A DNA stretch of 64,000 bases from Escherichia coli (lineage in GTDB: Bacteria; Pseudomonadota; Gammaproteobacteria; Enterobacterales; Enterobacteriaceae). Within the stretch, counting starts at the first letter, position 1; the number at the start of each line of letters is the position of its first letter. The stretch lies in assembly GCF_003334785.1 (NCBI RefSeq), contig NZ_QOWV01000001.1, one strand, 5' to 3'. Made by a program: the position numbers and the translations under genes. The notes under the pieces were generated by a model. That model was not told the DNA's origin, did not search any database, and was given only the letters and a program-made list of their open reading frames with translations. This document shows, one piece after another, positions 1 through 64,000 of this stretch.

Positions 1-76
1 GGGTCGTTAGCTCAGTTGGTAGAGCAGTTGACTTTTAATCAATTGGTCGCAGGTTCGAATCCTGCACGACCCACCA
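1..76 (+). tRNA. lysZ: tRNA-Lys (anticodon UUU)
   Basis: 76-nt sequence with cloverleaf-compatible arms, anticodon loop cttttaa and 3' CCA; first of two identical copies. Which lys locus it is comes from the remembered K-12 order. Confidence 0.9.
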
Positions 77-208
77 ATTTAAAGGTGGTTACTGGTAGAG
101 AACGTGAAGGATAACGTTGCGTTAGCAACGGCCCGAAGGGCGAGACGAAGTCGAGTCATCCTGCACGACCCACCATCCTGAATGATTAAGGCAGCATAAT
201 CCCGCAAG

Positions 209-284
209 GGGTCGTTAGCTCAGTTGGTAGAGCAGTTGACTTTTAATCAATTGGTCGCAGGTTCGAATCCTGCACGACCCACCA
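209..284 (+). tRNA. lysQ: tRNA-Lys (anticodon UUU)
   Basis: Exact duplicate of 1-76, located immediately upstream of nadA. Confidence 0.9.
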
Positions 285-289
285 ATGTA

Positions 290-317
290 AAAAAGCGCCC
301 TAAAGGCGCTTTTTTGC
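290..317 (+). terminator. Rho-independent terminator of the tRNA operon
   Basis: GC hairpin agcgcc/ggcgct followed by a T-run. Confidence 0.75.
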
Positions 318-470
318 TATTCAGGCATCCTCAATTTCACTTTGTAAACCTGATGACATCGTCAGAGCTTACTGTGCAAGCAACTCTATGTCGGTGGAAT
401 TAGGCGTAAAATGACGCATCCTGCACATTAGGCGTAATTCGAGTGACTTTTCCCCACCATTCGACTATCT

Positions 471-488
471 TGTTTAGCATATAAAACA
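471..488. promoter_or_regulatory. Putative NadR operator (TGTTTA...TAAACA-like)
   Basis: tgtttagcatataaaaca palindrome-like motif about 75 bp upstream of the nadA start. Confidence 0.5.
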
Positions 489-560
489 AATTACACCGAT
501 AACAGCGAATATTACGCTAATGTCGGTTTTAACGTTAAGCCTGTAAAACGAGATGGTAAG

Positions 561-1604
561 ATGAGCGTAATGTTTGATCCAGACACGGCGATTTATCCTT
601 TCCCCCCGAAGCCGACGCCGTTAAGCATTGATGAAAAAGCGTATTACCGCGAGAAGATAAAACGTCTGCTAAAAGAACGTAATGCGGTGATGGTTGCCCA
701 CTACTATACCGATCCCGAAATTCAACAACTGGCAGAAGAAACCGGTGGCTGTATTTCTGATTCTCTGGAAATGGCGCGCTTCGGTGCAAAGCATCCCGCT
801 TCTACTTTGTTAGTCGCTGGGGTGAGATTTATGGGAGAAACCGCCAAAATTCTCAGTCCGGAAAAAACAATTCTGATGCCGACACTTCAGGCTGAATGTT
901 CACTGGATCTCGGCTGCCCTGTTGAAGAATTTAACGCATTTTGCGATGCCCATCCCGATCGTACTGTCGTCGTCTACGCCAACACTTCTGCTGCGGTAAA
1001 AGCGCGCGCAGATTGGGTGGTAACTTCAAGCATTGCCGTCGAACTTATTGATCATCTTGATAGTTTGGGTGAAAAAATCATCTGGGCACCCGACAAACAT
1101 CTGGGGCGTTACGTGCAAAAACAGACGGGTGGAGACATTCTATGCTGGCAGGGTGCCTGTATTGTGCATGATGAATTTAAGACTCAGGCGTTAACCCGCT
1201 TGCAAGAAGAATACCCGGATGCTGCCATACTGGTGCATCCAGAATCACCACAAGCTATTGTCGATATGGCGGATGCGGTCGGTTCCACCAGTCAACTGAT
1301 CGCTGCTGCGAAAACATTGCCACATCAGAGGCTTATTGTGGCAACCGATCGGGGTATTTTCTACAAAATGCAGCAGGCGGTGCCAGATAAAGAGTTACTG
1401 GAAGCACCAACCGCAGGTGAGGGTGCAACCTGCCGCAGCTGCGCGCATTGTCCGTGGATGGCCATGAATGGCCTTCAGGCCATCGCAGAGGCATTAGAAC
1501 AGGAAGGAAGCAATCACGAGGTTCATGTTGATGAAAGGCTGCGAGAGAGGGCGCTGGTGCCGCTCAATCGTATGCTGGATTTTGCGGCTACACTACGTGG
1601 ATAA
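561..1604 (+). CDS. nadA: Quinolinate synthase A
   Basis: 347-aa ORF; N-terminus [18 protein letters not shown] matches the NadA family. Confidence 0.95.
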
Positions 1605-1641
1605 CGAATAATAAGGCGTAACGTTACGCTTTGGGGGAAAG

Positions 1642-2361
1642 ATGGATTTTTTTAGTGTGCAGAATATCCTGGTACATATACCAATAGGGGCAGGCGGTTA
1701 TGATCTCTCATGGATCGAAGCGGTAGGCACGATCGCCGGGTTGCTGTGTATTGGCCTTGCCAGTCTGGAGAAGATCAGCAACTACTTCTTTGGCCTGATC
1801 AACGTCACCTTGTTTGGCATTATTTTCTTTCAGATTCAGCTGTATGCCAGCCTGCTATTACAGGTGTTTTTCTTTGCCGCGAATATTTACGGTTGGTATG
1901 CGTGGTCGCGACAAACCAGTCAGAACGAGGCGGAGTTGAAAATTCGCTGGTTGCCATTGCCGAAGGCACTCAGCTGGTTGGCGGTTTGCGTTGTTTCGAT
2001 TGGTCTGATGACGGTATTTATCAATCCGGTGTTTGCATTTTTGACCCGCGTGGCAGTCATGATCATGCAAGCATTAGGATTACAGGTTGTGATGCCTGAA
2101 CTGCAACCGGACGCTTTCCCGTTCTGGGATTCATGCATGATGGTGTTATCTATCGTGGCAATGATTCTGATGACGCGTAAGTATGTGGAAAACTGGCTGT
2201 TGTGGGTGATTATTAACGTGATTAGCGTCGTTATTTTTGCACTTCAGGGCGTTTACGCCATGTCTCTGGAGTACATCATCCTGACCTTTATTGCGCTCAA
2301 CGGCAGCCGGATGTGGATCAACAGCGCACGTGAAAGAGGCTCACGCGCGCTGTCCCATTAA
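1642..2361 (+). CDS. pnuC: Nicotinamide riboside transporter
   Basis: 239-aa polytopic membrane ORF directly downstream of nadA. Confidence 0.92.
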
Positions 2362-3299
2362 TGGTGATGATGTGAATGGCCAGACACCCCTTCATTCAGG
2401 TGGCAGTCTGGCCCATGACAAGGTTGATATTCCATCTGAATGGTGGCGTGCTCAATCTGATAGTGATCCATCAGGTAGTGTTGGATCTGATCCAACAAGG
2501 CATCGTGATCGTGTGGCGGGATCACCTGCACATGCAACGTCATCACCGGCTTCTCGCCTACCATCCATACATGTACATGGTGCACATTGCGGACTTCCGG
2601 GATTTCCCGGCACATACGACGCTTCAGTTCAGCGATATCCAGCGATACCGGTGCACCTTCAAGTAATTCATTCACGCTATCTTTCAACAGTCGCCACGCG
2701 CTACGCAGAACCAGAAGCGACACCAGTATCGAGAGAATGGGGTCAGCAGGTGTCCAGCCAGTCCAGATAATAATCAACGCGGCAATAATAGCCCCAACCG
2801 AACCCAGCAGGTCCCCGAGCACATGCAGTGCCGCTGCTCGTACGTTGAGGTTTTTCTCTTCGCTGCCGTGATGAAGTAACCAGAAAGAAAGTATATTTGC
2901 CAGCAACCCAGCCACGGCAATTGCCATCATCATGCCGCCCTCGACCGGACGCGGCGTGCGGAAGCGTTCTATCGCCTCCCAGACAATCAAAATGGTAATT
3001 ACCACGAGGGCTATGGCATTCACAAACGCCGCGAGCGTGGTCAGTCTTAGCCAACCGAAAGTGTGGCGAATGGTGGGAGGACGACGTGAAAATTGCACGG
3101 CGAGTAGGGCGAAAAGCAGGGCGGCAGTATCGGTCAACATATGACCCGCATCGGCCAGCAATGCCAGAGAACCAGAAAGAAAACCACCAACGACTTCTAC
3201 CAGCATAAACCCGGCAGTCACGCCGAAAGCATACAACAAGCGACGAGCATTATTATCTTCTGGCAGGTGTGAGGACGTGTGTGAGTGTGAGTGCGCCAT
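2358..3299 (-). CDS. zitB: Zn(II)/cation diffusion facilitator efflux protein
   Basis: 313-aa ORF with His-rich termini ([11 protein letters not shown]...HSHHHH) and a CDF-type transmembrane core. Confidence 0.93.
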
Positions 3300-3371
3300 G
3301 ACGAGTCATCCCTTAATTATTCTCACTTAACTTTATGACATCATACTGCTTTTAGAAGTGAAAAATTAAAA

Positions 3372-3400
3372 GGGAGAGACTCCGCTCTCCCATTATTGGC
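3372..3400 (-). terminator. Rho-independent terminator downstream of ybgS
   Basis: gggagag/ctctccc hairpin with a T-run on the minus strand. Confidence 0.6.
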
Positions 3401-3412
3401 TATTTTGCAGGG

Positions 3413-3793
3413 TTACTGCGTGGTACCGTCGGTTTTGGTATCGACATCATTATTGATGCCATCACCGGTTTGTACCTTTTTATTGATATCCGGACAGCGA
3501 CCATCTTTGCACATGGTGTTCTTGTGCTCTTCATCTTTGGTCATTCCGTCATTGTTCATTGAAGAACCATCCGAATGCAGCATTGTGCCGCCAGAACCGG
3601 TATTTACCCCGTTATTGTCGACGTTATTTGGCGCGACATTTTCACGGGCGTCAGGGGCTACCTGGCCCGCATCAGCTGCGGCGTTTGCCTGGCCGTTATT
3701 AGTTTGCGCTCCGCTATCGGCAGCCAGTGCGGCACCGCTGGCAAGGCTTAGAGTGGCAGTCAGAAATAATGTGGCCAGTTTTGTCATTTTCAT
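3413..3793 (-). CDS. ybgS: Secreted low-complexity protein YbgS
   Basis: 126-aa ORF with a signal peptide ([24 protein letters not shown]) and an N/G/D/T-rich mature region. Confidence 0.85.
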
Positions 3794-4020
3794 AGGATGC
3801 TCCTGTTATGGTCGTTATGTCGGATAACCTCTTCCAACAGTGCATTTGCAGGTGAATATAAGGCATTGGTTTAAGATTTCAGCCAGGTTATGAAACGCAG
3901 CAGAGAATCTTGAAATAATTAACAAACAAAGGAGTTACAGTTAGAAATTGTAGGAGAGATCTCGTTTTTCGCGACAATCTGGCGTTTTTCTTGCTAATTC
4001 CAGGATTAATCCGTTCATAG

Positions 4021-4038
4021 TGTAAAACCCCGTTTACA
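4021..4038. promoter_or_regulatory. TyrR box (TGTAAA-N6-TTTACA)
   Basis: Exact tgtaaa accccg tttaca about 70 bp upstream of aroG. Confidence 0.7.
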
Positions 4039-4108
4039 CATTCTGACGGAAGATATAGATTGGAAGTATTGCATTCACTAAGATAAGTATGGCAACACTG
4101 GAACAGAC

Positions 4109-5161
4109 ATGAATTATCAGAACGACGATTTACGCATCAAAGAAATCAAAGAGTTACTTCCTCCTGTCGCATTGCTGGAAAAATTCCCCGCTACTGAAAA
4201 TGCCGCGAATACGGTTGCCCATGCCCGAAAAGCGATCCATAAGATCCTGAAAGGTAATGATGATCGCCTGTTGGTTGTGATTGGCCCATGCTCAATTCAT
4301 GATCCTGTCGCGGCAAAAGAGTATGCCACTCGCTTGCTGGCGCTGCGTGAAGAGCTGAAAGATGAGCTGGAAATCGTAATGCGCGTCTATTTTGAAAAGC
4401 CGCGTACCACGGTGGGCTGGAAAGGGCTGATTAACGATCCGCATATGGATAATAGCTTCCAGATCAACGACGGTCTGCGTATAGCCCGTAAATTGCTGCT
4501 TGATATTAACGACAGCGGTCTGCCAGCGGCAGGTGAGTTTCTCGATATGATCACCCCACAATATCTCGCTGACCTGATGAGCTGGGGCGCAATTGGCGCA
4601 CGTACCACCGAATCGCAGGTGCACCGCGAACTGGCATCAGGGCTTTCTTGTCCGGTCGGCTTCAAAAATGGCACCGACGGTACGATTAAAGTGGCTATCG
4701 ATGCCATTAATGCCGCCGGTGCGCCGCACTGCTTCCTGTCCGTAACGAAATGGGGGCATTCGGCGATTGTGAATACCAGCGGTAACGGCGATTGCCATAT
4801 CATTCTGCGCGGCGGTAAAGAGCCTAACTACAGCGCGAAGCACGTTGCTGAAGTGAAAGAAGGGCTGAACAAAGCAGGCCTGCCAGCACAGGTGATGATC
4901 GATTTCAGCCATGCTAACTCGTCCAAACAATTCAAAAAGCAGATGGATGTTTGTGCTGACGTTTGCCAGCAGATTGCCGGTGGCGAAAAGGCCATTATTG
5001 GCGTGATGGTGGAAAGCCATCTGGTGGAAGGCAATCAGAGCCTCGAGAGCGGGGAGCCGCTGGCCTACGGTAAGAGCATCACCGATGCCTGCATCGGCTG
5101 GGAAGATACCGATGCTCTGTTACGTCAACTGGCGAATGCAGTAAAAGCGCGTCGCGGGTAA
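4109..5161 (+). CDS. aroG: DAHP synthase, Phe-sensitive
   Basis: 350-aa ORF; MNYQNDDLRIKEIKELLPP matches AroG. Confidence 0.95.
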   Translation: MNYQNDDLRIKEIKELLPPVALLEKFPATENAANTVAHARKAIHKILKGNDDRLLVVIGPCSIHDPVAAKEYATRLLALREELKDELEIVMRVYFEKPRTTVGWKGLINDPHMDNSFQINDGLRIARKLLLDINDSGLPAAGEFLDMITPQYLADLMSWGAIGARTTESQVHRELASGLSCPVGFKNGTDGTIKVAIDAINAAGAPHCFLSVTKWGHSAIVNTSGNGDCHIILRGGKEPNYSAKHVAEVKEGLNKAGLPAQVMIDFSHANSSKQFKKQMDVCADVCQQIAGGEKAIIGVMVESHLVEGNQSLESGEPLAYGKSITDACIGWEDTDALLRQLANAVKARRG

Positions 5162-5170
5162 GGTTTAATT

Positions 5171-5246
5171 GTCGGATGCGCCGTCAGAGTGGCGTATCCG
5201 ATGAATCACCACAGGCCTGATAAGTCGCGCAGCGTCGCATCAGGCA
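5171..5246. repeat. REP-type palindromic elements
   Basis: Imperfect GC-rich palindromes (gtcggatgcg..., gcctgataag...catcaggc) between convergent genes. Confidence 0.6.
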
Positions 5247-5265
5247 ATGTGCTCCATTGTTAGCA

Positions 5266-5305
5266 ACAAAAAAGCCGACTCACTTGCAGTCGGCTTTCTC
5301 ATTTT
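5266..5305. terminator. Bidirectional Rho-independent terminator (aroG / gpmA)
   Basis: agccgact...agtcggct hairpin flanked by an A-run and a T-run. Confidence 0.75.
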
Positions 5306-5318
5306 AAACGAATGACGT

Positions 5319-6071
5319 TTACTTCGCTTTACCCTGGTTTGCAACCGCCGCTGCTTTCGCTGCGATCTCGTCAGCATTACCCAGATAATAGCGTTTCAGC
5401 GGTTTGAAATTCTCGTCGAACTCATACACCAGCGGCACGCCAGTCGGGATATTAAGCTCAAGAATCTCTTCTTCGCTCATGTTATCAAGATATTTCACCA
5501 GCGCACGTAAAGAGTTACCGTGTGCAGCGATGATCACGCGCTCACCGCTCTTCATACGCGGCAGAATAGTTTCATTCCAGTAAGGGATCACGCGGTCAAT
5601 GGTCAGCGCCAGGCTTTCCGTCAGCGGCAGTTCTTTCTCGCTCAGTTTCGCGTAACGCGGATCGTGACCCGGATAACGCTCATCATCTTTAGTCAGTTCC
5701 GGCGGAGTCACTGCAAAACCACGACGCCACTGTTTCACCTGCTCGTCGCCATACTTTTCAGCAGTTTCCGCTTTGTTCAGACCCTGCAACGCACCGTAGT
5801 GACGTTCGTTCAGTTTCCAGGATTTCTCAACGGGCAGCCATGCCTGATCCAGTTCGTCCAGCACATTCCACAGGGTATGGATAGCGCGTTTCAGCACAGA
5901 AGTGTAAGCAAAGTCAAAGCTGTAACCTTCCTCTTTCAGCAGCTTACCTGCTGCTTTTGCTTCGCTTACGCCTTTCTCAGACAGATCCACGTCGTACCAA
6001 CCGGTGAAACGGTTTTCTTTGTTCCACTGACTTTCGCCATGACGAACCAGAACCAGCTTAGTTACAGCCAT
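5319..6071 (-). CDS. gpmA: 2,3-bisphosphoglycerate-dependent phosphoglycerate mutase
   Basis: ORF-track entry trimmed to the internal ATG ([17 protein letters not shown]) preceded by a GGAG RBS; 250 aa. Confidence 0.93.
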
Positions 6072-6096
6072 ATACTTACTCCTCAAATCATCTTTT

Positions 6097-6117
6097 AATG
6101 ATAATAATTCTCATTAT
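6097..6117. promoter_or_regulatory. Fur box upstream of gpmA
   Basis: aatgataataattctcattat closely matches the GATAATGATAATCATTATC consensus. Confidence 0.65.
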
Positions 6118-6272
6118 ATTGCCGCGACGAAGCAACAGCAATGCTTACGCATAACCATAGCGAAAATAGTGGCGCAGTGTAAGGTTGTTGTGAATATTGA
6201 GTTGCAAATATGTCGGTGTTTGCTGGTGATTTGAACAATATGAGATAAAGCCCTCATGACGAGGGCGTAACA

Positions 6273-7313
6273 TTACTCAGCAATAAACTGATATTCCGTC
6301 AGGCTGGAATACTCTTCGCCAGGACGCAGGAAGCAGTCCGGTTGCGGCCATTCAGGGTGGTTCGGGCTGTCCGGTAGAAACTCGCTTTCCAGAGCCAGCC
6401 CTTGCCAGTCGGCGTAAGGTTCGGTTCCCCGCGACGGTGTGCCGCCGAGGAAGTTGCCGGAGTAGAATTGCAGAGCCGGAGCGGTGGTGTAGACCTTCAG
6501 CTGCAATTTTTCATCTGCTGACCAGACATGCGCCGCCACTTTCTTGCCATCGCCTTTGGCCTGTAACAAGAATGCGTGATCGTAACCTTTCACTTTGCGC
6601 TGATCGTCGTCGGCAAGAAACTCACTGGCGATGATTTTGGCGCTGCGGAAATCAAAAGACGTTCCGGCGACAGATTTCAGGCCGTCGTGCGGAATGCCGC
6701 CTTCATCAACCGGCAGATATTCGTCCGCCAGAATCTGCAACTTGTGATTGCGCACGTCAGACTGCTCGCCGTCAAGATTGAAATAGACGTGATTAGTCAT
6801 ATTCACCGGGCAAGGTTTATCAACTGTGGCGCGATAAGTAATGGAGATACGGTTATCGTCGGTCAGACGATATTGCACCGTCGCGCCGAGATTACCCGGG
6901 AAGCCCTGATCACCATCATCTGAACTCAGGGCAAACAGCACCTGACGATCGTTCTGGTTCACAATCTGCCAGCGACGTTTGTCGAACCCTTCCGGCCCGC
7001 CGTGCAGCTGGTTAACGCCCTGACTTGGCGAAAGCGTCACGGTTTCACCGTCAAAGGTATAACGGCTATTGGCGATACGGTTGGCATAACGACCAATAGA
7101 GGCCCCCAGAAACGCGGCCTGATCCTGATAGCATTCCGGGCTGGCACAGCCGAGCAGCGCCTCGCGGACGCTGCCATCGGAAAGCGGAATACGGGCGGAA
7201 AGTAAAGTCGCACCCCAGTCCATCAGCGTGACTACCATCCCTGCGTTGTTACGCAAAGTTAACAGTCGGTACGGCTGACCATCGGGTGCCAGTGCGGGAG
7301 TTTCGTTCAGCAC
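6273..7313 (-). CDS. galM: Aldose 1-epimerase (galactose mutarotase)
   Basis: 346-aa ORF; last gene of the gal operon. Confidence 0.95.
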
Positions 7314-8455
7314 TGTCCTGCTCCTTGTGATGGTTTACAAACGTAAAAAGTCTCTTTAATACCTGTTTTTGCTTCATATTGTTCAGCGACAGCTTGCTGT
7401 ACGGCAGGCACCAGCTCTTCCGGGATCAGCGCGACGATACAGCCGCCAAATCCGCCGCCGGTCATGCGTACGCCACCTTTGTCGCCAATCACAGCTTTGA
7501 CGATTTCTACCAGAGTGTCAATTTGCGGCACGGTGATTTCGAAATCATCGCGCATAGAGGCATGAGACTCCGCCATCAACTCGCCCATACGTTTCAGGTC
7601 GCCTTGCTCCAGCGCGCTGGCAGCTTCAACGGTGCGGGCGTTTTCAGTCAGTATATGACGCACGCGTTTTGCCACGATCGGGTCCAGTTCATGCGCAACA
7701 GCGTTGAACTCTTCAATGGTGACATCACGCAGGGCTGGCTGCTGGAAGAAACGCGCACCGGTTTCGCACTGTTCACGACGGGTGTTGTATTCGCTGCCAA
7801 CCAGGGTACGTTTGAAGTTACTGTTGATGATGACGACAGCCACACCTTTGGGCATGGAAACTGCTTTGGTCCCCAGTGAGCGGCAATCGATCAGCAAGGC
7901 ATGATCTTTCTTGCCGAGCGCGGAAATTAGCTGATCCATGATCCCGCAGTTACAGCCTACAAACTGGTTTTCTGCTTCCTGACCGTTAAGCGCGATTTGT
8001 GCGCCGTCCAGCGGCAGATGATAAAGCTGCTGCAATACGGTTCCGACCGCGACTTCCAGTGAAGCGGAAGAACTTAACCCGGCACCCTGCGGCACATTGC
8101 CGCTGATCACCATGTCCACGCCGCCGAAGCTGTTGTTACGCAGTTGCAGATGTTTCACCACGCCACGAACGTAGTTAGCCCATTGATAGTTTTCATGTGC
8201 GACAATGGGCGCATCGAGGGAAAACTCGTCGAGCTGATTTTCATAATCGGCTGCCATCACGCGAACTTTACGGTCATCGCGTGGTGCACAACTGATCACG
8301 GTTTGATAATCAATCGCGCAGGGCAGAACGAAACCGTCGTTGTAGTCGGTGTGTTCACCAATCAAATTCACGCGGCCAGGCGCCTGAATGGTGTGAGTGG
8401 CAGGGTAGCCAAATGCGTTGGCAAACAGAGATTGTGTTTTTTCTTTCAGACTCAT
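7307..8455 (-). CDS. galK: Galactokinase
   Basis: 382-aa ORF with GHMP kinase motifs; overlaps the galM start. Confidence 0.95.
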
Positions 8456-8458
8456 TTC

Positions 8459-9505
8459 TTACACTCCGGATTCGCGAAAATGGATATCGCTGACTGCGCG
8501 CAAACGCTCTGCTGCCTGTTCTGCGGTCAGGTCTCGCTGGGTCTCTGCCAGCATTTCATAACCAACCATAAATTTACGTACGGTGGCGGAGCGCAGCAGA
8601 GGCGGATAAAAGTGCGCGTGCAGCTGCCAGTGTTGATTCTCTTCGCCATTAAATGGCGCGCCGTGCCAGCCCATAGAGTAGGGGAAGGAGCACTGGAAGA
8701 GGTTGTCATAACGACTGGTCAGCTTTTTCAACGCCAGCGCCAGATCGCTGCGCTGGGCGTCGGTCAAATCGGTGATCCGTAAAACGTGGGCTTTGGGCAG
8801 CAGTAGCGTTTCGAACGGCCAGGCAGCCCAGTAAGGCACGACGGCTAACCAGTGTTCGGTTTCGACAACGGTACGGCTACCGTCTGCCAGCTCGCGCTGA
8901 ACATAATCCACCAGCATTGGTGATTTCTGTTCGGCAAAATATTCTTTTTGCAGGCGGTCTTCGCGCTCAGCTTCGTTAGGCAGGAAGCTATTTGCCCAAA
9001 TCTGACCGTGCGGATGCGGGTTAGAGCAGCCCATCGCCGCGCCTTTGTTTTCAAAAACCTGCACCCATGGGTACGTTTTCCCCAGTTCTGCGGTTTGCTC
9101 CTGCCAGGTTTTGACGATTTCCGTCAATGCTGCAACGCTGAGCTCTGGCAGCGTTTTACTGTGATCCGGTGAAAAGCAGATCACCCGGCTGGTGCCGCGC
9201 GCGCTCTGGCAACGCATCAGCGGATCGTGACTTTCTGGCGCATCTGGCGTGTCAGACATCAAAGCCGCAAAGTCATTAGTGAAAACGTAAGTCCCGGTGT
9301 AATCGGGGTTTTTATCGCCTGTCACCCGCACATTACCTGCGCAGAGGAAGCAATCTGGATCGTGCGCAGGTAACACCTGTTTGGCTGGCGTTTCCTGCGC
9401 CCCCTGCCAGGGGCGCTTAGCGCGGTGCGGTGAAACCAGAATCCATTGCCCGGTGAGCGGGTTGTAGCGGCGATGTGGATGATCAACGGGATTAAATTGC
9501 GTCAT
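8459..9505 (-). CDS. galT: Galactose-1-phosphate uridylyltransferase
   Basis: 348-aa ORF with the HPH active-site motif (SNPHPHGQ). Confidence 0.95.
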
Positions 9506-9514
9506 GGTCGTTCC

Positions 9515-10531
9515 TTAATCGGGATATCCCTGTGGATGGCGTGACTGCCAGTGCCAGGTGTCCTGCGCCATTTCATCGAGTGTGCGCGTTACGCGCCAGT
9601 TCAGTTCACGGTCGGCTTTGCTGGCGTCCGCCCAGTAGGCCGGAAGGTCGCCCTCGCGACGCGGTGCAAAATGATAATTAACCGGTTTGCCGCAGGCTTT
9701 GCTGAAGGCATTAACCACGTCCAGCACGCTGTTGCCTACGCCAGCGCCGAGGTTGTAGATGTGTACGCCTGGCTTGTTCGCCAGTTTTTCCATCGCCACG
9801 ACGTGACCGTCCGCCAGATCCATTACGTGGATGTAATCGCGTACGCCAGTACCATCTTCGGTCGGATAATCGTTACCAAAAATCGCCAGCGAGTCGCGAC
9901 GGCCTACAGCAACCTGGGCGATGTATGGCATCAGGTTATTCGGAATGCCTTGCGGATCTTCGCCCATATCGCCCGACGGATGCGCGCCAACCGGGTTGAA
10001 GTAGCGCAGCAGGGCAATGCTCCAGTCCGGCTGGGCTTTTTGCAGATCGGTGAGGATCTGTTCCACCATCAGCTTGCTTTTGCCGTAAGGGCTTTGCGGT
10101 GTGCCGGTCGGGAAGCTTTCAACGTATGGAATTTTGGGCTGATCGCCATAAACGGTGGCGGAGGAGCTAAAAATAAAGTTTTTGACGTTAGCGGCGCGCA
10201 TGGCGCTAATCAGGCGCAGAGTGCCGTTGACATTGTTGTCGTAATATTCCAGCGGTTTTTGTACCGATTCGCCCACGGCTTTCAGCCCGGCGAAGTGGAT
10301 CACGGTGTCGATAGCGTGATCGTGCAGGATCTCGGTCATCAACGCTTCGTTACGAATATCGCCTTCAACAAACGTTGGATGTTTGCCGCCTAAACGCTCG
10401 ATAACAGGCAGTACGCTGCGCTTACTGTTACAGAGGTTATCAAGAATGATGACATCATGACCGTTTTGCAGTAATTGCACACAGGTATGACTTCCAATGT
10501 AACCGCTACCACCGGTAACCAGAACTCTCAT
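9515..10531 (-). CDS. galE: UDP-glucose 4-epimerase
   Basis: Start placed at MRVLVTGGSGYIGSH (Rossmann fold); the ORF-track 14-aa extension was rejected; 338 aa. Confidence 0.93.
   Translation of the reverse strand: MRVLVTGGSGYIGSHTCVQLLQNGHDVIILDNLCNSKRSVLPVIERLGGKHPTFVEGDIRNEALMTEILHDHAIDTVIHFAGLKAVGESVQKPLEYYDNNVNGTLRLISAMRAANVKNFIFSSSATVYGDQPKIPYVESFPTGTPQSPYGKSKLMVEQILTDLQKAQPDWSIALLRYFNPVGAHPSGDMGEDPQGIPNNLMPYIAQVAVGRRDSLAIFGNDYPTEDGTGVRDYIHVMDLADGHVVAMEKLANKPGVHIYNLGAGVGNSVLDVVNAFSKACGKPVNYHFAPRREGDLPAYWADASKADRELNWRVTRTLDEMAQDTWHWQSRHPQGYPD
10497..10512. promoter_or_regulatory. gal internal operator OI (GalR/GalS)
   Basis: atgtaaccgctaccac is the reverse complement of GTGGTAGCGGTTACAT, inside the galE 5' coding region. 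Confidence 0.7.
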
Positions 10532-10609
10532 AATTCGCTCCATTAGGCTTATGGTATGAAATAACCATAGCATAACAAAGATGCGAAAAGTGTGACATGG
10601 AATAAATTA

Positions 10610-10625
10610 GTGGAATCGTTTACAC
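10610..10625. promoter_or_regulatory. gal external operator OE (GalR/GalS), with adjacent CRP site
   Basis: gtggaatcgtttacac upstream of galE; a tgtga CRP half-site lies at about 10591-10595. Confidence 0.7.
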
Positions 10626-10791
10626 AAGAATTTAGCCGTTTTTTATGCGCGATTAAGTGATTATAAAACAGAGGGTTTATGAATGATTGCGCTTTTTATC
10701 TGAAAAAAGACGCGGTTTCATGCCTGCATGCGTCGAACCGTTGGCCGGAGAGGGCGCTAAGGCCGCCTCCGGCAAGGTCAGCACTACCGAC

Positions 10792-12264
10792 TCAATATAT
10801 TTTTGTCAGCACATAGCGATAGAGTCCACCGTCCGGCACGAACTCAAGACGATGGGTAATACAGGCAGGCGCATCTTCAGCGTGGTGCGAAACAAACAAC
10901 AATTGCGTTTCACCTTCGCTAATCAGCACATCAACAAAACGGCGGATAAGCTGGCGATTCAGCGGATCAAGCCCCTGTAGTGGTTCATCGAGAATAAGCA
11001 ACGTCGGATGTTTCACCAGTGCGCGGACAATCAGCGCCAGACGCTGCTGTCCCCAGGAAAGACTATGGAACGGAGCGTCAGCCGTGCGTTTATCAATGCC
11101 GAGAATATCCAGCCACTGCTGCACCAGTTTTTGCTGGCGATCCGAAACGGCCTGATAAATGCCAATCGAATCAAAATAGCCAGAAAGAATCACATTACGC
11201 ACGGTAGTGCTGACCCGGTAATCCAGATGCAAACTACTGCTGACGTAACCGATATGCTTTTTGATATCCCAGATGGTTTCGCCGCTGCCGCGACGTCGTC
11301 CGAAAAGCGTCAAATCGTTGCTGTAACCTTGCGGATGATCGCCAGTAACCAGGCTTAATAACGTCGATTTTCCTGCACCATTTGGCCCGACAATTTGCCA
11401 GTGTTCGCCTGGATTCACCTGCCAGCTAAGGTTATTAAGAATGGGGCGATCGTTATAAGAAACCACGCCATTGTTCAGCACAATGCGCGGTTCGTTGGCG
11501 GGTAAGGCGTGACGTGCTGAAGGTTCATCCGGCTCCGGCAGTTGCACACCTTCAAGCTGTTCACTATGCGCCAGTTGCGCGACGAGTGCTTGTTGGAGCA
11601 GTTCCTCTTTAGCGCCAGTTTCCGCTAACGTGCAATCCGCCAGCACGCCAGCAAACTGGACAAACTCCGGGATCTCATCGAAGCGATTGAGCACCAGTAC
11701 CAGAGTAATACCGGACTGATGTAACGAGGCGAGTCGCTCAGCCAGCTGCTGACGTGAGGCAACATCCAGGCCATCGAACGGCTCATCAAGAATCAACAAG
11801 TCAGGCTCCGACATCAGCGCCTGACACAGCAGGGTTTTTCGCGTCTCGCCAGTGGAAAGGTATTTAAAGCGTCGGTCGAGGAGGGCGGTAATACCGAACT
11901 GCTGCGCCAGTTGCATGCAACGCGGTGCATCCTTTACTTCATCCTGAATGATCTCAGCCGTAGTGCGTCCGGTGTCATCTTCGCCAGGGCCGAGCATATC
12001 GGTGTTATTCCGCTGCCATTCGTCGCTGACGAGTTTTTGCAATTGCTCGAAGGAGAGACGAGTGATGTGGGAAAACTGGCTTTGCCGTTCACCTTTCAAA
12101 AGCGGAAGTTCCCCCGCCAGCGCGCGGGCCAGGGCCGATTTCCCGCTTCCATTCGAACCGACAAACGCCCAACTATCACCCGCGTTTAACGTTAGCTGAG
12201 GCAATTGCAGCGTTTTTGTGTCGCTAAGACGAAACGTGCCTTGCAAAATTTGCAACGATGACAT
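10792..12264 (-). CDS. modF: Fused double-NBD ABC ATPase ModF
   Basis: Two Walker A motifs (GSNGSGKS and GPNGAGKS) in one polypeptide; start placed at MSSLQILQ; 490 aa. Confidence 0.9.
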   Translation of the reverse strand: MSSLQILQGTFRLSDTKTLQLPQLTLNAGDSWAFVGSNGSGKSALARALAGELPLLKGERQSQFSHITRLSFEQLQKLVSDEWQRNNTDMLGPGEDDTGRTTAEIIQDEVKDAPRCMQLAQQFGITALLDRRFKYLSTGETRKTLLCQALMSEPDLLILDEPFDGLDVASRQQLAERLASLHQSGITLVLVLNRFDEIPEFVQFAGVLADCTLAETGAKEELLQQALVAQLAHSEQLEGVQLPEPDEPSARHALPANEPRIVLNNGVVSYNDRPILNNLSWQVNPGEHWQIVGPNGAGKSTLLSLVTGDHPQGYSNDLTLFGRRRGSGETIWDIKKHIGYVSSSLHLDYRVSTTVRNVILSGYFDSIGIYQAVSDRQQKLVQQWLDILGIDKRTADAPFHSLSWGQQRLALIVRALVKHPTLLILDEPLQGLDPLNRQLIRRFVDVLISEGETQLLFVSHHAEDAPACITHRLEFVPDGGLYRYVLTKIY

Positions 12265-12331
12265 TTTATATCCCACTTTGTGCAGCGATTACTGACAGGG
12301 ATACGTGTTTCATAACAAATTGTCAACACGC

Positions 12332-13120
12332 TTAGCACAGCGTGGCGATAATCACGCTGTCGGCATTAAAGTAGGCCGTGACATTCTGTCCTTGCTGAAG
12401 AGAAGTCGCTTCATTTACCGGCACTGTGGCGCACAGTGTTTGCCCGTCGGGTAGCGCCATTAATACTTCGCACTGCTCTGCGCCGCGCTCAATATGACTA
12501 ATAATACCCGGTAATTGGTTGTCAGCGTTTTGCGCGACCGCCTCGTCCTGAGTAATACCTACCCACGGCGCTTTTAGCAATATCAACACTTCTTTGCCTT
12601 CATCCAGCCCCAGACGCGCGCCGCTTTGTGCGGTAATTGCGACTTTCAGGCGTGTTTTTCCGTCAGCCAGTAAGACATCAACATGCTGTTGAACGTCATC
12701 ATGATCGCGGGCGGTGATGGTACCGAACCACTGGTTACGGGCGCTGGTTTGCAGTGAAAAACGTGAGATCGCGGCCAGCAGGCTGTTCAGCGGCAGGGCG
12801 TCATCGTCACTTAACACATCAAAGGCTTTTTGCTGGATTTGCGCCAGTAAGTCATAGAGCTGAATCAGTCGCTGACCATAGCGGGTCAGTACTGCGCCGC
12901 CGCCACCTTTACCGCCTGTTGCGCGCTCGACCAGAATATGCTCACTTAACTGATTCATCTCGTTAATGGCATCCCAGGCGCTTTTATAGCTAATACCGGC
13001 ATCTTTCGCTCCCTGGCTAATGGAACCGGAAAGCGCAATGTGTTTTAGTAGCGAAATGCGGCGCGGGTCGGCGAATAATTTTTGTTGGAGCTTAAGGGTG
13101 AGAAGGATTTCGGCCTGCAT
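12332..13120 (-). CDS. modE: Molybdate-responsive transcriptional regulator ModE
   Basis: 262-aa ORF with an N-terminal HTH and a C-terminal tandem Mop domain. Confidence 0.93.
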   Translation of the reverse strand: MQAEILLTLKLQQKLFADPRRISLLKHIALSGSISQGAKDAGISYKSAWDAINEMNQLSEHILVERATGGKGGGGAVLTRYGQRLIQLYDLLAQIQQKAFDVLSDDDALPLNSLLAAISRFSLQTSARNQWFGTITARDHDDVQQHVDVLLADGKTRLKVAITAQSGARLGLDEGKEVLILLKAPWVGITQDEAVAQNADNQLPGIISHIERGAEQCEVLMALPDGQTLCATVPVNEATSLQQGQNVTAYFNADSVIIATLC

Positions 13121-13230
13121 AACAATGTCCTGGCAAAAGTCTTATTGTGACGGAAAACGAACGCCACGCAAAGCTGACCGCACAAAAGGGGAGTGCTTTT
13201 CTGTGCTTAGCGGTTAGAATAGTCTCATGA

Positions 13231-13398
<168 letters not shown>

Positions 13399-13405
13399 TT
13401 CCCTG

Positions 13406-13436
13406 AATGCCCGCTTAGTCGGGCATTTTCTTTTTC
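13406..13436 (+). terminator. Rho-independent terminator after acrZ
   Basis: aatgccc/gggcatt hairpin followed by ttttcttttt. Confidence 0.75.
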
Positions 13437-13521
13437 TCAACTTCCTGCTTTTCCTGCCGATATTTTTTCTTATCTACCTCACAAAGGTTAGCAATAACTG
13501 CTGGGAAAATTCCGAGTTAGT

Positions 13522-13545
13522 CGTTATATTGTCGCCTACATAACG
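13522..13545. promoter_or_regulatory. ModE operator at the modA promoter
   Basis: cgttatattgtcgcctacataacg inverted repeat about 20 bp upstream of the modA ATG. Confidence 0.7.
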
Positions 13546-13564
13546 TTACATTAAGGGGTTACCA

Positions 13565-14338
13565 ATGGCTCGTAAATGGTTGAACTTGTTTGCCGGGGCG
13601 GCACTCTCTTTCGCTGTTGCTGGCAATGCACTGGCAGATGAAGGGAAAATCACGGTGTTCGCCGCCGCATCACTGACTAACGCAATGCAGGACATTGCTA
13701 CGCAGTTTAAAAAAGAGAAAGGCGTGGATGTGGTTTCTTCTTTCGCTTCGTCATCTACTCTCGCCCGTCAGATTGAAGCGGGTGCGCCTGCGGATCTGTT
13801 TATTTCTGCCGATCAGAAATGGATGGATTATGCGGTTGATAAAAAAGCGATCGATACAGCTACGCGTCAGACACTGCTCGGCAATAGCCTGGTCGTTGTA
13901 GCACCGAAAGCCAGCGTGCAGAAAGATTTCACCATCGACAGCAAAACCAACTGGACTTCACTGCTGAATGGCGGTCGCCTGGCGGTTGGCGATCCGGAAC
14001 ATGTTCCCGCTGGCATTTATGCAAAAGAAGCACTGCAAAAACTGGGCGCATGGGATACGCTCTCTCCGAAACTGGCCCCAGCGGAAGATGTTCGTGGGGC
14101 GCTGGCGCTGGTCGAACGTAACGAAGCGCCTCTGGGCATTGTCTACGGTTCTGACGCAGTTGCCAGCAAAGGGGTAAAAGTGGTTGCCACCTTCCCGGAA
14201 GATTCACATAAAAAAGTGGAATATCCGGTTGCTGTTGTGGAAGGGCATAACAATGCGACAGTGAAAGCATTTTATGATTATCTGAAGGGACCGCAGGCAG
14301 CGGAAATCTTTAAACGTTACGGATTTACAATCAAGTAA
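13565..14338 (+). CDS. modA: Molybdate ABC transporter periplasmic binding protein
   Basis: 257-aa ORF with a signal peptide. Confidence 0.95.
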   Translation: MARKWLNLFAGAALSFAVAGNALADEGKITVFAAASLTNAMQDIATQFKKEKGVDVVSSFASSSTLARQIEAGAPADLFISADQKWMDYAVDKKAIDTATRQTLLGNSLVVVAPKASVQKDFTIDSKTNWTSLLNGGRLAVGDPEHVPAGIYAKEALQKLGAWDTLSPKLAPAEDVRGALALVERNEAPLGIVYGSDAVASKGVKVVATFPEDSHKKVEYPVAVVEGHNNATVKAFYDYLKGPQAAEIFKRYGFTIK

Positions 14339-15027
14339 TGATACTGACCGATCCAGAATGGCAGGCAGTTTTATTAAGCCTGAAAGTTTCTTCCCTGGCT
14401 GTGCTGTTTAGCCTGCCGTTTGGGATCTTTTTTGCCTGGTTACTGGTGCGTTGCACGTTTCCGGGCAAAGCTCTGCTCGACAGCGTACTGCATCTACCGC
14501 TGGTGTTACCGCCCGTGGTCGTCGGTTACTTATTATTAGTTTCGATGGGACGGCGCGGATTTATCGGTGAACGTCTGTATGACTGGTTTGGTATTACCTT
14601 CGCCTTTAGCTGGCGCGGCGCGGTTCTCGCTGCCGCCGTCATGTCGTTTCCGCTGATGGTGCGGGCAATTCGTCTGGCGCTGGAAGGGGTTGATGTCAAA
14701 CTGGAACAGGCCGCAAGAACACTGGGGGCCGGGCGCTGGCGCGTTTTCTTTACTATCACGTTACCGCTGACCTTACCGGGAATTATTGTTGGTACGGTAC
14801 TGGCTTTTGCTCGTTCTCTCGGTGAGTTTGGTGCAACCATCACCTTTGTGTCGAACATTCCTGGTGAAACGCGAACCATTCCTTCTGCCATGTATACCCT
14901 GATCCAGACCCCCGGCGGGGAAAGTGGAGCGGCGAGACTGTGCATTATTTCTATTGCGCTGGCGATGATCTCCCTGTTGATTTCAGAATGGCTGGCCAGA
15001 ATCAGCCGTGAACGGGCGGGGCGCTAA
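14338..15027 (+). CDS. modB: Molybdate ABC transporter permease
   Basis: 229-aa membrane ORF; stop/start overlap with modA. Confidence 0.95.
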
Positions 15028-15029
15028 TC

Positions 15030-16088
15030 ATGCTGGAACTGAATTTTTCCCAGACGTTGGGCAACCATTGCCTGACTATTAATGAAACGCTGCCCGCCAA
15101 TGGCATCACTGCTATCTTTGGCGTCTCCGGTGCCGGAAAAACTTCGCTGATTAACGCCATCAGTGGACTGACGCGCCCGCAAAAAGGGCGGATTGTCCTC
15201 AATGGGCGGGTACTAAATGATGCCGAAAAAGGTATCTGCCTGACGCCGGAAAAGCGTCGCGTTGGCTATGTTTTTCAGGATGCGCGGCTGTTCCCGCATT
15301 ACAAAGTGCGTGGCAATCTGCGCTACGGCATGTCGAAAAGTATGGTCGATCAGTTCGATAAGCTGGTGGCGCTTTTAGGCATTGAACCGTTGCTTGACCG
15401 TTTACCAGGCAGCCTGTCCGGAGGCGAAAAACAGCGCGTGGCGATTGGTCGGGCTTTGCTGACAGCACCGGAATTGCTGTTGCTGGATGAACCGCTGGCG
15501 TCACTGGATATTCCGCGTAAACGCGAACTGTTGCCTTATCTGCAACGGCTGACACGGGAAATCAACATTCCGATGTTGTATGTCAGCCATTCGCTGGATG
15601 AGATCCTCCATCTGGCAGACAGAGTGATGGTACTGGAAAACGGTCAGGTGAAAGCCTTTGGCGCGCTGGAGGAAGTGTGGGGCAGTAGCGTGATGAATCC
15701 GTGGCTGCCGAAAGAGCAACAAAGTAGCATTCTGAAAGTGACGGTGCTTGAGCATCATCCGCATTACGCGATGACCGCGCTGGCGCTGGGCGATCAGCAT
15801 TTGTGGGTCAATAAGCTGGACGAACCGCTGCAAGCTGCGCTACGTATCCGCATTCAGGCTTCCGATGTTTCTCTGGTTTTACAACCGCCGCAGCAAACCA
15901 GCATTCGTAACGTATTGCGGGCAAAAGTTGTTAATAGTTATGACGACAACGGCCAGGTGGAAGTGGAACTGGAAGTCGGCGGTAAAACGCTGTGGGCGCG
16001 TATCAGCCCGTGGGCCAGGGATGAACTGGCGATCAAACCTGGCCTGTGGCTGTACGCGCAAATTAAAAGTGTGTCGATAACCGCCTGA
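15030..16088 (+). CDS. modC: Molybdate ABC transporter ATPase
   Basis: 352-aa ORF with Walker [10 protein letters not shown]. Confidence 0.95.
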
Positions 16089-16907
16089 TTAAATCAGGTG
16101 GCTATAAATGAACTGGGCAATGCTGTCGGTGGTGTTATCACCAATCACAATGTTGGCGCGCGCTTTTACCGCGTCATCGGCGTTGCCCATCGCCACGCCT
16201 GTACCAGCGGCTTCCAGCATACTGATATCATTAAAGTTATCGCCGAATGCCACGACGTTTTCCATCGACCAACCTTGCGCCTCAACCCATTTCGTCAAAC
16301 GTTTACCTTTGCTGTTGCCGCCGCGTGCAATATCAACCTGATCGTGCCAGGACCATTCACACTCCAGTCCCAGTTCATGTTCGACATGCTTACCAAAATG
16401 CTGCAATTGCGGCAGGTCATCGTGCGTCAGGGCGAACTTCCATACGGCGTTAACTTGTTGCGCCGTTTCAGCCAGAGAAGCGACTTGTGTGAAAGTCGGA
16501 CGCTGTTCCGGCGGCAGGGTTTGCGCCCAGTTAGATGTGCGAATGACATGCCCGGTCGGGTGCTCATAGACCATTGCATCATCGACATACATCAGACCGT
16601 GAATGTGGTGTTCATTCAGCATCTCAATGAGTTGCAGGGCTTTAATAACGGGCATTGGGTCCGCTTCCAGCACGGTTTTTGCATGATAATCATACAAATA
16701 GGTGCCATTACAGCAAATAGCAGGTGTATCCAGCGCCAGCGCCTGATAAAAAGGATGAATAGCGACGTGATGGCGACCTGTGACGATGATTAATTGATAG
16801 CCTGCTTCGCGAGCGCGGGCCAGGGCTTCTATCGATGAAGGAAGCAGGGTCTTTTTCGGGGTCAATAAGGTGCCGTCTAAGTCGAGAGCAATCACGCGTG
16901 TGGTCAT
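16089..16907 (-). CDS. ybhA: HAD-family phosphatase (pyridoxal phosphate phosphatase YbhA)
   Basis: Start placed at MTTRVIALDLDGTLL (HAD motif I DxDGT); 272 aa. Confidence 0.88.
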   Translation of the reverse strand: MTTRVIALDLDGTLLTPKKTLLPSSIEALARAREAGYQLIIVTGRHHVAIHPFYQALALDTPAICCNGTYLYDYHAKTVLEADPMPVIKALQLIEMLNEHHIHGLMYVDDAMVYEHPTGHVIRTSNWAQTLPPEQRPTFTQVASLAETAQQVNAVWKFALTHDDLPQLQHFGKHVEHELGLECEWSWHDQVDIARGGNSKGKRLTKWVEAQGWSMENVVAFGDNFNDISMLEAAGTGVAMGNADDAVKARANIVIGDNTTDSIAQFIYSHLI

Positions 16908-17025
16908 GGCGTATTCCAGATTAAGGTTAAGAATTTTCGTCTGCGCGAATGGTACACCGATACCACTATCGGACAAAATTCTGCGTTTTAATTCAGCATT
17001 CACCGCCAAAAGCGACTAATTTTAG

Positions 17026-18057
<1,032 letters not shown>

Positions 18058-18097
18058 CCGCTGATTTACCCGGCGCAGTCTCTCCTGCGCCGGTGTA

Positions 18098-19051
18098 TTA
18101 ACCTATCTCCTGTAACGCGTGTCTCTGGCGTTCGACGATATTGGTCCACAAATTGTCTTTATCGTCAGTCCATAAATTAATCAGCAAGGCAAAAAAGCGT
18201 TCTGCTGCTGGAGAAAGTACGGCATCTTTACGGCGAATTATTCCCAATGTTCGACGTATAACGGGTTCCACCAATGGGATACCAATAATCGAAGAATAGG
18301 GCGCATGAGGCATTGCCAGGCCAGGAAGCGCCGAAATCCCCAGTCCCGCCTCCACCAGTCCTAATGACGTCGAAAGATGACGCACTTCGTAAAACCAGTC
18401 CAGCTTCCAGGGCTTGTCGGCCAGCTGTTGTTCTATCAACAGTCGGTTGCCGCTGGAGGAGCGTACGCCAATCATTTTGTAACCCACTAACTCCTGCCAT
18501 TCTACAAGCTGCTTTTTGGCCAATGGATGGTCACGCCGACAGGCCAGCACGAACGGCTCGTTGACCAGTGGGGTAAAATCAATGGATGAATTTGTGACGT
18601 TGTTCATGTTTATGCCAAAGTCTGATTCGTTACACAGCACCGATTCCATGCAATTATTCGTGCCTTGTTCCAGAATCCGCACTTTAATATTGGGATACAG
18701 CTCATTAAATTTACCGATTGCCAGCGGTAAAAAATAAAATACTGCGGTCGGAATACACGCTAACGTCACCATACCACGATGATAAGCATTCATATCACGA
18801 ATATTAAAAAGCGTTTCATCGAATTTCTTTATTAATTCCCGCGCCTCCGGGAGCAACCTTTTTCCTGCTTTTGTTAACGTAACCTTGCGAGTTGTACGCT
18901 CAAATAGTTGAATATGTAAATCTTCCTCCATCTTTTTTATTCTTCGCGTTAATGCAGGTTGCGTAATATTGAGTAATTTAGCGGCATTGTTAAACGAACT
19001 GGACTCTGCCAGTATGACAAATGCCTTCATACTTGATAATTCATGCTTCAT
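18098..19051 (-). CDS. ybhD: LysR-family transcriptional regulator
   Basis: Start placed at MKHELSSMKAF; N-terminal HTH; 317 aa; divergent from ybhH. Confidence 0.85.
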   Translation of the reverse strand: MKHELSSMKAFVILAESSSFNNAAKLLNITQPALTRRIKKMEEDLHIQLFERTTRKVTLTKAGKRLLPEARELIKKFDETLFNIRDMNAYHRGMVTLACIPTAVFYFLPLAIGKFNELYPNIKVRILEQGTNNCMESVLCNESDFGINMNNVTNSSIDFTPLVNEPFVLACRRDHPLAKKQLVEWQELVGYKMIGVRSSSGNRLLIEQQLADKPWKLDWFYEVRHLSTSLGLVEAGLGISALPGLAMPHAPYSSIIGIPLVEPVIRRTLGIIRRKDAVLSPAAERFFALLINLWTDDKDNLWTNIVERQRHALQEIG

Positions 19052-19234
19052 TATTACTCCGGAAAATGGAAGCGACGATTTTGGGTGGCTGGCCGTTAAA
19101 AATTTTAACTGCATTTAGCCAACTTAAATTAATGAAAAAATGTTATTAATCGTTGAGCTAAAGTCATTAGAGATGCTTTGCCCTTAATGTAACCATATCG
19201 CAATAAGTTATGTTTTTAAATTGAGGGCATTATT

Positions 19235-20287
19235 ATGAAAAAAATACCCTGCGTGATGATGCGAGGTGGAACCTCGAGGGGCGCGTTCCTGTTAGCGGAA
19301 CATTTACCCGAAGATCAAACGCAGCGCGATAAAATATTGATGGCAATTATGGGTTCCGGTAACGATCTGGAAATTGACGGTATTGGCGGCGGTAATCCAC
19401 TGACCAGTAAAGTCGCCATTATTAGCCGTTCCAGCGATCCGCGTGCTGATGTCGATTATCTGTTTGCGCAGGTAATCGTTCATGAGCAACGTGTCGATAC
19501 CACGCCTAACTGCGGCAATATGCTGTCTGGTGTTGGGGCATTCGCCATTGAAAATGGTTTGATTGCAGCGACTTCGCCAGTTACTCGCGTACGTATCCGC
19601 AACGTCAATACGGGTACGTTCATCGAAGCTGATGTGCAAACGCCAAATGGTGTTGTCGAGTACGAGGGTAGCGCCAGAATTGACGGCGTACCGGGTACTG
19701 CCGCACCGGTTGCGCTCACTTTCCTGAATGCCGCTGGAACCAAAACCGGAAAAGTTTTCCCGACTGATAATCAGATTGATTATTTTGACGATGTCCCGGT
19801 GACCTGTATCGATATGGCGATGCCAGTCGTCATTATTCCGGCTGAATATCTGGGAAAAACAGGTTATGAATTACCGGCGGAACTGGATGCCGACAAAGCA
19901 TTATTAGCCCGCATTGAATCTATCCGTCTACAAGCGGGTAAAGCAATGGGCTTAGGTGATGTCAGTAATATGGTTATCCCTAAACCTGTGCTTATTTCTC
20001 CAGCGCAGAAAGGCGGGGCAATTAATGTGCGTTATTTTATGCCGCATTCTTGCCATCGCGCGCTGGCGATAACCGGTGCTATTGCTATTTCCAGTAGTTG
20101 TGCATTGGAAGGCACCGTCACCCGACAAATCGTCCCTTCTGTAGGATACGGCAATATCAATATTGAACACCCCAGTGGTGCGCTCGACGTTCATTTAAGT
20201 AATGAAGGTCAGGATGCCACGACGTTACGCGCATCTGTTATTCGGACGACCAGAAAAATATTTTCCGGTGAAGTTTATCTTCCCTGA
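19235..20287 (+). CDS. ybhH: PrpF/AcnD-accessory-like isomerase family protein
   Basis: 350-aa ORF; the family assignment is from memory. Confidence 0.8.
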   Translation: MKKIPCVMMRGGTSRGAFLLAEHLPEDQTQRDKILMAIMGSGNDLEIDGIGGGNPLTSKVAIISRSSDPRADVDYLFAQVIVHEQRVDTTPNCGNMLSGVGAFAIENGLIAATSPVTRVRIRNVNTGTFIEADVQTPNGVVEYEGSARIDGVPGTAAPVALTFLNAAGTKTGKVFPTDNQIDYFDDVPVTCIDMAMPVVIIPAEYLGKTGYELPAELDADKALLARIESIRLQAGKAMGLGDVSNMVIPKPVLISPAQKGGAINVRYFMPHSCHRALAITGAIAISSSCALEGTVTRQIVPSVGYGNINIEHPSGALDVHLSNEGQDATTLRASVIRTTRKIFSGEVYLP

Positions 20288-20362
20288 AAAAATTCGTTGT
20301 CAGGATAAGGACAATCAATAAAGGACTTCTGTATGAGTCATACAGAAAGAACAGGATTTTAA

Positions 20363-21796
20363 ATGAATAAGAAATCGTTATGGAAGCTAATTCTGATATT
20401 AGCGATCCCATGTATTATTGGTTTTATGCCAGCTCCGGCAGGATTAAGCGAACTGGCGTGGGTGCTTTTTGGTATTTACCTGGCGGCCATTGTGGGGCTG
20501 GTTATCAAGCCTTTCCCGGAACCTGTCGTACTGTTAATTGCCGTTGCTGCCTCAATGGTGGTGGTCGGTAACTTATCCGACGGTGCGTTTAAAACCACCG
20601 CCGTATTAAGCGGTTACTCTTCAGGTACCACCTGGCTGGTGTTCTCGGCGTTTACCTTAAGCGCCGCATTTGTGACCACCGGTTTAGGTAAACGTATTGC
20701 CTATCTGCTGATTGGTAAAATCGGTAACACCACGCTGGGTCTGGGTTACGTTACGGTATTCCTCGATCTGGTACTGGCTCCGGCAACACCGTCTAACACC
20801 GCGCGTGCGGGCGGCATTGTGTTACCGATCATCAACAGCGTGGCGGTGGCTTTGGGGTCCGAACCGGAAAAAAGTCCGCGTCGTGTCGGACATTACCTGA
20901 TGATGTCCATTTACATGGTCACCAAAACCACCAGCTATATGTTCTTTACCGCAATGGCGGGGAACATTCTGGCGCTGAAAATGATCAACGACATTCTGCA
21001 CCTGCAAATTAGCTGGGGTGGATGGGCGCTGGCAGCCGGATTGCCGGGCATCATTATGCTGCTGGTCACCCCGCTGGTGATTTACACCATGTATCCACCA
21101 GAAATTAAGAAGGTGGATAACAAAACCATCGCTAAAGCGGGCCTTGCCGAACTAGGACCGATGAAAATCCGCGAAAAAATGCTGCTCGGTGTCTTTGTGC
21201 TGGCGCTGCTGGGCTGGATTTTCAGTAAGTCTCTGGGGGTTGATGAATCCACCGTGGCAATCGTTGTTATGGCAACCATGCTGCTGCTGGGTATCGTTAC
21301 CTGGGAAGACGTGGTTAAAAATAAAGGCGGCTGGAATACCTTAATCTGGTACGGCGGTATTATCGGCTTAAGCTCCTTATTATCGAAAGTTAAATTCTTC
21401 GAATGGTTAGCTGAAGTCTTTAAAAATAACCTGGCATTTGATGGTCACGGTAACGTTGCTTTCTTCGTTATTATTTTCCTCAGCATTATCGTGCGTTATT
21501 TCTTCGCTTCCGGTAGTGCCTATATCGTTGCTATGTTACCGGTATTTGCCATGCTGGCGAACGTCTCCGGCGCACCGTTAATGTTAACCGCGCTGGCACT
21601 GTTGTTCTCCAACTCCTATGGCGGCATGGTTACTCACTATGGCGGCGCGGCAGGTCCGGTCATCTTTGGCGTGGGTTATAACGATATTAAATCCTGGTGG
21701 TTGGTCGGTGCGGTACTGACGATATTAACCTTCCTGGTGCATATCACCCTCGGCGTGTGGTGGTGGAATATGCTGATCGGCTGGAACATGCTGTAA
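20363..21796 (+). CDS. ybhI: DASS-family anion (di/tricarboxylate-type) transporter
   Basis: 477-aa polytopic membrane ORF. Confidence 0.82.
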   Translation: MNKKSLWKLILILAIPCIIGFMPAPAGLSELAWVLFGIYLAAIVGLVIKPFPEPVVLLIAVAASMVVVGNLSDGAFKTTAVLSGYSSGTTWLVFSAFTLSAAFVTTGLGKRIAYLLIGKIGNTTLGLGYVTVFLDLVLAPATPSNTARAGGIVLPIINSVAVALGSEPEKSPRRVGHYLMMSIYMVTKTTSYMFFTAMAGNILALKMINDILHLQISWGGWALAAGLPGIIMLLVTPLVIYTMYPPEIKKVDNKTIAKAGLAELGPMKIREKMLLGVFVLALLGWIFSKSLGVDESTVAIVVMATMLLLGIVTWEDVVKNKGGWNTLIWYGGIIGLSSLLSKVKFFEWLAEVFKNNLAFDGHGNVAFFVIIFLSIIVRYFFASGSAYIVAMLPVFAMLANVSGAPLMLTALALLFSNSYGGMVTHYGGAAGPVIFGVGYNDIKSWWLVGAVLTILTFLVHITLGVWWWNMLIGWNML

Positions 21797-21926
21797 ATAT
21801 TCTCGTCATACTTCAAGTTGCATGTGCTGCGTCTGCGTTCGCTCACCCCAGTCACTTACTTATGTAAGCTCCTGGGGATTCACTCGCTTGTCGCCTTCCT
21901 GCAACTCGAATTATTTAGAGTATATC
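21797..21926. repeat. ERIC (IRU) element
   Basis: Contains cgctcaccccagtcacttactt and atgtaagctcctggggattcac, the canonical ERIC core inverted repeat. Confidence 0.85.
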
Positions 21927-21978
21927 CATTTATTATCTTTCTGCGCACTTCACGGTGCGCAGATATCTGGAGCATTTG

Positions 21979-24240
21979 ATGATCAAGTTATCTGAAAAAG
22001 GCGTGTTTCTCGCCAGTAATAACGAAATAATTGCCGAAGAACATTTCACCGGCGAAATTAAAAAAGAAGAAGCCAAAAAAGGCACTATTGCCTGGTCTAT
22101 TCTCTCTTCGCATAATACGTCCGGAAATATGGATAAACTTAAAATTAAGTTTGATTCATTAGCCTCTCACGATATTACCTTTGTTGGTATTGTACAGACC
22201 GCTAAAGCGTCCGGTATGGAACGTTTCCCGCTGCCGTATGTGCTGACCAACTGCCATAACTCACTCTGCGCCGTCGGCGGCACTATTAACGGTGATGACC
22301 ATGTTTTTGGTTTATCGGCGGCCCAGCGTTATGGCGGTATTTTTGTGCCTCCGCATATTGCGGTCATCCATCAATATATGCGTGAGATGATGGCAGGCGG
22401 CGGCAAAATGATCCTCGGGTCAGACAGCCACACCCGTTACGGTGCATTAGGGACAATGGCAGTCGGTGAGGGCGGCGGTGAGTTGGTAAAACAGCTGCTT
22501 AATGACACCTGGGATATCGACTATCCGGGCGTGGTTGCGGTGCATCTGACCGGAAAACCTGCGCCGTATGTGGGGCCACAGGATGTGGCGCTGGCTATCA
22601 TTGGCGCGGTGTTCAAAAACGGTTACGTCAAAAACAAAGTCATGGAGTTCGTTGGACCGGGCGTTAGCGCGCTCTCTACCGATTTCCGTAACAGCGTTGA
22701 CGTGATGACCACTGAAACGACCTGTTTAAGTTCTGTCTGGCAAACCGATGAAGAAGTCCATAACTGGCTGGCGCTGCACGGTCGCGGCCAGGATTACTGC
22801 CAGCTTAACCCTCAACCGATGGCGTACTACGATGGCTGCATCAGCGTTGATTTAAGCGCCATCAAACCAATGATTGCGCTGCCGTTCCACCCGAGCAACG
22901 TGTATGAAATCGACACACTGAACCAGAACCTGACCGACATTCTGCGTGAGATTGAAATTGAGTCCGAACGCGTGGCGCACGGTAAAGCCAAACTCTCGCT
23001 GCTGGATAAAGTGGAAAATGGTCGCCTGAAAGTGCAGCAGGGGATTATCGCGGGCTGTTCTGGCGGTAACTACGAAAACGTCATCGCGGCGGCGAATGCA
23101 CTGCGCGGTCAATCCTGTGGCAATGACACCTTCTCGCTGGCAGTTTACCCGTCATCACAGCCGGTGTTTATGGATCTCGCCAAAAAAGGTGTGGTAGCAG
23201 ATTTGATTGGCGCAGGCGCAATCATCAGAACCGCGTTCTGCGGCCCATGCTTTGGCGCGGGCGATACGCCAATCAACAACGGTTTGAGTATTCGCCACAC
23301 CACGCGTAACTTCCCGAACCGCGAAGGCTCTAAGCCAGCTAATGGGCAGATGTCAGCGGTGGCGTTGATGGACGCTCGTTCTATCGCTGCGACTGCGGCA
23401 AACGGTGGCTATTTAACCTCTGCCAGCGAACTTGATTGCTGGGACAACGTGCCGGAGTACGCCTTCGATGTAACGCCGTATAAAAACCGTGTTTATCAGG
23501 GCTTTGTGAAAGGGGCAACTCAGCAACCGCTGATTTACGGGCCGAACATTAAAGACTGGCCGGAATTGGGTGCGCTGACTGACAATATCGTCCTGAAAGT
23601 GTGCTCGAAGATCCTCGACGAAGTGACCACCACCGACGAACTGATTCCTTCCGGTGAAACCTCTTCTTATCGTTCAAATCCGATTGGTCTGGCGGAGTTT
23701 ACCCTGTCTCGCCGCGATCCCGGTTATGTTAGCAGAAGTAAAGCGACTGCTGAGCTGGAAAATCAGCGTCTGGCGGGGAATGTCAGCGAGCTGACAGAGG
23801 TGTTTGCGCGCATTAAGCAGATTGCTGGTCAGGAGCATATTGATCCGCTGCAAACTGAAATTGGCAGCATGGTCTATGCGGTGAAACCAGGCGATGGTTC
23901 TGCGCGTGAACAGGCGGCGAGCTGCCAGCGTGTGATTGGCGGTCTGGCGAATATTGCCGAGGAGTACGCGACTAAACGCTATCGTTCTAACGTCATCAAC
24001 TGGGGGATGTTACCGCTGCAAATGGCGGAAGTACCAACCTTTGAAGTGGGGGATTACATTTACATCCCTGGCATTAAAGCGGCGCTGGATAATCCGGGTA
24101 CGACGTTTAAAGGTTATGTGATCCATGAAGATGCGCCGGTAACGGAAATTACGCTCTATATGGAAAGTCTGACTGCTGAAGAGCGCGAGATTATCAAGGC
24201 GGGTAGTTTGATTAACTTCAATAAAAACCGTCAGATGTAA
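21979..24240 (+). CDS. ybhJ: Aconitase-family protein
   Basis: Start placed at [10 protein letters not shown] with a GGAG RBS; 753 aa. Confidence 0.85.
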
Positions 24241-24249
24241 AAAGCGCCA

Positions 24250-24465
<216 letters not shown>

Positions 24466-24473
24466 AATTGCTC

Positions 24474-25757
24474 TTACTTCTTCGCCTCTGCAACCACTTT
24501 ACTACCCACGCCGCGGTTATTGTATTCCCACATGCGGTTGTAGTTAGTGTCATTCAGATTGCGCTGTATTTCGTCGTTATCATCTACGCTGCCGGTATTA
24601 CCCGCAAACGGACGATTAGAGATCACCGCATCGGCCCACGGTTTAGCCGTGTTAAAACCTTCGTTGATGGCGCTATCACGGATCACCACCTGACCGTTGG
24701 TATTGGCATCAACATCCAGCGAGCGGCCCAGTTGCGCCACACCATCACCGAAAGCATTGAAACGGCTGTTTACGGCGAGGAAACCGTAGTAAATGTTGGA
24801 CAGCGTAGCCGGTGCAAACACATACGCTTCTTGCTGAGTACGTGAGTTCACCACGCGGAATTCGGTGTTATCGAACACCACTGCGCCGCGACCAGAAACG
24901 ATATCCACATCCCCTTCAATGTAGCTGTTGGTCACCAGCGTACGCGGCTGACGATTTGTTTCCAGACGGTTCTGCACACCGCTGTTGGTGACAAAGAAGG
25001 TGTTCTGACGACCGAGAATGTTAACGTTGTTAATCTGTACCTGGTCACCATCAGTACGCAGTGCCACCGCCGGATGGTTACCTGCATCTACGCTATCGCC
25101 CAGCGTGTTTTCGATGGTCAGATTTTGCAGTTGCAGGCCATTGTTTTGTGACCAGAAGACCGCAGAGCAGAGAACACCGATACTGTCGCTGCGTTTGCTC
25201 TGGCAGCTATCGTACATATACCACGCTGGTTTACCTGGCATATATTTGCCGCGCGGGTTGACGTCGTGACGCCAGTCGGCAGGGCTCATGCCACCATCAA
25301 GGGAAAGCCCAATCTTCACATCAATCGGTTTTTCACCTGTACCGTACAGAGTAATTCCACCCGGAGCGGCAGGGACATATACCGTTCCCTGATACTCACC
25401 AGGCATCACGGCAATATACTGGCGCTTGTTGGTACGCTTGATAATTGCCGCATCTACCGCCGCCTGAATCGTGGTATGCGTTACACCTTGAGTGCCCGCC
25501 GGGCCGACAACAAAGTCAGGTTGCGCAGGCAGGGTAATCGGGGAAGGATTCCACGCTGCAGCACCTGGTGTCAGGGATGCAAAATAGTGTTGAGCATCGA
25601 AATTCTGCGCTTCTTTTGCCGACAGAATCGGGCGAGAAGAGGTACCAGGCGCGGTTTGATCAGAAGGACGTTGATCGGGCGGGGTTGAGCTACAGGCGGT
25701 CAGCGTCACGCCAAAAGCCAATGCCAGCGCCAGACGGGAAACTGAAAATGTGTTCAC
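24474..25757 (-). CDS. ybhC: Outer-membrane lipoprotein, pectinesterase-like fold (putative acyl-CoA thioesterase)
   Basis: 427-aa ORF with a lipoprotein signal (LTAC). Confidence 0.85.
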   Translation of the reverse strand: MNTFSVSRLALALAFGVTLTACSSTPPDQRPSDQTAPGTSSRPILSAKEAQNFDAQHYFASLTPGAAAWNPSPITLPAQPDFVVGPAGTQGVTHTTIQAAVDAAIIKRTNKRQYIAVMPGEYQGTVYVPAAPGGITLYGTGEKPIDVKIGLSLDGGMSPADWRHDVNPRGKYMPGKPAWYMYDSCQSKRSDSIGVLCSAVFWSQNNGLQLQNLTIENTLGDSVDAGNHPAVALRTDGDQVQINNVNILGRQNTFFVTNSGVQNRLETNRQPRTLVTNSYIEGDVDIVSGRGAVVFDNTEFRVVNSRTQQEAYVFAPATLSNIYYGFLAVNSRFNAFGDGVAQLGRSLDVDANTNGQVVIRDSAINEGFNTAKPWADAVISNRPFAGNTGSVDDNDEIQRNLNDTNYNRMWEYNNRGVGSKVVAEAKK

Positions 25758-25908
25758 AGGTTGCTCCGGGCTATGAAATAGAAAAATGAATCCGTTGAAG
25801 CCTGCTTTTTTATACTAACTTGAGCGAAACGGGAAGGTAAAAAGACAAAAAGTTGTTTTTAATACCTTTAAGTGATACCAGATGGCATTGCGCCATCTGG
25901 CAGAGTGA

Positions 25909-26385
25909 TTAACTAAACATCGCAGTAATCGAGGCGCTTGCCAGAGAGTGGAAATGAACGTTAAACCCGACCATCGCGCCGCTGGCACCTTCATCGACAT
26001 CAATACGTTCTATATCCAGCGCGTGAACGGTAAAAATGTAGCGATGAGTTTCGCCTTTCGGCGGTGCTGCGCCATCGTACCCGGTTTTACCAAAGTCGGT
26101 ACGCGTCTGCAAAACGCCGTCTGGCATTGCTACCAGACCAGAGCCAAACCCTTGCGGTAATACGCGGGTATCAGCGGGTAAGTTAACAACTACCCAGTGC
26201 CACCAGCCGGAGCCGGTTGGCGCATCCGGGTCGTAGCAGGTGACAACAAAACTTTTCGTTCCCGCAGGAACATCATCCCACGCCAGATGCGGTGAAATAT
26301 TATCGCCATCGTAACCCATGCCGTTAAAGACATGACGATGCGGCAATTTATCGCCATCGCGCAGATCGTTACTGATGAGTTTCAT
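25909..26385 (-). CDS. ybhB: PEBP/RKIP-family protein
   Basis: 158-aa ORF immediately downstream of bioA on the same strand. Confidence 0.85.
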   Translation of the reverse strand: MKLISNDLRDGDKLPHRHVFNGMGYDGDNISPHLAWDDVPAGTKSFVVTCYDPDAPTGSGWWHWVVVNLPADTRVLPQGFGSGLVAMPDGVLQTRTDFGKTGYDGAAPPKGETHRYIFTVHALDIERIDVDEGASGAMVGFNVHFHSLASASITAMFS

Positions 26386-26443
26386 GAACCCTCCTTTCTT
26401 GTTTGCAGAAAGTGTAGCCAGAAACCCTCACGCGGACTTCTCG

Positions 26444-27733
26444 TTATTGGCAAAAAAATGTTTCATCCTGTACCGCGCGGTTAACCGCTGCGGTCAGACG
26501 CTGCAACTGTTGCGGGAGAATAATATAGGGCGGCATCAGGTAAATCAGTTTGCCAAAAGGCCGGATCCAGACACCCTGTTCGACAAAGAATTTTTGCAGC
26601 GCCGCCATATTCACCGGATGAGTGGTTTCGACCACGCCAATGGCCCCCAGTACGCGCACATCGGCAACCATTTCGGCATCACGGGCGGGGGCAAGTTGCT
26701 CGCGCAGCTGTACTTCAATATCCGCCACCTGTTGCTGCCAGTCGCCAGATTCGAGAATCGCCAGGCTGGCGTTTGCTGCCGCGCAGGCCAGCGGATTGCC
26801 CATAAAAGTTGGCCCATGCATAAAGCAACCGGCTTCACCGTTACTGATGGTTTCTGCAACCTCGCGCGTGGTGAGTGTGGCGGAAAGGGTCATTGTGCCG
26901 CCGGTTAAGGCTTTACCGAGGCACAAAATGTCCGGCGCGATTTCTGCATGTTCACAGGCAAACAGTTTCCCGGTACGACCAAATCCAGTGGCGATCTCGT
27001 CGGCAATCAGCAAGATACCTTCGCGATCGCATATTTTGCGGATTCGTTTTAACCATTCCGGATGGTACATGCGCATCCCGCCTGCGCCCTGGACAATCGG
27101 CTCAATGATCACCGCCGCGATTTCATGACGATGCGCCGCCATCAGGCGGGCAAAGCCCACCATATCGCGCTCATCCCATTCGCCATCCATGCGGCTTTGC
27201 GGGGCGGGAGCAAACAGGTTTTCTGGCAGGTAGCCTTTCCACAGACTGTGCATTGAGTTATCCGGATCGCACACCGACATCGCGCCAAAGGTATCGCCAT
27301 GATAACCATTGCGGAAGGTCAGAAAACGCTGGCGCGCTTCGCCTTTGGCTTGCCAGTACTGCAACGCCATTTTCATCGCCACTTCCACCGCTACGGAACC
27401 GGAGTCCGCGAGAAAAACGCACTCCAGCGGTTGCGGCGTCATCGCCACCAGTTTGCGGCACAGCTCAATGGCTGGCGCATGGGTGATACCGCCAAACATC
27501 ACATGCGACATGGCATCAATTTGCGACTTCATCGCCGCATTAAGCTGCGGGTGATTGTAGCCGTGGATCGCCGCCCACCAGGACGACATACCGTCAACCA
27601 GGCGTCTGCCGTCAGACAAAATCAGCTCGCAACCTTCGGCGCTCACCACCGGATAAACCGGCAGAGGGGAGGTCATGGATGTGTATGGGTGCCAGATATG
27701 GCGTTGGTCAAAGGCAAGATCGTCCGTTGTCAT
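26444..27733 (-). CDS. bioA: Adenosylmethionine-8-amino-7-oxononanoate aminotransferase
   Basis: Start placed at [20 protein letters not shown]; the ORF-track 37-aa extension, which would cover the bio operator, was rejected; 429 aa. Confidence 0.93.
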
Positions 27734-27738
27734 AATCG

Positions 27739-27778
27739 ACTTGTAAACCAAATTGAAAAGATTTAGGTTTACAAGTCT
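27739..27778. promoter_or_regulatory. bio operator (BirA binding site) with divergent bio promoters
   Basis: 40-bp imperfect palindrome ttgtaaacc...ggtttacaa between bioA and bioB. Confidence 0.8.
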
Positions 27779-27819
27779 ACACCGAATTAACAACAAAAAA
27801 CACGTTTTGGAGAAGCCCC

Positions 27820-28860
27820 ATGGCTCACCGCCCACGCTGGACATTGTCGCAAGTCACAGAATTATTTGAAAAACCGTTGCTGGATCTGCTGTTTGAAGCG
27901 CAGCAGGTGCATCGCCAGCATTTCGATCCTCGTCAGGTGCAGGTCAGCACGTTGCTGTCGATTAAGACCGGAGCTTGTCCGGAAGATTGCAAATACTGCC
28001 CGCAAAGCTCGCGCTACAAAACCGGGCTGGAAGCCGAGCGGTTGATGGAAGTTGAACAGGTGCTGGAGTCGGCGCGCAAAGCGAAAGCGGCAGGATCGAC
28101 GCGCTTCTGTATGGGCGCGGCGTGGAAGAATCCCCACGAACGCGATATGCCGTACCTGGAACAAATGGTGCAGGGGGTAAAAGCGATGGGGCTGGAGGCG
28201 TGTATGACGCTGGGCACGTTGAGTGAATCTCAGGCGCAGCGCCTCGCGAACGCCGGGCTGGATTACTACAACCACAACCTGGACACCTCGCCGGAGTTTT
28301 ACGGCAATATCATCACCACACGCACTTATCAGGAACGCCTCGATACGCTGGAAAAAGTGCGCGATGCCGGGATCAAAGTCTGTTCTGGCGGCATTGTGGG
28401 CTTAGGCGAAACGGTAAAAGATCGCGCCGGATTATTGCTGCAACTGGCAAACCTGCCGACGCCGCCGGAAAGCGTGCCAATCAACATGCTGGTGAAGGTG
28501 AAAGGCACGCCGCTTGCCGATAACGATGATGTCGATGCCTTTGATTTTATTCGCACCATTGCGGTCGCGCGGATCATGATGCCAACCTCTTACGTGCGCC
28601 TTTCTGCCGGACGCGAGCAGATGAACGAACAGACTCAGGCGATGTGCTTTATGGCAGGCGCAAACTCGATTTTCTACGGTTGCAAACTGCTGACCACGCC
28701 GAATCCGGAAGAAGATAAAGACCTGCAACTGTTCCGCAAACTGGGGCTAAATCCGCAGCAAACTGCCGTGCTGGCAGGGGATAACGAACAACAGCAACGT
28801 CTTGAACAGGCGCTGATGACCCCGGACACCGACGAATATTACAACGCGGCAGCATTATGA
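27820..28860 (+). CDS. bioB: Biotin synthase (radical SAM)
   Basis: 346-aa ORF with CPEDCKYC. Confidence 0.95.
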
Positions 28861-30011
28861 GCTGGCAGGAGAAAATCAACGCGGCGCTCGATGCGCGGCG
28901 TGCTGCCGATGCCCTGCGTCGCCGTTATCCGGTGGCGCAAGGAGCCGGACGCTGGCTGGTGGCGGATGATCGCCAGTATCTGAACTTTTCCAGTAACGAT
29001 TATTTAGGTTTAAGCCATCATCCGCAAATTATCCGTGCCTGGCAGCAGGGGGCGGAGCAATTTGGCATCGGTAGCGGCGGCTCCGGTCACGTCAGCGGTT
29101 ATAGCGTGGTGCATCAGGCACTGGAAGAAGAGCTGGCCGAGTGGCTTGGCTATTCGCGGGCACTGCTGTTTATCTCTGGTTTCGCCGCTAATCAGGCAGT
29201 TATTGCCGCGATGATGGCGAAAGAGGACCGTATTGCTGCCGACCGGCTTAGCCATGCCTCATTGCTGGAAGCTGCCAGTTTAAGCCCGTCGCAGCTTCGC
29301 CGTTTTGCTCATAACGATGTCACTCATTTGGCGCGATTGCTTGCTTCCCCCTGTCCGGGGCAGCAAATGGTGGTGACAGAAGGCGTGTTCAGCATGGACG
29401 GCGATAGTGCGCCACTGGCGGAAATCCAGCAGGTAACGCAACAGCACAATGGCTGGTTGATGGTCGATGATGCCCACGGCACGGGCGTTATCGGGGAGCA
29501 GGGGCGCGGCAGCTGCTGGCTGCAAAAGGTAAAACCAGAATTGCTGGTAGTGACTTTTGGCAAAGGATTTGGCGTCAGCGGGGCAGCGGTGCTTTGCTCC
29601 AGTACGGTGGCGGATTATCTGCTGCAATTCGCCCGCCACCTTATCTACAGCACCAGTATGCCGCCCGCTCAGGCGCAGGCATTACGTGCGTCGCTGGCGG
29701 TCATTCGCAGTGATGAGGGTGATGCACGGCGCGAAAAACTGGCGGCACTCATTACGCGTTTTCGTGCCGGAGTACAGGATTTGCCGTTTACGCTTGCTGA
29801 TTCATGCAGCGCCATCCAGCCATTGATTGTCGGTGATAACAGCCGTGCGTTACAACTGGCAGAAAAACTGCGCCAGCAAGGCTGCTGGGTCACGGCGATT
29901 CGCCCGCCAACCGTACCCGCTGGTACTGCGCGACTGCGCTTAACGCTAACCGCTGCGCATGAAATGCAGGATATCGACCGTCTGCTGGAGGTGCTGCATG
30001 GCAACGGTTAA
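28857..30011 (+). CDS. bioF: 8-amino-7-oxononanoate synthase
   Basis: 384-aa PLP-dependent ORF; overlaps the bioB stop. Confidence 0.95.
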
Positions 30012-30753
30012 TAAACAAGCCATTGCAGCGGCATTTGGTCGGGCAGCCGCACACTATGAGCAACATGCAGATCTACAGCGCCAGAGTGCTGACGCCTTAC
30101 TGGCAATGCTTCCACAGCGTAAATACACCCACGTACTGGACGCGGGTTGTGGACCTGGCTGGATGAGCCGCCACTGGCGGGAACGTCACGCGCAGGTGAC
30201 GGCCTTAGATCTCTCGCCGCCAATGCTTGTTCAGGCACGCCAGAAGGATGCCGCAGACCATTATCTGGCGGGAGATATCGAATCCCTGCCGTTAGCGACT
30301 GCGACGTTCGATCTTGCATGGAGCAATCTCGCAGTGCAGTGGTGCGGTAATTTATCCACGGCACTCCGCGAGCTGTATCGGGTGGTGCGCCCCAAAGGCG
30401 TGGTCGCGTTTACCACGCTGGTGCAGGGATCGTTACCCGAACTACATCAGGCGTGGCAGGCGGTGGACGAGCGTCCGCATGCTAATCGCTTTTTACCGCC
30501 AGATGAAATCGAACAGTCGCTGAACGGCGTGCATTATCAACATCATATTCAGCCCATCACGCTGTGGTTTGATGATGCGCTCAGTGCCATGCGTTCGCTG
30601 AAAGGCATCGGTGCCACGCATCTTCATGAAGGGCGCGACCCGCGAATATTAACGCGTTCGCAGTTGCAGCGATTGCAACTGGCCTGGCCGCAACAGCAGG
30701 GGCGATATCCTCTGACGTATCATCTTTTTTTGGGAGTGATTGCTCGTGAGTAA
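29998..30753 (+). CDS. bioC: Malonyl-ACP O-methyltransferase
   Basis: Start placed at [15 protein letters not shown]; SAM methyltransferase motif LDAGCGPG; 251 aa. Confidence 0.92.
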
Positions 30754-31423
30754 ACGTTATTTTGTCACCGGAACGGATACCGAAGTGGGGAAAACTGTCG
30801 CCAGTTGTGCACTTTTACAAGCCGCAAAGGCAGCAGGCTACCGGACGGCAGGTTATAAACCGGTCGCCTCTGGCAGCGAAAAGACCCCGGAAGGTTTACG
30901 CAATAGCGACGCGCTGGCGTTACAGCGCAACAGCAGCCTGCAGCTGGATTACGCAACAGTAAATCCTTACACCTTCGCAGAACCCACTTCGCCGCACATC
31001 ATCAGCGCGCAAGAGGGCAGACCGATAGAATCATTGGTAATGAGCGCCGGATTACGCGCGCTTGAACAACAGGCTGACTGGGTGTTAGTGGAAGGTGCTG
31101 GCGGCTGGTTTACGCCGCTTTCTGACACTTTCACTTTTGCAGATTGGGTAACACAGGAACAACTGCCGGTGATACTGGTAGTTGGTGTGAAACTCGGCTG
31201 TATTAATCACGCGATGTTGACTGCACAGGTAATACAACACGCCGGACTGACTCTGGCGGGTTGGGTGGCGAACGATGTTACGCCTCCGGGAAAACGTCAC
31301 GCTGAATATATGACCACGCTCACCCGCATGATTCCCGCGCCGCTGCTGGGAGAGATCCCCTGGCTTGCAGAAAATCCAGAAAATGCGGCAACCGGAAAGT
31401 ACATAAACCTTGCCTTGTTGTAG
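30746..31423 (+). CDS. bioD: Dethiobiotin synthetase
   Basis: GTG start giving [17 protein letters not shown] (P-loop); 225 aa. Confidence 0.92.
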
Positions 31424-31582
31424 CCATTCTGTATTTGGTTAAATTGCGAGCGAGATCGCGTCTTCGATTGACTGCAATTTAACCAATTAAATTCTAAAAT
31501 AATCACGAAAAAAATTTTACTTCCGCCTCATGCGGCGAATGTGGGAATTGCCCAGGCGGCGGGGGATAGGGGCTGGAGACAG

Positions 31583-31605
31583 TTATCCACTATTCCTGTG
31601 GATAA
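31583..31605. promoter_or_regulatory. Inverted pair of DnaA-box-like motifs upstream of uvrB
   Basis: ttatccact and tgtggataa (both matching TTATNCACA) in head-to-head orientation. Confidence 0.6.
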
Positions 31606-31907
31606 CCATGTGTATTAGAGTTAGAAAACACGAGGCAAGCGAGAGAATACGCGGCTTGCACGCGAATTGGCGTTAAAGACGGCTCAAAGAAATATCTTTT
31701 ATTTTTTAACTGGTTAGATAAATGCAATGGCAGTCACTGAACAGGCATCTCTTGCCATAAAACTGTCATCACTCATCTTGACAAATGTTAAAAAAGCCGT
31801 TGCTTTGGGGATAACCCGGTAAGGCCGGAGTTTTATCTCGCCACAGAGTAAATTTTGCTCATGATTGACAGCGGAGTTTACGCTGTATCAGAAATATTAT
31901 GGTGATG

Positions 31908-31927
31908 AACTGTTTTTTTATCCAGTA
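31908..31927. promoter_or_regulatory. LexA (SOS) box of uvrB
   Basis: aactgtttttttatccagta contains CTG-N10-CAG about 75 bp upstream of uvrB. Confidence 0.8.
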
Positions 31928-32001
31928 TAATTTGTTGGCATAATTAAGTACGACGAGTAAAATTACATACCTGCCCGCCCAACTCCTTCAGGTAGCGACT
32001 C

Positions 32002-34023
<2,022 letters not shown>

Positions 34024-34060
34024 CAGGATAGCGAAGAAGACTGATGACAAACGGAAAACA

Positions 34061-34159
34061 GCCTGATGCGCTACGCTTATCAGGCCTACATTTTCTCCGC
34101 AATATATTGAATTTGCGCGGTTTGTAGGCCGGATAAGGCGTTCACGCCGCATCCGGCAT
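34061..34159. repeat. Composite REP-spacer-REP element (BIME/RIP-like)
   Basis: gcctgatgcgctacgcttatcaggcc ... caatatattgaatttgc ... gtaggccggataaggcg..gccgcatccggc. Confidence 0.8.
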
Positions 34160-34214
34160 AAACAACGCGCACTTTGTCTTCAATAGGAAGCCGGAATTTT
34201 CCTTCGGATTTCCG

Positions 34215-35183
<969 letters not shown>

Positions 35184-35320
35184 TTAACCTGCCAATATTG
35201 AGGATACAAACTATTTTCTTCTACCTCTAAAGGACGATGCACGCTATGCCTCCCTGATGATGTATATCAAAGTAAAACCGCCATTTTCCCTTATTCTGTA
35301 GCGAAATAGCACGATCATGA

Positions 35321-35344
35321 CGCTATATACATGATTACATAGCG
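35321..35344. promoter_or_regulatory. ModE operator at the moa promoter
   Basis: cgctatatacatgattacatagcg inverted repeat, similar to the modA operator. Confidence 0.65.
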
Positions 35345-35389
35345 AAAGTGTGGATGGTAAAAATCTCATTTACACGCTAGTATCGGCAT

Positions 35390-35519
35390 AACCACTAAAC
35401 ACTCTAGCCTCTGCACCTGGGTCAACTGATACGGTGCTTTGGCCGTGACAATGCTCGTAAAGATTGCCACCAGGGCGAAGGAAGAAATGACTTCGCCTCC
35501 CGTATCTGGAAAGGTGTAC
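35390..35519 (+). ncRNA. Probable molybdenum cofactor (Moco) riboswitch leader
   Basis: Long structured 5' leader before moaA whose end overlaps the RBS; identified from the known moaA leader architecture, boundaries approximate. Confidence 0.5.
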
Positions 35520-36509
35520 ATGGCTTCACAACTGACTGATGCATTTGCGCGTAAGTTTTACTACTTGCGCCTGTCGATTACCGATGTGTGTAACTTTCGT
35601 TGCACCTACTGCCTGCCGGATGGCTACAAACCGAGCGGCGTCACCAATAAAGGCTTTCTTACCGTCGATGAAATTCGCCGGGTTACGCGCGCCTTCGCCA
35701 GTCTGGGCACCGAAAAAGTGCGCCTGACAGGAGGAGAGCCGTCTTTACGCCGCGACTTTACCGATATCATCGCCGCTGTGCGGGAAAACGACGCTATCCG
35801 CCAGATTGCGGTCACAACCAATGGTTACCGTCTGGAACGCGATGTGGCGAGCTGGCGCGATGCGGGACTTACTGGCATTAACGTCAGTGTCGACAGTCTG
35901 GACGCCCGCCAGTTTCACGCTATTACCGGGCAGGATAAATTCAACCAGGTCATGGCAGGGATTGATGCTGCATTTGAGGCCGGTTTTGAGAAGGTCAAAG
36001 TCAATACCGTGCTGATGCGTGATGTTAATCATCACCAGCTCGACACCTTTCTGAACTGGATCCAGCATCGCCCTATCCAGCTGCGTTTCATCGAACTGAT
36101 GGAAACGGGCGAGGGCAGCGAGCTCTTCCGTAAGCATCACATCTCTGGTCAGGTTCTGCGTGACGAGCTACTGCGTCGCGGCTGGATCCACCAATTACGT
36201 CAACGCAGCGACGGTCCCGCGCAAGTCTTTTGCCATCCAGATTACGCCGGAGAGATTGGCCTTATCATGCCGTATGAAAAAGACTTCTGCGCCACTTGCA
36301 ACCGCCTGCGCGTTTCCTCCATTGGTAAACTCCATCTCTGCCTGTTTGGTGAAGGCGGCGTTAACCTGCGCGATCTGCTGGAAGACGATACCCAGCAACA
36401 GGCGCTGGAAGCGCGTATTTCAGCGGCGCTGCGGGAGAAGAAACAGACCCATTTCCTGCATCAAAACAACACCGGTATTACGCAAAACTTATCGTACATT
36501 GGCGGCTAA
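35520..36509 (+). CDS. moaA: GTP 3',8-cyclase (radical SAM)
   Basis: Start placed at [17 protein letters not shown]; CNFRCTYC motif; 329 aa. Confidence 0.93.
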
Positions 36510-36530
36510 AACGTCAAAAGGAGAGATCAG

Positions 36531-37043
36531 ATGAGTCAGGTAAGCACTGAATTTATCCCGACCCGTATTGCTATTCTTACGGTTTCTAATCGTCGCGGTG
36601 AAGAAGACGATACCTCCGGTCACTATCTGCGCGATTCGGCGCAAGAAGCGGGCCATCACGTTGTCGATAAAGCCATTGTGAAAGAAAACCGCTATGCTAT
36701 TCGCGCTCAGGTATCTGCGTGGATCGCCAGCGACGATGTACAAGTGGTATTGATTACGGGTGGTACTGGCCTGACGGAAGGTGATCAGGCTCCCGAAGCA
36801 TTGCTGCCGTTGTTCGACCGTGAAGTTGAAGGTTTTGGTGAAGTGTTCCGGATGTTGTCGTTTGAAGAGATTGGCACTTCCACGTTGCAATCTCGTGCGG
36901 TAGCGGGCGTCGCCAACAAAACGCTGATTTTCGCCATGCCGGGTTCGACCAAAGCGTGCCGTACCGCATGGGAAAATATCATCGCGCCGCAGCTGGATGC
37001 CCGTACGCGTCCGTGTAATTTCCATCCACATTTGAAGAAATAA
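36531..37043 (+). CDS. moaB: Molybdenum cofactor biosynthesis protein B
   Basis: 170-aa ORF. Confidence 0.93.
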
Positions 37044-37045
37044 GT

Positions 37046-37531
37046 ATGTCGCAACTGACCCATATCAACGCCGCTGGCGAAGCGCACATGGTGGATGTCT
37101 CCGCCAAAGCGGAAACCGTGCGTGAAGCGCGGGCGGAAGCCTTTGTCACCATGCGCAGCGAGACGCTGGCGATGATTATTGATGGTCGCCACCACAAAGG
37201 CGACGTATTTGCCACTGCGCGTATTGCCGGTATTCAGGCGGCAAAACGCACCTGGGATCTGATCCCGCTCTGTCATCCGCTGATGCTCAGCAAAGTTGAA
37301 GTCAATTTACAGGCCGAGCCGGAGCACAATCGGGTGCGTATAGAAACCTTATGCCGCCTGACCGGGAAAACCGGTGTCGAAATGGAAGCATTAACCGCGG
37401 CCTCCGTGGCGGCGCTGACCATTTATGACATGTGCAAAGCGGTGCAAAAAGATATGGTGATTGGTCCGGTACGTTTGCTGGCGAAGAGCGGCGGCAAGTC
37501 GGGTGACTTTAAGGTGGAAGCGGATGATTAA
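37046..37531 (+). CDS. moaC: Cyclic pyranopterin monophosphate synthase
   Basis: 161-aa ORF. Confidence 0.93.
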
Positions 37532-37769
37532 AGTTCTTTTTTTCGCCCAGGTGCGCGAGTTGGTGGGAACAGATGCAACCGAAGTGGCTGCGGATTTCCC
37601 AACTGTTGAAGCGTTACGCCAGCACATGGCTGCGCAGAGCGATCGCTGGGCGCTGGCGCTGGAAGATGGCAAATTACTGGCTGCCGTCAACCAGACGCTG
37701 GTGAGTTTTGACCATCCGCTGACTGACGGCGACGAAGTAGCTTTCTTCCCGCCGGTAACCGGAGGTTAA
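37524..37769 (+). CDS. moaD: Molybdopterin synthase sulfur-carrier subunit
   Basis: Start placed at [13 protein letters not shown]; C-terminal GG; 81 aa; overlaps the moaC stop. Confidence 0.9.
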
Positions 37770-37770
37770 G

Positions 37771-38223
37771 ATGGCAGAAACCAAAATTGTTGTTGGTCCG
37801 CAGCCGTTCAGCGTAGGAGAAGAGTACCCGTGGCTGGCGGAGCGTGACGAAGACGGTGCGGTAGTCACCTTTACTGGTAAGGTGCGCAACCATAACCTGG
37901 GCGACAGCGTCAACGCATTAACCCTCGAACACTATCCGGGGATGACTGAAAAAGCACTGGCAGAAATTGTTGATGAAGCGCGTAACCGCTGGCCGCTGGG
38001 GCGCGTCACTGTGATTCACCGCATCGGGGAATTATGGCCGGGCGATGAAATCGTTTTTGTCGGTGTCACCAGTGCGCATCGCAGCAGTGCGTTTGAAGCC
38101 GGGCAGTTTATTATGGATTATCTCAAAACCCGCGCACCGTTCTGGAAGCGCGAAGCCACGCCGGAAGGCGACCGCTGGGTTGAAGCTCGGGAGAGCGATC
38201 AGCAGGCGGCAAAACGCTGGTAG
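37771..38223 (+). CDS. moaE: Molybdopterin synthase catalytic subunit
   Basis: 150-aa ORF. Confidence 0.93.
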   Translation: MAETKIVVGPQPFSVGEEYPWLAERDEDGAVVTFTGKVRNHNLGDSVNALTLEHYPGMTEKALAEIVDEARNRWPLGRVTVIHRIGELWPGDEIVFVGVTSAHRSSAFEAGQFIMDYLKTRAPFWKREATPEGDRWVEARESDQQAAKRW

Positions 38224-38233
38224 TTTTTTGTTA

Positions 38234-38260
38234 GCCGGATAAGGCACCGCTGCGTCCGGC
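38234..38260. repeat. Single REP-like palindrome
   Basis: gccggataaggcaccgctgcgtccggc downstream of moaE. Confidence 0.55.
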
Positions 38261-38359
38261 AATTTCACCGCTCAGTACATACGTTTACGCTGCGTCGATG
38301 CACAGCCTCATCATTTTGCAGTATCCTTAAGATATTCCTTATATCTTCAGGAGATCGTC

Positions 38360-39064
38360 ATGGACAGATTCCCACGTTCTGATTCAATCGTACAACCCCG
38401 GGCTGGCTTGCAAACTTATATGGCTCAAGTCTATGGCTGGATGACCGTTGGCTTGTTGCTGACCGCATTTGTTGCCTGGTATGCGGCTAATTCCGCGGCC
38501 GTGATGGAGCTGTTGTTCACTAACCGTGTCTTTTTAATCGGTCTGATCATCGCGCAATTAGCATTGGTTATTGTGTTATCAGCGATGATTCAAAAGCTGA
38601 GCGCAGGTGTAACGACGATGCTCTTTATGCTTTATTCGGCGCTGACGGGTCTTACGCTTTCCAGTATATTCATTGTCTATACCGCTGCTTCTATCGCCAG
38701 TACTTTCGTCGTTACTGCCGGGATGTTCGGCGCAATGAGCCTGTACGGTTACACCACGAAGCGCGATTTAAGTGGCTTTGGCAATATGCTGTTTATGGCG
38801 TTAATCGGCATTGTGCTGGCATCGCTGGTCAACTTCTGGTTGAAAAGCGAAGCATTGATGTGGGCAGTTACCTACATCGGCGTGATTGTCTTTGTCGGAT
38901 TGACGGCGTATGACACGCAGAAACTGAAAAATATGGGTGAGCAGATTGATACCCGCGACACGTCGAACCTGCGCAAATATTCCATTCTTGGCGCGTTAAC
39001 CTTGTATCTGGACTTCATCAACCTGTTCCTGATGTTGTTGCGGATCTTCGGCAACCGCCGTTAA
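38360..39064 (+). CDS. ybhL: Bax-inhibitor-1/YccA-family inner membrane protein
   Basis: 234-aa ORF with seven predicted TM segments. Confidence 0.85.
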   Translation: MDRFPRSDSIVQPRAGLQTYMAQVYGWMTVGLLLTAFVAWYAANSAAVMELLFTNRVFLIGLIIAQLALVIVLSAMIQKLSAGVTTMLFMLYSALTGLTLSSIFIVYTAASIASTFVVTAGMFGAMSLYGYTTKRDLSGFGNMLFMALIGIVLASLVNFWLKSEALMWAVTYIGVIVFVGLTAYDTQKLKNMGEQIDTRDTSNLRKYSILGALTLYLDFINLFLMLLRIFGNRR

Positions 39065-39082
39065 TTCTTTTTCACCATCACT

Positions 39083-39110
39083 ATCCCGGCCATGTGTCGG
39101 GATTTTTTTC
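39083..39110 (+). terminator. Rho-independent terminator after ybhL
   Basis: atcccg/cgggat hairpin followed by ttttttt. Confidence 0.7.
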
Positions 39111-39268
39111 TTACTAAAAACGACACTTAACAAGTACCAGGTATAAAATATGCCTTATGGACGAGCGGAAGCGTTTTCTGTATCCATAAATGCAAAAGTA
39201 TTTTGTATGCGTGGTTTTAAATTTATTGATGGTGAATATTAATATTTTTTCTAAGGATAACTAAAAGA

Positions 39269-39982
39269 ATGGAATCATACTCGCAAAACAGCAATAAATT
39301 AGATTTTCAGCACGAGGCCAGGATATTAAACGGTATATGGCTCATTACCGCTTTAGGTTTGGTGGCAACCGCAGGACTAGCCTGGGGAGCTAAGTATCTC
39401 GAAATTACGGCAACCAAATATGATTCACCACCAATGTATGTCGCCATAGGGTTATTATTACTTTGTATGTATGGCTTAAGTAAGGATATCAACAAGATAA
39501 ATGCCGCCATCGCGGGCGTAATATATCTGTTTTTACTCTCTTTGGTGGCGATTGTCGTTGCAAGTTTAGTTCCTGTATATGCCATTATCATCGTGTTCAG
39601 CACTGCGGGCGCGATGTTTTTAATCAGTATGCTGGCCGGTTTATTATTTAATGTTGATCCTGGTTCTCACCGTTTTATCATTATGATGACGTTGACAGGG
39701 TTGGCCCTGGTAATCATCGTGAATGCGGCATTAATGAGTGAACGGCCCATTTGGGTAATAAGTTGCTTAATGATTGTGTTATGGTCAGGCATTATCTCGC
39801 ATGGACGAAATAAGCTCCTTGAATTGGCGGGGAAATGCCATAGTGAAGAGTTGTGGAGTCCGGTTCGTTGCGCTTTTACAGGTGCATTAACACTCTATTA
39901 CTATTTTATCGGCTTCTTTGGGATACTTGCCGCGATAGCTATAACGCTTGTCTGGCAAAGGCATACGCGTTTTTTTCATTAG
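39269..39982 (+). CDS. ybhM: BI-1-like inner membrane protein
   Basis: 237-aa polytopic membrane ORF; AT-rich by eye. Confidence 0.8.
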   Translation: MESYSQNSNKLDFQHEARILNGIWLITALGLVATAGLAWGAKYLEITATKYDSPPMYVAIGLLLLCMYGLSKDINKINAAIAGVIYLFLLSLVAIVVASLVPVYAIIIVFSTAGAMFLISMLAGLLFNVDPGSHRFIIMMTLTGLALVIIVNAALMSERPIWVISCLMIVLWSGIISHGRNKLLELAGKCHSEELWSPVRCAFTGALTLYYYFIGFFGILAAIAITLVWQRHTRFFH

Positions 39983-40017
39983 CCGTAAATGCACATACTA
40001 AAGAACTTAACTAAACT

Positions 40018-40974
40018 TCACATCGCCGCTTCATTTTTCGCCCGTAGCTTCTTCGCCTGGCTTTCCAGCAACAGGTAACAGATCAGCGCCAGCAGCAGTG
40101 GGATAAAGTAATACAGCACACGGTAAGCGAGTAGGGCGGCGATAATTGTACCTTTGGAGGTATGCTCCCCAGCCAGTAGTGCGATAAACACCGCTTCCAG
40201 CACACCGATCCCCGCCGGAATATGCACGATGACGCCAGCAATACTACTAACCAGTAACACGCCCAGTACAAAGAAATAGTTCACGCTTTGACCAAGTAAC
40301 AGCCAGATAATCGCCCCCATTACCATCCAGTTAACGCTGGAAATCAGCATCTGAGCGAGGGCGAATTTCCATGAAGGCAGCACCAGCTTTTGCCCTTTGA
40401 TGGTCATATGGCGGTGCTTCGCGAAAGCGCAAAACCACAAATAAACCGCGATAATCATCAGTAAGCCAATGCCGAGAATACGCAGCGTAGTTTGATCGAC
40501 ATACCAGTGATCCGGCAACTCCACCACGCCTGCGGTAAAGATAATCCCTGCCAGTAAAATGTAGCCCAGCCAGTTGGTGGTAATACTGAGCGAGAAAATC
40601 CGCGTAATAGTGCTACCGGGCAACCCCAGACGAGAGTACAAACGATAGCGCATACCAATGCCGCCGACCCAGGTACTGAGCGTCAGGTTGAAGGCGTAGC
40701 AGATAAACGACACCAGCATCACCTGGCGCTTCGCCAGTTTGTGACCGCAGTAAAAGCGGGCGAGCAGGTCATAGCAGCCGTAAATCAGATAGCTGACGAC
40801 CACCAGCCCGACCGCACTAAGCAGCGCAACGCGATTGTAGTCGCGGATGACCTTCCAGACCTCTTCCCAGTCCACTTTTTTGGCGTAGACCACCAGCAAC
40901 ACAATCACCGCGATAAAAAACAGCCAGGTGAGGATCTTCTTTGCTAAGCGCCAGCGCGGGTGTGATTTACTCAT
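40018..40974 (-). CDS. ybhN: Inner membrane protein, UPF0104 / lysyl-PG-synthase-like C-terminal domain family
   Basis: 318-aa membrane ORF; its start overlaps the clsB stop (TGATG). Confidence 0.85.
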   Translation of the reverse strand: MSKSHPRWRLAKKILTWLFFIAVIVLLVVYAKKVDWEEVWKVIRDYNRVALLSAVGLVVVSYLIYGCYDLLARFYCGHKLAKRQVMLVSFICYAFNLTLSTWVGGIGMRYRLYSRLGLPGSTITRIFSLSITTNWLGYILLAGIIFTAGVVELPDHWYVDQTTLRILGIGLLMIIAVYLWFCAFAKHRHMTIKGQKLVLPSWKFALAQMLISSVNWMVMGAIIWLLLGQSVNYFFVLGVLLVSSIAGVIVHIPAGIGVLEAVFIALLAGEHTSKGTIIAALLAYRVLYYFIPLLLALICYLLLESQAKKLRAKNEAAM

Positions 40975-42215
40975 CAGGGTTTTACCCCCGTGTTTTCAGT
41001 TTCTACCCGATCCTGCGTTTCCATTGTCGGTTGTGCGGGCGGATCAACCTGCGCCAGACGTGGCGTGTGTGCCGGAAGCCAGCCAACCAGCGCCGGGAAG
41101 TGGCGTAAAAAGTGGAACGCCAGCACGCTTTTGGTCAGGTTCCACCAGGTGCGTTTGGGCAGCATGGTTTCATCCACCTGCTGACAATCTGCGGCAATAA
41201 TGCCGTTCAGATTATCGCGCAGCGTCTGGTTAAAATGACGATCGTGGATGATGACATTTGCTTCGAGATTCAGTGACAAACTGAGCGGATCGAGATTACT
41301 GGACCCTACTGTCGCCCAGTGATCGTCCATCAATGCCACTTTGCCGTGGAGCGGGCGGCGGCGGTACTCAAAAACCTGAACGCCGCCTTTAACCAGATAG
41401 TTATACAGCAAGCGCGCACCGACTCTGACAATCGGCATATCCGGTTCGCCCTGAATGATCAGTTTGATCCGCACCCCGCGCCGTGCCGCTTTACGCAAGG
41501 CGTGTAAAAATCGATAGCCGGGGAAGAAGTAGGCGTTGGCGATAATCACTTCCCGCCGCGCCTGAGTGAGCATTTTCAAATAATGGCGTTCAATATCATC
41601 GCGATGTTCTTCGTTATCGCGCCAGACCAGCAATACCTGCGCTTCTCCCGGCTGGCGGTTCTCTTCCGCTTTGTGATGACGTCGCCACCAGCGTCGTGCC
41701 GCGCTCTGTCCAGGCAGGTTTTCCAGCTCAAACTGGAGAATATCTTCGACAATCGGCCCTTCAAGGCGTACCGCGTAATCCTGTTTAGCCTCTGGACCGT
41801 AGCTGGACATATGCTCGGCGGAGTAATTCAGCCCGCCAATAAAGGCTATACGCGCGTCGATCACCACAATTTTGCGATGCATCCGGCGAAACACATTGGT
41901 GCGCATACCAAAAAGGCGAGGGCGGGGATCGTAGTAGCGGAACACTACGCCAGCTGCCGTCAGTTCATTGACAAACTCATCGCTGAGATCCGGCGAACCG
42001 TAGCCATCCAGCAAGACTTCCGCTTTAACCCCGCGTTGCGCTGCTGCCAGTAGTGCCGCATGCAGTTGTTTGCCGACGTCATCCTCAAACCAGATAAACG
42101 TTTCAAGAATGATGCGTTCTTGTGCCTCGCCAATCGCCTTAAACACCGCGGGATAATATTGCTCGCCGTTTTCCAGCAACTGGATCTTATTGCCTTCGCG
42201 CCAGCTACATTTCAT
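40974..42215 (-). CDS. clsB: Cardiolipin synthase B (PLD superfamily)
   Basis: 413-aa ORF with two HxK(x4)D-type motifs ([16 protein letters not shown]). Confidence 0.9.
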
Positions 42216-42973
42216 AAATGAATCTCCGCACTTAAAGGGGCATGATCAGAAAGGTGTCGCCATGTCCGCAGCGGCAACGCGGTTGGCGCGCTGGCGCTGG
42301 CATTTTTGACGTAGATCCTGTCCAGTCGTAGTAGAGGAAATTGCACCGGAAACGTGCGCGCCGGGCGTCCGTGGGCGCGGGTAAAAATCTCATCCAGTCC
42401 GGCCTGCACTTTTAACGGATGATTAGCTTTTTGCCGCCAGTCATTGAAATCACCCGCCACCAATACCGGTTCGCCGTCCGGTAGCTCATTCACCCATTCG
42501 GCGAGCATCGCAAGCTGCGCCTGACGGTGCGCCTCACGCAGGCCCAGATGTACGCACATCACATGAATCGCTTTTCCGGTCATCGGCGGCACAATGCGGC
42601 AGTAGAGCACGCCGCGCTTTTCCGCACCATCGACCGAAACATCGCGATTCTCATAATGTTCAATGGGATAACGCGACAGTACGGCGTTGCCGTGATGCCC
42701 TTCCGGGTATACGGCATTGCGACCGTAGGCAAAATCGCTCCACATAGTGTCGGCGAGAAACTCGTAGTGCGAGGTATCGGGCCAGTTTTCCACATGCAGC
42801 GGATGAACTTCGTGCGCGCCCATCACTTCCTGCAGGCAAACAATATCGGCGCTGACGGTACGCACGGCGTCGCGAAGTTCCGGCAAAATGAAGCGTCGGT
42901 TAAACGCGGTAAAGCCTTTGTGAATATTGATGGTGAGCACCTTGAACGAAAATTGTTGTGTTTGATCGGGCAT
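42212..42973 (-). CDS. ybhP: Endonuclease/exonuclease/phosphatase-family protein
   Basis: 253-aa ORF; its stop overlaps the clsB start (ATGA). Confidence 0.85.
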
Positions 42974-43105
42974 AATTTTCCTGTCTTTGCCTCTTATCTC
43001 ATTGAAATAGTGTAGTCGGCGTCACAAAAAGGTGCGGTCTTACGGAATTTTCCGTAAAGTTCGGTACTCTGAGTAAGTAGAGATAAATTCTTCAGGAGAG
43101 AAGCC

Positions 43106-43516
43106 ATGAAGTGGCAACAACGTGTTCGTGTCGCAACGGGTCTAAGTTGCTGGCAGATTATGTTGCATTTACTGGTAGTGGCGCTGCTGGTGGTGGGCTG
43201 GATGAGTAAGACTCTGGTTCACGTCGGCGTGGGATTATGCGCACTGTATTGTGTCACGGTAGTGATGATGCTGGTGTTTCAGCGCCACCCCGAGCAACGC
43301 TGGCGTGAGGTGGCAGACGTGCTGGAAGAGCTGACCACGACCTGGTATTTTGGCGCAGCGCTGATTGTGCTGTGGCTGTTGTCCCGCGTTCTGGAAAACA
43401 ACTTTTTGCTGGCAATTGCAGGGCTGGCAATCCTTGCCGGCCCGGCGGTAGTGTCTTTGCTGGCGAAAGATAAGAAGTTACATCACCTTACGTCTAAACA
43501 TCGCGTACGCCGCTGA
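43106..43516 (+). CDS. ybhQ: Inner membrane protein
   Basis: 136-aa ORF with four predicted TM segments. Confidence 0.8.
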
Positions 43517-44584
43517 CCCTGTCGTGGCCGTTATCACCAGTAGCGGCCACAAACTATTCCACACAATATCCAGACTCGCATCCTTCAAATAAATCTGCTT
43601 GGTAATGTCCGTAAAGTGGCGAATAGGGTTAATCCACGTCAGGTTTTGCAGCCATACCGGCATGTTTTCCACCGGAGAAACGTAACCGGAAAGGAGAATG
43701 GCGGGCATCATAAAGACAAACACGCCGATAAACGCCTGCTGTTGTGTTGAACAGAGTGATGAAATCAACAGACCGAATCCCACCAGCGATAAACCATAAA
43801 TCACCATCGTAAAGTAGAACAGCGCCAGCGATCCGGCGAAGGGGATTTGATACGCCCAGATACCAATCGCCAGCACAATGGTGGCCTGGAAGGTGGCGAC
43901 AATTAACGCCGGTACGGCTTTGCCGATGAAGATCTGCCAGGTGGTGAGCGGCGAAACCAGTAGCTGATCGAGCGTACCTTGTTCACGTTCGCGGGCGACG
44001 GAAAGTGAAGTGACGATCATTACGCCGATAGTGGTGATCATGGCGATCAGTGACGGCACCACAAACCATTTGTAGTCGAGATTCGGGTTATACCAGTTGC
44101 GTACCACCAGCTCGCTGTTGTTAGGTTTCGGTTTTCCTTCCAGCAGCTCCTGCTGATAATTTTTGACGATCTGTTGCAGGTAGTTGGCGGCAATTTGCGC
44201 ACTGTTGGAGTTACGCCCGTCGAGGATCAACTGCAAAGGCGCGGTCTGGAAGGTATCCAGTTTGCGCGAGAAGTCAGCCGGGAAACGCACCAGTAGTAAC
44301 GCCTTTTGTGTGTCGATGGTTGGGCGGATCTCCTGTGGGCTTTTCAGCAGCAGCACATGAGTAAAGGCGCTGGCGCGGGCAAAACGTTGGGTCAGCTCCA
44401 CCGAATGCTCGCCGTTATCTTCATCGTAGATGGCGATGGTGGCGTTAGTCACTTCCAGCGTGGCGGCGAACGGGAACAGGATCACCTGAATTAGCACGGG
44501 TAAAATCAGAATCGCGCGGGTTTGCGGTTCGCGCAGCAACGACTGCAACTCTTTGCGGATTAACGTCCATAAGCGATGAAACAT
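43478..44584 (-). CDS. ybhR: ABC-2-type transporter permease
   Basis: 368-aa membrane ORF. Confidence 0.88.
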
Positions 44585-44594
44585 GCTCTTCTCC

Positions 44595-45720
44595 CTAATC
44601 CAGCCGACGTTTGGTTTTCAGCCACGTCAGGCCGATAAACATCACCGCCGAAGCGATCAAAAACAGCACGTTTACCACCAGCACCACTGGAATATTCCCG
44701 GCGAGGAACAGGCTTTGCAGGGTGCTGACGAAATAACGAGCGGGAATAATGTACGTCACCGCGCGGATCACCGCGGGCATACTGTCGATCTGAAAAATAA
44801 AGCCGGAAAGCATAATCGACGGCAGAAAAGCGGCGTTCAGGGCGACCTGAGCGGCATTGAACTGGTTGCGGGTAATCGTGGAAATCAGCAGCCCCATCCC
44901 CAGGGTACTGAGTAAAAACAGGCTGGAGATAAAAAACAGAATCAGCAGCGACCCGCGATACGGCACGCCGAGAATAAACACTGACACCAGCATACACAGC
45001 AACATCGCCAGCATCCCGAGAAAGTAATAAGGGATCAGCTTACACAGCAGCAGTTCCGTGCGGGTAATCTCCGTAGAGAGCAGAGCCTCCATGGTGCCGC
45101 GTTCCCATTCTCGCGCCACCACCAGCGAGGTGAGAATCGCGCCGATGACCGTCATGATAATGGTCACCGCACCGGGGATAATGAAGTGCTGGCTAATCGC
45201 CGCCGGGTTAAACCAGTAGCGGGTTTGTACATCAATAAGCGGTTCAAAAGTCTGCCCGTTGTCCTCCGCTCGCTGCATTTGCCAGATCTGCCAGATCCCT
45301 TCGACATACCCCTGTACAAAGTTAGCGGTATTCGGCTCACTGCCGTCGGTGATCACCTGAATCGGTGCGGTGGCGTTGGCGCGCTCCATCTGTTCCGCAA
45401 AATCCACCGGAATAACCACCAGACCGCGAATTTTCCCCGCCTGCATTTTGGCGATCAGTTCCTGACGGTTATCGCTGATGGTGGCGTCGATGTAGGGCGA
45501 ACCGGTCATGGTGTGGGTGAAATCCAGCGCCGCTTCGCTACGCTGTTCCAGTAAAATCCCGACCCGCAGCTTGCTGGAGTCGAGGTTAATGCCGTAACCA
45601 AAAATAAACAGCAGTAGCAGCGGGATCACTACCGCAATCAGCCAGCTACTCGGATCGCGAACGATCTGCCGCGTCTCTTTAACGCACAGCGCCCGTACGC
45701 GACGCCAGGACAGGATCGGG

Positions 45721-45728
<8 letters not shown>
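44595..45728 (-). CDS. ybhS: ABC-2-type transporter permease
   Basis: 377-aa membrane ORF, paralogous to ybhR. Confidence 0.88.
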
Positions 45729-49119
<3,391 letters not shown>

Positions 49120-49347
49120 CGCACAGTCCATTCTTAATCAAATGATTGATTAAGATTATGACTCCATAGGGGAGTTGTCCAGTATGGCTAAGAATTTTAG
49201 CAACGCCAGTCACAGGGATAATTTATGCGCTGTGTCACAAAAACTGCTACACTCCGCTCCCTCATGACATTGTGGTTTTTGTCATTTTCCTTTTCAGTAT
49301 CTCCCTGAAAACTACACCGGTAACGGTCGGGGCGGTTCGGAGTAGTT

Positions 49348-50712
49348 ATGTCTTTCGATTCTTTGGGTTTAAGCCCTGATATCCTGCGCGCCGTTGCCGA
49401 GCAGGGTTACCGTGAACCCACCCCTATTCAGCAGCAGGCGATCCCTGCGGTGCTGGAAGGCCGCGACCTGATGGCTAGCGCCCAGACCGGCACCGGCAAA
49501 ACAGCGGGCTTTACGCTGCCGCTGTTGCAACACCTGATCACTCGCCAGCCGCACGCCAAAGGGCGTCGTCCGGTACGTGCGCTCATTCTTACCCCGACCC
49601 GTGAACTGGCGGCGCAGATTGGCGAAAACGTCCGTGATTACAGCAAATACCTGAACATTCGTTCGCTGGTGGTGTTTGGTGGTGTGAGTATTAACCCGCA
49701 GATGATGAAACTGCGTGGCGGCGTTGATGTGCTGGTGGCAACCCCGGGACGTTTGCTGGACCTGGAACATCAGAATGCAGTGAAGCTGGATCAGGTTGAA
49801 ATCCTCGTCCTCGATGAAGCTGACCGCATGCTCGACATGGGCTTTATCCACGATATCCGTCGCGTGTTAACAAAACTACCTGCGAAGCGCCAGAACCTGT
49901 TATTCTCCGCGACCTTCTCTGACGATATTAAAGCCCTGGCGGAAAAACTGTTGCACAACCCGCTGGAAATCGAAGTGGCACGCCGCAATACCGCGTCTGA
50001 TCAGGTGACCCAGCACGTTCACTTTGTCGATAAGAAACGCAAACGCGAATTGCTGTCGCACATGATTGGGAAAGGGAACTGGCAGCAGGTGCTGGTGTTT
50101 ACCCGTACCAAACACGGCGCTAACCATCTGGCTGAACAGCTCAATAAAGATGGCATCCGTAGTGCGGCGATCCACGGCAATAAATCGCAAGGTGCGCGTA
50201 CTCGTGCGCTGGCTGATTTTAAATCGGGCGATATTCGTGTACTGGTGGCAACTGACATCGCTGCGCGCGGCCTGGATATTGAAGAGCTGCCGCACGTCGT
50301 CAACTATGAACTGCCAAACGTACCTGAAGATTATGTCCACCGTATCGGGCGTACCGGTCGTGCGGCTGCTACCGGTGAAGCGTTGTCGCTGGTGTGTGTT
50401 GATGAACACAAACTGCTGCGTGATATCGAAAAACTGCTGAAAAAAGAGATCCCGCGCATTGCGATTCCGGGCTATGAGCCGGACCCGTCAATCAAAGCCG
50501 AACCGATCCAGAACGGTCGCCAGCAACGTGGCGGCGGCGGTCGTGGGCAAGGTGGTGGTCGCGGTCAACAGCAACCACGCCGTGGGGAAGGTGGCGCAAA
50601 ATCTGCAAGCGCGAAACCTGCAGAAAAACCGTCTCGCCGCCTCGGCGATGCCAAACCGGCAGGCGAACAACAACGTCGCCGCCGTCCGCGTAAACCTGCC
50701 GCTGCGCAGTAA
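49348..50712 (+). CDS. rhlE: ATP-dependent DEAD-box RNA helicase
   Basis: 454-aa ORF; GKT Walker A, DEAD box (VLDEADRM), RG-rich basic C-terminal tail. Confidence 0.95.
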
Positions 50713-50764
50713 TCTTTTATGCCGGGCTATGCCCGGCATCAGGCTGATGAACAAACGCAAAACT

Positions 50765-50864
<100 letters not shown>

Positions 50865-50943
50865 TTCACAACAAGCACTTGTCAGCAATTTGAGAACACG
50901 GGAAAAAATTTATCTGTTTTACCGCCCATAAGCCACCGAGACG

Positions 50944-51426
50944 TTACTTCTCTATAGCCAATTGTTCGCGCAACTCCATTAAAAGGTAGCCCAGTCGATT
51001 CTTGCCCTTACCATGACCACCGTCTCCCCAGTAAGCATCGTTTTCCGTATGCTCAACCAGTTTTGCGGGCGCGGTTGCCAGCAAGAGCGCACGCAGTTCT
51101 GCATGCTGTTCGAATTTAGCGCGAAGTGCTTTTCGCATCACCTGTTCTTTGACCGACTCCCAGTTTTTACGCAGAGGCTTAGAACGATCGCGCCCCATGC
51201 GTGCGGCGACCATAGGGGAAGAAACCCGACGGATCTCTTCGCGGTATTTTTCATCAAGGAATTTTTGTGCCTGAAAATAGTGTTCTGAGGTGGGCCAGGT
51301 TTTCCCGTCAACCTTGATGGGCCAGGCGGCAAAGTTAGAAAAATCACCGTAGTCATCGCTGGTGCTGTAGAAATTTATGATGGTGTCTTGCATGACGTGT
51401 TGGATCCTTTGTGCTCGAACGGGCAT
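50944..51426 (-). CDS. ybiA: YbiA-family N-glycosidase (DUF1768)
   Basis: 160-aa ORF; divergent from dinG. Confidence 0.85.
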   Translation of the reverse strand: MPVRAQRIQHVMQDTIINFYSTSDDYGDFSNFAAWPIKVDGKTWPTSEHYFQAQKFLDEKYREEIRRVSSPMVAARMGRDRSKPLRKNWESVKEQVMRKALRAKFEQHAELRALLLATAPAKLVEHTENDAYWGDGGHGKGKNRLGYLLMELREQLAIEK

Positions 51427-51511
51427 TAAACCGCATTATGTTGGTGGTTATTGCGAGCCGCTTTCCAGAAACAGAAAAACCATTACCCCTGAAAACCGAA
51501 AAATGCCACAA

Positions 51512-51531
51512 TATTGGCTGTTTATACAGTA
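51512..51531. promoter_or_regulatory. Non-canonical LexA box of dinG
   Basis: tattggctgtttatacagta has TTG-N10-CAG spacing that mimics the SOS box; about 15 bp upstream of the dinG ATG. Confidence 0.7.
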
Positions 51532-51545
51532 TTTCAGGTTTTCTC

Positions 51546-53696
51546 ATGGCATTAACCGCCGCGCTTAAAGCGCAAATTGCCGCCTGGTATAAGGCGCTTC
51601 AGGAACAGATCCCCGACTTTATTCCCCGTGCGCCGCAGCGGCAGATGATTGCGGACGTCGCCAAAACGCTGGCCGGAGAAGAAGGGCGACATCTGGCGAT
51701 TGAAGCCCCCACCGGCGTTGGGAAAACGCTCTCTTATTTGATTCCCGGCATCGCCATTGCCCGCGAAGAGCAAAAAACGCTGGTGGTGAGTACCGCCAAC
51801 GTGGCATTGCAGGATCAGATTTACAGCAAAGATTTACCGCTGCTGAAAAAGATCATTCCCGATCTTAAATTCACTGCCGCTTTTGGGCGTGGGCGCTACG
51901 TTTGTCCGCGTAATCTGACGGCGCTCGCCAGTACTGAACCCACGCAACAGGATCTGCTGGCGTTTCTTGACGACGAACTGACGCCGAACAATCAGGAAGA
52001 GCAAAAACGTTGTGCGAAGCTGAAGGGCGATCTCGATACTTATAAATGGGATGGTCTGCGCGATCATACTGATATCGCTATAGATGACGATCTCTGGCGT
52101 CGTTTAAGTACCGACAAAGCCAGCTGCCTCAACCGCAATTGTTACTACTATCGTGAATGCCCGTTTTTTGTCGCTCGTCGGGAGATTCAGGAAGCGGAAG
52201 TGGTGGTGGCAAACCATGCGCTGGTGATGGCGGCGATGGAAAGCGAAGCGGTATTGCCTGACCCGAAAAATTTACTGCTGGTGCTGGACGAAGGCCATCA
52301 CCTGCCGGATGTGGCGCGGGATGCGCTTGAGATGAGCGCCGAAATCACCGCGCCGTGGTATCGGCTACAGCTGGACTTGTTCACGAAACTGGTCGCTACC
52401 TGCATGGAGCAGTTTCGCCCGAAGACCATCCCACCGCTGGCGATCCCTGAACGTTTGAATGCGCATTGTGAAGAGTTGTATGAGCTTATCGCCTCGTTAA
52501 ACAACATTCTCAATCTCTACATGCCTGCCGGGCAGGAGGCAGAGCACCGTTTTGCGATGGGCGAACTGCCAGATGAAGTGCTGGAGATCTGCCAGCGGCT
52601 GGCAAAACTCACCGAGATGCTGCGTGGCCTGGCGGAGTTATTTCTTAACGATTTAAGTGAGAAAACCGGCAGCCATGACATTGTACGTCTGCATCGGTTG
52701 ATTTTGCAGATGAACCGCGCGTTGGGGATGTTCGAGGCGCAAAGCAAACTCTGGCGGCTGGCTTCGCTGGCGCAATCTTCCGGTGCACCGGTGACCAAAT
52801 GGGCGACGCGGGAAGAGCGCGAAGGGCAGCTACACCTCTGGTTTCACTGCGTGGGAATACGTGTCAGCGATCAGCTGGAAAGGCTGCTGTGGCGCAGTAT
52901 TCCGCACATTATTGTCACCTCCGCAACCTTGCGTTCGCTGAACAGTTTTTCGCGTTTGCAGGAGATGAGTGGTCTGAAAGAGAAAGCGGGCGACCGTTTT
53001 GTGGCGCTGGATTCCCCCTTTAACCACTGCGAACAGGGCAAAATTGTTATTCCCCGGATGCGCGTTGAGCCTTCCATCGACAACGAAGAGCAGCATATTG
53101 CCGAAATGGCGGCCTTTTTCCGTAAGCAGGTGGAGAGCAAAAAACATCTCGGTATGTTGGTACTGTTTGCCAGCGGACGGGCGATGCAGCGCTTTCTCGA
53201 CTATGTGACGGATTTACGTCTGATGTTGCTGGTTCAGGGCGATCAGCCGCGTTACCGTTTAGTTGAACTGCACCGCAAACGCGTCGCCAACGGTGAGCGC
53301 AGCGTGCTGGTGGGCTTACAGTCATTTGCCGAAGGGCTTGATTTGAAAGGTGATCTGCTCAGCCAGGTGCATATCCACAAAATCGCTTTTCCGCCCATCG
53401 ACAGCCCGGTGGTGATCACCGAAGGGGAATGGCTGAAAAGCCTCAACCGCTATCCGTTTGAGGTGCAAAGCCTGCCGAGCGCCTCGTTTAACCTGATTCA
53501 GCAGGTTGGGCGACTGATTCGAAGCCACGGTTGCTGGGGCGAAGTGGTTATCTACGACAAACGCTTGCTGACCAAAAATTATGGCAAGCGACTACTGGAT
53601 GCATTACCGGTATTTCCGATAGAGCAACCGGAAGTCCCTGAAGGTATAGTTAAAAAGAAAGAAAAAACGAAATCCCCACGCCGTCGGCGGCGTTAA
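51546..53696 (+). CDS. dinG: ATP-dependent DNA helicase DinG (XPD-like)
   Basis: Start placed at MALTAALKAQIAAWYKAL; Walker A APTGVGKT; DEGHH box; 716 aa. Confidence 0.93.
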   Translation: MALTAALKAQIAAWYKALQEQIPDFIPRAPQRQMIADVAKTLAGEEGRHLAIEAPTGVGKTLSYLIPGIAIAREEQKTLVVSTANVALQDQIYSKDLPLLKKIIPDLKFTAAFGRGRYVCPRNLTALASTEPTQQDLLAFLDDELTPNNQEEQKRCAKLKGDLDTYKWDGLRDHTDIAIDDDLWRRLSTDKASCLNRNCYYYRECPFFVARREIQEAEVVVANHALVMAAMESEAVLPDPKNLLLVLDEGHHLPDVARDALEMSAEITAPWYRLQLDLFTKLVATCMEQFRPKTIPPLAIPERLNAHCEELYELIASLNNILNLYMPAGQEAEHRFAMGELPDEVLEICQRLAKLTEMLRGLAELFLNDLSEKTGSHDIVRLHRLILQMNRALGMFEAQSKLWRLASLAQSSGAPVTKWATREEREGQLHLWFHCVGIRVSDQLERLLWRSIPHIIVTSATLRSLNSFSRLQEMSGLKEKAGDRFVALDSPFNHCEQGKIVIPRMRVEPSIDNEEQHIAEMAAFFRKQVESKKHLGMLVLFASGRAMQRFLDYVTDLRLMLLVQGDQPRYRLVELHRKRVANGERSVLVGLQSFAEGLDLKGDLLSQVHIHKIAFPPIDSPVVITEGEWLKSLNRYPFEVQSLPSASFNLIQQVGRLIRSHGCWGEVVIYDKRLLTKNYGKRLLDALPVFPIEQPEVPEGIVKKKEKTKSPRRRRR

Positions 53697-53723
53697 TGAT
53701 GTGAGTCAGGTAAGGAGTCGTAA

Positions 53724-54686
<963 letters not shown>

Positions 54687-54692
54687 TTCTTT

Positions 54693-54769
<77 letters not shown>

Positions 54770-54814
54770 ACGCCCGGCGTGCAGCATAAAAATACAACAA
54801 ACACATAACATAAA

Positions 54815-55912
<1,098 letters not shown>

Positions 55913-55946
55913 AAAAAAGCCCGTCCAGTGGCGGACGGGCAAACAA
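55913..55946. terminator. Bidirectional terminator (hcxB / ybiJ)
   Basis: gcccgtccagtggcggacgggc hairpin with an A-run on the plus strand, that is a T-run for the minus-strand ybiJ transcript. Confidence 0.7.
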
Positions 55947-56060
55947 GGGTAACATAGGATCAATGAGGGTTAGAGCATATGCGTCTGTCGGCAAACAGAC
56001 AGGGAAATACTTGTGCTGGACGTAGCGTAAACGCCTGATCCGTCCAACGGTTCGGATTTT

Positions 56061-56135
56061 GTAGGCCTGATAAGACGCGGTAGCGTCGCATCAGGCATCT
56101 GTTGCCGGATGCGGCGTAAACGCCTTATCCGTCCT
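56061..56135. repeat. REP palindromes
   Basis: gtaggcctgataagacgcg...gcatcaggc and gccggatgcggcgtaaacgccttatccg. Confidence 0.65.
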
Positions 56136-56140
56136 ACGAA

Positions 56141-56401
56141 TTACTTATAAATTACCGCAGTACCGCTTAATTTATTGTTGTTGGTGGCGGAAGTGATGCT
56201 GTATCCACTGGCACCGGCTGCCGCGGCTTTCTCAGCCAGTTTCGCTTCCAGGGCATCGAGGGTGGATGCGCCATCGGCAGAAACCACGCCGATTTTATTC
56301 ATGTTCTGTGCCTGGGATGCCGTTACCGGTTCCGCCGCGAACACGCCAAATGACAGAGTTGAAAGAGCCATAGCAGCAACAACAGTATTGATAGTTTTCA
56401 T
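56141..56401 (-). CDS. ybiJ: DUF1471 (YhcN-family) periplasmic small protein
   Basis: 86-aa ORF with a signal peptide and a C-terminal ...GTAVIYK. Confidence 0.85.
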   Translation of the reverse strand: MKTINTVVAAMALSTLSFGVFAAEPVTASQAQNMNKIGVVSADGASTLDALEAKLAEKAAAAGASGYSITSATNNNKLSGTAVIYK

Positions 56402-56665
56402 AATTAATCTCTCGCAGGTGATTTTTGTATAAGTGACGTTGTTTCGTCGATGTGATGAGTATCACGTTTTTTTACGAGAGATAAAATCGAAGAGAATTGA
56501 CCGCCTTGTTCAAATAAATTGATTGATATCTAACCTACTGATAAACCATTTATTTGTTGTACTTATGAACTTGTTTTATACCGCGTGGCAGTCACAGCAG
56601 CGTTAAAGGCACGGAATGACACGCAAAATACAAATTATACTCGCTATGCATCTCGCCAGTTGTAG

Positions 56666-56932
56666 TTAACGTAACTGGCTGTCTTTCGAACCTCTGCGAT
56701 TATATCCTGTATAAGCTGGTTTTTGTAAATCTTTCTCCTGCTGACAATGAATACATAAGCGCACGCCAGGAATGGCTTCCCGACGGGCCTGCGGGATGGG
56801 GGCACCGCACTCTTCACATTCATCCAGGCTTTCGCCGCGCGGAATTTCACCCCGAGCGCGGGCAATCGCATCTTCAATTGTACTGTTGATCTGTTCGTTG
56901 ACGGCGTCATCGTTAGCCCAACCGGATGCCAT
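56666..56932 (-). CDS. ybiI: DksA/TraR-family C4 zinc-finger protein
   Basis: 88-aa ORF with CEECGAPIP...CIHCQ. Confidence 0.85.
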   Translation of the reverse strand: MASGWANDDAVNEQINSTIEDAIARARGEIPRGESLDECEECGAPIPQARREAIPGVRLCIHCQQEKDLQKPAYTGYNRRGSKDSQLR

Positions 56933-57005
56933 ATCGACCTCCCCATATCAATACTTGTACAGTTAAGTGTAGCTAATCCAGGGACGAACTCGGGCAGTTC
57001 AAGCA

Positions 57006-57683
57006 TCAGATCTCCGACCATTCCCGCAGCAGATTATGATAAAGATTAAGCAGCGACAGGATCTCTTCACTTTCGCCGTAGCGGCTTTTCAGCGACTGAA
57101 TATTGTTGTCCAGTTCAAACAGCATGGCGCGCTTTTTATCATCGCGGATCATCGACTGGATCCACATAAATGATGCCACTCGTACGCCGCGGGTTACGGG
57201 TGTCACGCAATGCAGGCTGCTGGAGGGATACAACACGAGATCGCCTGCCGGGAGTTTTACCCGATGTTGTCCGAAGGTGTCATTAACGACCAGTTCGCCG
57301 CCGTCGTAGCTTTGTGGATCGCTTAAAAACAGCGTGGCAGAAAGGTCAGTACGCATCCAGCCGTTTTGTGGATGGCTGCGTACTGCGCCATCCACATGGA
57401 AACCATAGGTTTCATTGTTCTGATAGCGATTAAACAGCGGCGTGGAAAGGGTACGCGGCAAGGCCGCGGCAAAGAATAAAGCATGTTGGTTAACCGCGTT
57501 CAGCACCTCATTTTGCAGGGCGGCGTATAACGTGCTGCGGGTGTCGACCTGTTGATTGTTCTTAACTTGCGCACCTTGTGCGCCGGTGGTGACGCGTCCA
57601 TCCACCCATTCGGCTTGTTCCAGTTGTTCGCGAAAACGAGCGACGTCCTGTGGCGATAACACGCCGGGAATGTGGTACATCAT
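57006..57683 (-). CDS. ybiX: PKHD-type Fe(II)/2-oxoglutarate-dependent hydroxylase
   Basis: Start placed at [13 protein letters not shown]; 225 aa; 41 bp downstream of fiu. Confidence 0.85.
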
Positions 57684-57724
57684 ACAATTTCTCCAAAAAG
57701 TGGGGCCTGCGCCCCACATCTGAA

Positions 57725-60007
57725 TCAGAAATGCATATTGGCTGTGAGCAAGAAGGTTCTTGGCTCGCCCGGGTGATAACGGTAGCCGCTCTTGTTGATT
57801 GAGGCGACGTAATCGGTATCAAACAGGTTGTAAACGTTTAGCTGGAAGTCGAGATTGCGATTAACTCGATACCCCAGTTTGGCATCGGCGACCCAGTAAC
57901 CTTCGGTAAACGCTGGCGTTCCCACCGCGCCGTCTGAACCTTTATGCATACTGCCGATATAGCGTGCGCCCGCGCCAACAGAGATATCGTCGGTTGCCTG
58001 ATATTGGCTCCATAAGGTGAAGGCGTGCTCCGGGGTATACGGCAGCGATGAGGAACCATCCTGGGCAACATCTTTGCCGTTTTTGATGGTTGCTTTTTGC
58101 TGGGTATAGCCGCCAATCACCTGCCACGCGGGAGTGATATTCCCGGCCACGGATATCTCATAGCCTTCGACGCGTTTCTTACCGTATTGCGAGTAAGTTC
58201 CGTCATCATTTTGCTCAACTTCATTTTCGATATCAGTGCGGAACAGCGCGGCGGTGAGCAACAGACGTTTATCCAGAACCTGCCATTTGGTGCCAATCTC
58301 GCTGGTGTTGGCTTTTTGCGGTTTAAAATCGGTGCGGTTGGCACTGTTACCGCTGCCAGACTGCGCAAGGGCGAAGTTGTTGCCGCCCGGAGGCTGCTGG
58401 GAAACGGCATAGTTAATATAGACATTGCCGTTTTCCGTCAGGTGATACAGCGCCCCGGCTTTCCAGTTCATCAGATTGCCCGACTTGGCGGTGTCGACGG
58501 TGGTGACCGGAGAACCTTTTGCCACACCAGTTGGGCAGGTGATGGCACCGCGTCCGCTGCCGCCGCAGGCGGTGGCACTGTCATATTCAGTATGATAATT
58601 ATCCAGACGGATCCCGCCGTTCAGCTCAAAATCACGGGTGATTTGCAGCGTATCAAAGGCGTAAATTGCGAAGGTATCCGTCTGACCATTGGCGTTTGCG
58701 CCGTTGCGCGTCAGGCCGCCGGGATGAATGCTGCTGTCAGGATGATAAATATTTACCGCGGGTAACGTCACCGGATTAACGCCGTAGTTAGTCTGCGTTT
58801 CACGGGTAAATTCCACGCCGGTACTGACATCATGACCGATAGAACCGGTATAGAACGTCGAGGTCAGGTTGGTCTGGTTGGTGAGAATTTTATTACTCAC
58901 ATCTTTGGTATTCGCCGTGCGTGACCAGGTCCAGCTATTCACATCGCTGGTGGGCTGAGTAATATTCGACGCCCCGCCCATAATCGCCGTCATCAGGTAA
59001 TCCTGCTTTACGCGCGACCAACGGGTAGTATTGCGAATGGTGGTGTTATCGTTGATGTCGTGCTCAAAACGCATGGTGGCGGTGTCGGTGGTCGAATCGT
59101 CGTAATCGGAATCCGTGCCGTAAAAGTTATGAGTATCAACTTTTCCGGAATGATTCAGGGCCGCCGTTCCCGCAGATGGGGCAGAATAGCCCGGCAAACC
59201 GATGGTCGGAATGCCGCCGTCTGGCGTGTTGTGCTGGGTGACATGCAGATAATTAAGATACAAACGATTCGCTGTACCAAGGCCAAAAGCGACAGAAGGG
59301 GCGACGCCGTAACGCTCATTTTTGACTTTGTCGCGTCCGGCATCGTGCGTTTTTTCGCCCATTACATTCAGGCGCACCGCGGTGGTATCACCAATGACCT
59401 GATTGACGTCCAGCGTGCCGCGGCGGAACCAGGCGCTGCCAATACTGGCGGAGGCGTCAATGCCGGAATCATTGCGCGGCTGCTTGCTGATCATATTGAT
59501 CGAGCCTGTCGGTGCGCTGCGCCCGTAGTCGGTGCCGGACGGCCCTTTAATCACTTCGACCTGCTCGGTATTGAAGGTGTCGCGCGAGACGCTGCCGATA
59601 TCGCGAATGCCATCAATATAAATACTGTTAGAGGTATCGGCACCACGCATATAAATGGCGTCGCCAGTGGTGGAGTTACCGTTCTCACCCGCAAAAAACG
59701 CACCCACGCCGGGGACGTTTTTGAGCGCGTCGGTAAGGTTGGTTGCGCCCTGATCTTTAATCACTTGTTCAGAAATTACCGTCATCGTGCGGGTAGTATC
59801 CGCTACCGGACGCGAGAATTTCGGATCGGCAGATTGTTGTGGCGCATAAAGCGAAGGCGTTGATGCTTCGACAACCAGCGTGTCATCCGCGTTAGTTTGC
59901 CCTTCGGCGGCGAGTGCCTGAGCCACAGGCGTGATGCCAATACAAAGACCGGCAAAGAACGTGAGCGAATGAAATTGTCTGGCAGGGAAATTGCGATTGT
60001 TTTCCAT
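57725..60007 (-). CDS. fiu: TonB-dependent catecholate siderophore receptor
   Basis: 760-aa ORF with a signal peptide, TonB box region, beta-barrel and C-terminal aromatic residue (F). Confidence 0.92.
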
Positions 60008-60111
60008 TTTGCAGGTGACTTTTTCTTATATGTTGAAATTTTCACTGCCACGAGAAAGCCTCTCTGCGGATGCGATGCCACTGTTAATCCCGTGATAGTG
60101 ATCGTGAAAGT

Positions 60112-60136
60112 GATAATAATTTTGATAAGCATTATC
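60112..60136. promoter_or_regulatory. Fur box upstream of fiu
   Basis: gataataattttgataagcattatc is a strong Fur consensus match about 105 bp upstream of the fiu start. Confidence 0.75.
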
Positions 60137-60271
60137 ACTTGGAGCGATTTTCTATCACCCATTGCGCGAAAAAGAAATACATTTATTTACATTGAGTTCA
60201 TATTTGATGTTTTTTGATTACAAAACAGACGAAAACTGCATCCAGAGGCGAATGCAGTTACGTTGGTGGGG

Positions 60272-60532
60272 TTATTTGTAGATGGTTGCAGTACCGAACA
60301 TCTGGTCATTTCCGCCTGCGGAATTAATGACATAACCTTTCGCGCCTTGTTCGCGCGCTTTTTCTGCCAGTTTATCCTCCAGATCGCTTAGGTTTGATGC
60401 GCCAGTTGCCGAAACGGTACCGGCGGGCCGTAGCTGACCGCTGTCCAGGTTACTCATCGGTTGCGCGGCATAAGCCGTGAGAGAGATTCCGCTCAGGACG
60501 GTGGCAATCAGTAGTGTGAGGCACTTTTTCAT
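60272..60532 (-). CDS. mcbA: DUF1471 (YhcN-family) periplasmic small protein McbA
   Basis: Start placed at MKKCLTLLIATVLSG (signal peptide); 86 aa; C-terminal ...GTATIYK; paralog of ybiJ. Confidence 0.85.
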   Translation of the reverse strand: MKKCLTLLIATVLSGISLTAYAAQPMSNLDSGQLRPAGTVSATGASNLSDLEDKLAEKAREQGAKGYVINSAGGNDQMFGTATIYK

Positions 60533-60807
60533 AATGACATCCTCATAAATACAACGGGTAGTGCCTGATAAGTGTAGGTCGCCTGCGCGATGCAAATGAC
60601 GCAAAAAATTGACAGAGATGTGCTTATTTTTTGAACGATATATTTTTACAAAATAAGACAAATCAATGACATGCATAATGCTGATTTTTATGATGAATTG
60701 CCATAAACCATAGCCATGTTAAGGTTTTGGGGAATGATAAACGCAGCCAGATATTTACCCTGTCGCGTTATGCGGGTATCTTACGCCGCTGCTTAAAGGA
60801 GAATGCT

Positions 60808-61734
60808 ATGTCCGCCCAGAAACCGGGGTTGCATCCGCGCAACCGTCATCACAGCCGCTACGATCTCGCCACGCTTTGTCAGGTCAATCCTGAACTCAGG
60901 CAATTCCTCACGCTTACACCCGCCGGGGAGCAAAGCGTAGACTTTGCCAATCCGCTGGCGGTGAAGGCGCTCAATAAGGCGTTGCTGGCCCATTTTTACG
61001 CCGTAGCGAACTGGGATATCCCCGACGGTTTTCTCTGCCCACCAGTACCGGGCCGGGCGGATTATATTCATCACCTTGCCGATTTACTGGCAGAAGCAAG
61101 CGGAACAATTCCAGCGAATGCCAGCATTCTGGATATCGGCGTTGGTGCGAACTGTATTTATCCGCTGATTGGCGTACATGAATATGGCTGGCGTTTTACC
61201 GGTAGTGAAACCAGCAGCCAGGCGTTAAGCAGTGCGCAGGCGATTATCAGTTCTAATCCGGGGCTTAACCGCGCCATTCGTCTGCGTCGGCAAAAAGAGA
61301 GTGGGGCGATTTTTAACGGCATCATCCATAAAAACGAGCAATACGACGCGACCTTGTGTAACCCGCCATTCCACGATTCCGCCGCTGCGGCACGGGCAGG
61401 TAGTGAGCGTAAACGCCGTAACCTGGGGCTGAACAAAGACGATGCACTGAACTTTGGCGGCCAGCAACAGGAGTTGTGGTGTGAAGGCGGTGAAGTCACC
61501 TTTATCAAAAAGATGATTGAAGAGAGCAAAGGCTTCGCGAAGCAGGTGATGTGGTTTACATCACTGGTATCTCGTGGTGAAAACTTACCGCCGTTGTATC
61601 GTGCCCTGACGGACGTGGGCGCGGTGAAGGTGGTTAAAAAAGAGATGGCCCAGGGGCAAAAGCAGAGTCGCTTTATTGCCTGGACCTTTATGAACGACGA
61701 GCAGCGCCGCCGTTTTGTCAATCGCCAGCGTTAA
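60808..61734 (+). CDS. rlmF: 23S rRNA m6A1618 methyltransferase
   Basis: Start placed at [20 protein letters not shown]; NPPF motif; 308 aa. Confidence 0.9.
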
Positions 61735-63956
61735 AGCGTTGGTTCCCCCGGCGGTAACGGTTCAGCCGGGGTCGCGCCCGGAGCAGGCAGCACCTGATAA
61801 GTCTGCACTGGCGCGCGAACGCCCGCCAGGTCGAAATGTTTTTTCACCTGGCTGTCGAGGGCAAAGCGTACCGTCCACTGTTTGAGTGGCAGCGTGGTGA
61901 ACGAAACACGCAGTGTAAACGCGGTATTGCTTAAGCCGACAATCCCGGCAAAATTCGGTTCACCAATAATCAGCCCGCGAATTTCTTCGTTTTCCATTAA
62001 TTCCGCTACCGCATCTTTCAGTGCCTGATTGGCTTTATCAGCATCTTCATGGCGATCAACATCATAATTTGCCACCACCGAACCAATGCCGCGGACAAAG
62101 TTAGCAAAGGTGGTTATCGAAGACCACGGAATGATGTGATACGCCCCGGTATCCTGTCGTACGCCCACGGAGCGAATCGACATCCGTTCCACTGTGCCGG
62201 TCAACGGCCCGATAGTCACCAAATCTCCAGTGTTCATGCCGTTTTCAAACTGAATAAATACCCCGGTGATAATATCTTTCACCAGCGTTTGCGAACCAAA
62301 CGAGATAGCCAGACCTAATGCCCCGGCACCTGCCAGCAATGGCGCGATATTGACGCCGATTTCCGACAACACAATCATGATGGTGATGGTACTGATAATC
62401 ACCGCCAGCGCGTTACGAAACAGCGTAAGCAGGGTACGCGTGCGGGCGCTGGGTAGCGGGCGGCCATGAATATCCGAAGCCAGCCGGTTTTCGATCAAAC
62501 TGGCGAGCACCGTCCAGCCAACCGCCGAGAAGAAAAGAATGAGTGCGATACGGATCAGGATATCTACGGTTTTCTGCCCCGCGCCGTTTTGCAGCCAGTT
62601 CCAGAAATCGAACAATCCCCATGCGCTCAACAGCAACATTACCGCCACGCAGACTGTCAGAATACGCGCCGTTTTCAGCGCCGCCGACAGCCAGCCATTC
62701 AACCGTTTTTGCAGCTCCGGATAGTTACGCTGAGTATGTGGCGAGAGAGTGATGGTTTTCGCCAGCCAGCGGGAAAACATACCGGAAACAAACGCTGCGA
62801 TACCAATAATCGCCAGGCTGCGCACCGTTGCACCCATCATAAATTTCAGGCTGTTGCCCGGATCGAACAACGAAAAGAAAAACAGCACGATAAAATAGGC
62901 GCTTGCCAGCCAGTGCCACACCAGCGCAAAGGCGCGGATAAACAGGCTGAAAAAGGCCAGCGAATGCTCCGCGAAGTTGAGCAAATGCTGGGTAATCTCT
63001 TTTTTATTACGAAAGATCAGGTACAACGCCCAGACGGTCATGCACAGCATAATGATGACGTTCGCCAGCGCACCTATCTGTACATTCACCTGATTAGAGA
63101 TAATCGGCACGGCCACAATCAGGCCATAACCTATCAAACTGCTTAACCAGCTCAGGCGACGACTCCAGTAACGGGCGCTCTCGTCCTGAATCGTGAACGG
63201 GCGCAGCTCCGCCACGTTTGGGCAAAAAATCAGGCGTAGTACGGCTTTGAAAAATTCAATGAGGGCAAAGGCGTTGAGAAACAAACTTTGTTGGAAAGCG
63301 ATGGTGCGACTGCCTGCATTCAGGTTGTCGCTTAATACCTGGCCGACAAATAATGTCAGGGCCAGTAACAGCAGGTCGATAATAAACGCCCCGATAATCA
63401 TCGCCGGAAGCTGCAACCAGTTGCTGCGCTCACGATTTTTTTGCCGCGCCCACTGACCCATTTTGCGATACAGCGGCAGTGCGCACAGGCGAATCAGCCA
63501 GTAAAAACCAAACACTAATACCGCTAACATTGAAAAATGGGTCAGCGCATTGCTGAAGGTTTGTGGATTAAACGGCTTATGCGGGGAGCCGGTGATATTG
63601 CGATAAAGTTGCCCGAAGCGGGCGGAAAGGGCTTCACCATAATGGCGGCTGACTTCGGTGACCTTTTGCAGCACGGTTTGCTCTTCGACCAGCGTCGGCG
63701 GCACTATTTTTGGTACCGGTTCAGCAGGGGGCGTAGCGGCAACGGTGCGCAACTGGTCGATCAACTCTTTACGCGAGGTGTCATTATCCAGCACATCCGC
63801 CAGTGCGCCATAGGCCGCTTTTTTTTGTTCGATATCCGGTTCCGGGGCCGGTTCAGTCGTTGAGTCCGTTGCCGTTGTGGTTGTAACGCCGGGTATGGAT
63901 ACCGCGTGGGCAGGTGCGCCCAGCAGGCAGAAGAGGATGAACAGGATCCACCGCAT
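61731..63956 (-). CDS. ybiO: MscS-family mechanosensitive channel with large N-terminal extension
   Basis: Start placed at [18 protein letters not shown] (signal peptide); 741 aa; continues close to the window end. Confidence 0.88.
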
Positions 63957-64000
63957 GACTCCTCCAGTGAGAAAATAGAGCAAAAAGATAAGTATAGATG

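Follow-up and report, generated by a model that had tools for sequence, protein, structure and literature searches.

The spacer between the lysZ and lysQ genes at the start of the window (the whole stretch of Escherichia coli DNA that was analysed, 64,000 nt) contains a tRNA-linked repeat (TLR), and the assignment of positions 77–175 to this class, that is, to the RtT family of Rfam, is close to certain. The complete account that we favour is very probably right: the element is a short-form TLR of the lysT operon, processed with the trailer of the upstream tRNA, prone to deletion and dispensable. The original prediction had singled out a copy of the tRNA-Lys 3′ end in this spacer. Since an 18-nt tail of this kind belongs to the published definition of a TLR, that copy is an already known, defining feature of a long-known repeat family.

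An exact copy of the tRNA-Lys 3′ end in the lysZ–lysQ spacer

The window begins inside the lysT operon, at lysZ–lysQ–nadA (Table 1). ARAGORN found two tRNA-Lys(UUU) genes, identical along their length and separated by 132 bp (77–208); the K-12 spacer has the same sequence as that of the window. The 18-mer ATCCTGCACGACCCACCA occurs exactly at 59–76, 158–175 and 267–284, and a search of the 64 kb with up to 3 mismatches gave no further sites. It had been described as the T-arm/acceptor 3′ segment, and it does span the last two T-loop bases, the T-stem 3′ strand, the acceptor 3′ strand, the discriminator base and CCA. The alignment of spacer against tRNA that had been proposed as a check gave 18/18 identity, which ends where C157 of the spacer meets A58 of the tRNA.

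A chance match was rejected, as dinucleotide-preserving shuffles gave an expectation of 0.02 matches and none of 100 contained three. Neither ARAGORN nor the Rfam tRNA model called a tRNA or pseudogene within 77–208, and upstream of the 18-mer the tRNA-like sequence of the short form amounts to GAAGG alone, which resembles the T-stem 5′ strand.

Table 1. Features at the lysT end of the window
Feature	Position	Strand	Evidence or remark
tRNA-Lys(UUU), lysZ in K-12 naming	1–76	+	ARAGORN; Rfam tRNA 79.2 bits; names from NC_000913.3
Left copy of the 18-nt direct repeat, genuine tRNA 3′ end	59–76	+	exact match
Short-form tRNA-linked repeat (TLR, Rfam RtT), 81 nt + 18-nt tail	77–175	+	RF00391 60 bits; present/absent unit
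Closing helix, 5′ strand CGTGAAGGAT	103–112	+	pairs with 158–167, one A.G mismatch; MFE fold
Core hairpin 1, CGTTGC-GTTA-GCAACG	115–130	+	pairing in 99.2% of cells (44 copies); nearly invariant
Core hairpin 2, GCCC-GAA-GGGC	131–141	+	98.9% of cells paired; loop base A, T or C
Variable hairpin 3, GAC-GAA-GTC	144–152	+	all cells paired; middle pair GC, AU, CG or UA
TLR tail, copy of the tRNA-Lys 3′ end	158–175	+	exact match
33-nt 5′ leader of lysQ; entire spacer where the TLR is absent	176–208	+	WGS1363 spacer 4
tRNA-Lys(UUU), lysQ	209–284	+	ARAGORN; Rfam tRNA; names from NC_000913.3
Operon terminator hairpin AAAAAAGCGCC / GGCGCTTTTTT	289–315	+	inverted repeat, 100% complementary

Past the operon terminator, CGCATCCTGCAC at 415–426 reproduces part of the tRNA-Lys 3′ segment in degenerate form (11/12 bases) and lies between two direct repeats of ATTAGGCGTAA (399–409 and 427–437). 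It may be a decayed TLR. The other Rfam matches above gathering score in the window, at 35388–35532 (+), 24335–24405 (+), 56064–56134 (−), 34082–34123 (−) and 50786–50828 (−), are a molybdenum cofactor riboswitch (103.6 bits), two naRNA4 and two ES036.

The spacer element is a tRNA-linked repeat

The Rfam model RF00391 (RtT) matched the spacer with 60.0 bits, against a curated gathering cut-off of 45 (E = 3.7e-11; 3.4e-9 when the whole window was scanned). The alignment spans window positions 8–175, and its 3′ half, 111–175, is aligned base for base. Part of the score comes from the tRNA's own T arm, which serves as the 5′ half of the model with a 43-nt insertion; the 5′ boundary given by RF00391 is therefore untrustworthy, and the closing helix that we propose has a different 5′ strand from the one in that alignment.

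Elements of this kind are called tRNA-linked repeats by Stenum et al. 2021 (PMC8144298), where the first observation is credited to Egan and Landy 1978 and a catalogue to Rudd 1999. The same study counts 22 copies at ten loci in K-12, with one to five per locus; the last 18–19 bp of each copy exactly repeat the 3′ terminus of the upstream tRNA or rRNA gene. According to the authors, TLRs are without a known function, and a connection with the stringent response that had been claimed early on was withdrawn (PMC8144298).

The window element agrees with this description in position, tail and core. It begins one base past tRNA-Lys inside the lysT operon, its 158–175 segment equals 59–76 at 18/18 positions, and alignment shows that it shares its core with the K-12 lysT and tyrT copies. 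Across nine K-12 lysT and tyrT copies, an invariant core AACGTTGC..GCAACGGCCCGAAGGGCGAG..GAGTCATCC is followed by an operon-specific tail. In the K-12 lysT operon a TLR ending in the same 18-mer stands after every tRNA-Lys, giving five copies, which fits the published range; at tyrT there are four copies, each with the tRNA-Tyr 3′ end as its tail. The fifth lysT copy of K-12 is full-length and lies past the lysQ terminator, with another copy of the terminator behind it. The window strain has no copy after lysQ; in other respects nothing essential separates its element from those of K-12.

The lysZ–lysQ spacer is unannotated in both K-12 records, NZ_CP032667.1 and NC_000913.3, and in NZ_CP032667.1 the label 'RtT sRNA' is attached to the post-lysQ copy only. 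Annotation pipelines are inconsistent in labelling TLR copies.

Fold of the element and its relation to the tRNA

In the minimum-free-energy fold of the 99 nt, CGTGAAGGAT (103–112) pairs with ATCCTGCACG (158–167), and the helix so formed encloses three small hairpins. The folding energy of −34.3 kcal/mol corresponds to a modest z = −2.67, with 4 of 200 shuffles folding equally well. The closing helix takes up the first 10 nt of the tRNA-3′-end copy, with ACCCACCA remaining as a 3′ tail. Its 5′ strand resembles acceptor bases 5–7 together with the T-stem 5′ strand.

This 5′ strand is specific to the tRNA type and fits its own tail. For Tyr copies, the strand is GGGGAAGGAT and the tail starts with ATCCTTCCCC; for Arg copies these are CAGGGAGGAT and ATCCTCCCGG, and for Ser copies GAGATAGGG and CCCTATCTC. 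Variants among the Arg copies have matched changes in both strands of the helix. Counting Watson–Crick pairs only, 101 of 122 unique copies among the matches listed paired better with their own tail than with that of any other tRNA. A control that allowed G.U pairs was uninformative, as the Pro tail is rich in pyrimidines and will then pair with whichever strand is rich in purines.

In an alignment of 44 short-form copies, from Lys and Arg, 95% of cells were paired, compared with 28–50% when the partners were slid; for the closing helix taken separately the figure was 89.5%. Changes on both sides were seen at three pairs of the closing helix and at one pair of hairpin 3 in these 44 copies. The independent covariation events are few, since the sequences are related and represent a few tRNA types with a few variants.

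Long forms of the element contain more of the tRNA. When their 5′ part was aligned to the cognate tRNA, used without its tail, the best local alignment was the T-stem 5′ strand plus TTCGA. This sense half of the T arm abuts the junction with the tail exactly in 58 of 68 unique copies among the matches listed, and so the tail corresponds to the right half of a T arm that is split in its loop by the ∼65-nt core. The window copy is without about 38–41 nt that are present in Tyr and long Lys copies, and by sequence comparison it looks like an internal-deletion derivative of the long form.

The clearest case of a tRNA copy split at the T loop was seen in Yersinia nurmii (L063), after tRNA-Arg(ACG). 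There, a long TLR keeps 37 nt of the tRNA, from the 3′ side of the D stem to the T loop with small gaps, and these are followed by the conserved core and then by the 18-nt tail.

A broader reading is that TLRs are one coherent object, undescribed in these terms: a copy of the 3′ part of the upstream stable RNA (5S or one of six tRNA types), which a core of ∼65 nt interrupts at a constant place, in tRNAs the T loop, and which is provided with a closing helix that coevolves with the host gene. We regard this as unlikely.

The tail follows the upstream gene across genomes

A scan for the core pattern in one genome per species gave at least 120 loci. At each, the sequence past the core was compared with the 18-nt end of the nearest same-strand upstream tRNA found by ARAGORN. 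The tail was identical to that tRNA at all 18 positions in 116 of 138 copies among the at least 120 loci listed. By upstream tRNA, again among the matches listed, an 18/18 tail was found for Lys(UUU) in 45 of 50 copies, Tyr(GUA) in 40 of 47, Arg(ACG) in 25 of 28, Pro(UGG) in 3 of 6, Pro(CGG) in 1 of 1, Ser(UGA) in 2 of 3 and Arg(CCG) in 0 of 3. Where a tRNA has a variant 3′ end, the tail mirrors the same variant (for example at L017, L084, L102 and L106).

Nine spacers between unlike tRNA genes were present among the matches listed (eight Lys-Val and one Tyr-Gly); in all nine the tail equals the end of the upstream gene at 18/18 positions, versus at most 12/18 for the downstream gene. After Pro(UGG) and Ser(UGA), the element directly precedes a terminator, and the locus has no further gene for a like tRNA downstream of it. 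A further ten copies among the matches listed, one of them in E. coli, have the 3′ end of 5S rRNA as their tail. At its cut-off, RF00391 detects the copies linked to Pro, Ser and Arg(CCG) and misses the short ones linked to Arg(ACG) as well as those linked to 5S.

The 5S-linked copies (L011, L048, L055 from E. coli, L066, L077, L078, L085, L087 and L088) correspond to the published rrA/rrB/rrF small RNAs. Those with the end of the 5S gene inside the locus are flanked by a direct repeat of ∼21 nt, AACTGCCAGGCATCAAATTAA, and most carry GGCAGTT, complementary to the start of their tail.

The core hairpins AACGTTGC..GCAACGGCCCGAAGGGTGA also form a 74-nt tandem intergenic repeat (L120:720–920, also at L121, L045 and L046). 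In this repeat a hairpin of another kind and a run of A come next, with no tRNA tail, and ARAGORN found no same-strand upstream tRNA at these loci. The repeat at L120 comes directly after an ORF, and L120 has no Rfam match at the gathering threshold. The matches L021, L026, L027, L032, L103 and L118 were left out: they come from unrelated taxa, have no nearby tRNA and no matching tail, and look like chance.

Presence and absence in natural strains

The four long spacers of the operon measure 135, 149, 146 and 132 bp in K-12, 135, 51, 146 and 132 bp in BL21(DE3), and 35, 51, 48 and 33 bp in WGS1363. EDL933 has only four Lys genes, with one Lys unit missing, and spacers of 35, 51 and 146 bp. The differences in spacer length between strains are 98–100 bp each. 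WGS1363 has no element in any of its four long spacers; its spacer 4, TCCTGAATGATTAAAGCAGCATAATCCCGCAAG, is one base off window 176–208, and the filled allele differs from this empty one by exactly 99 nt, with the indel bounded by the 18-bp repeat.

The filled junction (window 130–201) is found in at most 1,986 of 5,426 complete E. coli genomes, an upper bound because separate pieces of alleles may be joined in the coverage count. The TLR is missing from the lysZ–lysQ site in most complete E. coli genomes. WGS1363 keeps only the 33-nt leader, so the element is dispensable, and its dispensability in natural strains argues against any important role.

Natural strains differ at this operon by exact loss of the 99-nt unit at each long spacer, by one whole Lys unit and by a 156-bp unit after lysQ. 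The last of these is present in K-12 (L001:2285–2476, an insertion after window 320) and absent from the window; it comprises the full-length TLR and the second lysQ terminator, and a 54-bp direct repeat, made up of the 18-mer and the terminator, flanks it. In Citrobacter werkmanii (L005, 6374–6967, −), an orthologous Lys/Val array has a TLR in its Lys-Val spacer only, and its Lys-Lys spacers are 30 and 44 nt long. This array is partly filled, so patchy filling of spacers extends beyond E. coli.

The direct repeats, 18 bp long and 81 bp apart, would make the element prone to exact deletion, and this proneness would in turn account for the empty alleles in natural strains. The original prediction had read the 18-mer as a footprint of tRNA-gene amplification by unequal recombination. 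One part of that reading holds, in that the locus does vary between natural strains by recombination or slippage at these repeats. The other part very probably fails: the 18-mer is the defining 3′ end of a conserved TLR/RtT element rather than a by-product of tRNA-Lys amplification, given that the same element stands after Pro(UGG) and Ser(UGA) without a like tRNA gene downstream, that it also stands after 5S rRNA, that the tail matches the upstream gene, and that the internal strand complementary to the tail varies with the tRNA type. The recombination idea fits the variation of the locus, yet it leaves the existence of the 18-mer copy unexplained.

Proposed processing of the TLR with the lysZ trailer

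The lysT operon is transcribed as a single transcript of >1,100 nt, in which RNase P processing proceeds in the 3′ → 5′ direction (Agrawal, Mohanty and Kushner 2014, PMC4176162). The Lys pre-tRNAs retain 3′ trailers of up to 150 nt, for which the authors' model is removal by RNase II and PNPase with finishing by RNase T; RNase E cleaves in the long lysT spacers mainly when RNase P is inactive and otherwise has a minor role (PMC4176162). Their study does not mention the repeats (PMC4176162).

On this background, the window TLR would be transcribed within the single lysT precursor and, following the RNase P cut at lysQ, would be removed in the 3′ trailer of the lysZ pre-tRNA-Lys. The tail would mimic the sequence context of a genuine tRNA 3′ end, and for this reason the enzymes that form such ends would define the 3′ end of the element, either by RNase E cleavage just past CCA or by trimming with RNase II and PNPase and then RNase T.

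There is a precedent in RrB, a 5S-linked TLR. Its 5′ end lies 3 nt past the 5S end, at a known RNase E site, and its 3′ end lies 3 nt past the repeat, which was proposed as a processing signal (PMC8144298). By analogy with RrB, we infer that the tail may act by mimicking a tRNA 3′ end for processing enzymes. A role of the tail as an RNase E signal is weakened in lysT, because RNase E is a minor contributor there when RNase P is active.

The copied 3′ end had been suggested to yield aberrant processing products. Published Northern probes to the lysZ–lysQ spacer are described as detecting the full-length precursor only, in RNase P mutants, and no stable RNA from the spacer was reported in the wild type (PMC4176162).

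Likeness to related elements and alternative origins

Among the closest known systems is the RtT element of the tyrT operon (RF00391, rtT/rttR), whose core hairpins are the same and whose closing helix likewise involves the copied tRNA 3′ end. In the window, this tail and the strand that pairs with it are Lys-specific, at tyrT Tyr-specific. The window element is ∼99 nt long compared with 171–178 nt, and the rtT of tyrT is described as a discrete RNA released from the operon transcript.

The 5S-linked rrA/rrB/rrF, which lie between the two terminators of rrnA, rrnB and rrnD, also share the core, a tail taken from the upstream gene and an internal strand complementary to the first bases of that tail; the mapped ends of their RNA lie just beyond each copy of the repeat. 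They differ in that the upstream gene is 5S rRNA and the repeat includes bases past the mature end. RrA/B/F also bind Hfq and CsrA in vitro, which is predicted to be absent for the TLRs of tRNA operons (PMC8144298).

Attachment-site duplications by integrative elements also produce direct repeats that begin in the T loop, cover the 3′ part of the tRNA gene and are placed downstream of the intact gene. The spacer element shares a repeat that starts in the T loop and lies past an intact gene. It differs in having only 81 nt between the repeats, all of it TLR hairpins, with neither integrase nor island; no element DNA or integrase was found at the direct repeats. A further difference is that the TLR core is found at many tRNAs, with internal complementary strands that are specific to each.

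We therefore weighed an origin as a small mobile element, or its remnant, at the 3′ parts of stable-RNA genes, with the 18-mer as a target-site duplication or attachment-site copy, and judge it very unlikely. In its favour are the clean presence and absence, with each boundary marked by the 18-bp repeat and the empty sites intact, the same core beside at least six different stable-RNA genes, the constant position of the T-loop split, and the core hairpins in tandem intergenic repeats without tRNA. The 81 nt between the repeats have no coding capacity, however, and no integrase was seen beside the copies. A tRNA-specific complementary strand and a sense half of the T arm are unexpected in a fixed mobile element, and the 5S-linked repeat, of 21 nt and extending past the gene end, is unlike the tRNA cases. 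Deletion between the 18-bp direct repeats, moreover, accounts for the empty sites without any insertion.

A phage origin was rejected: when the core was compared by blastn with 50,697 phage records, eight of them matched, none in an annotated phage gene or att site. Four are from Salmonella (two whole-genome contigs and one annotated RtT RNA among them), and the others give short matches in unannotated or unrelated records.

That the 18-mer is a passive scar of unequal crossing-over which amplified the tRNA-Lys genes, with no wider element, we hold to be highly improbable, and for the TLR family as a whole this is already contradicted. The operon is indeed a tandem array whose units vary between strains in number and content (four or five Lys genes, the K-12 156-bp unit, the 99-nt unit with or without). 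The long-form relatives also hold further pieces of the cognate tRNA, and there was therefore a duplicated gene fragment somewhere in TLR ancestry. Whole-gene unequal crossing-over would not, however, yield an isolated 18-mer 81 nt past an intact gene. Nor would it be expected to produce a core with a matching tail behind 5S rRNA, or behind Pro(UGG) and Ser(UGA) where a terminator comes next, or an element carried in many genera whose complementary strand varies by tRNA type.

That the precursor gives off the spacer element as a small RNA with a function of its own, acting as a sponge or by binding protein like 3′ETS-leuZ or RrA/B/F, is barely credible: its structure is conserved with compensatory changes, it persists across Enterobacterales and beyond, and RrA/B/F are processed RNAs (PMC8144298), but the 19 TLRs of tRNA operons score <0.01 for predicted CsrA binding (PMC8144298), no function is known for TLRs, no stable spacer RNA was reported, and the element is missing from many genomes and, in one strain, from all four long spacers.

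Implications

A short-form lysT TLR, handled as part of a trailer and lost by deletion, thus remains the reading that we prefer for the lysZ–lysQ spacer. In practical terms, probes or primers for the tRNA-Lys 3′ end will also match the spacers. The 18-bp repeats make the spacers of tRNA operons unstable in length. The TLR family has been conserved in Enterobacterales from before the genera split, with its helices kept by compensatory changes. If the broader reading of TLRs as a coherent, split copy of the upstream stable RNA were true, it would point either to a selected RNA role in the formation of stable-RNA 3′ ends or to an unrecognised route by which such elements are built or moved.

Follow-up and report, generated by a model that had tools for sequence, protein, structure and literature searches.

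The stretch of DNA analyzed here (the window, 64 kb in length) carries on its minus strand, at positions 3413..3793, an open reading frame consisting of 126 codons plus a stop codon, which starts with ATG and corresponds to the ybgS gene; all the ybgS features located below are on this same strand. The neighboring genes are arranged in the order nadA, pnuC, zitB, ybgS, aroG, gpmA, galM, and galK. The product is the YbgS protein of E. coli (b0753, 126 aa, UniProt P0AAV6), the locus being annotated in RefSeq as that of a "YbgS-like family protein," and both the gene and its own Pfam family were already known. Residues 3-126 align with positions 1-124 of the 124-position Pfam model PF13985 (YbgS-like) with E = 8.6e-62 and a score of 207 bits, and many RefSeq E. 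coli chromosomes contain an identical copy (100%) of an 811-bp stretch spanning ybgS. In view of this full-length match and the identity to annotated E. coli ybgS, the gene name proposed in the initial annotation is right; the open reading frame described there is also a real one, which lies on the minus strand and the translation of which contains all three of the peptide strings quoted. The comparison with the PF13985 family showed no difference, protein and locus being the same; the window protein shows the traits of this family, namely a cleavable N-terminal signal peptide and a small exported product, and no biochemical function has been assigned to the family. Sequence searches located ybgS in all the complete E. 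coli genomes (5,426/5,426). A Shine-Dalgarno sequence, AGGAG (3800..3804), is present 6 nt 5' of the ybgS ATG, inside the ACAGGAGCA block, which is unchanged across the 16-23 ybgS upstream regions aligned.

Residues 1-24 (3722..3793) form a Sec signal peptide cleaved after an A-L-A motif. A signal peptide had been noted in the initial annotation, and two mass spectrometry (MS) studies report the removal of these 24 residues: in MALDI top-down experiments, mature YbgS was detected without its 24-residue signal peptide and a Cys71-Cys76 disulfide was inferred from the MS/MS data (PMC8629258), and the removal of residues 1-24 and an inferred disulfide were also reported in a second top-down study (PMC5594050). 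The mass that we computed agrees with these data: the monoisotopic value obtained from the window sequence cut after A24, with one disulfide and one deamidation, is 10457.57 Da, versus 10457.58 Da observed, and only cleavage after residue 24 fits the latter value, since the neighboring sites are at least 71 Da off. Residues Cys71 and Cys76 of the mature protein are C95 and C100 of the precursor. YbgS was also recovered among the periplasmic proteins in the vesicles of a tolA mutant, and its abundance is such that it shows up as a dominant peak when whole cells are analyzed by MALDI and LESA (PMC8629258; PMC5594050). The identity of YbgS and its localization can both be taken to be practically certain.

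The mature protein (102 aa) is rich in Asn (14.7%), Asp (12.7%), and Gly (12.7%); it contains no Phe, Trp, or Tyr residues and only 13 Ile, Leu, Val, and Met residues in total, which bears out the compositional bias and the paucity of hydrophobic residues pointed out initially. Relative to the background frequency assumed for this residue, the excess of Asn gives a binomial P of about 1e-5. Mature YbgS has a GRAVY value of -1.15, a pI of 4.36, and a net charge of -8, and it falls on the disordered side of the boundary in the charge-hydropathy plot. The AlphaFold2 model based on a 32-sequence alignment has a mean pLDDT of 50 and a pTM of 0.14, with no residues reaching 70, and apart from a short helix spanning residues 86-93, no notable secondary structure is predicted. 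The PDB sequence search performed with YbgS yielded no relatives, even at E values of up to 1. YbgS is thus predicted to be intrinsically disordered, and the disorder check recommended in the initial annotation supports the idea of a periplasmic disordered protein, based on both the AlphaFold mean pLDDT of 50 and the charge-hydropathy position. When the Asp/Asn/Gly stretches were inspected by eye for EF-hand-type calcium loops, no 12-residue loop with the required Gly at position 6 was found.

The conservation of YbgS was analyzed in an alignment of 40 orthologs from species genomes, to which distant members were then added, invariance being assessed in 32 diverse sequences. This alignment indicates that YbgS is not featureless: the protein has three conserved islands, one of which includes an invariant C-x-D-G-x-C motif, linked by a spacer of variable length. 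The first island, located N-terminally in mature YbgS (residues 33-64; 3602..3697), contains the APNNVDN motif. The columns showing at least 97% identity in the 40 orthologs are G34, A36, N37, A40, A42, G43, A46, P47, A49, N52, A54, P55, N56, and N64, and among these residues, N37, P55, and N64 are unchanged even when the distant members are included. The variable Gly/Ser/Thr/Asn spacer, as delimited in the ortholog sequences and their alignment, spans residues 65-83 (3545..3601); its length differs greatly among genera, which results in total YbgS lengths ranging from 95 to 165 aa. The in-frame duplications and deletions occurring among E. coli strains are mostly located in the N-terminal half, before the spacer, while one is inside it. 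The conserved core (residues 84-102; 3488..3544), which shows the pattern M-T-K-D-E-x-H-K-N-x-M-C-K-D-G-x-C-P-D, comprises two MxKDx units and the C95-x4-C100 disulfide loop; the residues C95, D97, G98, and C100 forming the C-x-D-G-x-C loop are invariant in the 32 diverse sequences. The C-terminal motif K-T-D-G-T-T-Q (residues 120-126; 3416..3436) is at least 97% identical in the 40 orthologs and is kept as KTDGT(T/S)Q in the Rahnella-, Sodalis-, and Pantoea-type members. The 40 residues preceding the Cys pair hold 82% of the His and 87% of the Met residues of the mature protein in most members; in the most distant members, the His and Met residues have been lost and the Cys loop is unchanged. 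The description of YbgS as a low-complexity protein consequently holds as far as its biased composition is concerned, but not in the sense of uniform low complexity, since conserved motif islands are separated by a variable spacer.

The zitB gene (2358..3299) is on the same strand as ybgS, immediately downstream and 113 nt away, and the adjacency noted in the initial annotation is therefore real. Between the ybgS stop codon and the zitB start codon lies an intrinsic terminator of ybgS (3362..3391), which reads GGGAGAG-CGGAGT-CTCTCCC and then TTTTAATTTT. It was detected in the terminator scan as a GC-rich hairpin followed by a T-run, and the same stem is present in the MFE fold. The hairpin has been kept in 42 of the 44 related loci, where the loops differ and the stems show compensatory changes (GGAGAGC/GCTCTCC, GGAGGGC/GCCCTCC, and GGCGAGC/GCTCGCC). 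The presence of a conserved terminator between the two genes suggests that ybgS is insulated from zitB. In a published operon table, ybgS appears as a single-gene unit, and separate RNA-polymerase sites were located by genomic SELEX in the zitB-ybgS and ybgS-aroG spacers. The intervening terminator and the single-gene listing both speak against co-transcription with zitB, and judging from the sequence, ybgS is monocistronic and set apart from zitB.

Upstream of the gene, phylogenetic footprinting yielded a putative sigma-S-type -10 element, C-TACAAT followed by TTCTAA (3947..3953), which is kept as C-TA(C/A/G)A(A/C)T-TTTTTAA in nearly all the genera in the footprint alignment. The C-TACAAT element resembles the sigma-S -10 consensus, and we infer that the -10 element at 3953..3947 belongs to the ybgS promoter, which would imply the existence of a leader of about 147 nt. 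Another promoter candidate obtained in a consensus scan, CTGAAA-16-TATATT (3882..3855, with TATATT at 3860..3855), was rejected as the main promoter because it is unconserved in other genera. The footprint alignment also showed a conserved leader block, ATGCACTGTTGGAAGAGGTTATCCGAC (3819..3845). The GCACTGT sequence in the leader is predicted to be able to pair with the Shine-Dalgarno region ACAG..GCA (-6 kcal/mol with RNAalifold), covariation being uninformative about this anti-Shine-Dalgarno pairing (1/11 pairs, covariation term +0.18). An Rfam scan of positions 3250-4150 with E values of up to 1 yielded no family, the only match being a chance one with MicX (17 versus 75 bits). The leader palindrome GTTAT-N5-ATAAC was considered as a Zur-like operator and rejected, since its spacing varies from N5 to N7 across genera and no Zur box is present.

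In a phmmer search of 1.84 billion proteins, the YbgS family was found to consist of 61 clusters at 50% identity, and the distribution of these sequences indicates that the family is restricted to Enterobacterales and vertically inherited. The distant members occur in Sodalis, Rahnella, Nissabacter, Pantoea-type strains, and Cedecea. Every member examined occupies one and the same chromosomal slot, lying between aroG and zitB (or pnuC), and aroG adjoins ybgS in the divergent upstream position in every locus examined, including those of the distant members. The order gpmA-aroG-ybgS-zitB-pnuC-nadA, which brings together functionally unrelated genes, has been kept in 40/40 species loci, and YbgS is the fastest-evolving member of this block, with 49-98% identity versus 76-98% in the case of ZitB and 90-99% in that of AroG. 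In two loci (L042 and L050), a response regulator and a hybrid histidine kinase are located between ybgS and the CDF gene, while in a third one (L052), ybgS is followed directly by pnuC and the locus contains no ZitB homolog.

Both the export of YbgS and the RpoS dependence of the gene have already been published. In strain EDL933 (O157:H7), ybgS was found to be 82-fold RpoS-dependent, and it is part of the Crl regulon. It was also assigned to an osmolarity/HU cluster with dps, katE, poxB, and osmY-type genes, and to a multi-stress hub with osmY, dps, and others. Acrylic acid induced ybgS 5.4-fold, together with yhcN, nrdH, and sufA, and the Klebsiella homolog of YbgS was reported to change alongside csiE, raiA, and cspD. 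On overnight LB agar, the protein was detected together with HdeA, HdeB, and YahO (PMC8629258). The sole phenotype found in the literature is a modest reduction in the fitness cost of a plasmid in Salmonella devoid of ybgS; the literature search yielded no biochemical activity and no clear loss-of-function stress phenotype.

The zinc-related role suggested in the initial annotation supposes that YbgS is a periplasmic binder or buffer of zinc or other divalent metals, which would act as a partner of the CDF exporter ZitB, capturing the exported Zn(II), for example. Several features are compatible with this role: in E. coli and nearly all the loci examined, zitB directly follows ybgS on the same strand; mature YbgS is an acidic protein with many Asp and Asn residues; its His and Met residues are mostly clustered before the Cys pair, as mentioned above; and some members, such as the Rahnella-type protein P0156 with its 5 His residues, have His-rich inserts there. 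However, since the whole gal-gpmA-aroG-ybgS-zitB-pnuC-nadA block is conserved, the adjacency with zitB, which is set in a frozen block of unrelated genes, says nothing specific, and it is not obligate, since a two-component system intervenes in two lineages and a third one lacks zitB at this locus. The two genes are parted by a conserved terminator, and the control described in publications is of the RpoS/Crl and osmotic kind, no reports on zinc having been found. The Zur box TGTTATAWTATAACA had no match in the whole 64-kb window, even when up to 3 mismatches were allowed, and the window scan thus provided no Zur operator that would assign ybgS to zinc homeostasis. No link between ybgS and zinc was found in the literature covered, and neither of the two papers naming both ybgS and zitB, one of which is the genomic SELEX study, connects them functionally. 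As regards the protein itself, both Cys residues are oxidized to a disulfide in vivo, the His and Met residues have been lost in the Pantoea-type members and in P0180, and the YbgS sequences match no canonical metal-binding family in Pfam or NCBIfam. CDF exporters are ubiquitous, whereas YbgS occurs only in Enterobacterales, which means that proteins of the ZitB type do not need YbgS. A zinc-binding partnership with ZitB therefore seems to be very improbable: the adjacency looks like inherited gene order rather than a functional link, and the functional connection with zinc and zitB proposed initially is not supported, in view of the terminator, the RpoS/Crl and osmotic control, the lack of a Zur box, the frozen synteny, and the interrupted adjacency. 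A generic kind of metal binding by the His/Met/Asp-rich core of the protein is conceivable, although this cluster is not universal in the family.

The clustering of the His, Met, Cys, and Asp residues and the MXKDX-like units are also compatible with a role involving redox reactions or metals. YbgS might be a periplasmic redox buffer or a sacrificial oxidant sink, in which HOCl or peroxide would oxidize the Met residues and the Cys pair, both of which would subsequently be recycled, by analogy with MsrX/MrpX. Like the MXKDX proteins (TIGR02953, including MsrX/MrpX), YbgS is small, periplasmic, and equipped with a signal peptide, and its core holds two MxKDx pentapeptides, MTKDE and MCKDG; weak matches with the penta_MxKDx model TIGR02953, all of them below the threshold, recur in the family (E = 2.8e-6 in P0141, 0.016 in P0130, and 0.098 in E. 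coli). The MXKDX protein MsrX has been described as a methionine-rich periplasmic peptide serving as a sacrificial hypochlorite scavenger (PMC8315932). In addition, ybgS was placed among the oxidative-stress genes in a Salmonella evolution study, because of its two Cys residues, and its co-induction by acrylic acid with yhcN, nrdH, and sufA points in the same direction. However, the TIGR02953 scores range from 12.6 bits (E. coli YbgS) to 27.2 bits (P0141, the best member), as compared with a curated cutoff of 41. The MXKDX proteins are tandem arrays rich in Met, whereas YbgS has two units at most (0-2 across the family) and is not Met-rich, with only 4 Met in the 102 residues of the mature E. 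coli protein (3.9%) and a single one in some members; its Cys loop and its N- and C-terminal motifs are outside the MXKDX description, and Met is not among its invariant residues, which are C, D, G, and C. No MXKDX proteins were present among the 61 phmmer matches in the 1.84 billion representatives. In Brucella (B0021-B0019), the MXKDX gene is associated with msrPQ-type methionine sulfoxide reductase genes (PMC8315932), and no genes of this type were found in the window or in any of the related loci examined, over a distance of about 5 kb. In the light of these comparisons, a sacrificial oxidant sink of the MsrX/MrpX kind seems unlikely, and the same can be said of the idea that YbgS might be an Enterobacterales-only sigma-S periplasmic redox or metal buffer, constituting a minimal, diverged analog of MsrX/MrpX. 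If the latter idea were true, the C-x-D-G-x-C loop and the Met/His cluster would either bind a soft metal or alternate between an oxidized and a reduced state, and YbgS would thereby protect the envelope proteins in the stationary phase. Asr (NF033636), Spy, CpxP, and ZraP are also small, stress-induced periplasmic proteins, and some YbgS members gave weak sub-threshold matches with Asr (E = 7.7e-5, P0130) and Spy (1.1e-4). However, Asr differs from the acidic YbgS in being basic, Spy, CpxP, and ZraP adopt a helical fold, and we found no evidence of homology between any of them and YbgS: the Asr and Spy matches were rejected because they scored 23.5 versus 50 bits and 22.5 versus 174 bits, respectively, and mainly cover the signal peptide and the biased N-terminus. 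The NCBIfam matches with cytochrome c-550, CpxP, CopL, ZraP, and others were also rejected, since they are far below the cutoffs and involve the signal peptide or the biased N-terminus.

The very strong conservation of the motifs, as compared with the freely variable spacer, suggests another possible role, that of a specific adaptor or regulator, the motifs of which would bind envelope proteins or the cell wall, while the spacer would serve only as a tether; YbgS would then contribute to signaling or assembly rather than to bulk protection. Patterns of this kind, with conserved motifs and variable spacers, are typical of disordered proteins acting through short linear motifs, and the in-frame indels tolerated among E. 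coli strains are in keeping with this possibility. However, no partner was found in the literature, and the abundance of YbgS, as attested by its dominant MALDI/LESA peak, is more in line with a stoichiometric or bulk role than with regulation. A dedicated adaptor or regulator is a rather doubtful proposition, and one that overlaps with the protective function proposed below more than it excludes it. Quite another picture emerges from the legacy label of "putative homeobox protein," according to which YbgS would be a DNA-binding regulator. This label persists in UniRef names and in papers, but YbgS undergoes export with cleavage of the signal peptide, Pfam gives only PF13985 and no homeodomain, and YbgS is acidic (pI 4.36) and predicted to be disordered. 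A homeodomain or a cytoplasmic DNA-binding identity is refuted by the export and domain evidence, the likelihood of this reading being next to nil, and the "homeobox/DNA-binding" label, which databases and a 2025 paper still carry, is incorrect, given that YbgS is exported.

On balance, we think that YbgS is probably a disordered protective stress protein of the periplasm, belonging to the RpoS/Crl regulon, exported via the Sec pathway, and playing no part in zinc homeostasis. The protective mechanism taken by itself is a more tentative matter, about which we have somewhat more doubt than confidence. Hydrophilins are reportedly defined, following Garay-Arroyo and colleagues in 2000, by a Gly content above 6% and a hydrophilicity index above 1. 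Mature YbgS, with its Gly content of 12.7% and its hydrophilicity index of 1.15, has a composition of this type, although the hydrophilins are a physicochemical class and not a family, and YbgS shows no sequence homology with YciG, YmdF, YjbJ, YahO, or OsmY. The two hydrophilin criteria have been confirmed qualitatively (PMC5437024). Like the hydrophilins and the sigma-S-dependent disordered proteins (YciG, YmdF, and YjbJ, and the periplasmic YahO and OsmY), YbgS is RpoS-dependent and is induced under osmotic and stationary-phase conditions, and intact-cell top-down MS detected it alongside YciG, YmdF, YjbJ, and YahO (PMC5594050). It differs from the YciG-type proteins, which are cytoplasmic, in that it is periplasmic and acidic and has a disulfide loop, and its protective activity is putative.

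In the mechanism that we propose, monocistronic ybgS is expressed under the general-stress control of RpoS (sigma-S) and Crl; the protein is exported via the Sec pathway, its 24-residue signal peptide is removed, and the resulting 10.46-kDa acidic protein, predicted to be disordered, accumulates in the periplasm when cells are stressed or in the stationary phase. YbgS might act there as a highly hydrated polyanionic shield or as a chaperone-like factor, the conserved motifs possibly contacting envelope partners and the spacer providing a flexible tether. In the corresponding architecture, the disulfide loop is preceded by the predicted short His/Met-containing helix and flanked by the N-terminal island and the KTDGTTQ motif. 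A shield devoid of specificity could do without invariant motifs, which makes it probable that YbgS has a specific partner or ligand.

These results mean that the hypothesis of a zinc-related role, as based on adjacency, is unsupported, the adjacency of ybgS and zitB reflecting the synteny of the chromosomal backbone with a conserved terminator in between. They present YbgS as one of the more abundant uncharacterized periplasmic stress proteins of E. coli, in which the invariant disulfide loop and the two other motifs are concrete targets for mutagenesis with a view to assigning a function to YbgS.

One block of the ybgS leader, ATGCACTGTTGGAAGAGGTTATCCGAC (window 3819-3845, minus strand), is near-invariant between genera. 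Part of this block, GCACTGT, is complementary to the Shine-Dalgarno region of the gene, ACAGGAGCA (window 3798-3806, minus strand), its predicted pairing partner, and this complementarity hints at translational control of ybgS by pairing between the two segments. Since the pairs themselves are invariant, covariation gives no test of this pairing, and a search of Rfam with the leader returned no match.

Further upstream, a C-TACAAT conserved ahead of an AT-rich element (window 3947-3953, minus strand) resembles a sigma-S -10 element and, judging from the sequence, might be the -10 of ybgS. This putative element is located about 150 nt 5' of the ATG, and the leader extending from the predicted start would therefore be unusually long for such a small gene. 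The divergent aroG promoter region carries a TGTAAA-N6-TTTACA palindrome, overlapping a promoter-like TTTACA-17-TAGATT (window 4022-4061, plus strand); the palindrome, which is TyrR-box-like in keeping with the regulation of aroG, and the promoter-like site are distinct from the ybgS control elements. At the start of the window (about 53-284, plus strand), upstream of nadA, correspondence with annotated locus L001 places the last tRNA-Lys gene of a cluster of tRNA-Lys and tRNA-Val genes, together with an annotated RtT sRNA.

Within E. coli, the strain versions of window 3413-3793 (protein sequences P0003, P0004, P0005, P0007, P0011, and P0015) are in-frame length variants arising from short duplications and deletions, the majority of which fall within the protein's N-terminal half. 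They include a duplication of GQANAAADA, a deletion of NNVD, and a duplication of SGAALAAD spanning the signal-peptide cleavage site, among others; these variants may plausibly have arisen by slippage at short direct repeats. Among the 5,432 matches that the ybgS-aroG region has in complete E. coli genomes, two come from records that are classed as plasmids; two copies of the region occur in some genomes.

In Pantoea-type and related lineages (L042:5459-9123 and L050:5409-9217), ybgS is separated from the CDF exporter gene by two inserted genes, one for a response regulator of the GerE type and the other for a hybrid histidine kinase that is about 1,030-1,070 aa long and has SBP_bac_3, HisKA, HATPase_c, receiver, and Hpt domains. 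One metagenomic enterobacterial lineage (L052:5001-6079) encodes a divergent YbgS of 95 aa between aroG and pnuC, which has neither the Cys pair nor the C-terminal motif; zitB is absent from this locus, and ybgS may be decaying in this lineage. In one Citrobacter amalonaticus assembly (L021:5001-5373), ybgS is frameshifted close to the C-terminus and the zitB and pnuC matches at this locus are also displaced; the ybgS copy is either a pseudogene or an artefact of the assembly.

The names of UniRef clusters still carry the obsolete label "putative homeobox protein" for YbgS, and it is because this label has persisted that YbgS was discussed as a DNA-binding hub protein in a 2025 proteomics paper. 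The idea of a homeobox or DNA-binding protein is at odds with export to the periplasm. In the Crl-regulon table as extracted from PMC6469107, ybaY is given as b0753 and ybgS as b0897; the b-numbers appear to be shifted by one row, and the identifiers in this table need checking before they are reused.

Follow-up and report, generated by a model that had tools for sequence, protein, structure and literature searches.

The sequence upstream of gpmA in the 64,000-nt stretch of DNA analysed here (the window) is an operator already documented in the literature, the one at which Fur binds the gpmA promoter of E. coli. The best explanation of the whole, which is given a probability of about 0.96, is ordinary Fe2+-Fur repression of gpmA from an operator at 6094-6118 that lies over the promoter. 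The Fur box on gpmA is confirmed as real, its regulatory role is supported and already known, and it has been in the literature since 2000; the sequence, conservation and literature examined yielded no evidence against Fur binding or repression at gpmA. As a discovery the site is of little value. It serves as a check on the sequence-only reading of this DNA, which had located a true operator from the letters alone with an error of no more than 3 bp. The reason why a metal-free glycolytic enzyme should be under iron control is argued rather than demonstrated in E. coli, and it is discussed below together with the conservation of the site.

The gpmA locus

The window is part of the E. coli chromosome and includes the stretch zitB-ybgS-aroG-gpmA-galMKT, with the gene order zitB, ybgS, aroG, gpmA, galM and galK in the RefSeq annotation of identical DNA, and the 1.2 kb around the Fur site is matched in all 5426 complete E. 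coli genomes, in several at 100% identity. In the list of open reading frames aroG occupies 4109-5161 on the plus strand and galM 6273-7313 on the minus strand, with its stop at 6273. Between them lies gpmA (5319-6071, minus strand), named from RefSeq on identical DNA as the gene for the 2,3-bisphosphoglycerate-dependent phosphoglycerate mutase of 250 aa; GpmA matches the NCBIfam equivalog NF010713 over its full length with 467.8 bits (cut-off 305). The list of open reading frames starts gpmA at a TTG at 6086, which gives a protein of 255 aa that is longer than the annotated form. This start was rejected in favour of the ATG at 6071, which is both annotated and supported by the profile and which has a Shine-Dalgarno sequence, GAGGAG, at 6079-6084 on the minus strand. 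The latter was read from the sequence, and its GGAGT core is present in every aligned representative, Samsonia included.

A terminator-like hairpin at 6250-6266 (minus strand; terminator scan together with the layout of reading frames and annotation) follows the galM stop and ends the gal operon. gpmA is therefore a separate transcription unit, and the 201 bp from 6072 to 6272 comprise the tail of the gal operon together with the promoter region that belongs to gpmA.

On the other side of the gene, the convergent aroG-gpmA intergenic region gives a sub-threshold match at 5214-5280 to naRNA4, a family of RNAs derived from REP elements (38.3 bits, with a gathering threshold of 59.5). Strain CDE2901-yvys carries an IS200C element within the aroG-gpmA intergenic region. 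Disruption of the operator by this element was considered and rejected, as it sits in the 3' intergenic region and outside the promoter.

Sequence of the operator

On the gpmA strand, which is the minus strand of the window, the Fur box reads CAATATAATGAGAATTATTATCATTAAAAG, and a longer reading across the site is GGCAATATAATGAGAATTATTATCATTAAAAG. The core of the operator is a 7-1-7 inverted repeat, TGAGAAT-T-ATTATCA, at 6099-6113, which matches TGATAATnATTATCA in 13 of 14 positions and is centred on 6106, corresponding to -35 from the gpmA ATG (6071). The classical 19-mer, GATAATGATAATCATTATC, is matched in 16 of 19 positions at 6100-6118 on the minus strand, and two extra matches of 15/19 are found on the plus strand at 6094-6112 and 6100-6118. 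Together the three 19-mer matches of the consensus scan form an overlapping array, 6 bp out of register, that covers 6094-6118, and an overlapping array with a 6-bp shift is typical of strong Fur sites. The near-consensus box that had been proposed at 6097-6117 thus proved correct, its midpoint differing by no more than 1 bp from that of the motif.

Fur sites were scored here by consensus-mismatch scans and shuffles, and the 27.4-bit score given below is quoted from PMC2189734. The gpmA box is the best match to the Fur consensus in the 64-kb window. According to the shuffles of the search tool, 0.01 matches to the 19-mer with at most three mismatches are expected per 64 kb and one is observed, while for the 7-1-7 motif with at most one mismatch the expectation is 0.00 and two are observed, the second being at the fiu promoter. 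When the whole window was shuffled 300 times with its dinucleotides preserved, 0.7% of the shuffles reached three mismatches or fewer to the 19-mer, and the same threshold was reached in 0.04% of 5000 shuffles of the AT-rich 201-bp intergenic region alone. A scan of 5000-6600 against Rfam gave no match at the Fur operator.

No other site in the window comes close except a cluster upstream of fiu (60106-60137), a double 7-1-7 motif with 13/14 matches at 60123-60137 and 12/14 at 60111-60125 that lies approximately 100-130 bp upstream of the gene. fiu encodes a catecholate siderophore receptor (57725-60007, minus strand; profile score 1507 bits) and is followed by ybiX (57006-57719). Since fiu-ybiX is a classical Fur-controlled operon, the cluster acts as an internal positive control for the Fur scan.

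Position of the operator in the gpmA promoter

The proximal promoter, gpmAP1(-P2), is given in PMC2759082 and its -10 hexamer TATAAT is found at 6113-6118 on the minus strand. The gpmAP1 promoter sequence as printed, AAGCATTGCTGTTGCTTCGTCGCGGCAATATAATGAGAA, is the exact reverse complement of 6108-6146 of the window, and this exact match places the transcription start on an A at 6108 (minus strand), 37 nt upstream of the ATG. The start at -37 was determined by 5'RACE and also by pyrosequencing (PMC2759082). The 7-1-7 motif opens with the last T of the -10 hexamer and has the start site at its position 6, which places that start inside the Fur operator. The claim that the box overlaps the gpmA promoter is borne out in this way, since TATAAT shares its last base with the box and the start site falls within the box.

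The probable -35 hexamer is TTGCTG at 6136-6141 (minus strand), which is placed by spacing with a 17-nt spacer and agrees with the consensus in 3 of 6 positions; its TTGC core is kept across genera. No promoter was called between 5900 and 6400 by a consensus scan, for which the -35 hexamer with its 3/6 match is too weak. The empty result was rejected as evidence against a promoter, given that the start site is known from experiment and the -35 is poor.

A distal start, gpmAP3-P4, is located on an A at 6146 (-75) on the minus strand with a TATGGT -10-like hexamer at 6159-6154. It was detected by 5'RACE only and, according to the paper, lacks confirmation by another method (PMC2759082). Relative to this start the Fur array would occupy +28 to +52. 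A block reading TTTTCGCTATGGT (approximately 6146-6164, minus strand) is kept across enterobacterial genera and falls on the -10 region of the distal start. Its conservation suggests that the second, distal gpmA promoter may be real.

Binding of Fur and proposed mechanism of repression

Direct evidence for Fur at gpmA comes from several published sources. The fragment with the gpmA site came out of a selection for Fur binding in living cells (Vassinova & Kozyrev 2000, cited in PMC2189734). When an information-theory model of Fur sites was applied to the K-12 genome, coordinate 786853, at -35 from the gpmA start, scored 27.4 bits; this site is tied as the strongest in the E. coli genome and belongs to five overlapping Fur sites clustered in 31 bp (Chen et al. 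2007, PMC2189734). This coordinate corresponds to position 6106 of the window, the centre of the 7-1-7 motif. The authors also showed by gel shift that purified Fur at 150 nM retards an oligonucleotide with the gpmA site (PMC2189734). By ChIP combined with expression data, gpmA is a direct Fur target in MG1655 as well as in CFT073, and its binding sites are conserved (PMC7157518); a study of 2023 using ChIP-seq and RNA-seq again assigned it to the direct regulon (PMC10219339).

Deletion of fur in Salmonella Typhimurium raised gpmA 5.6-fold (PMC3212961). GpmA protein increased 3-fold in Edwardsiella ictaluri under iron restriction, and in human plasma Yersinia pseudotuberculosis induced gpmA more strongly than any other glycolytic gene. 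The expectation that gpmA expression is tied to iron status is thus supported by the gel shift, by membership of the direct regulon in ChIP and by the response of the Salmonella mutant. It was to have been abandoned if gpmA did not change between fur mutant and wild type, and a published change exists. The whole word 'Fur' does not occur in PMC9598634, PMC6684088 and PMC2964296, and a Stenotrophomonas review ties gpmA to attachment and makes no link to Fur.

In the mechanism proposed here, Fe2+-Fur dimers would occupy the overlapping hexamer array at 6094-6118 when iron is sufficient. Bound Fur would cover the -10 hexamer and the +1 of P1 and so shut out RNA polymerase, and transcripts from the distal promoter would probably be stopped by the same Fur complex acting as a roadblock. 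When iron becomes scarce, Fur would be released and gpmA transcription would rise several-fold. The array begins inside the -10 element, covers the P1 start and sits approximately 30-50 nt past the distal start, and it is from these positions that we infer occlusion and a probable roadblock, while binding and Fur-dependent expression are taken from the literature.

Conservation across enterobacteria

gpmA loci were sampled by a protein-guided scan with one genome per species, in which the 80 closest relatives listed have 93-100% GpmA identity and represent more than 25 genera of the Enterobacteriaceae plus Samsonia. A 7-1-7 match with at most three mismatches is present upstream of gpmA in 79 of the 80 other species listed, nearly all of them Enterobacteriaceae, a count that does not amount to so many independent events because the species are closely related. 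The centre of the conserved motif usually lies 32-40 nt from the gpmA ATG among these 80 loci. Two Citrobacter species have a perfect 7-1-7 motif, TGATAATCATTATCA in one (L036) and TGATAATTATTATCA in the other (L015). Within E. coli, 5420 of 5426 complete genomes have the 36-mer over the box, 5068 of them with at least 99% identity.

Conservation of the region is confined to short stretches. A 28-nt block, CGGCAATATAAT-GAGAATTrTTATCATT, shows almost no variation, whereas the flanks on either side of it vary. In an alignment with one representative per genus the conserved blocks are the distal TTTTCGCTATGGT, the TTGC core of the -35 hexamer, GGCAATATAATGAGAATTrTTATCATT and the Shine-Dalgarno sequence. 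Across 75 distinct orthologous sequences the near-invariant stretch takes in the box with 11 nt ahead of it and 2 nt behind, and the -10 hexamer TATAAT varies little or not at all, whereas in the promoter spacer and the 5'UTR the most common base reaches a frequency of only 0.33-0.7. Variation inside the box is limited to position 4 (G or T), position 8, the centre (all four bases), and position 9 (A or G).

It might be argued that the match is a by-product of an AT-rich promoter, arising from TATAAT and an AT-rich initial transcribed sequence and conserved on account of promoter function. The Fur box does share its first base with the -10 hexamer in an intergenic region of 39% GC, Fur consensus sequences are themselves AT-rich and resemble -10 elements, and the conserved block includes the -10 hexamer, whose conservation would be expected for promoter function alone. 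Nevertheless, shuffling of this same AT-rich region reaches such a match in only the 0.04% of trials given above, and the invariant block continues for 16 nt beyond the -10, where the DNA is transcribed and plays no part in the promoter. Because conservation extends so far into transcribed DNA, and with the central base of the box free to vary, the pattern of the aligned sequences tracks the Fur palindrome and not the needs of the promoter. The by-product reading is further contradicted by the shift of the site with purified Fur (PMC2189734) and by the ChIP and expression data that make gpmA a direct target (PMC7157518, PMC10219339); it is already refuted by these published results and retains a barely appreciable probability.

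The exception to the conservation of the Fur operator is Samsonia erythrinae (L037), the sole member of another family, the Pectobacteriaceae, and the sole locus without a good Fur box among the 80 listed. Its box is degenerate, TATAATGAAGTCAGTTATCAC, with one half-site kept and five mismatches to the 7-1-7 motif. The link between Fur and gpmA is consequently not universal in the Enterobacterales, and on the evidence of this sequence it may be weaker or absent in the Pectobacteriaceae.

In six loci (L031, L044, L063, L074, L076 and L079), those of Intestinirhabdus alba, Klebsiella michiganensis, Klebsiella indica, Raoultella terrigena and two further enterobacteria, the promoter and Fur box lie 75-160 nt from the ATG, compared with approximately 35 nt otherwise. 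The longer distance is due to a GC-rich insert in the 5'UTR of approximately 40-125 nt between the box and the Shine-Dalgarno sequence. A known RNA element and an ERIC repeat were both considered for the insert, which has no Rfam match and shows only a weak, ungapped likeness to ERIC primer sequences.

Why a metal-free mutase should answer to iron

For the physiological purpose of Fur control at gpmA, two proposals are the likeliest. Derepression would raise metal-free mutase capacity as low iron shifts the cell to glycolysis and as enterobactin synthesis drains precursors, or it would keep glycolysis independent of Mn while Mn is in demand. The sequence-only reading had suggested isozyme switching that spares iron or manganese. 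The iron-sparing form of this idea fails because neither phosphoglycerate mutase uses iron.

The manganese-sparing form is a refinement of the main Fur explanation and no true rival to it. It holds that low iron raises the demand for Mn, through import and Mn-dependent backup enzymes, and that Fur would accordingly derepress the metal-free GpmA, which would free glycolysis from its dependence on the Mn-activated GpmM; we regard it as a plausible but tentative proposal with somewhat less than an even chance of being right. In its favour, GpmA is no metalloenzyme whereas GpmM contains bound Mn, and Mn raises its activity more than 4-fold (PMC2964296), gpmA mutants of Salmonella and S. aureus are hypersensitive to calprotectin-imposed Mn starvation on glycolytic substrates (PMC6684088), and oxidatively stressed Salmonella prefers GpmA (PMC9315381). 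However, E. coli GpmA is already the dominant enzyme (229 versus 1.8-8 U/mg), which leaves a switch hardly anything to replace, and cells that lack GpmA grow more slowly even when no metal stress is applied (PMC2964296). gpmM lies outside the window and is present in MG1655, where the best Fur matches in its upstream region (yibN-gpmM, L083 2017-2260, 244 bp) have 8 mismatches of 19 and 5 of 14. The gpmM promoter is thus without a Fur-like site, and gpmM is absent from the Fur regulon lists of PMC7157518.

As the gpmM promoter has no Fur box, no reciprocal isozyme switch is shown, and with GpmA dominant in addition the arrangement amounts to one-sided induction and not to a demonstrated switch. 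Manganese sparing is compatible with the contrast between metal-free GpmA and Mn-activated GpmM and with the calprotectin sensitivity; the dominance of GpmA and the missing Fur site of gpmM argue against a true switch. The nature of the signal also speaks against it. A metal-sparing system would have a metalloregulator that senses the spared metal, but the box at gpmA is one for Fur, the metal sensed is iron and not manganese, and the mutases are iron-free. No report of gpmA being controlled by MntR was found in the literature read. Iron status is at most a proxy for Mn demand.

A different published rationale ties Fur control of gpmA to carbon skeletons for enterobactin and to carbon flow rerouted at low iron (PMC10219339). 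Along this line the purpose would be glycolytic and precursor flux at a time when iron-rich respiratory and TCA enzymes are curtailed, and the metal content of the mutase would be irrelevant; this is possible, though we would not put it as high as evens. gpmA is grouped with carbon-metabolism genes that respond negatively to Fur and are tied to enterobactin precursors (PMC10219339), pfkA is up alongside gpmA in the Salmonella delta-fur strain (PMC3212961), and several glycolytic genes rise jointly in iron-poor plasma and egg white. On the other hand, gpmA alone among glycolytic genes has a top-scoring Fur operator (PMC2189734), which a general flux argument leaves unexplained. This operator is moreover kept across the enterobacterial genera sampled, in a comparison of gpmA upstream regions. 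GpmA is also not known to be rate-limiting.

Taken further, the manganese-sparing idea would make Fur at gpmA an anticipatory device across the Enterobacteriaceae, with iron starvation serving as the proxy for an imminent demand for Mn, a proposition that is rather unlikely as it stands. If it were true, glycolysis would become fully metal-independent before Mn limits, and gpmA would be the one glycolytic step wired into metal homeostasis. The Fur link itself is known, and what would be new is the Mn-sparing rationale, the depth of conservation and the apparent loss in Pectobacteriaceae such as Samsonia.

Comparison with known Fur targets and mutase pairs

The operator corresponds to the published Fur site of K-12 gpmA (pgm), having the same locus and the same -35 position (Vassinova & Kozyrev 2000; Chen et al. 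2007, 786853). There is no difference of substance between the two, and the window is 100% identical over 1.2 kb to several strains.

A close parallel for a metal-dependent use of the mutases is found in S. aureus and Salmonella, which likewise have two non-homologous isofunctional enzymes, the metal-independent GpmA and the Mn-dependent GpmI (Radin et al. 2019, PMC6684088). In that system the metal-free mutase is induced by metal starvation imposed by the host and is needed for glycolysis at limiting Mn; a whole-word search for 'Fur' in the paper gave no occurrence and thus no Fur-based mechanism (PMC6684088). The fitness effect of calprotectin is described for Salmonella and S. aureus (PMC6684088), and an E. 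coli equivalent was not found in the literature searched. The roles of the enzymes also differ, as GpmI is the housekeeping enzyme of S. aureus, encoded in a glycolytic operon, and GpmA its backup, whereas in E. coli GpmA is the main enzyme.

Isozyme replacements under Fur control are familiar from E. coli, where SodB gives way to SodA and NrdAB to NrdEF. The genes sodA and nrdHIEF are listed beside gpmA in the Fur regulon (PMC7157518). In these pairs the replaced enzyme uses iron and is in some cases down-regulated via RyhB, unlike the phosphoglycerate mutases, neither of which uses iron, and the scan of the gpmM upstream region for Fur sites gave no sign of a matching down-regulation of gpmM. 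What gpmA has in common with the genes for SodA and NrdEF is that a Fur-repressed gene supplies an isozyme with no need for the scarce metal.

In its architecture the gpmA operator resembles the classical repressive operators of fiu, ryhB, entC and fhuA, with which it shares arrays of GATAAT-type hexamers or 7-1-7 repeats, the placement over the -10 and +1, and repression by Fe2+-Fur. The fiu cluster at 60106-60137 in the same window has the same architecture as the gpmA array. Unlike these operators, however, the gpmA site controls a metal-free glycolytic enzyme that has no function in iron uptake, iron storage or iron sparing.

Follow-up and report, generated by a model that had tools for sequence, protein, structure and literature searches.

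ModF, a tandem ABC ATPase encoded beside modE in Escherichia coli, appears to form an ABC family of its own with two unequal ATP sites

Introduction

What does an ABC ATPase with two nucleotide-binding domains (NBDs) do in a molybdate-regulatory operon that holds no permease? The question is raised by modF, which lies next to the regulator gene modE in the window analysed here, a 64,000-nucleotide stretch of Escherichia coli DNA (contig NZ_QOWV01000001.1, assembly GCF_003334785.1). Neither the gene nor its orphan status is new, and ModF is among the few ABC proteins of E. coli K-12 still without an assigned function. Its public names conflict: the MG1655 annotation has 'ABC family protein ModF', and PGAP has 'molybdate ABC transporter ATP-binding protein ModF'. 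Automatic pipelines extend the name 'molybdate transport ATP-binding protein' to homologues that have no mod gene nearby. The literature that we searched yielded no paper characterising ModF. The molybdoenzyme defects of E. coli BL21(DE3), which is without modABC, modE and modF, have been attributed to the transporter and ModE (PMC3149613). New in this work are the family-wide asymmetry of the two ATP sites, the absence of the Q-loop glutamine, two motifs of the second NBD, the restriction of the mod linkage to one lineage, and the alternative operon contexts of the gene.

The modF locus

The modF reading frame encodes 490 amino acids followed by a stop codon and starts with ATG at 12264; an in-frame GTG at 12276 extends it upstream by four codons. 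An annotated modF with 100% identity to the frame is present in many E. coli genomes; the counterpart in MG1655 is b0760. The NCBIfam equivalog model for ModF, NF008186, scores 981.7 bits (cut-off 459) over residues 1-489 of 490. The surrounding positions 10500-13600 likewise have 100% matches in many E. coli genomes, and at least 80% of this 3.1 kb modF-modE-acrZ segment is found in 5391 of 5426 complete E. coli genomes. Comparison with twelve enterobacterial homologues gives dN/dS values of 0.02-0.12, which are rough, dS being saturated, but which clearly indicate purifying selection. The features of the locus are as follows.

10792..12264, minus strand: modF coding sequence (reading frame, identity to annotated modF, NF008186, dN/dS)
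12265..12331, minus strand: modE-modF spacer of 67 nt (minus strand free of terminator-like sites and of consensus sigma-70 matches)
12332..13120, minus strand: modE, molybdate-responsive regulator and upstream gene of the operon (NF007957, 509.8 bits; annotation)
between modE and modA, plus strand: acrZ (gene order)
13565-14338, plus strand: modA (modABC operon)
14338-15027, plus strand: modB, permease (modABC operon, ~2 kb from modF)
15030-16088, plus strand: modC, the ATPase ModC (modABC operon)

The gene order on the minus strand is galM, galK, galT, galE (ending near 10531), modF and modE. The position of modF directly downstream of modE, given in a preliminary description of this DNA, was borne out, with 67 nt separating the modE stop codon from the modF ATG. 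The shortness of this gap, the lack of a terminator in it and the listing of 'modEF' as one unit in a published promoter catalogue (PMC3946193) indicate that modE and modF are probably co-transcribed. A TTGACA sequence occurs in the gap, yet no acceptable -10 element follows it, and we rejected it as an internal modF promoter. We also rejected a GC-rich hairpin 3' of modF as an intrinsic terminator: it has no U tract, and its fold z-score is -1.4.

The same description had noted that modF has no adjacent permease. This holds for the operon itself, with the nuance that a divergent modABC operon with its own ATPase, ModC, begins 1.3 kb from modF on the opposite strand and places modB about 2 kb away. 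ModF might then be a transporter ATPase with its permease gene outside the operon, energising ModB or some other orphan membrane component as a shared or spare motor, a reading that matches the name 'molybdate ABC transporter ATP-binding protein' used by PGAP and JGI. However, modABC already contains ModC, which scores 640 and 551 bits with the ModC models (TIGR02142 / NF008355), and modC (chlD) mutants are deficient in molybdate transport despite an intact modF. ModF is probably not what powers the molybdate importer, and in view of this and of the evidence given below we consider a transporter role in general rather unlikely.

Domain anatomy and the two ATP sites

Pfam detects two ABC_tran domains (PF00005) in ModF, at residues 23-163 (E 1e-18) and 276-429 (E 2.9e-28), in agreement with the two ABC ATPase domains described earlier. 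Conservation of the motifs was derived from an alignment of 217 full-length homologues, comprising representatives of 50% identity clusters and metagenomic loci. The percentages below refer to these homologues.

11572..12264, minus strand: NBD1, residues 1-231, predicted to contribute the degenerate ATP site (Pfam ABC_tran 23-163; HMM envelope 1-231)
12136..12159, minus strand: NBD1 Walker A GSNGSGKS, residues 36-43 (K42 in 95%)
11845..11859, minus strand: NBD1 signature LSTGE, residues 136-140 (S137 100%, G139 100%, E140 97%)
11782..11799, minus strand: NBD1 Walker B LLILDE, residues 156-161, with catalytic Glu E161 (D160 89%; E161 53%, with N 19% and D 14%)
11683..11688, minus strand: NBD1 H-loop position N193-R194, no switch His (His in <=28%; R194 63%)
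11494..11571, minus strand: acidic inter-NBD linker, residues 232-257 (26 aa, pI 4.6; in the AlphaFold2 model a helix at 219-239, then a loop)
10795..11493, minus strand: NBD2, residues 258-490, predicted to contribute the consensus site (Pfam ABC_tran 276-429; HMM envelope 258-483)
11365..11388, minus strand: NBD2 Walker A GPNGAGKS, residues 293-300 (G293, G296, G298 and K299 all 100%)
11047..11061, minus strand: NBD2 signature LSWGQ, residues 402-406, predicted to face the degenerate NBD1 site (S403 90%, G405 95%)
10984..11001, minus strand: NBD2 Walker B LLILDE, residues 422-427, with catalytic Glu E427 (D426 100%, E427 100%)
10885..10887, minus strand: NBD2 H-loop His H460 (98%)

The motif set of NBD2 is complete (K299, LSWGQ, D426-E427, the D-loop GLD and H460). 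NBD1 has K42, LSTGE and D160-E161 and is devoid of the H-loop histidine, and the catalytic glutamate is kept in about half of the homologues, so that by these motifs the ModF family has one consensus and one degenerate ATP site. In some family members (P0157, P0212, P0263) the P-loop of NBD1 is wholly lost. Several heterodimeric and single-chain ABC proteins likewise pair a consensus with a degenerate site.

An AlphaFold2 model of ModF, built with 46 diverse homologues, has a pLDDT of 92.3 and a pTM of 0.91. It shows the two NBDs, a connecting helix (219-239) and loop between them, and no additional domain. The protein contains no hydrophobic segment: its maximal Kyte-Doolittle value over 19 residues is 1.21, compared to 2.25 in ModB. 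It has a pI of 5.4 and four cysteines.

Placement among ABC ATPases

Scored singly, each ModF NBD exceeds the threshold of the ModF model only. The next-best NCBIfam models, with the Zn importer ATPase AztA first and ABC-F ribosomal protection proteins, ECF ATPases, HmuV and NodI/DrrA after it, represent unrelated classes, and all of them remain far under their cut-offs. The presence of importer and ECF ATPases (AztA, HmuV, ECF) among these models favours a transporter ATPase; the failure of every transporter family to approach its cut-off speaks against one.

We placed 57 NBDs in a neighbour-joining tree (215 columns, 200 bootstraps), which includes the ModF family together with ModC, MalK, UgpC, PotA, GlnQ, BtuD, ZnuC, LptB, LolD, FtsE and MacB, as well as CydC/D, LivF/G, NikD/E, PhnC/K/L, SufC, RbsA, YbhF, RbbA, UvrA and four ABC-Fs (E. 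coli). The NBD2 sequences of ModF form a clade with 98% support, the NBD1 sequences a clade with 68%, and the two together a joint clade with 59%. They stand apart from the clades of ABC-F (60%), the MalK group (97%) and YbhF/RbbA (86%), and ModC is distant. The deeper nodes concerning ModF are weakly supported (59-68%). The comparison of ModF NBDs with ABC-F and transport classes, which the preliminary description had named as a check, thus places them in a clade of their own and shows no clustering with importer NBDs. Judged by sequence, ModF is an ABC family of its own and not of the ModC, ABC-F, UvrA, YbhF or RbsA type. Its two NBDs are probably the product of an internal duplication.

Comparison with the individual classes points the same way. 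ModC and ModF have the ABC NBD fold in common, but ModC consists of a single NBD with a C-terminal TOBE domain and is encoded 3 kb from modF in an operon shared with the permease ModB; NBD1 of ModF scores 61.6 bits with the ModC model (TIGR02142 / NF008355), whose cut-off is 285, and Pfam finds no match to the TOBE/Mop domain (PF03459) in ModF. The linker (PtIM) of the ABC-F proteins EttA, Uup and YheS is 63-65 aa long with a pI of about 10, whereas that of the ModF family is 22-27 aa and mostly acidic; ModF reaches 157.5 bits with the ABC-F model NF000355, under its cut-off of 380, and the ABC-Fs (EttA, Uup, YheS, YbiT) fall in a separate clade. Zinc-module and DNA-binding insertion domains interrupt the NBDs of UvrA-type repair ATPases, and in UvrA large insertions (residues 52-401 and 666-779) do so; the NBDs of ModF are contiguous, and the protein has only four cysteines. 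Like ModF, YbhF (of YbhFSR) and RbsA carry two NBDs per chain, but the permease genes ybhS/ybhR and rbsC adjoin ybhF and rbsA, and nothing comparable is found at modF; YbhF and RbbA form their own clade, and RbsA lies elsewhere in the tree than ModF. The ybhF gene itself is present in the same window, at 45721-47472.

Soluble tandem ABC ATPases are the whole-chain structures closest to the ModF model. Component A2 of methyl-coenzyme M reductase activation (9h1l_K / 8s7v_K), a protein of archaeal methanogens, is 17-19% identical to ModF. The ATP-bound DppD of Mtb matches the model with a TM of 0.75, a fold match that again favours a transporter ATPase. The single-NBD orphans of S. aureus (2IHY) and Leptospira (4HZI) are half the size of ModF.

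Pfam also reports an AAA_21 match in ModF (E 2e-9), and PADLOC reports mad3 with 126 bits and AriA with 62 bits, as might be expected if ModF were an anti-phage defence or toxin-type ABC/AAA_21 ATPase. These matches are limited to generic ABC motifs, however, and modF belongs to the core chromosomal genes: 99% of E. coli genomes have it, and it is under strong purifying selection, with no nuclease or effector partner and outside any variable island. We rejected a defence-system identity on account of the generic nature of the PADLOC matches, and we regard this kind of function as extremely improbable.

The Q-loop and the motifs of NBD2

The Q-loop glutamine is absent from both NBDs of ModF, at the alignment column that holds Q in MalK, ModC, LptB, EttA and others. 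The column is occupied by S343 in NBD2 (P in 39%, S in 28% and A in 9% of the family) and by F72 in NBD1. This counts against a transporter ATPase, but it is not decisive, because genuine transporter NBDs without this glutamine exist too, namely LivF and NBD2 of RbsA. Two motifs distinguish NBD2 in this region.

11260..11292, minus strand: RGSGETIWDIK, residues 325-335, before the Q-loop strand (G326 99%, G328 98%, E329 96%, W332 96%, K335 88%)
11155..11184, minus strand: SGYFDSIGIY, residues 361-370, in the helical subdomain (S361 98%, G362 100%, D365 97%, G368 97%)

In the form RGSGE[ST]IWDIK and SGxxDSxGxY, both are nearly invariant in NBD2 across the 217 homologues and are missing from the other ABC classes. 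The RGSGE[ST]IW motif is not present in the single-NBD orphans 2IHY and 4HZI; the segment SGYFDSIGIY does have a counterpart in 2ihy. The conserved patch may be a partner surface; its placement relative to the coupling-helix groove is a prediction from the alignment.

Gene neighbourhoods across lineages

The ModF family comprises 1577 clusters at 50% identity (E <= 1e-30). We scanned metagenome contigs with a family-specific DNA pattern derived from RGSGETIWDIK and obtained 120 loci, 117 of which carry a recognisable ModF homologue; these form 86 clusters, or lineages, at 70% identity. With E. coli queries, phmmer detects neighbours encoding ModE, ModA, ModB or ModC at each of the 12 loci that make up the enterobacterial cluster and at 0 of the 105 others. 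The ModF proteins of the 12 loci are 73-89% identical to that of E. coli, and modE adjoins modF in every one of them. A homologue with 65% identity is located between acrZ-modABC and galTKM in an 11-kb locus from which modE and galE are absent. For homologues with 57% and 52% identity, there are no mod genes within 5 kb. The molybdate association is therefore a property of the Enterobacterales chromosome, that is, of its gene order, and not a trait of the family, so the modE context says little about the function of ModF. The 'molybdate-regulatory operon' of the preliminary description accordingly stands as the gene order in E. coli and has little value as a functional hint.

These distributions bear on the possibility that ModF has a molybdenum-specific role with ModE in enterobacteria, in molybdate handling, tuning of ModE or maturation of molybdoenzymes, which would have been acquired locally and independently of the role of the family. 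The constancy of modE beside modF in the 12 loci, the probable co-transcription of the two genes (PMC3946193) and the retention of the mod-locus position at 65% identity are in its favour. On the other hand, the linkage is missing from the non-enterobacterial loci and from the two more divergent homologues, one relative has modF without modE at the site, and ModF contains no Mop/TOBE domain for molybdate binding. Taking the two sides together, we judge a molybdenum-specific role to be quite improbable. In work of Grunden et al. in 1996, modF mutations reportedly brought no change in molybdate transport or in mod regulation, and S. cerevisiae, which is not known to have molybdenum cofactor, keeps YDR061W, a gene that the literature relates to ModF. 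The persistence of modF at the Enterobacterales mod locus even in the case where modE is missing also fits a transporter ATPase. Against the latter, no recurrent permease-like neighbour was found in the 86 lineages: TM-rich neighbours on the same strand are rare, and no family recurs among them.

The gene occurs in other recurrent contexts. An abutting ruvC-modF pair is present in 9 clusters, with ModF identities down to 37%; the gaps range from -82 to +65 nt over the 9 clusters, as measured from crude ORF starts, and lie between -22 and +12 nt in 7 of them. A secreted protein of 163 aa is often encoded downstream in the ruvC-modF loci. In 6-7 clusters the arrangement is leuD-modF-leuB. One Desulfobacterota-like lineage encodes a fusion of ModF with the tRNA methyltransferase domain MnmC2 (235.8 bits, cut-off 136); the fusion gene is directly downstream of a mutY-like gene and overlaps its end. 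The fusion is a weak clue to function because it is present in only 3 protein clusters.

A proposed mechanism

The preliminary description had suggested a non-transport role, regulatory or repair-type, for ModF as an orphan ATPase. The separate NBD clade, the lack of a recurrent permease in 86 lineages, the absence of the Q-loop glutamine and the structural matches to soluble tandem ATPases all fit the non-transport part of the suggestion. We think it reasonably probable that ModF is a soluble, non-transport clamp driven by ATP and acting on a cytosolic partner.

In such a clamp, NBD1 and NBD2 would form a single head-to-tail ATP sandwich whose two sites are unequal. The putative hydrolytic site would be composed of the Walker A and Walker B (E427) motifs and H460 of NBD2 with the LSTGE of NBD1. 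The degenerate site, made up of the P-loop of NBD1 and the signature of NBD2, would bind ATP and hydrolyse it slowly or not at all, serving as a stable ATP-binding hinge. Binding of ATP would close the sandwich, and hydrolysis at the single conserved site would reopen it. Closing and opening could do work on the partner, predicted to be a cytosolic and not a membrane protein, through the near-invariant surface of NBD2. This surface, formed by RGSGE[ST]IWDIK and SGxxDSxGxY, would replace the Q-loop region by which transporter NBDs grip their permease.

As a counterpoint to the clamp, ModF resembles transporter NBDs in fold and sequence as strongly as any ABC ATPase does. Should the family prove to be a new class of soluble mechanochemical ABC enzymes common to bacteria and fungi, it would join ABC-F, ABCE1, UvrA and SufC as a non-transport branch. 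The local nature of the mod synteny, the one conserved catalytic site and the conserved non-canonical surface provide handles for a partner search.

Fungal relatives and a possible nucleic-acid role

The membership of fungal proteins in the ModF family, YDR061W included, is taken from the literature. Fungal ABC inventories describe the Ydr061w-like proteins (ABC-I group 2) as ubiquitous, with two NBDs and without a known membrane partner or an assigned role, and the member of C. albicans is named MODF (PMC2848647, PMC6071951, PMC6112666, PMC4692070). The lack of a TMD partner in these proteins, which are grouped with ModF, further disfavours a transporter ATPase (PMC2848647). The top matches of the ModF model in AFDB50 are fungal ABC proteins of 744-869 aa with ~21-22% identity; neither close bacterial ModF entries nor YDR061W by name are among the matches of this search. 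The fungal Ydr061w-like proteins are longer than ModF and likewise soluble ABC proteins with two NBDs.

A more specific form of the clamp would have the ModF family, with the fungal Ydr061w-like proteins, maintain nucleic acids, with DNA repair intermediates or tRNA/RNA as its targets, and take no part in metal transport. We offer this as speculation that is unlikely to be correct. The hints for it are weak and independent of each other. They include the ruvC-modF operons, the MnmC2 fusion 3' of mutY and an older database name of E. coli ModF, 'photorepair protein PhrA'. The remaining hint comes from yeast, where YDR061W displays negative genetic interactions with RTT107 in the presence of camptothecin and with SLX4 in the presence of hydroxyurea (PMC4065249).

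Genomic contexts of ModF homologues

The position of modF at the junction of the mod and gal genes is retained without modE at one of the loci elsewhere that carry ModF homologues. At L223:1960-9929, a homologue that is 65% identical to ModF lies in the order modC-modB-modA-acrZ <> modF-galT-galK-galM, and neither modE nor galE was called at the junction or anywhere else in the 11-kb locus. Relatives of modF that are not preceded by modE must have a promoter of their own.

Other homologues are found among genes of quite different types. In eight loci (L128, L136, L146, L149, L157, L164, L185 and L191) the homologue lies between leuD and leuB within a leu/ilv biosynthesis cluster, separated from both by only a few nucleotides. 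In nine others (L093, L096, L099, L101, L115, L121, L138, L161 and L183) ruvC is directly upstream on the same strand, and the two genes mostly overlap or are at most 12 nt apart. The nine homologue clusters with this arrangement share only 37-68% identity with one another. Six of the nine are followed by a conserved protein of 160-170 aa with a signal peptide, for which no NCBIfam match was found.

Elsewhere the ModF homologue is itself part of a larger protein. A 749-aa fusion of a complete ModF-type double NBD and a C-terminal MnmC2 domain, of the tRNA (mnm5s2U34) methyltransferase type, is encoded within L219:5931-9250 and also at L220-L222, and is confined to three protein clusters. The 5' end of the fusion gene overlaps the 3' end of a mutY-like gene (HhH-GPD and NUDIX_4 domains). 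Two further family members have unusual architectures: P0146 (610 aa) carries an additional partial NBD at its N-terminus, giving three signature/Walker B units, and P0246 (704 aa) has long low-complexity insertions rich in Ser, Ala and Pro in NBD1 and in the linker.

Both PGAP and JGI name ModF homologues as a molybdate ABC transporter or molybdate transport system ATP-binding protein, including those of Desulfobacterota and of further lineages in which the homologue has no mod genes in its neighbourhood. For MG1655, the curated record reads just 'ABC family protein ModF'. The molybdate name looks like a propagation from E. coli synteny.

Boundaries of the modF gene

The annotated ATG of modF is preceded, 6 nt upstream, by a weak Shine-Dalgarno-like GGGA. 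An in-frame GTG four codons 5' of this ATG (window 12274-12276 (-)) could serve as an alternative start, with a candidate protein beginning MGYKMSS. A perfect TTGACA is present where the modE-modF spacer begins (window 12320-12325 (-)). An internal modF promoter is nevertheless unsupported by consensus, because no acceptable -10 hexamer was found 15-19 nt past this TTGACA.

Directly 3' of the modF stop codon (window 10690-10790 (-)) is an 11-bp GC-rich hairpin (GCCGGAGGGCGC...GCCCUCUCCGGC) lacking a U tract, followed by a second, weak hairpin with UCUUUUUU. The fold of this region is not better than that of shuffled sequences (z = -1.4), and a terminator scan of it returned no match.

On the gal side, the mechanically listed galE ORF (window 9515-10573 (-), 352 aa) starts 14 codons 5' of the annotated start, which gives 338 aa, and this upstream start falls inside the gal promoter region. 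The extra codons are an artefact of the ORF listing and do not point to a longer GalE protein.

Contrast with YbhF

A useful internal contrast for the orphan ModF is provided in the same window by YbhF:

43478-48448, (-), ybhR, ybhS, ybhF and ybhG

Like ModF, YbhF is a fused double-NBD ABC ATPase; unlike modF, its gene adjoins those of its two permeases and of a membrane-fusion protein.

Follow-up and report, generated by a model that had tools for sequence, protein, structure and literature searches.

Which compound does the ybhD-ybhHIJ gene cluster of Escherichia coli handle? The cluster is known but has had no functional assignment so far, and an earlier sequence-only reading of this DNA, which stated that ybhHIJ had no assigned substrate, agrees in this with the literature open to search. 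We analysed the locus within a window of 64,000 nucleotides (the whole stretch of DNA considered here), to which E. coli chromosomes are 100% identical, and observed directly how its genes are ordered, which protein families they encode and how far the active sites are conserved, together with synteny and gene neighbourhoods. All four genes are real (Table 1). Open reading frames, RefSeq and domain models confirmed the proposed set of a LysR-type regulator, a PrpF-like protein, a DASS carrier and an aconitase-family protein, with ybhD on the minus strand diverging from ybhH-ybhI-ybhJ (19235-24240). The interval 19052-24240 that had been given for the four genes does contain the divergent promoter and ybhHIJ, but it starts one base past the ybhD start codon and leaves out the ybhD coding sequence.

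Table 1. Features of the ybhD-ybhHIJ locus (window coordinates).
Feature	Position	Strand	Description	Basis
ybhD	18098..19051	-	LysR-type transcriptional regulator, 317 aa	ORF and RefSeq CDS
ybhD/ybhH divergent control region	19052..19234		183 bp, 32.8% GC	
ATTAAT-N11-ATTAAT dyad	19128..19150		candidate YbhD recognition site, LysR T-N11-A type	sequence pattern
ybhH	19235..20287	+	PrpF-superfamily allylic isomerase, 350 aa	ORF and RefSeq; Pfam PrpF
ybhI	20363..21796	+	DASS-family anion carrier, exchanger type, 477 aa	ORF and RefSeq; TIGR00785
ERIC/IRU repeat	21800..21925		inserted in the ybhI-ybhJ spacer	exact ERIC primer sites
ybhJ	21979..24240	+	aconitase-family [4Fe-4S] hydro-lyase, 753 aa	PRK11413, Pfam Aconitase and Aconitase_C
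REP/BIME repeat cluster	24250..24460		between ybhJ and convergent ybhC	sequence and Rfam naRNA4

YbhH, for which a crystal structure is available (6OTV), matched Pfam PrpF at 3.7e-168, and its catalytic K59 and C93, equivalent to K66 and C100 of LigU, are invariant. RefSeq names it after the oxalomesaconate isomerase LigU, to which it is 45.5% identical, and it passed the NCBIfam 4-oxalomesaconate tautomerase model NF033377 (515 bits against a cut-off of 440) and failed the PrpF equivalog model (187 against 440). Its orthologs in Pseudomonas and Dickeya are 63% identical. The Pseudomonas relatives have the form MQRIPCV...RRLAG and, because the primers published for the isomerases AI-7-1, AI-16-1 and AI-41-1 encode exactly termini of this type, we assign these assayed Pseudomonas proteins to the YbhH family; their forward aconitate-isomerase activity, which we take from the literature, was 88-107% of that of TarA (PMC11495376). 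YbhH is probably an aconitate isomerase. The same study reported only 0.7% and 0.4% of TarA activity for AI-79 of Providencia rettgeri, whose C-terminus is YbhH-like (GDVYVP vs GEVYLP). We consider this negative assay ambiguous, since the AI-79 clone starts at an internal methionine and the protein is truncated by its first ~8 residues.

YbhJ scored 1541 bits on PRK11413, matched Pfam Aconitase at 6.5e-88 together with Aconitase_C and failed the AcnD model (63 against a cut-off of 1420). The three Fe-S cluster cysteines (C360, C421 and C424, by alignment to pig aconitase) and the catalytic set, whose check had been suggested from the sequence, are all kept, with equivalents of aconitase H101, H147, D165, S166, H167, E262, R447, R452, R580, S642 and R644. 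These catalytic and cluster-binding residues are invariant across phyla, unlike in P0148 and P0156, truly degenerate relatives in which the CGPC motif is gone. As the N-terminal MIKL is conserved across phyla as well, the start of ybhJ is ATG 21979 and not GTG 21955. YbhJ departs from mitochondrial aconitase at four positions (Q72 to H, D100 to C, N258 to V and S643 to A), and all 21 of its active-site positions checked are identical in 15 homologs (median identity 70%) encoded next to citrate synthase and/or isocitrate dehydrogenase. In gut anaerobes, homologs 60-73% identical to YbhJ sit either in citrate synthase-aconitase-isocitrate dehydrogenase operons or in cassettes of LysR, PrpF-like, carrier, YbhJ-like and citrate-lyase genes. 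The intact active site and these gene contexts argue that YbhJ is a working aconitase rather than the "inactive paralog" of the literature, and it is probably a true aconitase, its type being otherwise known mainly from gut anaerobes. According to Blank et al. (2002), as quoted in PMC4054840, ybhJ contributes none of the residual aconitase activity of acnAB mutants, and the protein was later called catalytically inactive. Repression by YbhD, if assumed to act under those conditions, could account for this null contribution.

The carrier YbhI scored 554 bits on the DASS model TIGR00785 (cut-off 198.6), and the solved structures nearest to it are plant DiT1 (2e-83), DiT2 and LaINDY (1e-69). By these matches it is assigned to the exchanger-type DASS carriers.

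YbhD matched LysR-family models only, each below its specific cut-off. It is 65% identical to the cassette regulator of K. aerogenes, 59% to that of Dickeya and 54% to that of Pseudomonas. Its regulation of ybhH is already in the literature and is taken from there: deletion of ybhD raised ybhH expression strongly, and the sole reported phenotype of the deletion was a growth effect seen only with added L-malate (PMC9068703). E. coli and E. tarda share a conserved block of the control region (~19117-19200). The ATTAAT-N11-ATTAAT motif in this region is the single match in the 64 kb window, where 0.01 would be expected by chance, and the extended pattern ATTAAT-N13-TAATCG was confined, across 96 fetched loci, to the spacers between regulator and isomerase in E. 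coli, E. albertii, Citrobacter and Dickeya. We propose the motif as a candidate YbhD operator common to E. coli and Dickeya. The restriction of the reported ybhD phenotype to L-malate and the unexplained Nac control count against an aconitate model.

An intact cassette is present in 5235 of 5426 complete E. coli genomes (96%). Synteny extends beyond Escherichia, the four-gene order being found in Citrobacter, K. aerogenes and E. tarda; in the latter two the genes move together to other chromosomal sites, which in K. aerogenes adjoin the citrate fermentation genes citAB and oadGAB. Some strains carry IS elements within or interrupting the cluster, and two E. tarda genomes have a frameshift in ybhI. 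The order of LysR divergent from PrpF-like, carrier and YbhJ-like genes turns up again in Lachnospiraceae JC7, in Oribacterium and in three further Bacillota MAGs. Three of these five cassettes continue into citrate lyase genes (citD-citE-citF-citC-citX-citG in JC7), of which CitF (690 against 501), CitD and CitX pass the citrate-lyase cut-offs and the Lachnospiraceae CitE stays under its own (368 against 443). In Acidaminococcus fermentans a YbhJ homolog (66%) lies immediately downstream of a MatC carrier with 80% identity to the Bacillota-cassette carrier, and in Cetobacterium one adjoins a TctCBA tricarboxylate transporter. The Pseudomonas YbhH orthologs lie in uptake cassettes in which LysR diverges from isomerase-SDF-CitMHS-OprD, and the Dickeya ortholog in one in which LysR diverges from isomerase-MFS-FAH-citCDEFX. 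As judged by sequence comparison, YbhD and YbhH form an orthologous regulator-isomerase core in both genera. The transporter family paired with the isomerase varies by lineage (DASS, MFS, SDF/CitMHS or MatC), while the isomerase keeps its regulator.

With moderate confidence, we favour as the best model a variant of the known tarR-tarAB system, namely an inducible route from trans-aconitate through cis-aconitate to citrate or isocitrate. The sequence-only reading had proposed uptake and isomerisation/hydration of an unsaturated di- or tricarboxylate, with aconitate as its first candidate, and the YbhJ active site, synteny, the published control of ybhH by YbhD and comparative genomics support it; the last of these points to aconitate as the substrate, most likely in its trans form. 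In the proposed route YbhI would import the tricarboxylate, probably against a C4-dicarboxylate or citrate. YbhH, with its PrpF fold, Lys59 and Cys93, would convert the plant-derived trans-aconitate to cis-aconitate by a 1,3-allylic proton shift, and the [4Fe-4S] aconitase YbhJ would hydrate this to citrate or isocitrate, which would feed into the TCA cycle or, under anaerobic conditions, into the citrate lyase route. Bound to ATTAAT-N11-ATTAAT in the shared promoter region, YbhD would keep the operon off without ligand and, in the presence of aconitate, would be expected either to release or to activate it. Substrate, flux direction, transport mode and inducer are the four elements that we infer. 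Against the model count the ~55 of 78 non-enterobacterial YbhJ loci without informative neighbours, ~30 of them from Collinsella, and the need of E. coli W3110 for a foreign isomerase to make trans-aconitate, besides the AI-79 assay, the acnAB result, the four differences from mitochondrial aconitase and the NF033377 score; the literature open to search holds no report of E. coli growth on trans-aconitate.

Several known systems resemble parts of this arrangement. In E. coli itself, ttdR-ttdABT combines a LysR regulator with divergently transcribed genes for an Fe-S hydro-lyase and a DASS-family substrate:succinate antiporter and serves anaerobic organic-acid fermentation; CitT and TtdT are presumably the paralogs of YbhI. 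The TtdAB hydro-lyase is class-I fumarase-like, of a family different from that of YbhJ, and ttd and citT/citCDEFXG, with tartrate and citrate as substrates, have no isomerase step. Like ybhD-ybhHI, tarR-tarAB of Bacillus velezensis FZB42 sets a LysR gene divergently from an operon for an aconitate isomerase of the PrpF superfamily and for a membrane importer (PMC11495376), but TarB is an MFS protein and not a DASS exchanger, YbhJ adds a dedicated aconitase, TarR is an activator whereas YbhD acts as a repressor in the single published experiment, and YbhH and TarA are only ~40% identical. TarA homologs of ~40% identity from Shigella, E. fergusonii, K. aerogenes and E. tarda appear in the survey table of that study. 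Closer in their core are the Pseudomonas and Dickeya cassettes (loci L092-L096; YbhD 54-59%, YbhH 63%), whose Pseudomonas members include the assayed AI-7-1, AI-16-1 and AI-41-1 with published isomerase activity (PMC11495376), and whose Dickeya spacer carries the E. coli motif. Their transporters (SDF, CitMHS and the OprD porin in Pseudomonas, MFS in Dickeya) are unlike YbhI, and they have no dedicated aconitase, Dickeya having citrate lyase instead. A. fermentans, which ferments trans-aconitate by a route through citrate, oxaloacetate and pyruvate (Hartel and Buckel 1996, as quoted in PMC3035267), shares with Lachnospiraceae and Oribacterium a YbhJ-family aconitase (61-68% identical) paired with a carrier. 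The latter two also have the LysR regulator and PrpF-like isomerase of E. coli, but the isomerase is merely 37-38% identical to YbhH, the carrier is of the MatC/CitMHS type, and citrate lyase is part of the operon, whereas E. coli would draw on its separate cit locus.

Aconitase-family enzymes and PrpF-fold isomerases also catalyse consecutive tricarboxylate steps as AcnD-PrpF in the 2-methylcitrate cycle of Shewanella, and act in tandem on unsaturated acids of the kinds named below (PMC5690661). The cluster differs from this pair in that YbhH and YbhJ fall short of the PrpF and AcnD cut-offs and prp genes are absent from the gene context. Modelled on AcnD-PrpF, or on Mii and dimethylmaleate hydratase of nicotinate fermentation, YbhJ might form a methyl-branched hydroxy acid by hydrating another unsaturated acid (2-methylaconitate, itaconate, citraconate, mesaconate or dimethylmaleate). 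PDB matches of YbhH include the 3-methylitaconate isomerase 3G7K, some databases call YbhJ orthologs "2,3-dimethylmalate dehydratase", the four divergent YbhJ residues lie in the substrate shell, and the low CitE score leaves room for a citramalate-type lyase. We regard such a substrate as unlikely: YbhH scores below the PrpF cut-off, YbhJ shares its active site with homologs encoded in citrate synthase/isocitrate dehydrogenase operons, CitF, CitD and CitX of the cassettes are above the citrate-lyase cut-offs, and the Pseudomonas YbhH orthologs use aconitate. Comparative genomics speaks against the methylaconitate and itaconate-type alternatives offered earlier. It is highly improbable that YbhH is a (4E)-oxalomesaconate tautomerase/delta-isomerase like GalD or LigU, its product being hydrated by YbhJ in the scavenging of gallate or protocatechuate ring-fission products from other gut microbes. 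LigU is the nearest solved relative of YbhH besides itself and shares its fold, Lys/Cys pair and 1,3-allylic proton shift, the NF033377 model is passed, and oxalomesaconate, an aconitate with one carboxyl extended to oxalyl, makes an aconitase-like hydratase conceivable; however, YbhH is closer to the Pseudomonas family with reported aconitate-isomerase activity, neither the window nor any orthologous cassette holds a dioxygenase, GalB/LigJ hydratase or CHA aldolase, and the genes that accompany the cassette elsewhere encode citrate lyase, citrate synthase, isocitrate dehydrogenase and carriers of tricarboxylates.

Flux could also run in reverse, from citrate through cis-aconitate (YbhJ) and trans-aconitate (YbhH) to export by YbhI, as in tbrA-tbrB of Bacillus thuringiensis. 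Aconitate isomerases are reversible, TarA and TbrA are interchangeable, an exchanger can run both ways, and Enterobacter, Citrobacter and Providencia isolates reportedly make trans-aconitate (PMC13188880). That W3110 made none on its own, that the orthologous cores accompany uptake parts (OprD porin, SDF, CitMHS) in Pseudomonas and citrate lyase in Dickeya, and that citrate lyase ends Bacillota cassettes render this direction quite unlikely. A C4-dicarboxylate cluster, as suggested by Rodionova et al., in which YbhI carries malate or 2-oxoglutarate and YbhH and YbhJ are unrelated or accessory, would fit the malate-dependent ybhD phenotype and the 2-oxoglutarate/malate exchangers DiT1 and DiT2 as closest solved YbhI relatives. 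Malate use, though, requires neither an allylic isomerase nor an aconitase, the phenotype would be equally expected if malate or succinate were merely the counter-substrate of the exchanger, and it is the regulator, not the transporter family, that stays with the isomerase; we find this account distinctly unlikely. Very unlikely, finally, is a cryptic remnant with YbhJ dead or just an Fe-S/redox sensor. The literature label, the ERIC element, the IS insertions and the ybhI frameshifts agree with decay, and the lower NADPH and H2O2 tolerance of a ybhJ deletion mutant with a sensor, but YbhJ, unlike P0148 and P0156, retains its whole catalytic and cluster-binding set, the full-length locus persists in 96% of complete E. 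coli genomes, and lower NADPH may also reflect lost flux to isocitrate dehydrogenase.

As to the origin of the trans-aconitate route proposed here, the hint of acquisition drawn from AT-rich 5' parts finds more support in phylogeny and varying chromosomal position than in base composition. The first 300 nt of ybhD have 38% GC, the lowest among the 40 long ORFs of the window (mean 52.9, sd 4.4), but those of ybhH (49.3%) and ybhI (48.3%), also described as AT-rich, lie within ~1 sd of the mean. AT-richness is limited to the promoter region and the 5' ends of ybhD and ybhJ (for ybhJ, 42.3% GC in the first 300 nt). Whole-gene GC is 44.7 for ybhD, 48.8 for ybhH (GC3 43.9), 49.8 for ybhI and 51.5 for ybhJ, against a window ORF mean of 53.4 (sd 2.5).

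Two repeats complete the locus. The ERIC/IRU element has exact ERIC2 (21840-21861) and ERIC1R (21862-21883) primer sites and would fold, if transcribed, into a long hairpin (-39.7 kcal/mol, z = -4.9). The REP/BIME cluster, which includes an Rfam naRNA4 match (RF02564) at 24335-24405 (60.7 bits; gathering score 59.5), ends the ybhHIJ transcription unit.

The window was 100% identical to E. coli chromosomes, with the gene order modF...pgl-ybhD-ybhH-ybhI-ybhJ-ybhC-ybhB-bioA, and a gap of 183 bp separates ybhD (-) from ybhH (+). The interval 19052-24240, which a sequence-only reading had drawn around the block, takes in the divergent control region and ybhHIJ but starts one base past the ybhD start codon and leaves the ybhD coding sequence outside. 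Mechanical ORFs begin further upstream for both ybhD (ATG at 19114) and ybhJ (GTG at 21955); ortholog alignments favoured the RefSeq starts, 19051 and 21979, which make the genes shorter.

Coordinates of the four genes of the ybhD-ybhHIJ locus
Gene	Coordinates	Strand	Basis
ybhD	18098-19051	-	ORFs and RefSeq annotation in agreement
ybhH	19235-20287	+	ORFs and RefSeq annotation in agreement
ybhI	20363-21796	+	ORFs and RefSeq annotation in agreement
ybhJ	21979-24240	+	ORFs and RefSeq annotation in agreement

Profile matches returned the same protein families as the sequence-only reading: LysR-type for YbhD, Pfam PrpF for YbhH, DASS for YbhI and Pfam Aconitase for YbhJ. Its claim that the 5' parts of ybhD, ybhH and ybhI are AT-rich survived for ybhD, whose first 300 nt have 38% GC, the lowest among the 40 long ORFs of the window (44.7% over the whole gene), but not for ybhH (49.3%) and ybhI (48.3%), which are unremarkable. 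The ybhD/ybhH spacer has 32.8% GC and the first 300 nt of ybhJ have 42.3%.

The genes, their regulatory link and the structure of YbhH (deposited as 6OTV, 'putative isomerase YbhH') are already known. A YbhD ChIP-exo site and a strong increase in ybhH expression in a ybhD deletion, with no ligand added, were reported by Rodionova et al. (2022, PMC9068703), together with predicted Nac control, a growth phenotype with L-malate and the tentative label 'L-malate utilisation related'. Moreover, deletion of ybhJ has been described to cause H2O2 sensitivity and lower NADPH, and the gene was up 18-fold in E. coli grown on Chlamydomonas material (PMC10972114). In the searchable literature we found no functional characterisation of ybhH, ybhI, ybhJ or ybhD beyond PMC9068703, and no substrate assignment for this four-gene block of the best-studied bacterium, which 5235 of 5426 complete E. 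coli genomes (~96%) carry at full length. We lean, with limited assurance, towards ybhD-ybhHIJ as a system that imports trans-aconitate and converts it through cis-aconitate to citrate or isocitrate: YbhI would bring in trans-aconitate, YbhH would turn it into cis-aconitate, YbhJ would hydrate the latter to citrate or isocitrate, and aconitate would be the signal to which YbhD responds. This model draws on the parts, families, intact active sites, synteny and gene contexts analysed here and, from the literature, on YbhD repression, the activity of Pseudomonas isomerases (whose family assignment is made here) and the fermentation of Acidaminococcus fermentans.

YbhH matched Pfam PrpF at 3.7e-168 and scored 515 bits against the NF033377 cut-off of 440, which is the origin of its RefSeq name, '4-oxalomesaconate tautomerase'. 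The PrpF fold is present, and the catalytic residues K59/C93 align with K66/C100 of the oxalomesaconate (OMA) isomerase LigU, the nearest solved relative besides YbhH itself (45.5% identity). Judged by identity, this relationship is weaker than that with a large group from Pseudomonas, Dickeya and Azotobacter, to which YbhH is 62-64% identical. In Pseudomonas the orthologs stand in the context LysR <-> isomerase-SDF-CitMHS-OprD and in Dickeya in the context LysR <-> isomerase-MFS-FAH-citC-citD-citE-citF-citX, with no gallate or protocatechuate genes near either; likewise, neither the window nor the orthologous loci, which span six genera, encode a dioxygenase, OMA/KCH hydratase or CHA aldolase. 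Since gallate/protocatechuate 4,5-cleavage genes are missing from the window and the orthologous loci, we did not file YbhH under the GalD/LigU family, and an oxalomesaconate substrate for the cassette, as the RefSeq name would have it, is the least probable of the readings we weighed. The NF033377 equivalog model takes in YbhH and its Pseudomonas and Dickeya orthologs without a gallate-pathway context, some of them with published aconitate-isomerase activity, and it probably over-annotates a whole clade. A methyl-branched substrate, with YbhH as a PrpF-type 2-methylaconitate isomerase, is unlikely as well, although it ranks first among the alternatives: the protein belongs to the PrpF family in the Pfam sense, but its TIGR02334 score was 187 bits against a cut-off of 440.55 and there are no prp genes nearby.

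The trans-aconitate system of Bacillus velezensis FZB42 is tarR-tarAB. Three Pseudomonas homologs of its isomerase TarA (AI-7-1, AI-16-1 and AI-41-1) had 88-101% of the forward aconitate-isomerase activity of TarA (PMC11495376 supplement) and a reverse activity of 107%, 115% and 16%, respectively, while the true PrpF paralogs of the same strains (MAHVPQ...) reached only 2-21% (PMC11495376). From the primers with which the three were cloned, their N-terminus reads MQRIPCV and their C-termini FRRLAG or LRRLAG, the termini of the Pseudomonas, Dickeya and Azotobacter group above, as in the proteins P0340 (MQSIPCV...TFRRLAG) and P0368. The C-terminus of AI-79, a Providencia rettgeri protein, is GDVYVP, where YbhH has GEVYLP. 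AI-79 reached only 0.7% and 0.4% of TarA activity, yet its strain grows on trans-aconitate (PMC11495376); this result is ambiguous because the clone began at an internal Met (MRGGTSK) and the first conserved strand is missing. TarA homologs of Shigella, E. fergusonii, K. aerogenes and E. tarda were already listed in Table S6 of that study. We consider it fairly likely that YbhH is an aconitate isomerase.

YbhJ matched Pfam Aconitase (6.5e-88, residues 49-478) and Aconitase_C (residues 646-692), that is, catalytic domains plus a C-terminal swivel domain, and aligned with pig mitochondrial aconitase in three stretches. Together with an alignment of family members, this revealed an intact core. 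The Fe-S ligand cysteines are present as C360, C421 and C424 (aconitase C358, C421 and C424) and are invariant across an alignment of 78 family members; aconitase H101, H147, D165, S166, H167 and E262 correspond to YbhJ H93, H131, D149, S150, H151 and E246, and R447, R452, R580, S642 and R644 to R443, R448, R565, S641 and R643, the equivalence of R580 and R565 being one of motif position only. Five classical second-shell or substrate residues are changed (Q72 to H64, D100 to C92, N258 to V242, N446 to T442 and S643 to A642). Homologs linked to citrate synthase and isocitrate dehydrogenase carry these changes too, and we therefore read them as a mark of the family and not as loss of function.

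These homologs came from a scan with the YbhJ alignment as query and one genome per species, which returned 80 loci. Only two were from Enterobacterales; the other 78 belonged to gut or rumen anaerobes (among them Lachnospiraceae, Enterocloster, Blautia, Butyrivibrio, Hungatella, Megasphaera, Acidaminococcus, Synergistales, Treponema and, with ~30 loci, Collinsella), and their proteins are 60-73% identical to YbhJ along its full length. NCBIfam PRK11413 'hydratase' is the family of YbhJ itself, and both Bacillota homologs scored (n=2) exceeded 1300 bits with it. At 15 loci the homolog adjoins genes for citrate synthase (PRK14032, 574 against a cut-off of 426) and/or isocitrate dehydrogenase, the latter of two kinds, an NADP-IDH (PRK08299, 645 against a cut-off of 335) and a 334-aa protein resembling isocitrate dehydrogenase. 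E. coli YbhJ is identical to those 15 homologs at 21 of 21 active-site positions. Together, the neighbours and the active-site identity make a strong, though indirect, case from sequence and context that the family is the aconitase of these anaerobes and that YbhJ is catalytically competent; we consider it quite likely that YbhJ is a true aconitase. Neighbours were uninformative at ~55 loci, including all those of Collinsella. In ~30 Collinsella genomes (within loci L038-L066) a lone YbhJ homolog adjoins a MerR/HspR-like gene and the heat-shock genes dnaK-dnaJ-clpB, with no TCA or citrate genes within 6 kb of it. Two proteins, P0148 and P0156 (loci L010, 8001-10115, and L011, 1175-3436), are 38-39% identical to YbhJ and lack the CGPC cysteines, and were set aside as degenerate. 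Several of their catalytic residues are gone as well, and a Macro-domain gene follows each of the two; they are possibly non-catalytic aconitase-fold proteins.

Five Bacillota loci, L039 (Lachnospiraceae JC7), L057 (Oribacterium), L082, L084 and L090, combine a YbhJ homolog with a LysR gene, a PrpF-like isomerase and a MatC/CitMHS carrier. The isomerases are 37-38% identical to YbhH and keep the K and C residues. At L039 the operon goes on with citD (121 vs 63.5), citE, citF (690 vs 501), a citC fragment, citX (168 vs 105) and citG. In Acidaminococcus fermentans, a YbhJ homolog (66%) lies directly 3' of a MatC carrier 80% identical to that of L039; this species ferments trans-aconitate via citrate, according to Hartel and Buckel (1996) as cited in PMC3035267. 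The homolog adjoins tricarboxylate transporter genes (TctCBA) in Cetobacterium, and a PrpF gene and isocitrate/isopropylmalate-type dehydrogenase genes in Ilyobacter. Of the parts of the Bacillota cassettes, the aconitase is closely orthologous to its E. coli counterpart, YbhJ; the isomerase is related to YbhH only at a distance, and the carrier and the regulator are distant from, or unrelated to, YbhI and YbhD. The same steps made from differing parts indicate repeated assembly of the module, and this speaks for a functional coupling of its steps. Larger clusters were seen on the metagenome contig L009 (199-10202), with LysR, isocitrate/isopropylmalate-type dehydrogenase, PrpF and three aconitase-family genes, and on pILYOP01 of Ilyobacter polytropus (L097); they hold two or three aconitase-family genes, PrpF and one or two such dehydrogenase genes, L097 also carries a citrate-lyase-family aldolase and a 2-hydroxycarboxylate transporter, and they may represent a fuller tricarboxylate fermentation pathway.

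YbhD is 65%, 59% and 54% identical to the cassette regulators of K. aerogenes, Dickeya and Pseudomonas, which outlines an orthologous regulator-isomerase core with variable transporters and downstream enzymes. The divergent arrangement of this pair is kept in Citrobacter, Klebsiella, Edwardsiella, Dickeya and Pseudomonas. Within the spacer, ATTAAT-N11-ATTAAT at 19128-19150 is the single match in the window (0.01 expected by chance), and among the fetched loci the extended motif was confined to the corresponding spacers of E. coli, E. albertii, Citrobacter and Dickeya, which makes it a good candidate for the YbhD site. It replaced a perfect palindrome, GTTAAAAATTTTAAC (~19095-19109), dropped as a LysR box for want of conservation in E. 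tarda, Citrobacter and Dickeya. In a consensus scan the ybhD/ybhH spacer lacked any sigma-70-like site, and overall there were fewer sites than in shuffles; no promoter is proposed here. The best NCBIfam match of YbhD, the L-proline-binding regulator PsrA, scored 257 bits against a cut-off of 540 and was uninformative.

YbhI scored 554 bits against the DASS TIGR00785 cut-off of 198.6, and its nearest solved structures are plant DiT1 and DiT2 and LaINDY, which are exchangers; this would fit aconitate/dicarboxylate antiport by YbhI. Such antiport would explain why the derepressed mutant has an L-malate phenotype. A C4-dicarboxylate function, to which that phenotype might otherwise point, is very unlikely in our estimate, and we place trans-aconitate biosynthesis with export at the same level. 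A cryptic or inactive cluster is slightly less probable still. YbhJ has been called a catalytically inactive aconitase paralog in PMC4054840, which cites Blank et al. (2002), but the active sites are intact.

Returning to trans-aconitate catabolism, this acid is a classical competitive inhibitor of ordinary aconitases (inhibition as cited in PMC13188880), and the cassette might carry its own aconitase for that reason or because AcnA/AcnB are low in the anaerobic gut. An extended version, which we regard as doubtful, would make YbhJ a functional anaerobe-type aconitase shared horizontally by Enterobacteriaceae and gut anaerobes and insensitive to trans-aconitate through its altered shell (H64, C92, V242 and A642), allowing E. 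coli to burn gut trans-aconitate and to feed citrate lyase anaerobically where AcnA/AcnB would be poisoned. The locus is not a new category of system. The kind exemplified by tarR-tarAB (LysR, PrpF-fold aconitate isomerase and importer) was described in 2024, and ybhD-ybhHIJ shares with it a LysR-type regulator divergent from a catabolic operon; TarB is an MFS importer, whereas YbhI is a DASS-family carrier. Three points are new: we argue that the E. coli locus belongs to this type as a variant with a DASS exchanger and a dedicated aconitase, we argue that PRK11413 'hydratase' proteins serve many gut anaerobes as their aconitase, and the names now given to YbhH (lignin-pathway oxalomesaconate tautomerase) and YbhJ (inactive aconitase paralog) are probably wrong. 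If the proposal is true, E. coli would have a third, anaerobe-type aconitase, overturning the textbook count of two and the 'inactive paralog' label, and a dedicated route for an acid abundant in grasses and sugar cane, hence in herbivore and human guts; PRK11413 proteins would be the TCA-branch aconitase of Lachnospiraceae, Collinsella, Megasphaera and relatives, and NCBIfam would have to change how it names the YbhH/Pseudomonas clade. Each of these predictions is within direct reach of ordinary E. coli genetics and a pair of enzyme assays.

In E. coli, E. albertii and Citrobacter the cassette sits between pgl and ybhC. Its site is a different one in E. tarda and in K. aerogenes, in the latter between rihC and the citAB/oadGAB citrate-fermentation genes and accompanied by an extra carrier gene. 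Identity to the E. coli proteins is 84-93% for E. tarda and 65-78% for K. aerogenes, opposite to how the species are related; horizontal exchange is also indicated by the ~70% identity of YbhJ to clostridial proteins. We found no support for a plasmid-borne cassette, as a YbhJ plasmid search gave only mislabelled E. coli chromosome fragments and anaerobe chromids. In both E. tarda genomes (L004 and L005; 6483-7912) ybhI lies in two frames (aa 1-217 and 239-477) with no gene called and is probably a pseudogene, while ybhD, ybhH and ybhJ are intact.

Finally, an ERIC/IRU repeat with exact ERIC1R and ERIC2 primer sites lies inside the operon, in the ybhI-ybhJ gap (21800-21925), with a predicted hairpin of -39.7 kcal/mol (z = -4.9); it might uncouple or stabilise ybhJ expression. 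At its position K. aerogenes holds the extra gene, for a 420-aa CitMHS-type carrier, which shows no homology to the MatC carrier that the Bacillota cassettes encode. A REP/BIME cluster lies between the convergent ybhJ and ybhC (24250-24460) and accounts for the extra megablast places per genome; the sole Rfam match, the REP-derived naRNA4 (RF02564, 24335-24405), falls downstream of ybhJ, just above the gathering score. Among the E. coli records, NZ_CP147044.1 has an IS1A in the cluster and ybhI annotated in two pieces, and NZ_AGTD01000001.1 carries ISVsa5 inside the matched stretch.

Follow-up and report, generated by a model that had tools for sequence, protein, structure and literature searches.

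The stretch of DNA analysed here (the window, 64,000 nucleotides long) is 100% identical to Escherichia coli K-12, and its coordinates are converted into those of strain MG1655 by adding 781524. It includes the ybhHIJ gene cluster, in which ybhI (b0770; 20363-21796, + strand in the MG1655 annotation), encoding a putative tricarboxylate transporter, and ybhJ (b0771), encoding a putative aconitase-family hydratase, both lie on the + strand, 3' of ybhH; the gene of the LysR-type regulator, ybhD, is divergent from them. The TAA stop codon of ybhI (21794-21796, +) and the ATG start codon of ybhJ (21979-21981, +, as annotated in RefSeq) are separated by a spacer of 182 nt (21797-21978, +), towards the 3' end of which lies the Shine-Dalgarno sequence of ybhJ, a GGAG (21969-21972, +) that is invariant in all seven of the species aligned below. 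In RefSeq, YbhJ is a protein of 753 amino acids counted from the ATG at 21979, for which the GGAG is suitably spaced. A GTG at 21955 (+), within the 3' arm of a hairpin described below, opens a 761-aa reading frame that is in frame with ybhJ, and the longer form appears in some database proteins.

The spacer contains a full-length ERIC/IRU element of 127 bp (21798-21924, +), a length that includes both TA duplications (21798-21799 and 21923-21924). A repeat search delineated its central core inverted repeat (21846-21877, +), with the arms CCCCAGTCACTTAC at 21846-21859 and GTAAGCTCCTGGGG at 21864-21877, as well as the right terminal inverted repeat (21900-21925, +), inside which lies the AU-rich stretch GAAUUAUUUAG; the left terminal inverted repeat (21797-21822, +) was recognized by repeat search and folding. 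These two terminal arms are 26 nt long and 77% complementary. The sequence ATGTAAGCTCCTGGGGATTCAC is found exactly at 21862-21883 (+) and AAGTAAGTGACTGGGGTGAGCG exactly at 21840-21861 (-), each as the only copy in the window and with about zero chance matches expected; we take them to be ERIC1R and ERIC2, respectively, the standard ERIC-PCR primers. A preliminary description of this DNA had named the spacer repeat as an ERIC/IRU element with both core arms, and the exact primer matches and the core arms confirm this. It had also stated that the whole spacer is filled by the element; ERIC is indeed there, but it accounts for 127 of the 182 bases only, and the 54 nt downstream of it are older spacer. 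In every feature of the family that can be tested on the sequence (core repeat, length of ~127 bp, imperfect terminal repeats, TA duplication, membership of a dispersed multi-copy family), the spacer element is a regular ERIC member, and its position between the same-strand genes ybhI and ybhJ is intergenic. Set beside the ERIC/IRU elements of E. coli and Salmonella, with which it has in common the 127 bp, the exact core, the terminal repeats, the TA duplication, the intergenic location and the multi-copy character, it differs in nothing of substance. E. coli genomes hold a median of 12 ERIC-like places each (range 2-21). The RefSeq feature table of MG1655 lists no repeat feature at the position of the element. 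ERIC elements are textbook repeats, described as a family in 1990-1991, and the present copy is of this already known kind; its finding matters little beyond annotation. A variant of the core is seen in the ST131 strain 4433, where CTC is replaced by TGA at the equivalent of 21869-21871, so that GTAAGTGACTGGGG stands in place of GTAAGCTCCTGGGG; with these three bases changed, the central core becomes a perfect palindrome with CCCCAGTCACTTAC.

Relatives without the insertion, a comparison that the preliminary description had called for, were found in two strains. The first is E. coli GF4-3, from a Gambian guinea fowl (NZ_CP053258.1, spacer at 3145-3201 of the extracted locus L082), in which ybhD, ybhH, ybhI and ybhJ are intact and ybhI and ybhJ are 98-99% identical to those of K-12. 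The second is SCPM-O-B-8794 (spacer at 2944-3000 of locus L080), which is labelled E. coli and whose ybhI and ybhJ are 93-94% identical to K-12, a level that would place it in a cryptic Escherichia clade. The empty site reads AAATA|TCC in both strains (more fully, ...GCTGTAAATA|TCCCTTCATTATCTTTCTGCGCAC... in SCPM-O-B-8794), whereas the filled site reads AAATA, then the element, then TA and TCCATTT. Since the empty alleles have one TA where the filled allele has a TA on both sides of the element, the ERIC copy is a true insertion at a TA; it took place 1 base past the stop codon of ybhI, in an older spacer of ~55 nt. Such a turning of a single TA into two is the signature of ERIC transposition (reviewed in PMC2229807, PMC3184786, PMC10969869). 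Directly downstream of the element, an AU-rich remnant of the original spacer persists as TCCATTTATTATCTT (21925-21939, +), two bases off the corresponding TCCCTTCATTATCTT of the empty allele in the alignment.

The flanks of the locus were matched in 5347 of 5426 complete E. coli genomes and the filled spacer in 5329 of them; the insertion is thus essentially fixed in E. coli for all practical purposes. Accordingly rare is the empty junction: a 55-nt probe spanning it matches a single one of the 5426 genomes, that of GF4-3. Beside the junction, the empty alleles of GF4-3 and of the cryptic-clade strain have two linked base differences in common (CCCTTC, against CCATTT in the filled allele), which suggests that the GF4-3 allele was either imported or is very old. 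Beyond E. coli, a scan with YbhJ that used one genome per species gave six enterobacterial loci among the matches listed. In E. albertii the identical site is filled, and the element differs from that of K-12 at 1 of 127 bases, the flanking genes being 88-92% identical. The patch of 95-99% identity between the two species is wider than ERIC and extends ~150 nt into ybhI; recombination is therefore as good an explanation as selection on the element, if not a better one, for the identity of the E. albertii copy. These distributions bear on the main rival of the reading that we develop below, namely that ERIC is a selfish miniature transposon which came to lie at an intergenic TA where it is tolerated and which was spread by drift, hitch-hiking or recombination without any measurable effect on ybhHI or ybhJ, so that only the native hairpin, if anything, would be functional. 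The strains with an empty site keep ybhH, ybhI and ybhJ intact, the presence of ERIC at a given locus is known from a review to vary among E. coli strains, the identity patch shared with E. albertii and reaching into ybhI resembles a recombination tract, and drift or hitch-hiking could explain near-fixation; the filled allele in 5329 of the 5347 flank-matching genomes is nonetheless a point against neutrality.

Between the element and ybhJ lies a smaller stem-loop, UCUGCGCAC(U)-UCAC-(G)GUGCGCAGA (21940-21963, +), with perfect 9-nt arms at 21940-21948 and 21955-21963 and 6 nt between them. Its base precedes the Shine-Dalgarno sequence of ybhJ by 5-6 nt, according to how the base pair is drawn. 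The 8-bp arms given earlier (21941-21948 and 21955-21962) are correct, the full perfect stem being 9 bp, and so is the distance of 17 bp to ybhJ, in the sense that the ATG starts 17 nt past 21962, with sixteen nucleotides in between. The earlier treatment of the hairpin as a structure separate from ERIC stands; its linkage to ERIC does not, the hairpin being older than the insertion and conserved independently. Indeed, the alignment shows it unchanged in both empty alleles, and because it is present there and recurs in Citrobacter and Edwardsiella, the hairpin is ancestral, a part of the older spacer and not of ERIC. A stem-loop occupies the equal place in the ybhI-ybhJ spacers of Citrobacter youngae, two other Citrobacter lineages, Edwardsiella hoshinae and E. 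tarda, with stem sequences that differ and with a stem-to-GGAG spacing that is the same (6 nt) in every Citrobacter and Edwardsiella ortholog.

The covariation of the stem was examined in an alignment of seven sequences, one for each species, that were trimmed around the hairpin before aligning. Standard pairs fill 95% of its cells and six of the nine pairs are changed on both sides; the observed values of pairing and covariation were reached by 0-1 of 500 shuffles, and when the partners were slid by 1-3 columns as a control, pairing fell to 16-50% of cells. The seven pairs of stem columns 4-10 include six G·U cells and zero A·C cells. Together with the compensatory changes, the presence of G·U but not of A·C cells points to selection on the sense RNA, as opposed to the antisense strand or the DNA, which indicates that the hairpin is a sense-strand RNA structure kept by selection. 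Perfect stems of at least 8 bp are not rare in the window (24 hits at ~15 places, versus ~6 hits in shuffles), and the case for the hairpin beyond chance consequently rests on the cross-species covariation. The same alignment bears on the proposal that the small palindrome is not an RNA structure but the DNA operator of a dimeric regulator. The perfect 9-bp palindrome, the constant 22 bp from outer C to outer G in Escherichia and Citrobacter, and the existence before ybhI of another palindrome that keeps its TTCTGTA-N7-TACAGAA spacing with invariant arms would all suit an operator. However, arms that change in a compensating manner across species are unlikely for the site of a single protein, every mismatch in the stem is a G·U when read on the sense strand, and the palindrome, situated inside the gene cluster, is remote from the ybhD-ybhH promoter region and has a ribosome-binding site 5-6 nt away. 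We thus regard an operator as very unlikely. Operators of the CTGT...ACAG motif type, which is LexA-like or lux-box-like, were tried as candidates and rejected on account of misfitting spacing and covarying arms.

Within Escherichia, only the loop bases of the hairpin vary (UUCACG in K-12, UUUCCG in ST131, UUUACG in E. albertii). The hairpin is absent from three Citrobacter-type loci that have a 27-nt spacer, and in several species the entire spacer folds no better than shuffles. The hairpin is thus recurrent and under selection, yet dispensable. We found no earlier description of it in the literature, and it adds modestly to a class, that of intercistronic stem-loops, which is already familiar.

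The cluster has a second structure of this sort. In the ybhH-ybhI spacer, 5 nt before the Shine-Dalgarno sequence of ybhI (AGGA), there is a perfect 9-bp hairpin, TTCTGTATG-AGT-CATACAGAA (20327-20347, +). Its arms do not change across E. albertii, C. youngae, the cryptic-clade strain and two further loci, all of which keep the pattern TTCTGTA-N7-TACAGAA; because its pairs never vary, an RNA structure and a DNA site are indistinguishable in this case. Common to the hairpins of ybhI and ybhJ are a UCUG...CAGA base and a placement ~5-6 nt before the ribosome-binding site. One could imagine that both are recognition sites of one RNA-binding regulator, the top candidate being the apo form of the aconitase-family protein YbhJ itself, by analogy with aconitases and IRP1, a conjecture to which we would give only the slightest chance. 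Were it true, the insertion of ERIC would have lengthened the distance between the ybhI stop codon and the regulator site of ybhJ by ~125 nt. An aconitase site resembling the iron-responsive element was considered and rejected: there is neither a conserved CAGUGN loop nor a bulged C, and the loops read UUCACG, GUUC, AAUAUGUG or GAAA depending on the species. In practical terms, the ybhHIJ cluster has its own conserved stem-loops before internal ribosome-binding sites, and these should be kept in mind in expression or engineering work.

ERIC and the hairpin are both predicted to be stable RNA structures, as the preliminary description had anticipated in proposing a folding check. The predicted fold of 21797-21980 has a free energy of -58.5 kcal/mol (z = -5.4), and that of the hairpin alone -17.0 kcal/mol (z = -7.2). 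For ERIC alone, the predicted values are -38.5 kcal/mol (z = -4.2) for the sense strand and -48.6 kcal/mol (z = -7.9) for the antisense strand. A putative sequestration of the ybhJ ribosome-binding site was also considered, as short folds contain a helix of 4-5 bp in which UCCA or CUUCA pairs with UGGA(G); it was dropped, the probability that GGAG is unpaired ranging from 0.12 to 0.76 when more context is included, in a manner that follows no pattern with respect to filled and empty alleles or to species.

A rival reading is that of transcriptional insulation, the ERIC stem and/or the hairpin stopping transcription that arrives from ybhHI, and ybhJ having its own promoter in or near the spacer. 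The length of the spacer (182 nt) and the U-rich UUUAUUAUCUUU that follows ERIC would be compatible with such an insulation, as would the fact that an RNA-seq study of a delta-ybhD mutant names ybhH and ybhI as derepressed and leaves ybhJ unnamed. In that study, the values for ybhJ are absent from the paper and its supplements. However, a scan of positions 21797-21978 detected neither terminator-like nor sigma-70-like promoter sites, the hairpin is followed by AUAUCUGG and not by a U run, and the outer stem of ERIC is AU-rich and imperfect. An intrinsic Rho-independent terminator was ruled out on the same grounds, namely the absence of any terminator-like site and of a U run, AUAUCUGG being what comes after the hairpin. 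In the supplementary tables of Term-seq data, no 3' end is mapped in the spacer, although expression there is probably low, and the sole nearby end is antisense and inside ybhJ. A further argument comes from another ERIC copy, which is 99% identical to that of ybhI-ybhJ, has an equal orientation and begins 6 nt past the stop codon of cusC in E. coli 13C1065T (2503-2629 of locus L083). This copy is flanked by the adjacent same-strand genes cusC and cusF, and cusCFBA is a co-transcribed operon; a like-oriented ERIC in this setting speaks against insulation, a reading that we consider quite unlikely. Our search of the literature on the ybhI-ybhJ junction gave no expression, 5'- or 3'-end or half-life data, and the other papers naming ybhJ concern a list of strain genotypes and an antisense small RNA.

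A parallel is provided by the stop-adjacent 'B-oriented' ERICs of Yersinia enterocolitica (De Gregorio et al. 2005, as reviewed in PMC2229807 and PMC10969869). Like the ybhI-ybhJ copy, these are located directly past a stop codon, between genes of the same strand, form a long imperfect hairpin and have, in the 3' arm as transcribed, an AU-rich motif that here is putatively RNase E-like; the species differs, and the orientation class of the copy studied here is inferred. ERICs of Yersinia are co-transcribed with their neighbours, and where such an element occupies a gene's 3' end, the upstream transcript is lowered because the 3' arm has its RNase E site unmasked, an effect that depends on orientation (PMC2229807, PMC3184786, PMC10969869). 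The general idea of the preliminary description, that ERIC can alter the stability of neighbouring cistrons, is hence a published one for Yersinia (PMC2229807, PMC3184786, PMC10969869). A destabiliser of the Yersinia type would be marked by an upstream transcript less abundant than the downstream one, a difference that blocking translation should remove. The adjacency to a stop codon that typifies them is also found here, the ybhI stop being at 21794-21796 and the left TA of ERIC at 21798-21799. A putative RNase E-like site, GA|AUU, can be read at 21908-21912 in the 3' arm of ERIC and exists in the sense orientation only. RNase E prefers R-N|W-U-U, which GA|AUU fits. The transcribed orientation of ERIC is thus the weaker-folding one and has GA|AUU in its 3' arm; this motif and the position of the element are what lead us to assign the ybhI-ybhJ copy tentatively to the 'B' orientation. 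Based on geometry, this copy likely belongs to the Yersinia functional class, and it is plausible, in line with the published Yersinia model, that it uncouples ybhJ from ybhHI.

The evidence is best explained jointly by a fixed ERIC insertion beside an ancestral, selected hairpin, both acting on mRNA decay, with an effect of ERIC similar to that seen in Yersinia; we estimate the probability of this reading at roughly one in two. It assumes a single transcript of ybhH, ybhI and ybhJ, on which ERIC and the hairpin would act post-transcriptionally, by way of decay and not of termination. The native hairpin, in the absence of a conserved loop and of a U tract, would most simply be a barrier to decay between the ybhHI part of the mRNA and its ybhJ part. 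Since ERIC begins 1 base past the ybhI stop codon, a ribosome terminating there would sit on ~10 nt at the start of the left arm, and the outer stem would stay open; the 3' arm would then be exposed and could be cut at the RNase E-like GA|AUU. As a result, the ybhHI segment would be lost faster than the ybhJ segment, whose 5' side would still have the native hairpin close by. Against this, a neutral ERIC can call on the fact that none of the data searched (the delta-ybhD RNA-seq and Term-seq) show an effect at the locus. It has to contend with a geometry equal to that of the Yersinia cases for which an effect is established, and with a predicted structure of -38 kcal/mol placed 1 nt past a stop codon, which is unlikely to be wholly inert for mRNA decay. 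We therefore see neutrality as a serious possibility, though not as the favoured reading, which remains that of joint action on decay. With the natural empty alleles of GF4-3 and of the cryptic-clade strain, the Yersinia model, in which a stop-adjacent ERIC alters how stable neighbouring cistrons are relative to one another, could be tested cleanly in E. coli, and the cusC-cusF copy represents a second natural test case for an ERIC located after a stop codon.

Other known systems resemble parts of this arrangement. The REP between malE and malF is an intercistronic stem-loop that sets segmental mRNA stability. The ybhJ hairpin is likewise GC-rich, has no U tract, lies between cistrons of one cluster and is conserved in structure, but it lacks the REP consensus, has a single copy in the window and is found 5-6 nt from the downstream ribosome-binding site, a position from which protection of the 5' side of ybhJ would be just as conceivable. 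The Correia elements (NEMIS) of Neisseria are comparable to ERIC as miniature transposons with a TA duplication that are co-transcribed and form a hairpin, theirs being a nuclease target according to reviews; they are unrelated in sequence, and the cuts by RNase III fall at their long, perfect terminal repeats, in contrast to the mere 77% complementarity of the ERIC arms studied here. In Rfam, searched at a permissive threshold, there is no family for the spacer element, the only relevant hit being a sub-threshold one to V_AS5 (Vibrio RNA AS5, RF02818). Positions 1-129 of this model align to 21802-21925 (-), with the ERIC core in common. Membership was rejected, the score being 46.9 bits against a gathering score of 96 and the strand opposite to that of ybhI and ybhJ. 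From this alignment, V_AS5 itself appears to have been built on an ERIC-like repeat of Vibrio.

The locus as a whole has a scattered distribution. Among the matches listed, the closest relatives of YbhJ beyond a few enterobacteria come from gut Firmicutes (Lachnospiraceae, Hungatella) and a few Collinsella (Actinobacteria), with 66-73% identity (loci L007-L079 and L081); the 80 YbhJ matches listed, at one genome per species, include no locus of Salmonella or of E. fergusonii. This patchy occurrence of ybhJ suggests that the gene may have been transferred horizontally. In E. coli strain DAM, a seawater isolate (locus L095), an IS1A copy interrupts ybhJ soon after its start, and 79 of the 5426 complete E. 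coli genomes are without any match to the flanks of the ybhI-ybhJ junction; for both these reasons the locus is dispensable. Lastly, there are signs of transcription on the opposite strand. The supplement of Adams et al. 2021, in a table that we took as the Rho-dependent set, reports a 3' end at MG1655 position 805363 (-), that is, at about 23839 in the window, which is classed as antisense to ybhJ. Antisense transcription enters ybhJ and may originate from ybhC. A cis-antisense small RNA of 66 nt, ECS012, has also been described inside the ybhJ coding region (Shinhara et al. 2011).

Follow-up and report, generated by a model that had tools for sequence, protein, structure and literature searches.

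The analyses described here lead us to propose that ybhB, the gene immediately downstream of bioA in Escherichia coli, probably responds to two inputs: read-through from the BirA-repressed bioA promoter, and a promoter of its own, of the sigma-S type, which, judged from its sequence, appears to lie in the short spacer between the two genes. The model also holds that the adjacency of ybhB and bioA is positional, and that chance in gene order most likely explains the link of ybhB to biotin.

The span on which we focus, 25909-27778, covers ybhB, the spacer, bioA, and the operator; it lies within a 64-kb window, by which we mean the whole stretch of E. coli DNA that was analyzed. Over 2.2 kb the sequence matches E. 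coli K-12 MG1655 with 100% identity. Of 5426 complete E. coli genomes, 5417 carry this region at 95% identity or better with its genes in the same order; the annotations there read ybhC, ybhB ("kinase inhibitor"), bioA, and bioB. The features that matter for the argument are the following.

25876-25902, minus strand: G+C-rich hairpin of 11 bp, 7 nt past the ybhB stop codon (folding).
25909-26385, minus strand: ybhB coding sequence, a cytoplasmic PEBP/RKIP-family protein of 158 aa (open reading frame listing and RefSeq annotation of the identical MG1655 record, structure and family matches).
26386-26443, minus strand: bioA-ybhB spacer, 58 bp, without a terminator or significant RNA structure (terminator scan and folding).
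26390-26396, minus strand: Shine-Dalgarno sequence AAGGAGG, 4 nt ahead of the ybhB ATG (read off the sequence).
26410-26418, minus strand: putative RpoS-type -10 element for ybhB, GCTACACTT (exact match; TACACT at 26416-26411, -13C at 26417).
26444-27733, minus strand: bioA coding sequence, adenosylmethionine--8-amino-7-oxononanoate transaminase, 429 aa (open reading frame listing and RefSeq annotation of the identical MG1655 record).
27738-27777, no strand assigned: 40-bp inverted repeat, presumed bioO, between the divergent bioA and bioB (arms 27738-27752 and 27763-27777, 93% complementary).

The start of ybhC follows another 151 bp downstream of ybhB. A 466-aa open reading frame at bioA in the mechanical list was discarded, being merely an upstream in-frame extension of the 429-aa gene. 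On the basis of what is known of the bio operon in E. coli, we identify the inverted repeat at 27738-27777 as bioO, the BirA operator, which overlaps the leftward bioA promoter. The description of a leftward bioA-orfX unit reportedly dates to the 1988 sequence of the operon. The arrangement of bioA and ybhB is already known from the literature, in which the leftward unit is given as bioA plus orfX (review, PMC11089781).

Evidence for a second input comes from the spacer itself. We compared 13 Enterobacteriaceae bioA-ybhB spacers, including that of Salmonella bongori; they range from 36 to 70 bp and are largely unalignable. Nevertheless, the hexamer TACACT occurs in all 13, usually in the form GCTACACTT, with CTACACT (which includes -13C) in 12 and GCTACACT in 11; the second-ranked non-overlapping hexamer, found in 7 of the 13, is the Shine-Dalgarno sequence AAGGAG. 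The conserved motif ends 24-37 nt before the ybhB ATG. In E. coli, GCTACACTT at 26410-26418 matches the RpoS -10 consensus CTAYACT (bioRxiv 10.1101/082537) together with -13C. Sigma-S-selective features are described as -13C, -8C, -6T, and a weak or absent -35 (Peano et al., PMC4447067); the element carries -13C, -8C, and -6T, and has no recognizable -35. The RpoS-type motif is missing from Pantoea spacers.

On its own, a CTAYACT match is no less frequent in this window than chance would have it: we counted seven, against 5.75 expected. Because of this, the weight of the argument falls on conservation across species, on published Salmonella data, and on two kinds of control, namely ybiI and loci with inserted genes. 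GCTACACTT has only one other copy in the 64 kb, at 56965-56973 (minus strand). This copy directly follows ybiX, which runs in the same direction as ybiI, and stands 33 nt ahead of the ybiI ATG; ybiI has been shown by qRT-PCR to be rpoS dependent (Peano et al., PMC4447067). Where genes have been inserted between bioA and ybhB, the motif stands at the head of the inserted block: locus L015 has CTACACT about 40 nt before a DJ-1-like gene, and locus L019 has CTATGCT about 45 nt before a curA-like gene. A sigma-70 promoter for ybhB was also considered and rejected, as the sole minus-strand match, at 26327-26299, falls within the coding region of ybhB, and matches overall are as numerous as expected from shuffles.

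The motif itself has been noticed before. A comparative study described a non-palindromic TACACTT upstream of ybhB that is common to Enterobacteriaceae, "hypothesized to represent a modified -10"; it made no sigma-S assignment and regarded the significance as unclear (PMC8793217). Reading the known TACACTT as an RpoS -10, and tying it to published Salmonella rpoS data, is a modest addition, and it would account for a conserved sequence that the earlier study left uninterpreted (PMC8793217).

It is also conceivable, though improbable in our judgment, that GCTACACTT is not a promoter but acts at the RNA level, where the bioA-ybhB mRNA might be processed or be bound by an sRNA or protein, or else is the target of some DNA-binding factor, and that the rpoS effect seen in Salmonella is indirect. 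The absence of a -35 would suit this explanation, as would the fact that those who first reported TACACTT left its meaning open (PMC8793217). Nevertheless, RpoS promoters often lack a -35 (PMC4447067), and the motif fits the RpoS -10 at every selective position. Its distance of 24-37 nt from the ATG is appropriate for a promoter, an identical 9-mer precedes the rpoS-dependent ybiI, and the spacer has no significant RNA structure. We prefer to regard the motif as the putative -10 of a ybhB promoter.

Published expression data bear directly on this proposal. After 18 hr in LB, Salmonella ATCC14028 ybhB (STM14_0918) mRNA stood at 88 in the wild type and 19 in ΔrpoS (PMC5437024). This corresponds to a fold change of 0.212 in the mutant (4.7-fold down; log2 -2.23; adjusted p 5.4e-6), and YbhB protein fell as well, from an LFQ of about 31.2 to about 28.2 (log2 -3.0, or 8-fold down; significant at FDR 0.001) (PMC5437024). 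The protein was identified from nine peptides with 76% coverage, and in the table of detected proteins the ybhB row is followed at once by uvrB (STM14_0926), with consecutive ids 524 and 525; none of the products of the loci between the two was detected in this LB proteome (PMC5437024). Judged by gene order, those intervening loci are the bio genes. The detection of YbhB without Bio proteins implies that, in Salmonella grown in LB to stationary phase, YbhB is abundant while the bio operon is repressed. The rpoS dependence in Salmonella could be indirect. The sequence-only reading had named an independent ybhB promoter without biotin responsiveness as the finding that would count against it, and as regards an independent promoter the evidence now largely points to one: an RpoS-type -10 is retained in 13 of 13 spacers, and in Salmonella both the mRNA and the protein depend on rpoS.

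Other reports are consistent with a role in stress. In E. coli, ybhB is among nine genes induced by ampicillin, by ofloxacin, and by restriction-mediated death; rpsV, osmC, yciEF, yjbJ, and dsrB were induced with it, and the authors relate them to sigma-S and stress responses (PMC2685091). A YbhB/YbcL homolog belongs to the EcfG general-stress regulon of Sphingomonas melonis (PMC6599016). No ybhB entry was found in the supplements of Romero 2014, searched by gene name, b-number, and coordinate, or in those of Peano 2015. An iModulon search returned a Bacillus subtilis NadR/BirA example alone, which is uninformative.

To ask how far the bio linkage extends, we examined the best 80 of 591 confirmed relatives, drawn from the first 600 pattern matches with one genome per species; this is a sample and not a census. 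Each homolog locus was searched by tblastn with E. coli BioA, BioB, BioF, BioD, and YbhC. Among these 80, bioA lies upstream on the same strand in all 14 orthologs of at least 73% identity, which come from Escherichia, Citrobacter, Kluyvera, Enterobacter, Pseudocitrobacter, Superficieibacter, Mangrovibacter, Pantoea, Erwinia, Acerihabitans, and two MAGs. Two loci that were examined separately, one from Pantoea and one from another enterobacterium, have the same bioA-ybhB order. By contrast, no bio gene lies within 4 kb of any of the 66 homologs in the sample with 63% identity or less (Acetobacteraceae, Pseudomonas, Burkholderiales, Rhizobiales, actinomycetes, and others). Since all 14 close orthologs are linked and none of the 66 distant ones is, bioA-ybhB is a conserved pair in this clade only: it does not reach beyond Enterobacteriaceae, Erwiniaceae, and their near kin, and linkage of the family with bio genes does not extend across distant taxa. 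The genes downstream of ybhB vary, and include ybhC, hut genes, and pgl. A 2022 comparative review found that ybhB-family genes are seldom in conserved operons (PMC8793217). The closest representatives, P0130 and P0147 (59-68% identity), were rejected as a distinct clade, being frameshift-ridden long-read assemblies of ordinary enterobacterial loci.

Two kinds of exception within the clade are informative. Pantoea sp. Nvir (L017), which lives as a symbiont in a stinkbug, retains only pieces of bioD and bioA from a decayed bio operon, beside uvrB, and yet its ybhB, also beside uvrB, is intact as a 158-codon open reading frame; ybhB and the bio operon have not been lost together. In three lineages (L015, L019, and L020), same-strand genes are inserted between bioA and ybhB. 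All three have a 226-aa DJ-1/PfpI-like protein, and L019 (Acerihabitans) has in addition a CurA-type NADPH enone reductase (NF058644, 564 bits); the insertions thus consist of stress or detoxification genes.

These observations weigh on a second alternative, that essentially all ybhB expression comes from its place as the distal gene on the BirA-repressed bioA transcript, and that YbhB has a function within the biotin regulon, perhaps as a protein that binds an intermediate of the pathway. We consider this unlikely, and somewhat more so than a non-promoter role for the motif. Three observations agree with it: the 58-bp gap has no terminator, a leftward unit of bioA and orfX has been described (PMC11089781), and all 14 orthologs of at least 73% identity, among the best 80 of 591 relatives, lie downstream of bioA on the same strand. 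It is difficult to reconcile, however, with a YbhB that is abundant and rpoS dependent in LB-grown Salmonella in which Bio proteins are undetected (PMC5437024), or with the retention of a promoter-like element in the spacer. Moreover, the bio linkage is missing in all 66 distant homologs among the same 80, ybhB survives the loss of the bio operon in Pantoea sp. Nvir, and unrelated genes separate bioA from ybhB in three lineages. The functional tie between ybhB and biotin that the sequence-only reading had suggested is not supported by this evidence.

The first of the two proposed inputs is read-through. The sequence-only reading had placed ybhB 58 bp behind bioA with no visible terminator, and on both counts we agree: the open reading frame listing and the RefSeq annotation put the gap at exactly 58 bp (26386-26443), a pattern scan of it found no terminator-like site, and the folding of its RNA is on a par with that of shuffles (z = -0.26). 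Over 25700-27900, Rfam yielded a single match, a sub-threshold DicF inside bioA, which at 19.6 bits against a gathering score of 48 was rejected as chance. ybhB therefore sits in a unit headed by bioO, behind a terminator-free gap, and some BirA/biotin-controlled read-through is to be expected because the spacer has no terminator; read-through from the BirA-controlled bioA promoter is plausible. Downstream of ybhB, in contrast to the spacer, the RNA is strongly structured: the hairpin at 25876-25902 has a folding energy of -19.4 kcal/mol (z = -4.4), and 0 of 200 shuffles fold as well. It is followed by a weak U-tract (UAUCACUU), and the terminator scan missed it because the T-run is short. This hairpin is probably the 3' end, or a stabilizer, of the leftward transcript or transcripts.

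The opposite extreme, that ybhB is transcribed from its own promoter only, because bioA transcripts end or are cleaved earlier (for example by Rho or nucleases) and BirA is without influence, seems to us just as doubtful as a purely biotin-regulated ybhB. It would fit the uncoupled expression of the two genes in LB-grown Salmonella. It would also fit the Pantoea spacers, in which a short GC hairpin and then GUUUUG come right after bioA, along with a TAAGAT or CATGAT element; as the hairpin region overall folds no better than shuffles (z = -0.70), this terminator-like structure is a suggestive hint. Against it, the E. coli spacer has no terminator-like structure, orfX is assigned to the leftward unit in the literature (PMC11089781), and a 58-nt untranslated gap before a strong Shine-Dalgarno sequence would be a poor Rho substrate.

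We therefore return to the model with two inputs. Through the first, transcripts from the leftward, BirA-repressed bioA promoter would cross the terminator-less spacer into ybhB and end at or near the hairpin past it, so that scarcity of biotin would raise part of ybhB expression. The co-repression of ybhB by BirA and biotin, as the sequence-only reading had it, thus holds in one respect, in that read-through is plausible, given the missing terminator and a review that lists orfX in the leftward unit; it falls short in another, as the conserved RpoS-type -10 in 13 of 13 spacers and the rpoS dependence in Salmonella suggest that ybhB is not a mere passenger of the bio transcript. Through the second input, ybhB would be transcribed from its own promoter within the spacer, with GCTACACTT as an RpoS (sigma-S)-type -10 that includes -13C and has no recognizable -35. 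The predicted start, at about 26404, would leave some 19 nt of leader ahead of the ATG, and this leader would carry a strong Shine-Dalgarno sequence. If the same regulation operates in E. coli as in Salmonella, this second input would make YbhB a stationary-phase or general-stress protein, made at times when the bio genes are off. Its place next to bioA would then be a lineage-specific positional association and would not point to any part in making biotin.

What YbhB does is a separate question. That the product belongs to the PEBP/RKIP family, as had been proposed, is borne out by its matches to NCBIfam NF007609 (an equivalog; 343.5 bits, cutoff 226) and TIGR00481 (the YbhB/YbcL subfamily; 196.2 bits, cutoff 57.75), and by its sequence identity to PDB entries 1FJJ_A (E = 4.5e-110) and 1VI3_A (E = 1.1e-109), which have the PEBP fold. 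PF01161 is precomputed for every close homolog, and the prophage paralog YbcL is PDB 1FUX. The family is large, with 12,556 clusters at 50% identity (E <= 1e-3). Across an alignment of 20 sequences, D52, P53, and D54 never vary and H114 hardly does; the E. coli protein carries the pocket motifs YDPDAP ... GETHRY, and with them the DPDxP and GxHR of the anion pocket. YbhB has no N-terminal signal peptide, unlike the commoner YbcL-type homologs of about 180 aa, and is therefore cytoplasmic. We know of no kinase target or ligand for bacterial PEBP proteins, and the label "kinase inhibitor" is a name given by homology transfer.

One speculative possibility would give the position behind bioA a meaning. 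In the BioA reaction SAM donates the amino group, and what is left of it after deamination decomposes to the reactive enone 2-oxo-3-butenoate. Depending on the lineage, the genes directly downstream of bioA are ybhB alone; a DJ-1/PfpI-like gene and ybhB; or genes for a CurA-like NADPH enone reductase, a DJ-1-like protein, and YbhB. These genes might form a damage-control module for the electrophilic by-product of BioA, with the PEBP protein as a small-molecule enzyme or binder, a role that has been proposed for the family (PMC8793217). We regard this as a long shot, less probable than any of the readings above. If it were true, dual control by BirA read-through and sigma-S would make sense, and the position behind bioA would not be accidental.

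The consequences for biotin biology are small, since both the gene order and the leftward unit have been in the literature for a long time and the structure of YbhB is solved. The two-input model would, however, allow a cleaner annotation: ybhB would count as a probable general-stress gene under sigma-S, served by a conserved promoter inside the unit (GCTACACTT) and by BirA-controlled read-through, and not as a biotin-pathway gene. It would also redirect the search for the function of bacterial cytoplasmic PEBP proteins toward stationary phase and electrophile stress, and away from biotin intermediates.

Finally, each part of this picture can be set beside a known system. As a protein, YbhB matches the YbhB/YbcL subfamily of PEBP/RKIP proteins (PF01161, TIGR00481; 1FJJ, 1VI3, 1FUX) over its full length and above curated cutoffs, with both pocket motifs and a solved structure; it differs from the YbcL-type homologs in that the signal peptide is theirs and is missing from YbhB. 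The putative internal promoter resembles that of ybiI behind ybiX: both genes have GCTACACTT about 30 nt before the ATG, immediately past the upstream stop codon, with no clear -35. The rpoS dependence of ybiI is experimental, whereas for ybhB the direct evidence comes from Salmonella. The known leftward unit of the E. coli bio operon (bioA-orfX/ybhB, under BirA and bioO) is present as described, with its operator of 40 bp, its divergent promoters, and the 158-codon open reading frame behind bioA, and there is zero difference in the DNA; what is added here is the conserved promoter-like element of the distal open reading frame and the restriction of its bio linkage to one clade.

Within the window, the putative sigma-S (RpoS) -10 9-mer of the bioA-ybhB spacer, GCTACACTT, has a single further copy.

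Window 56965-56973, minus strand: second copy of GCTACACTT, upstream of the ORF at 56666-56932 (minus strand)

That ORF is ybiI, an 88-aa DksA-type zinc-finger gene; the motif lies 33 nt 5' of its ATG, right behind the stop of a co-directional ybiX-like gene. Published work reports rpoS dependence for ybiI (PMC4447067). This copy was the internal control for the interpretation of the motif as a sigma-S -10.

At three of the loci that carry ybhB homologues in other genomes, bioA and ybhB are separated by inserted genes (coordinates here and below are local to each locus).

L015 3309-3989: inserted block, Enterobacteriaceae MAG
L019 2194-3971: inserted block, Acerihabitans arboris
L020 3306-3986: inserted block, Erwinia endophytica

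In all three, a DJ-1/PfpI-like gene (226 aa) lies between them on the same strand and ends 11-30 bp before ybhB, the copies sharing about 70-74% mutual identity. The Acerihabitans insertion additionally includes a CurA-type NADPH enone reductase, and a sigma-S-like -10 stands at the head of the block in L015 and L019.

Two further loci show decay or apparent disruption around bioA.

L017 2333-4477: decayed bio operon with intact ybhB, Pantoea sp. Nvir, a Nezara viridula symbiont
L089 1588-3411: bioA-ybhB region, Salmonella bongori LR134137.1

All that is left of the bio operon between uvrB and ybhB in the Pantoea symbiont is fragments of bioD and bioA; ybhB itself is an intact ORF of 158 codons, 74% identical to that of E. 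coli, in AT-rich surroundings and with TTGACA upstream. In the S. bongori assembly, two ORFs are called for bioA and a truncated product of 136 aa for ybhB, which suggests frameshifts, pseudogenes or assembly errors; GGCTACACTT is still present in the bioA-ybhB spacer.

Two features lie on the other side of ybhB.

Window 25804-25818, plus strand: phage lambda attB core, an exact copy of GCTTTTTTATACTAA
Window 24264-24458: REP/BIME-like repeat cluster between ybhJ and ybhC

The attB core falls inside the 151-bp ybhB-ybhC gap (0 matches across 100 shuffles), consistent with the published position of the lambda prophage between these genes (PMC5615136); the order is ybhB, then the G+C-rich hairpin behind its stop, then attB. 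The cluster, in which two copies of a 65-nt repeat (97% identical, 93 nt apart) interleave with two of a 35-nt repeat, consists of ordinary E. coli extragenic repeats.

In 12 of 65 non-enteric loci (L031, L036, L037, L043, L052-L055, L058, L060, L066 and L084), the PEBP homologue has as its direct neighbour, in the same orientation, a gene for an AraC-family regulator about 270 aa long, the family being assigned by eye from the C-terminal HTH sequence. Hosts include Rhizobium, Rhodobacteraceae, Pseudomonas, Chitinibacter and Marinomonas. The pairing is recurrent and bears no relation to biotin.

In Sphingomonas melonis, a YbhB/YbcL-family gene is listed among those dependent on the general stress sigma factor EcfG (log2 -3.2) and has a candidate EcfG promoter (PMC6599016). 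A parallel is the apparent dependence of ybhB on RpoS in enterobacteria.
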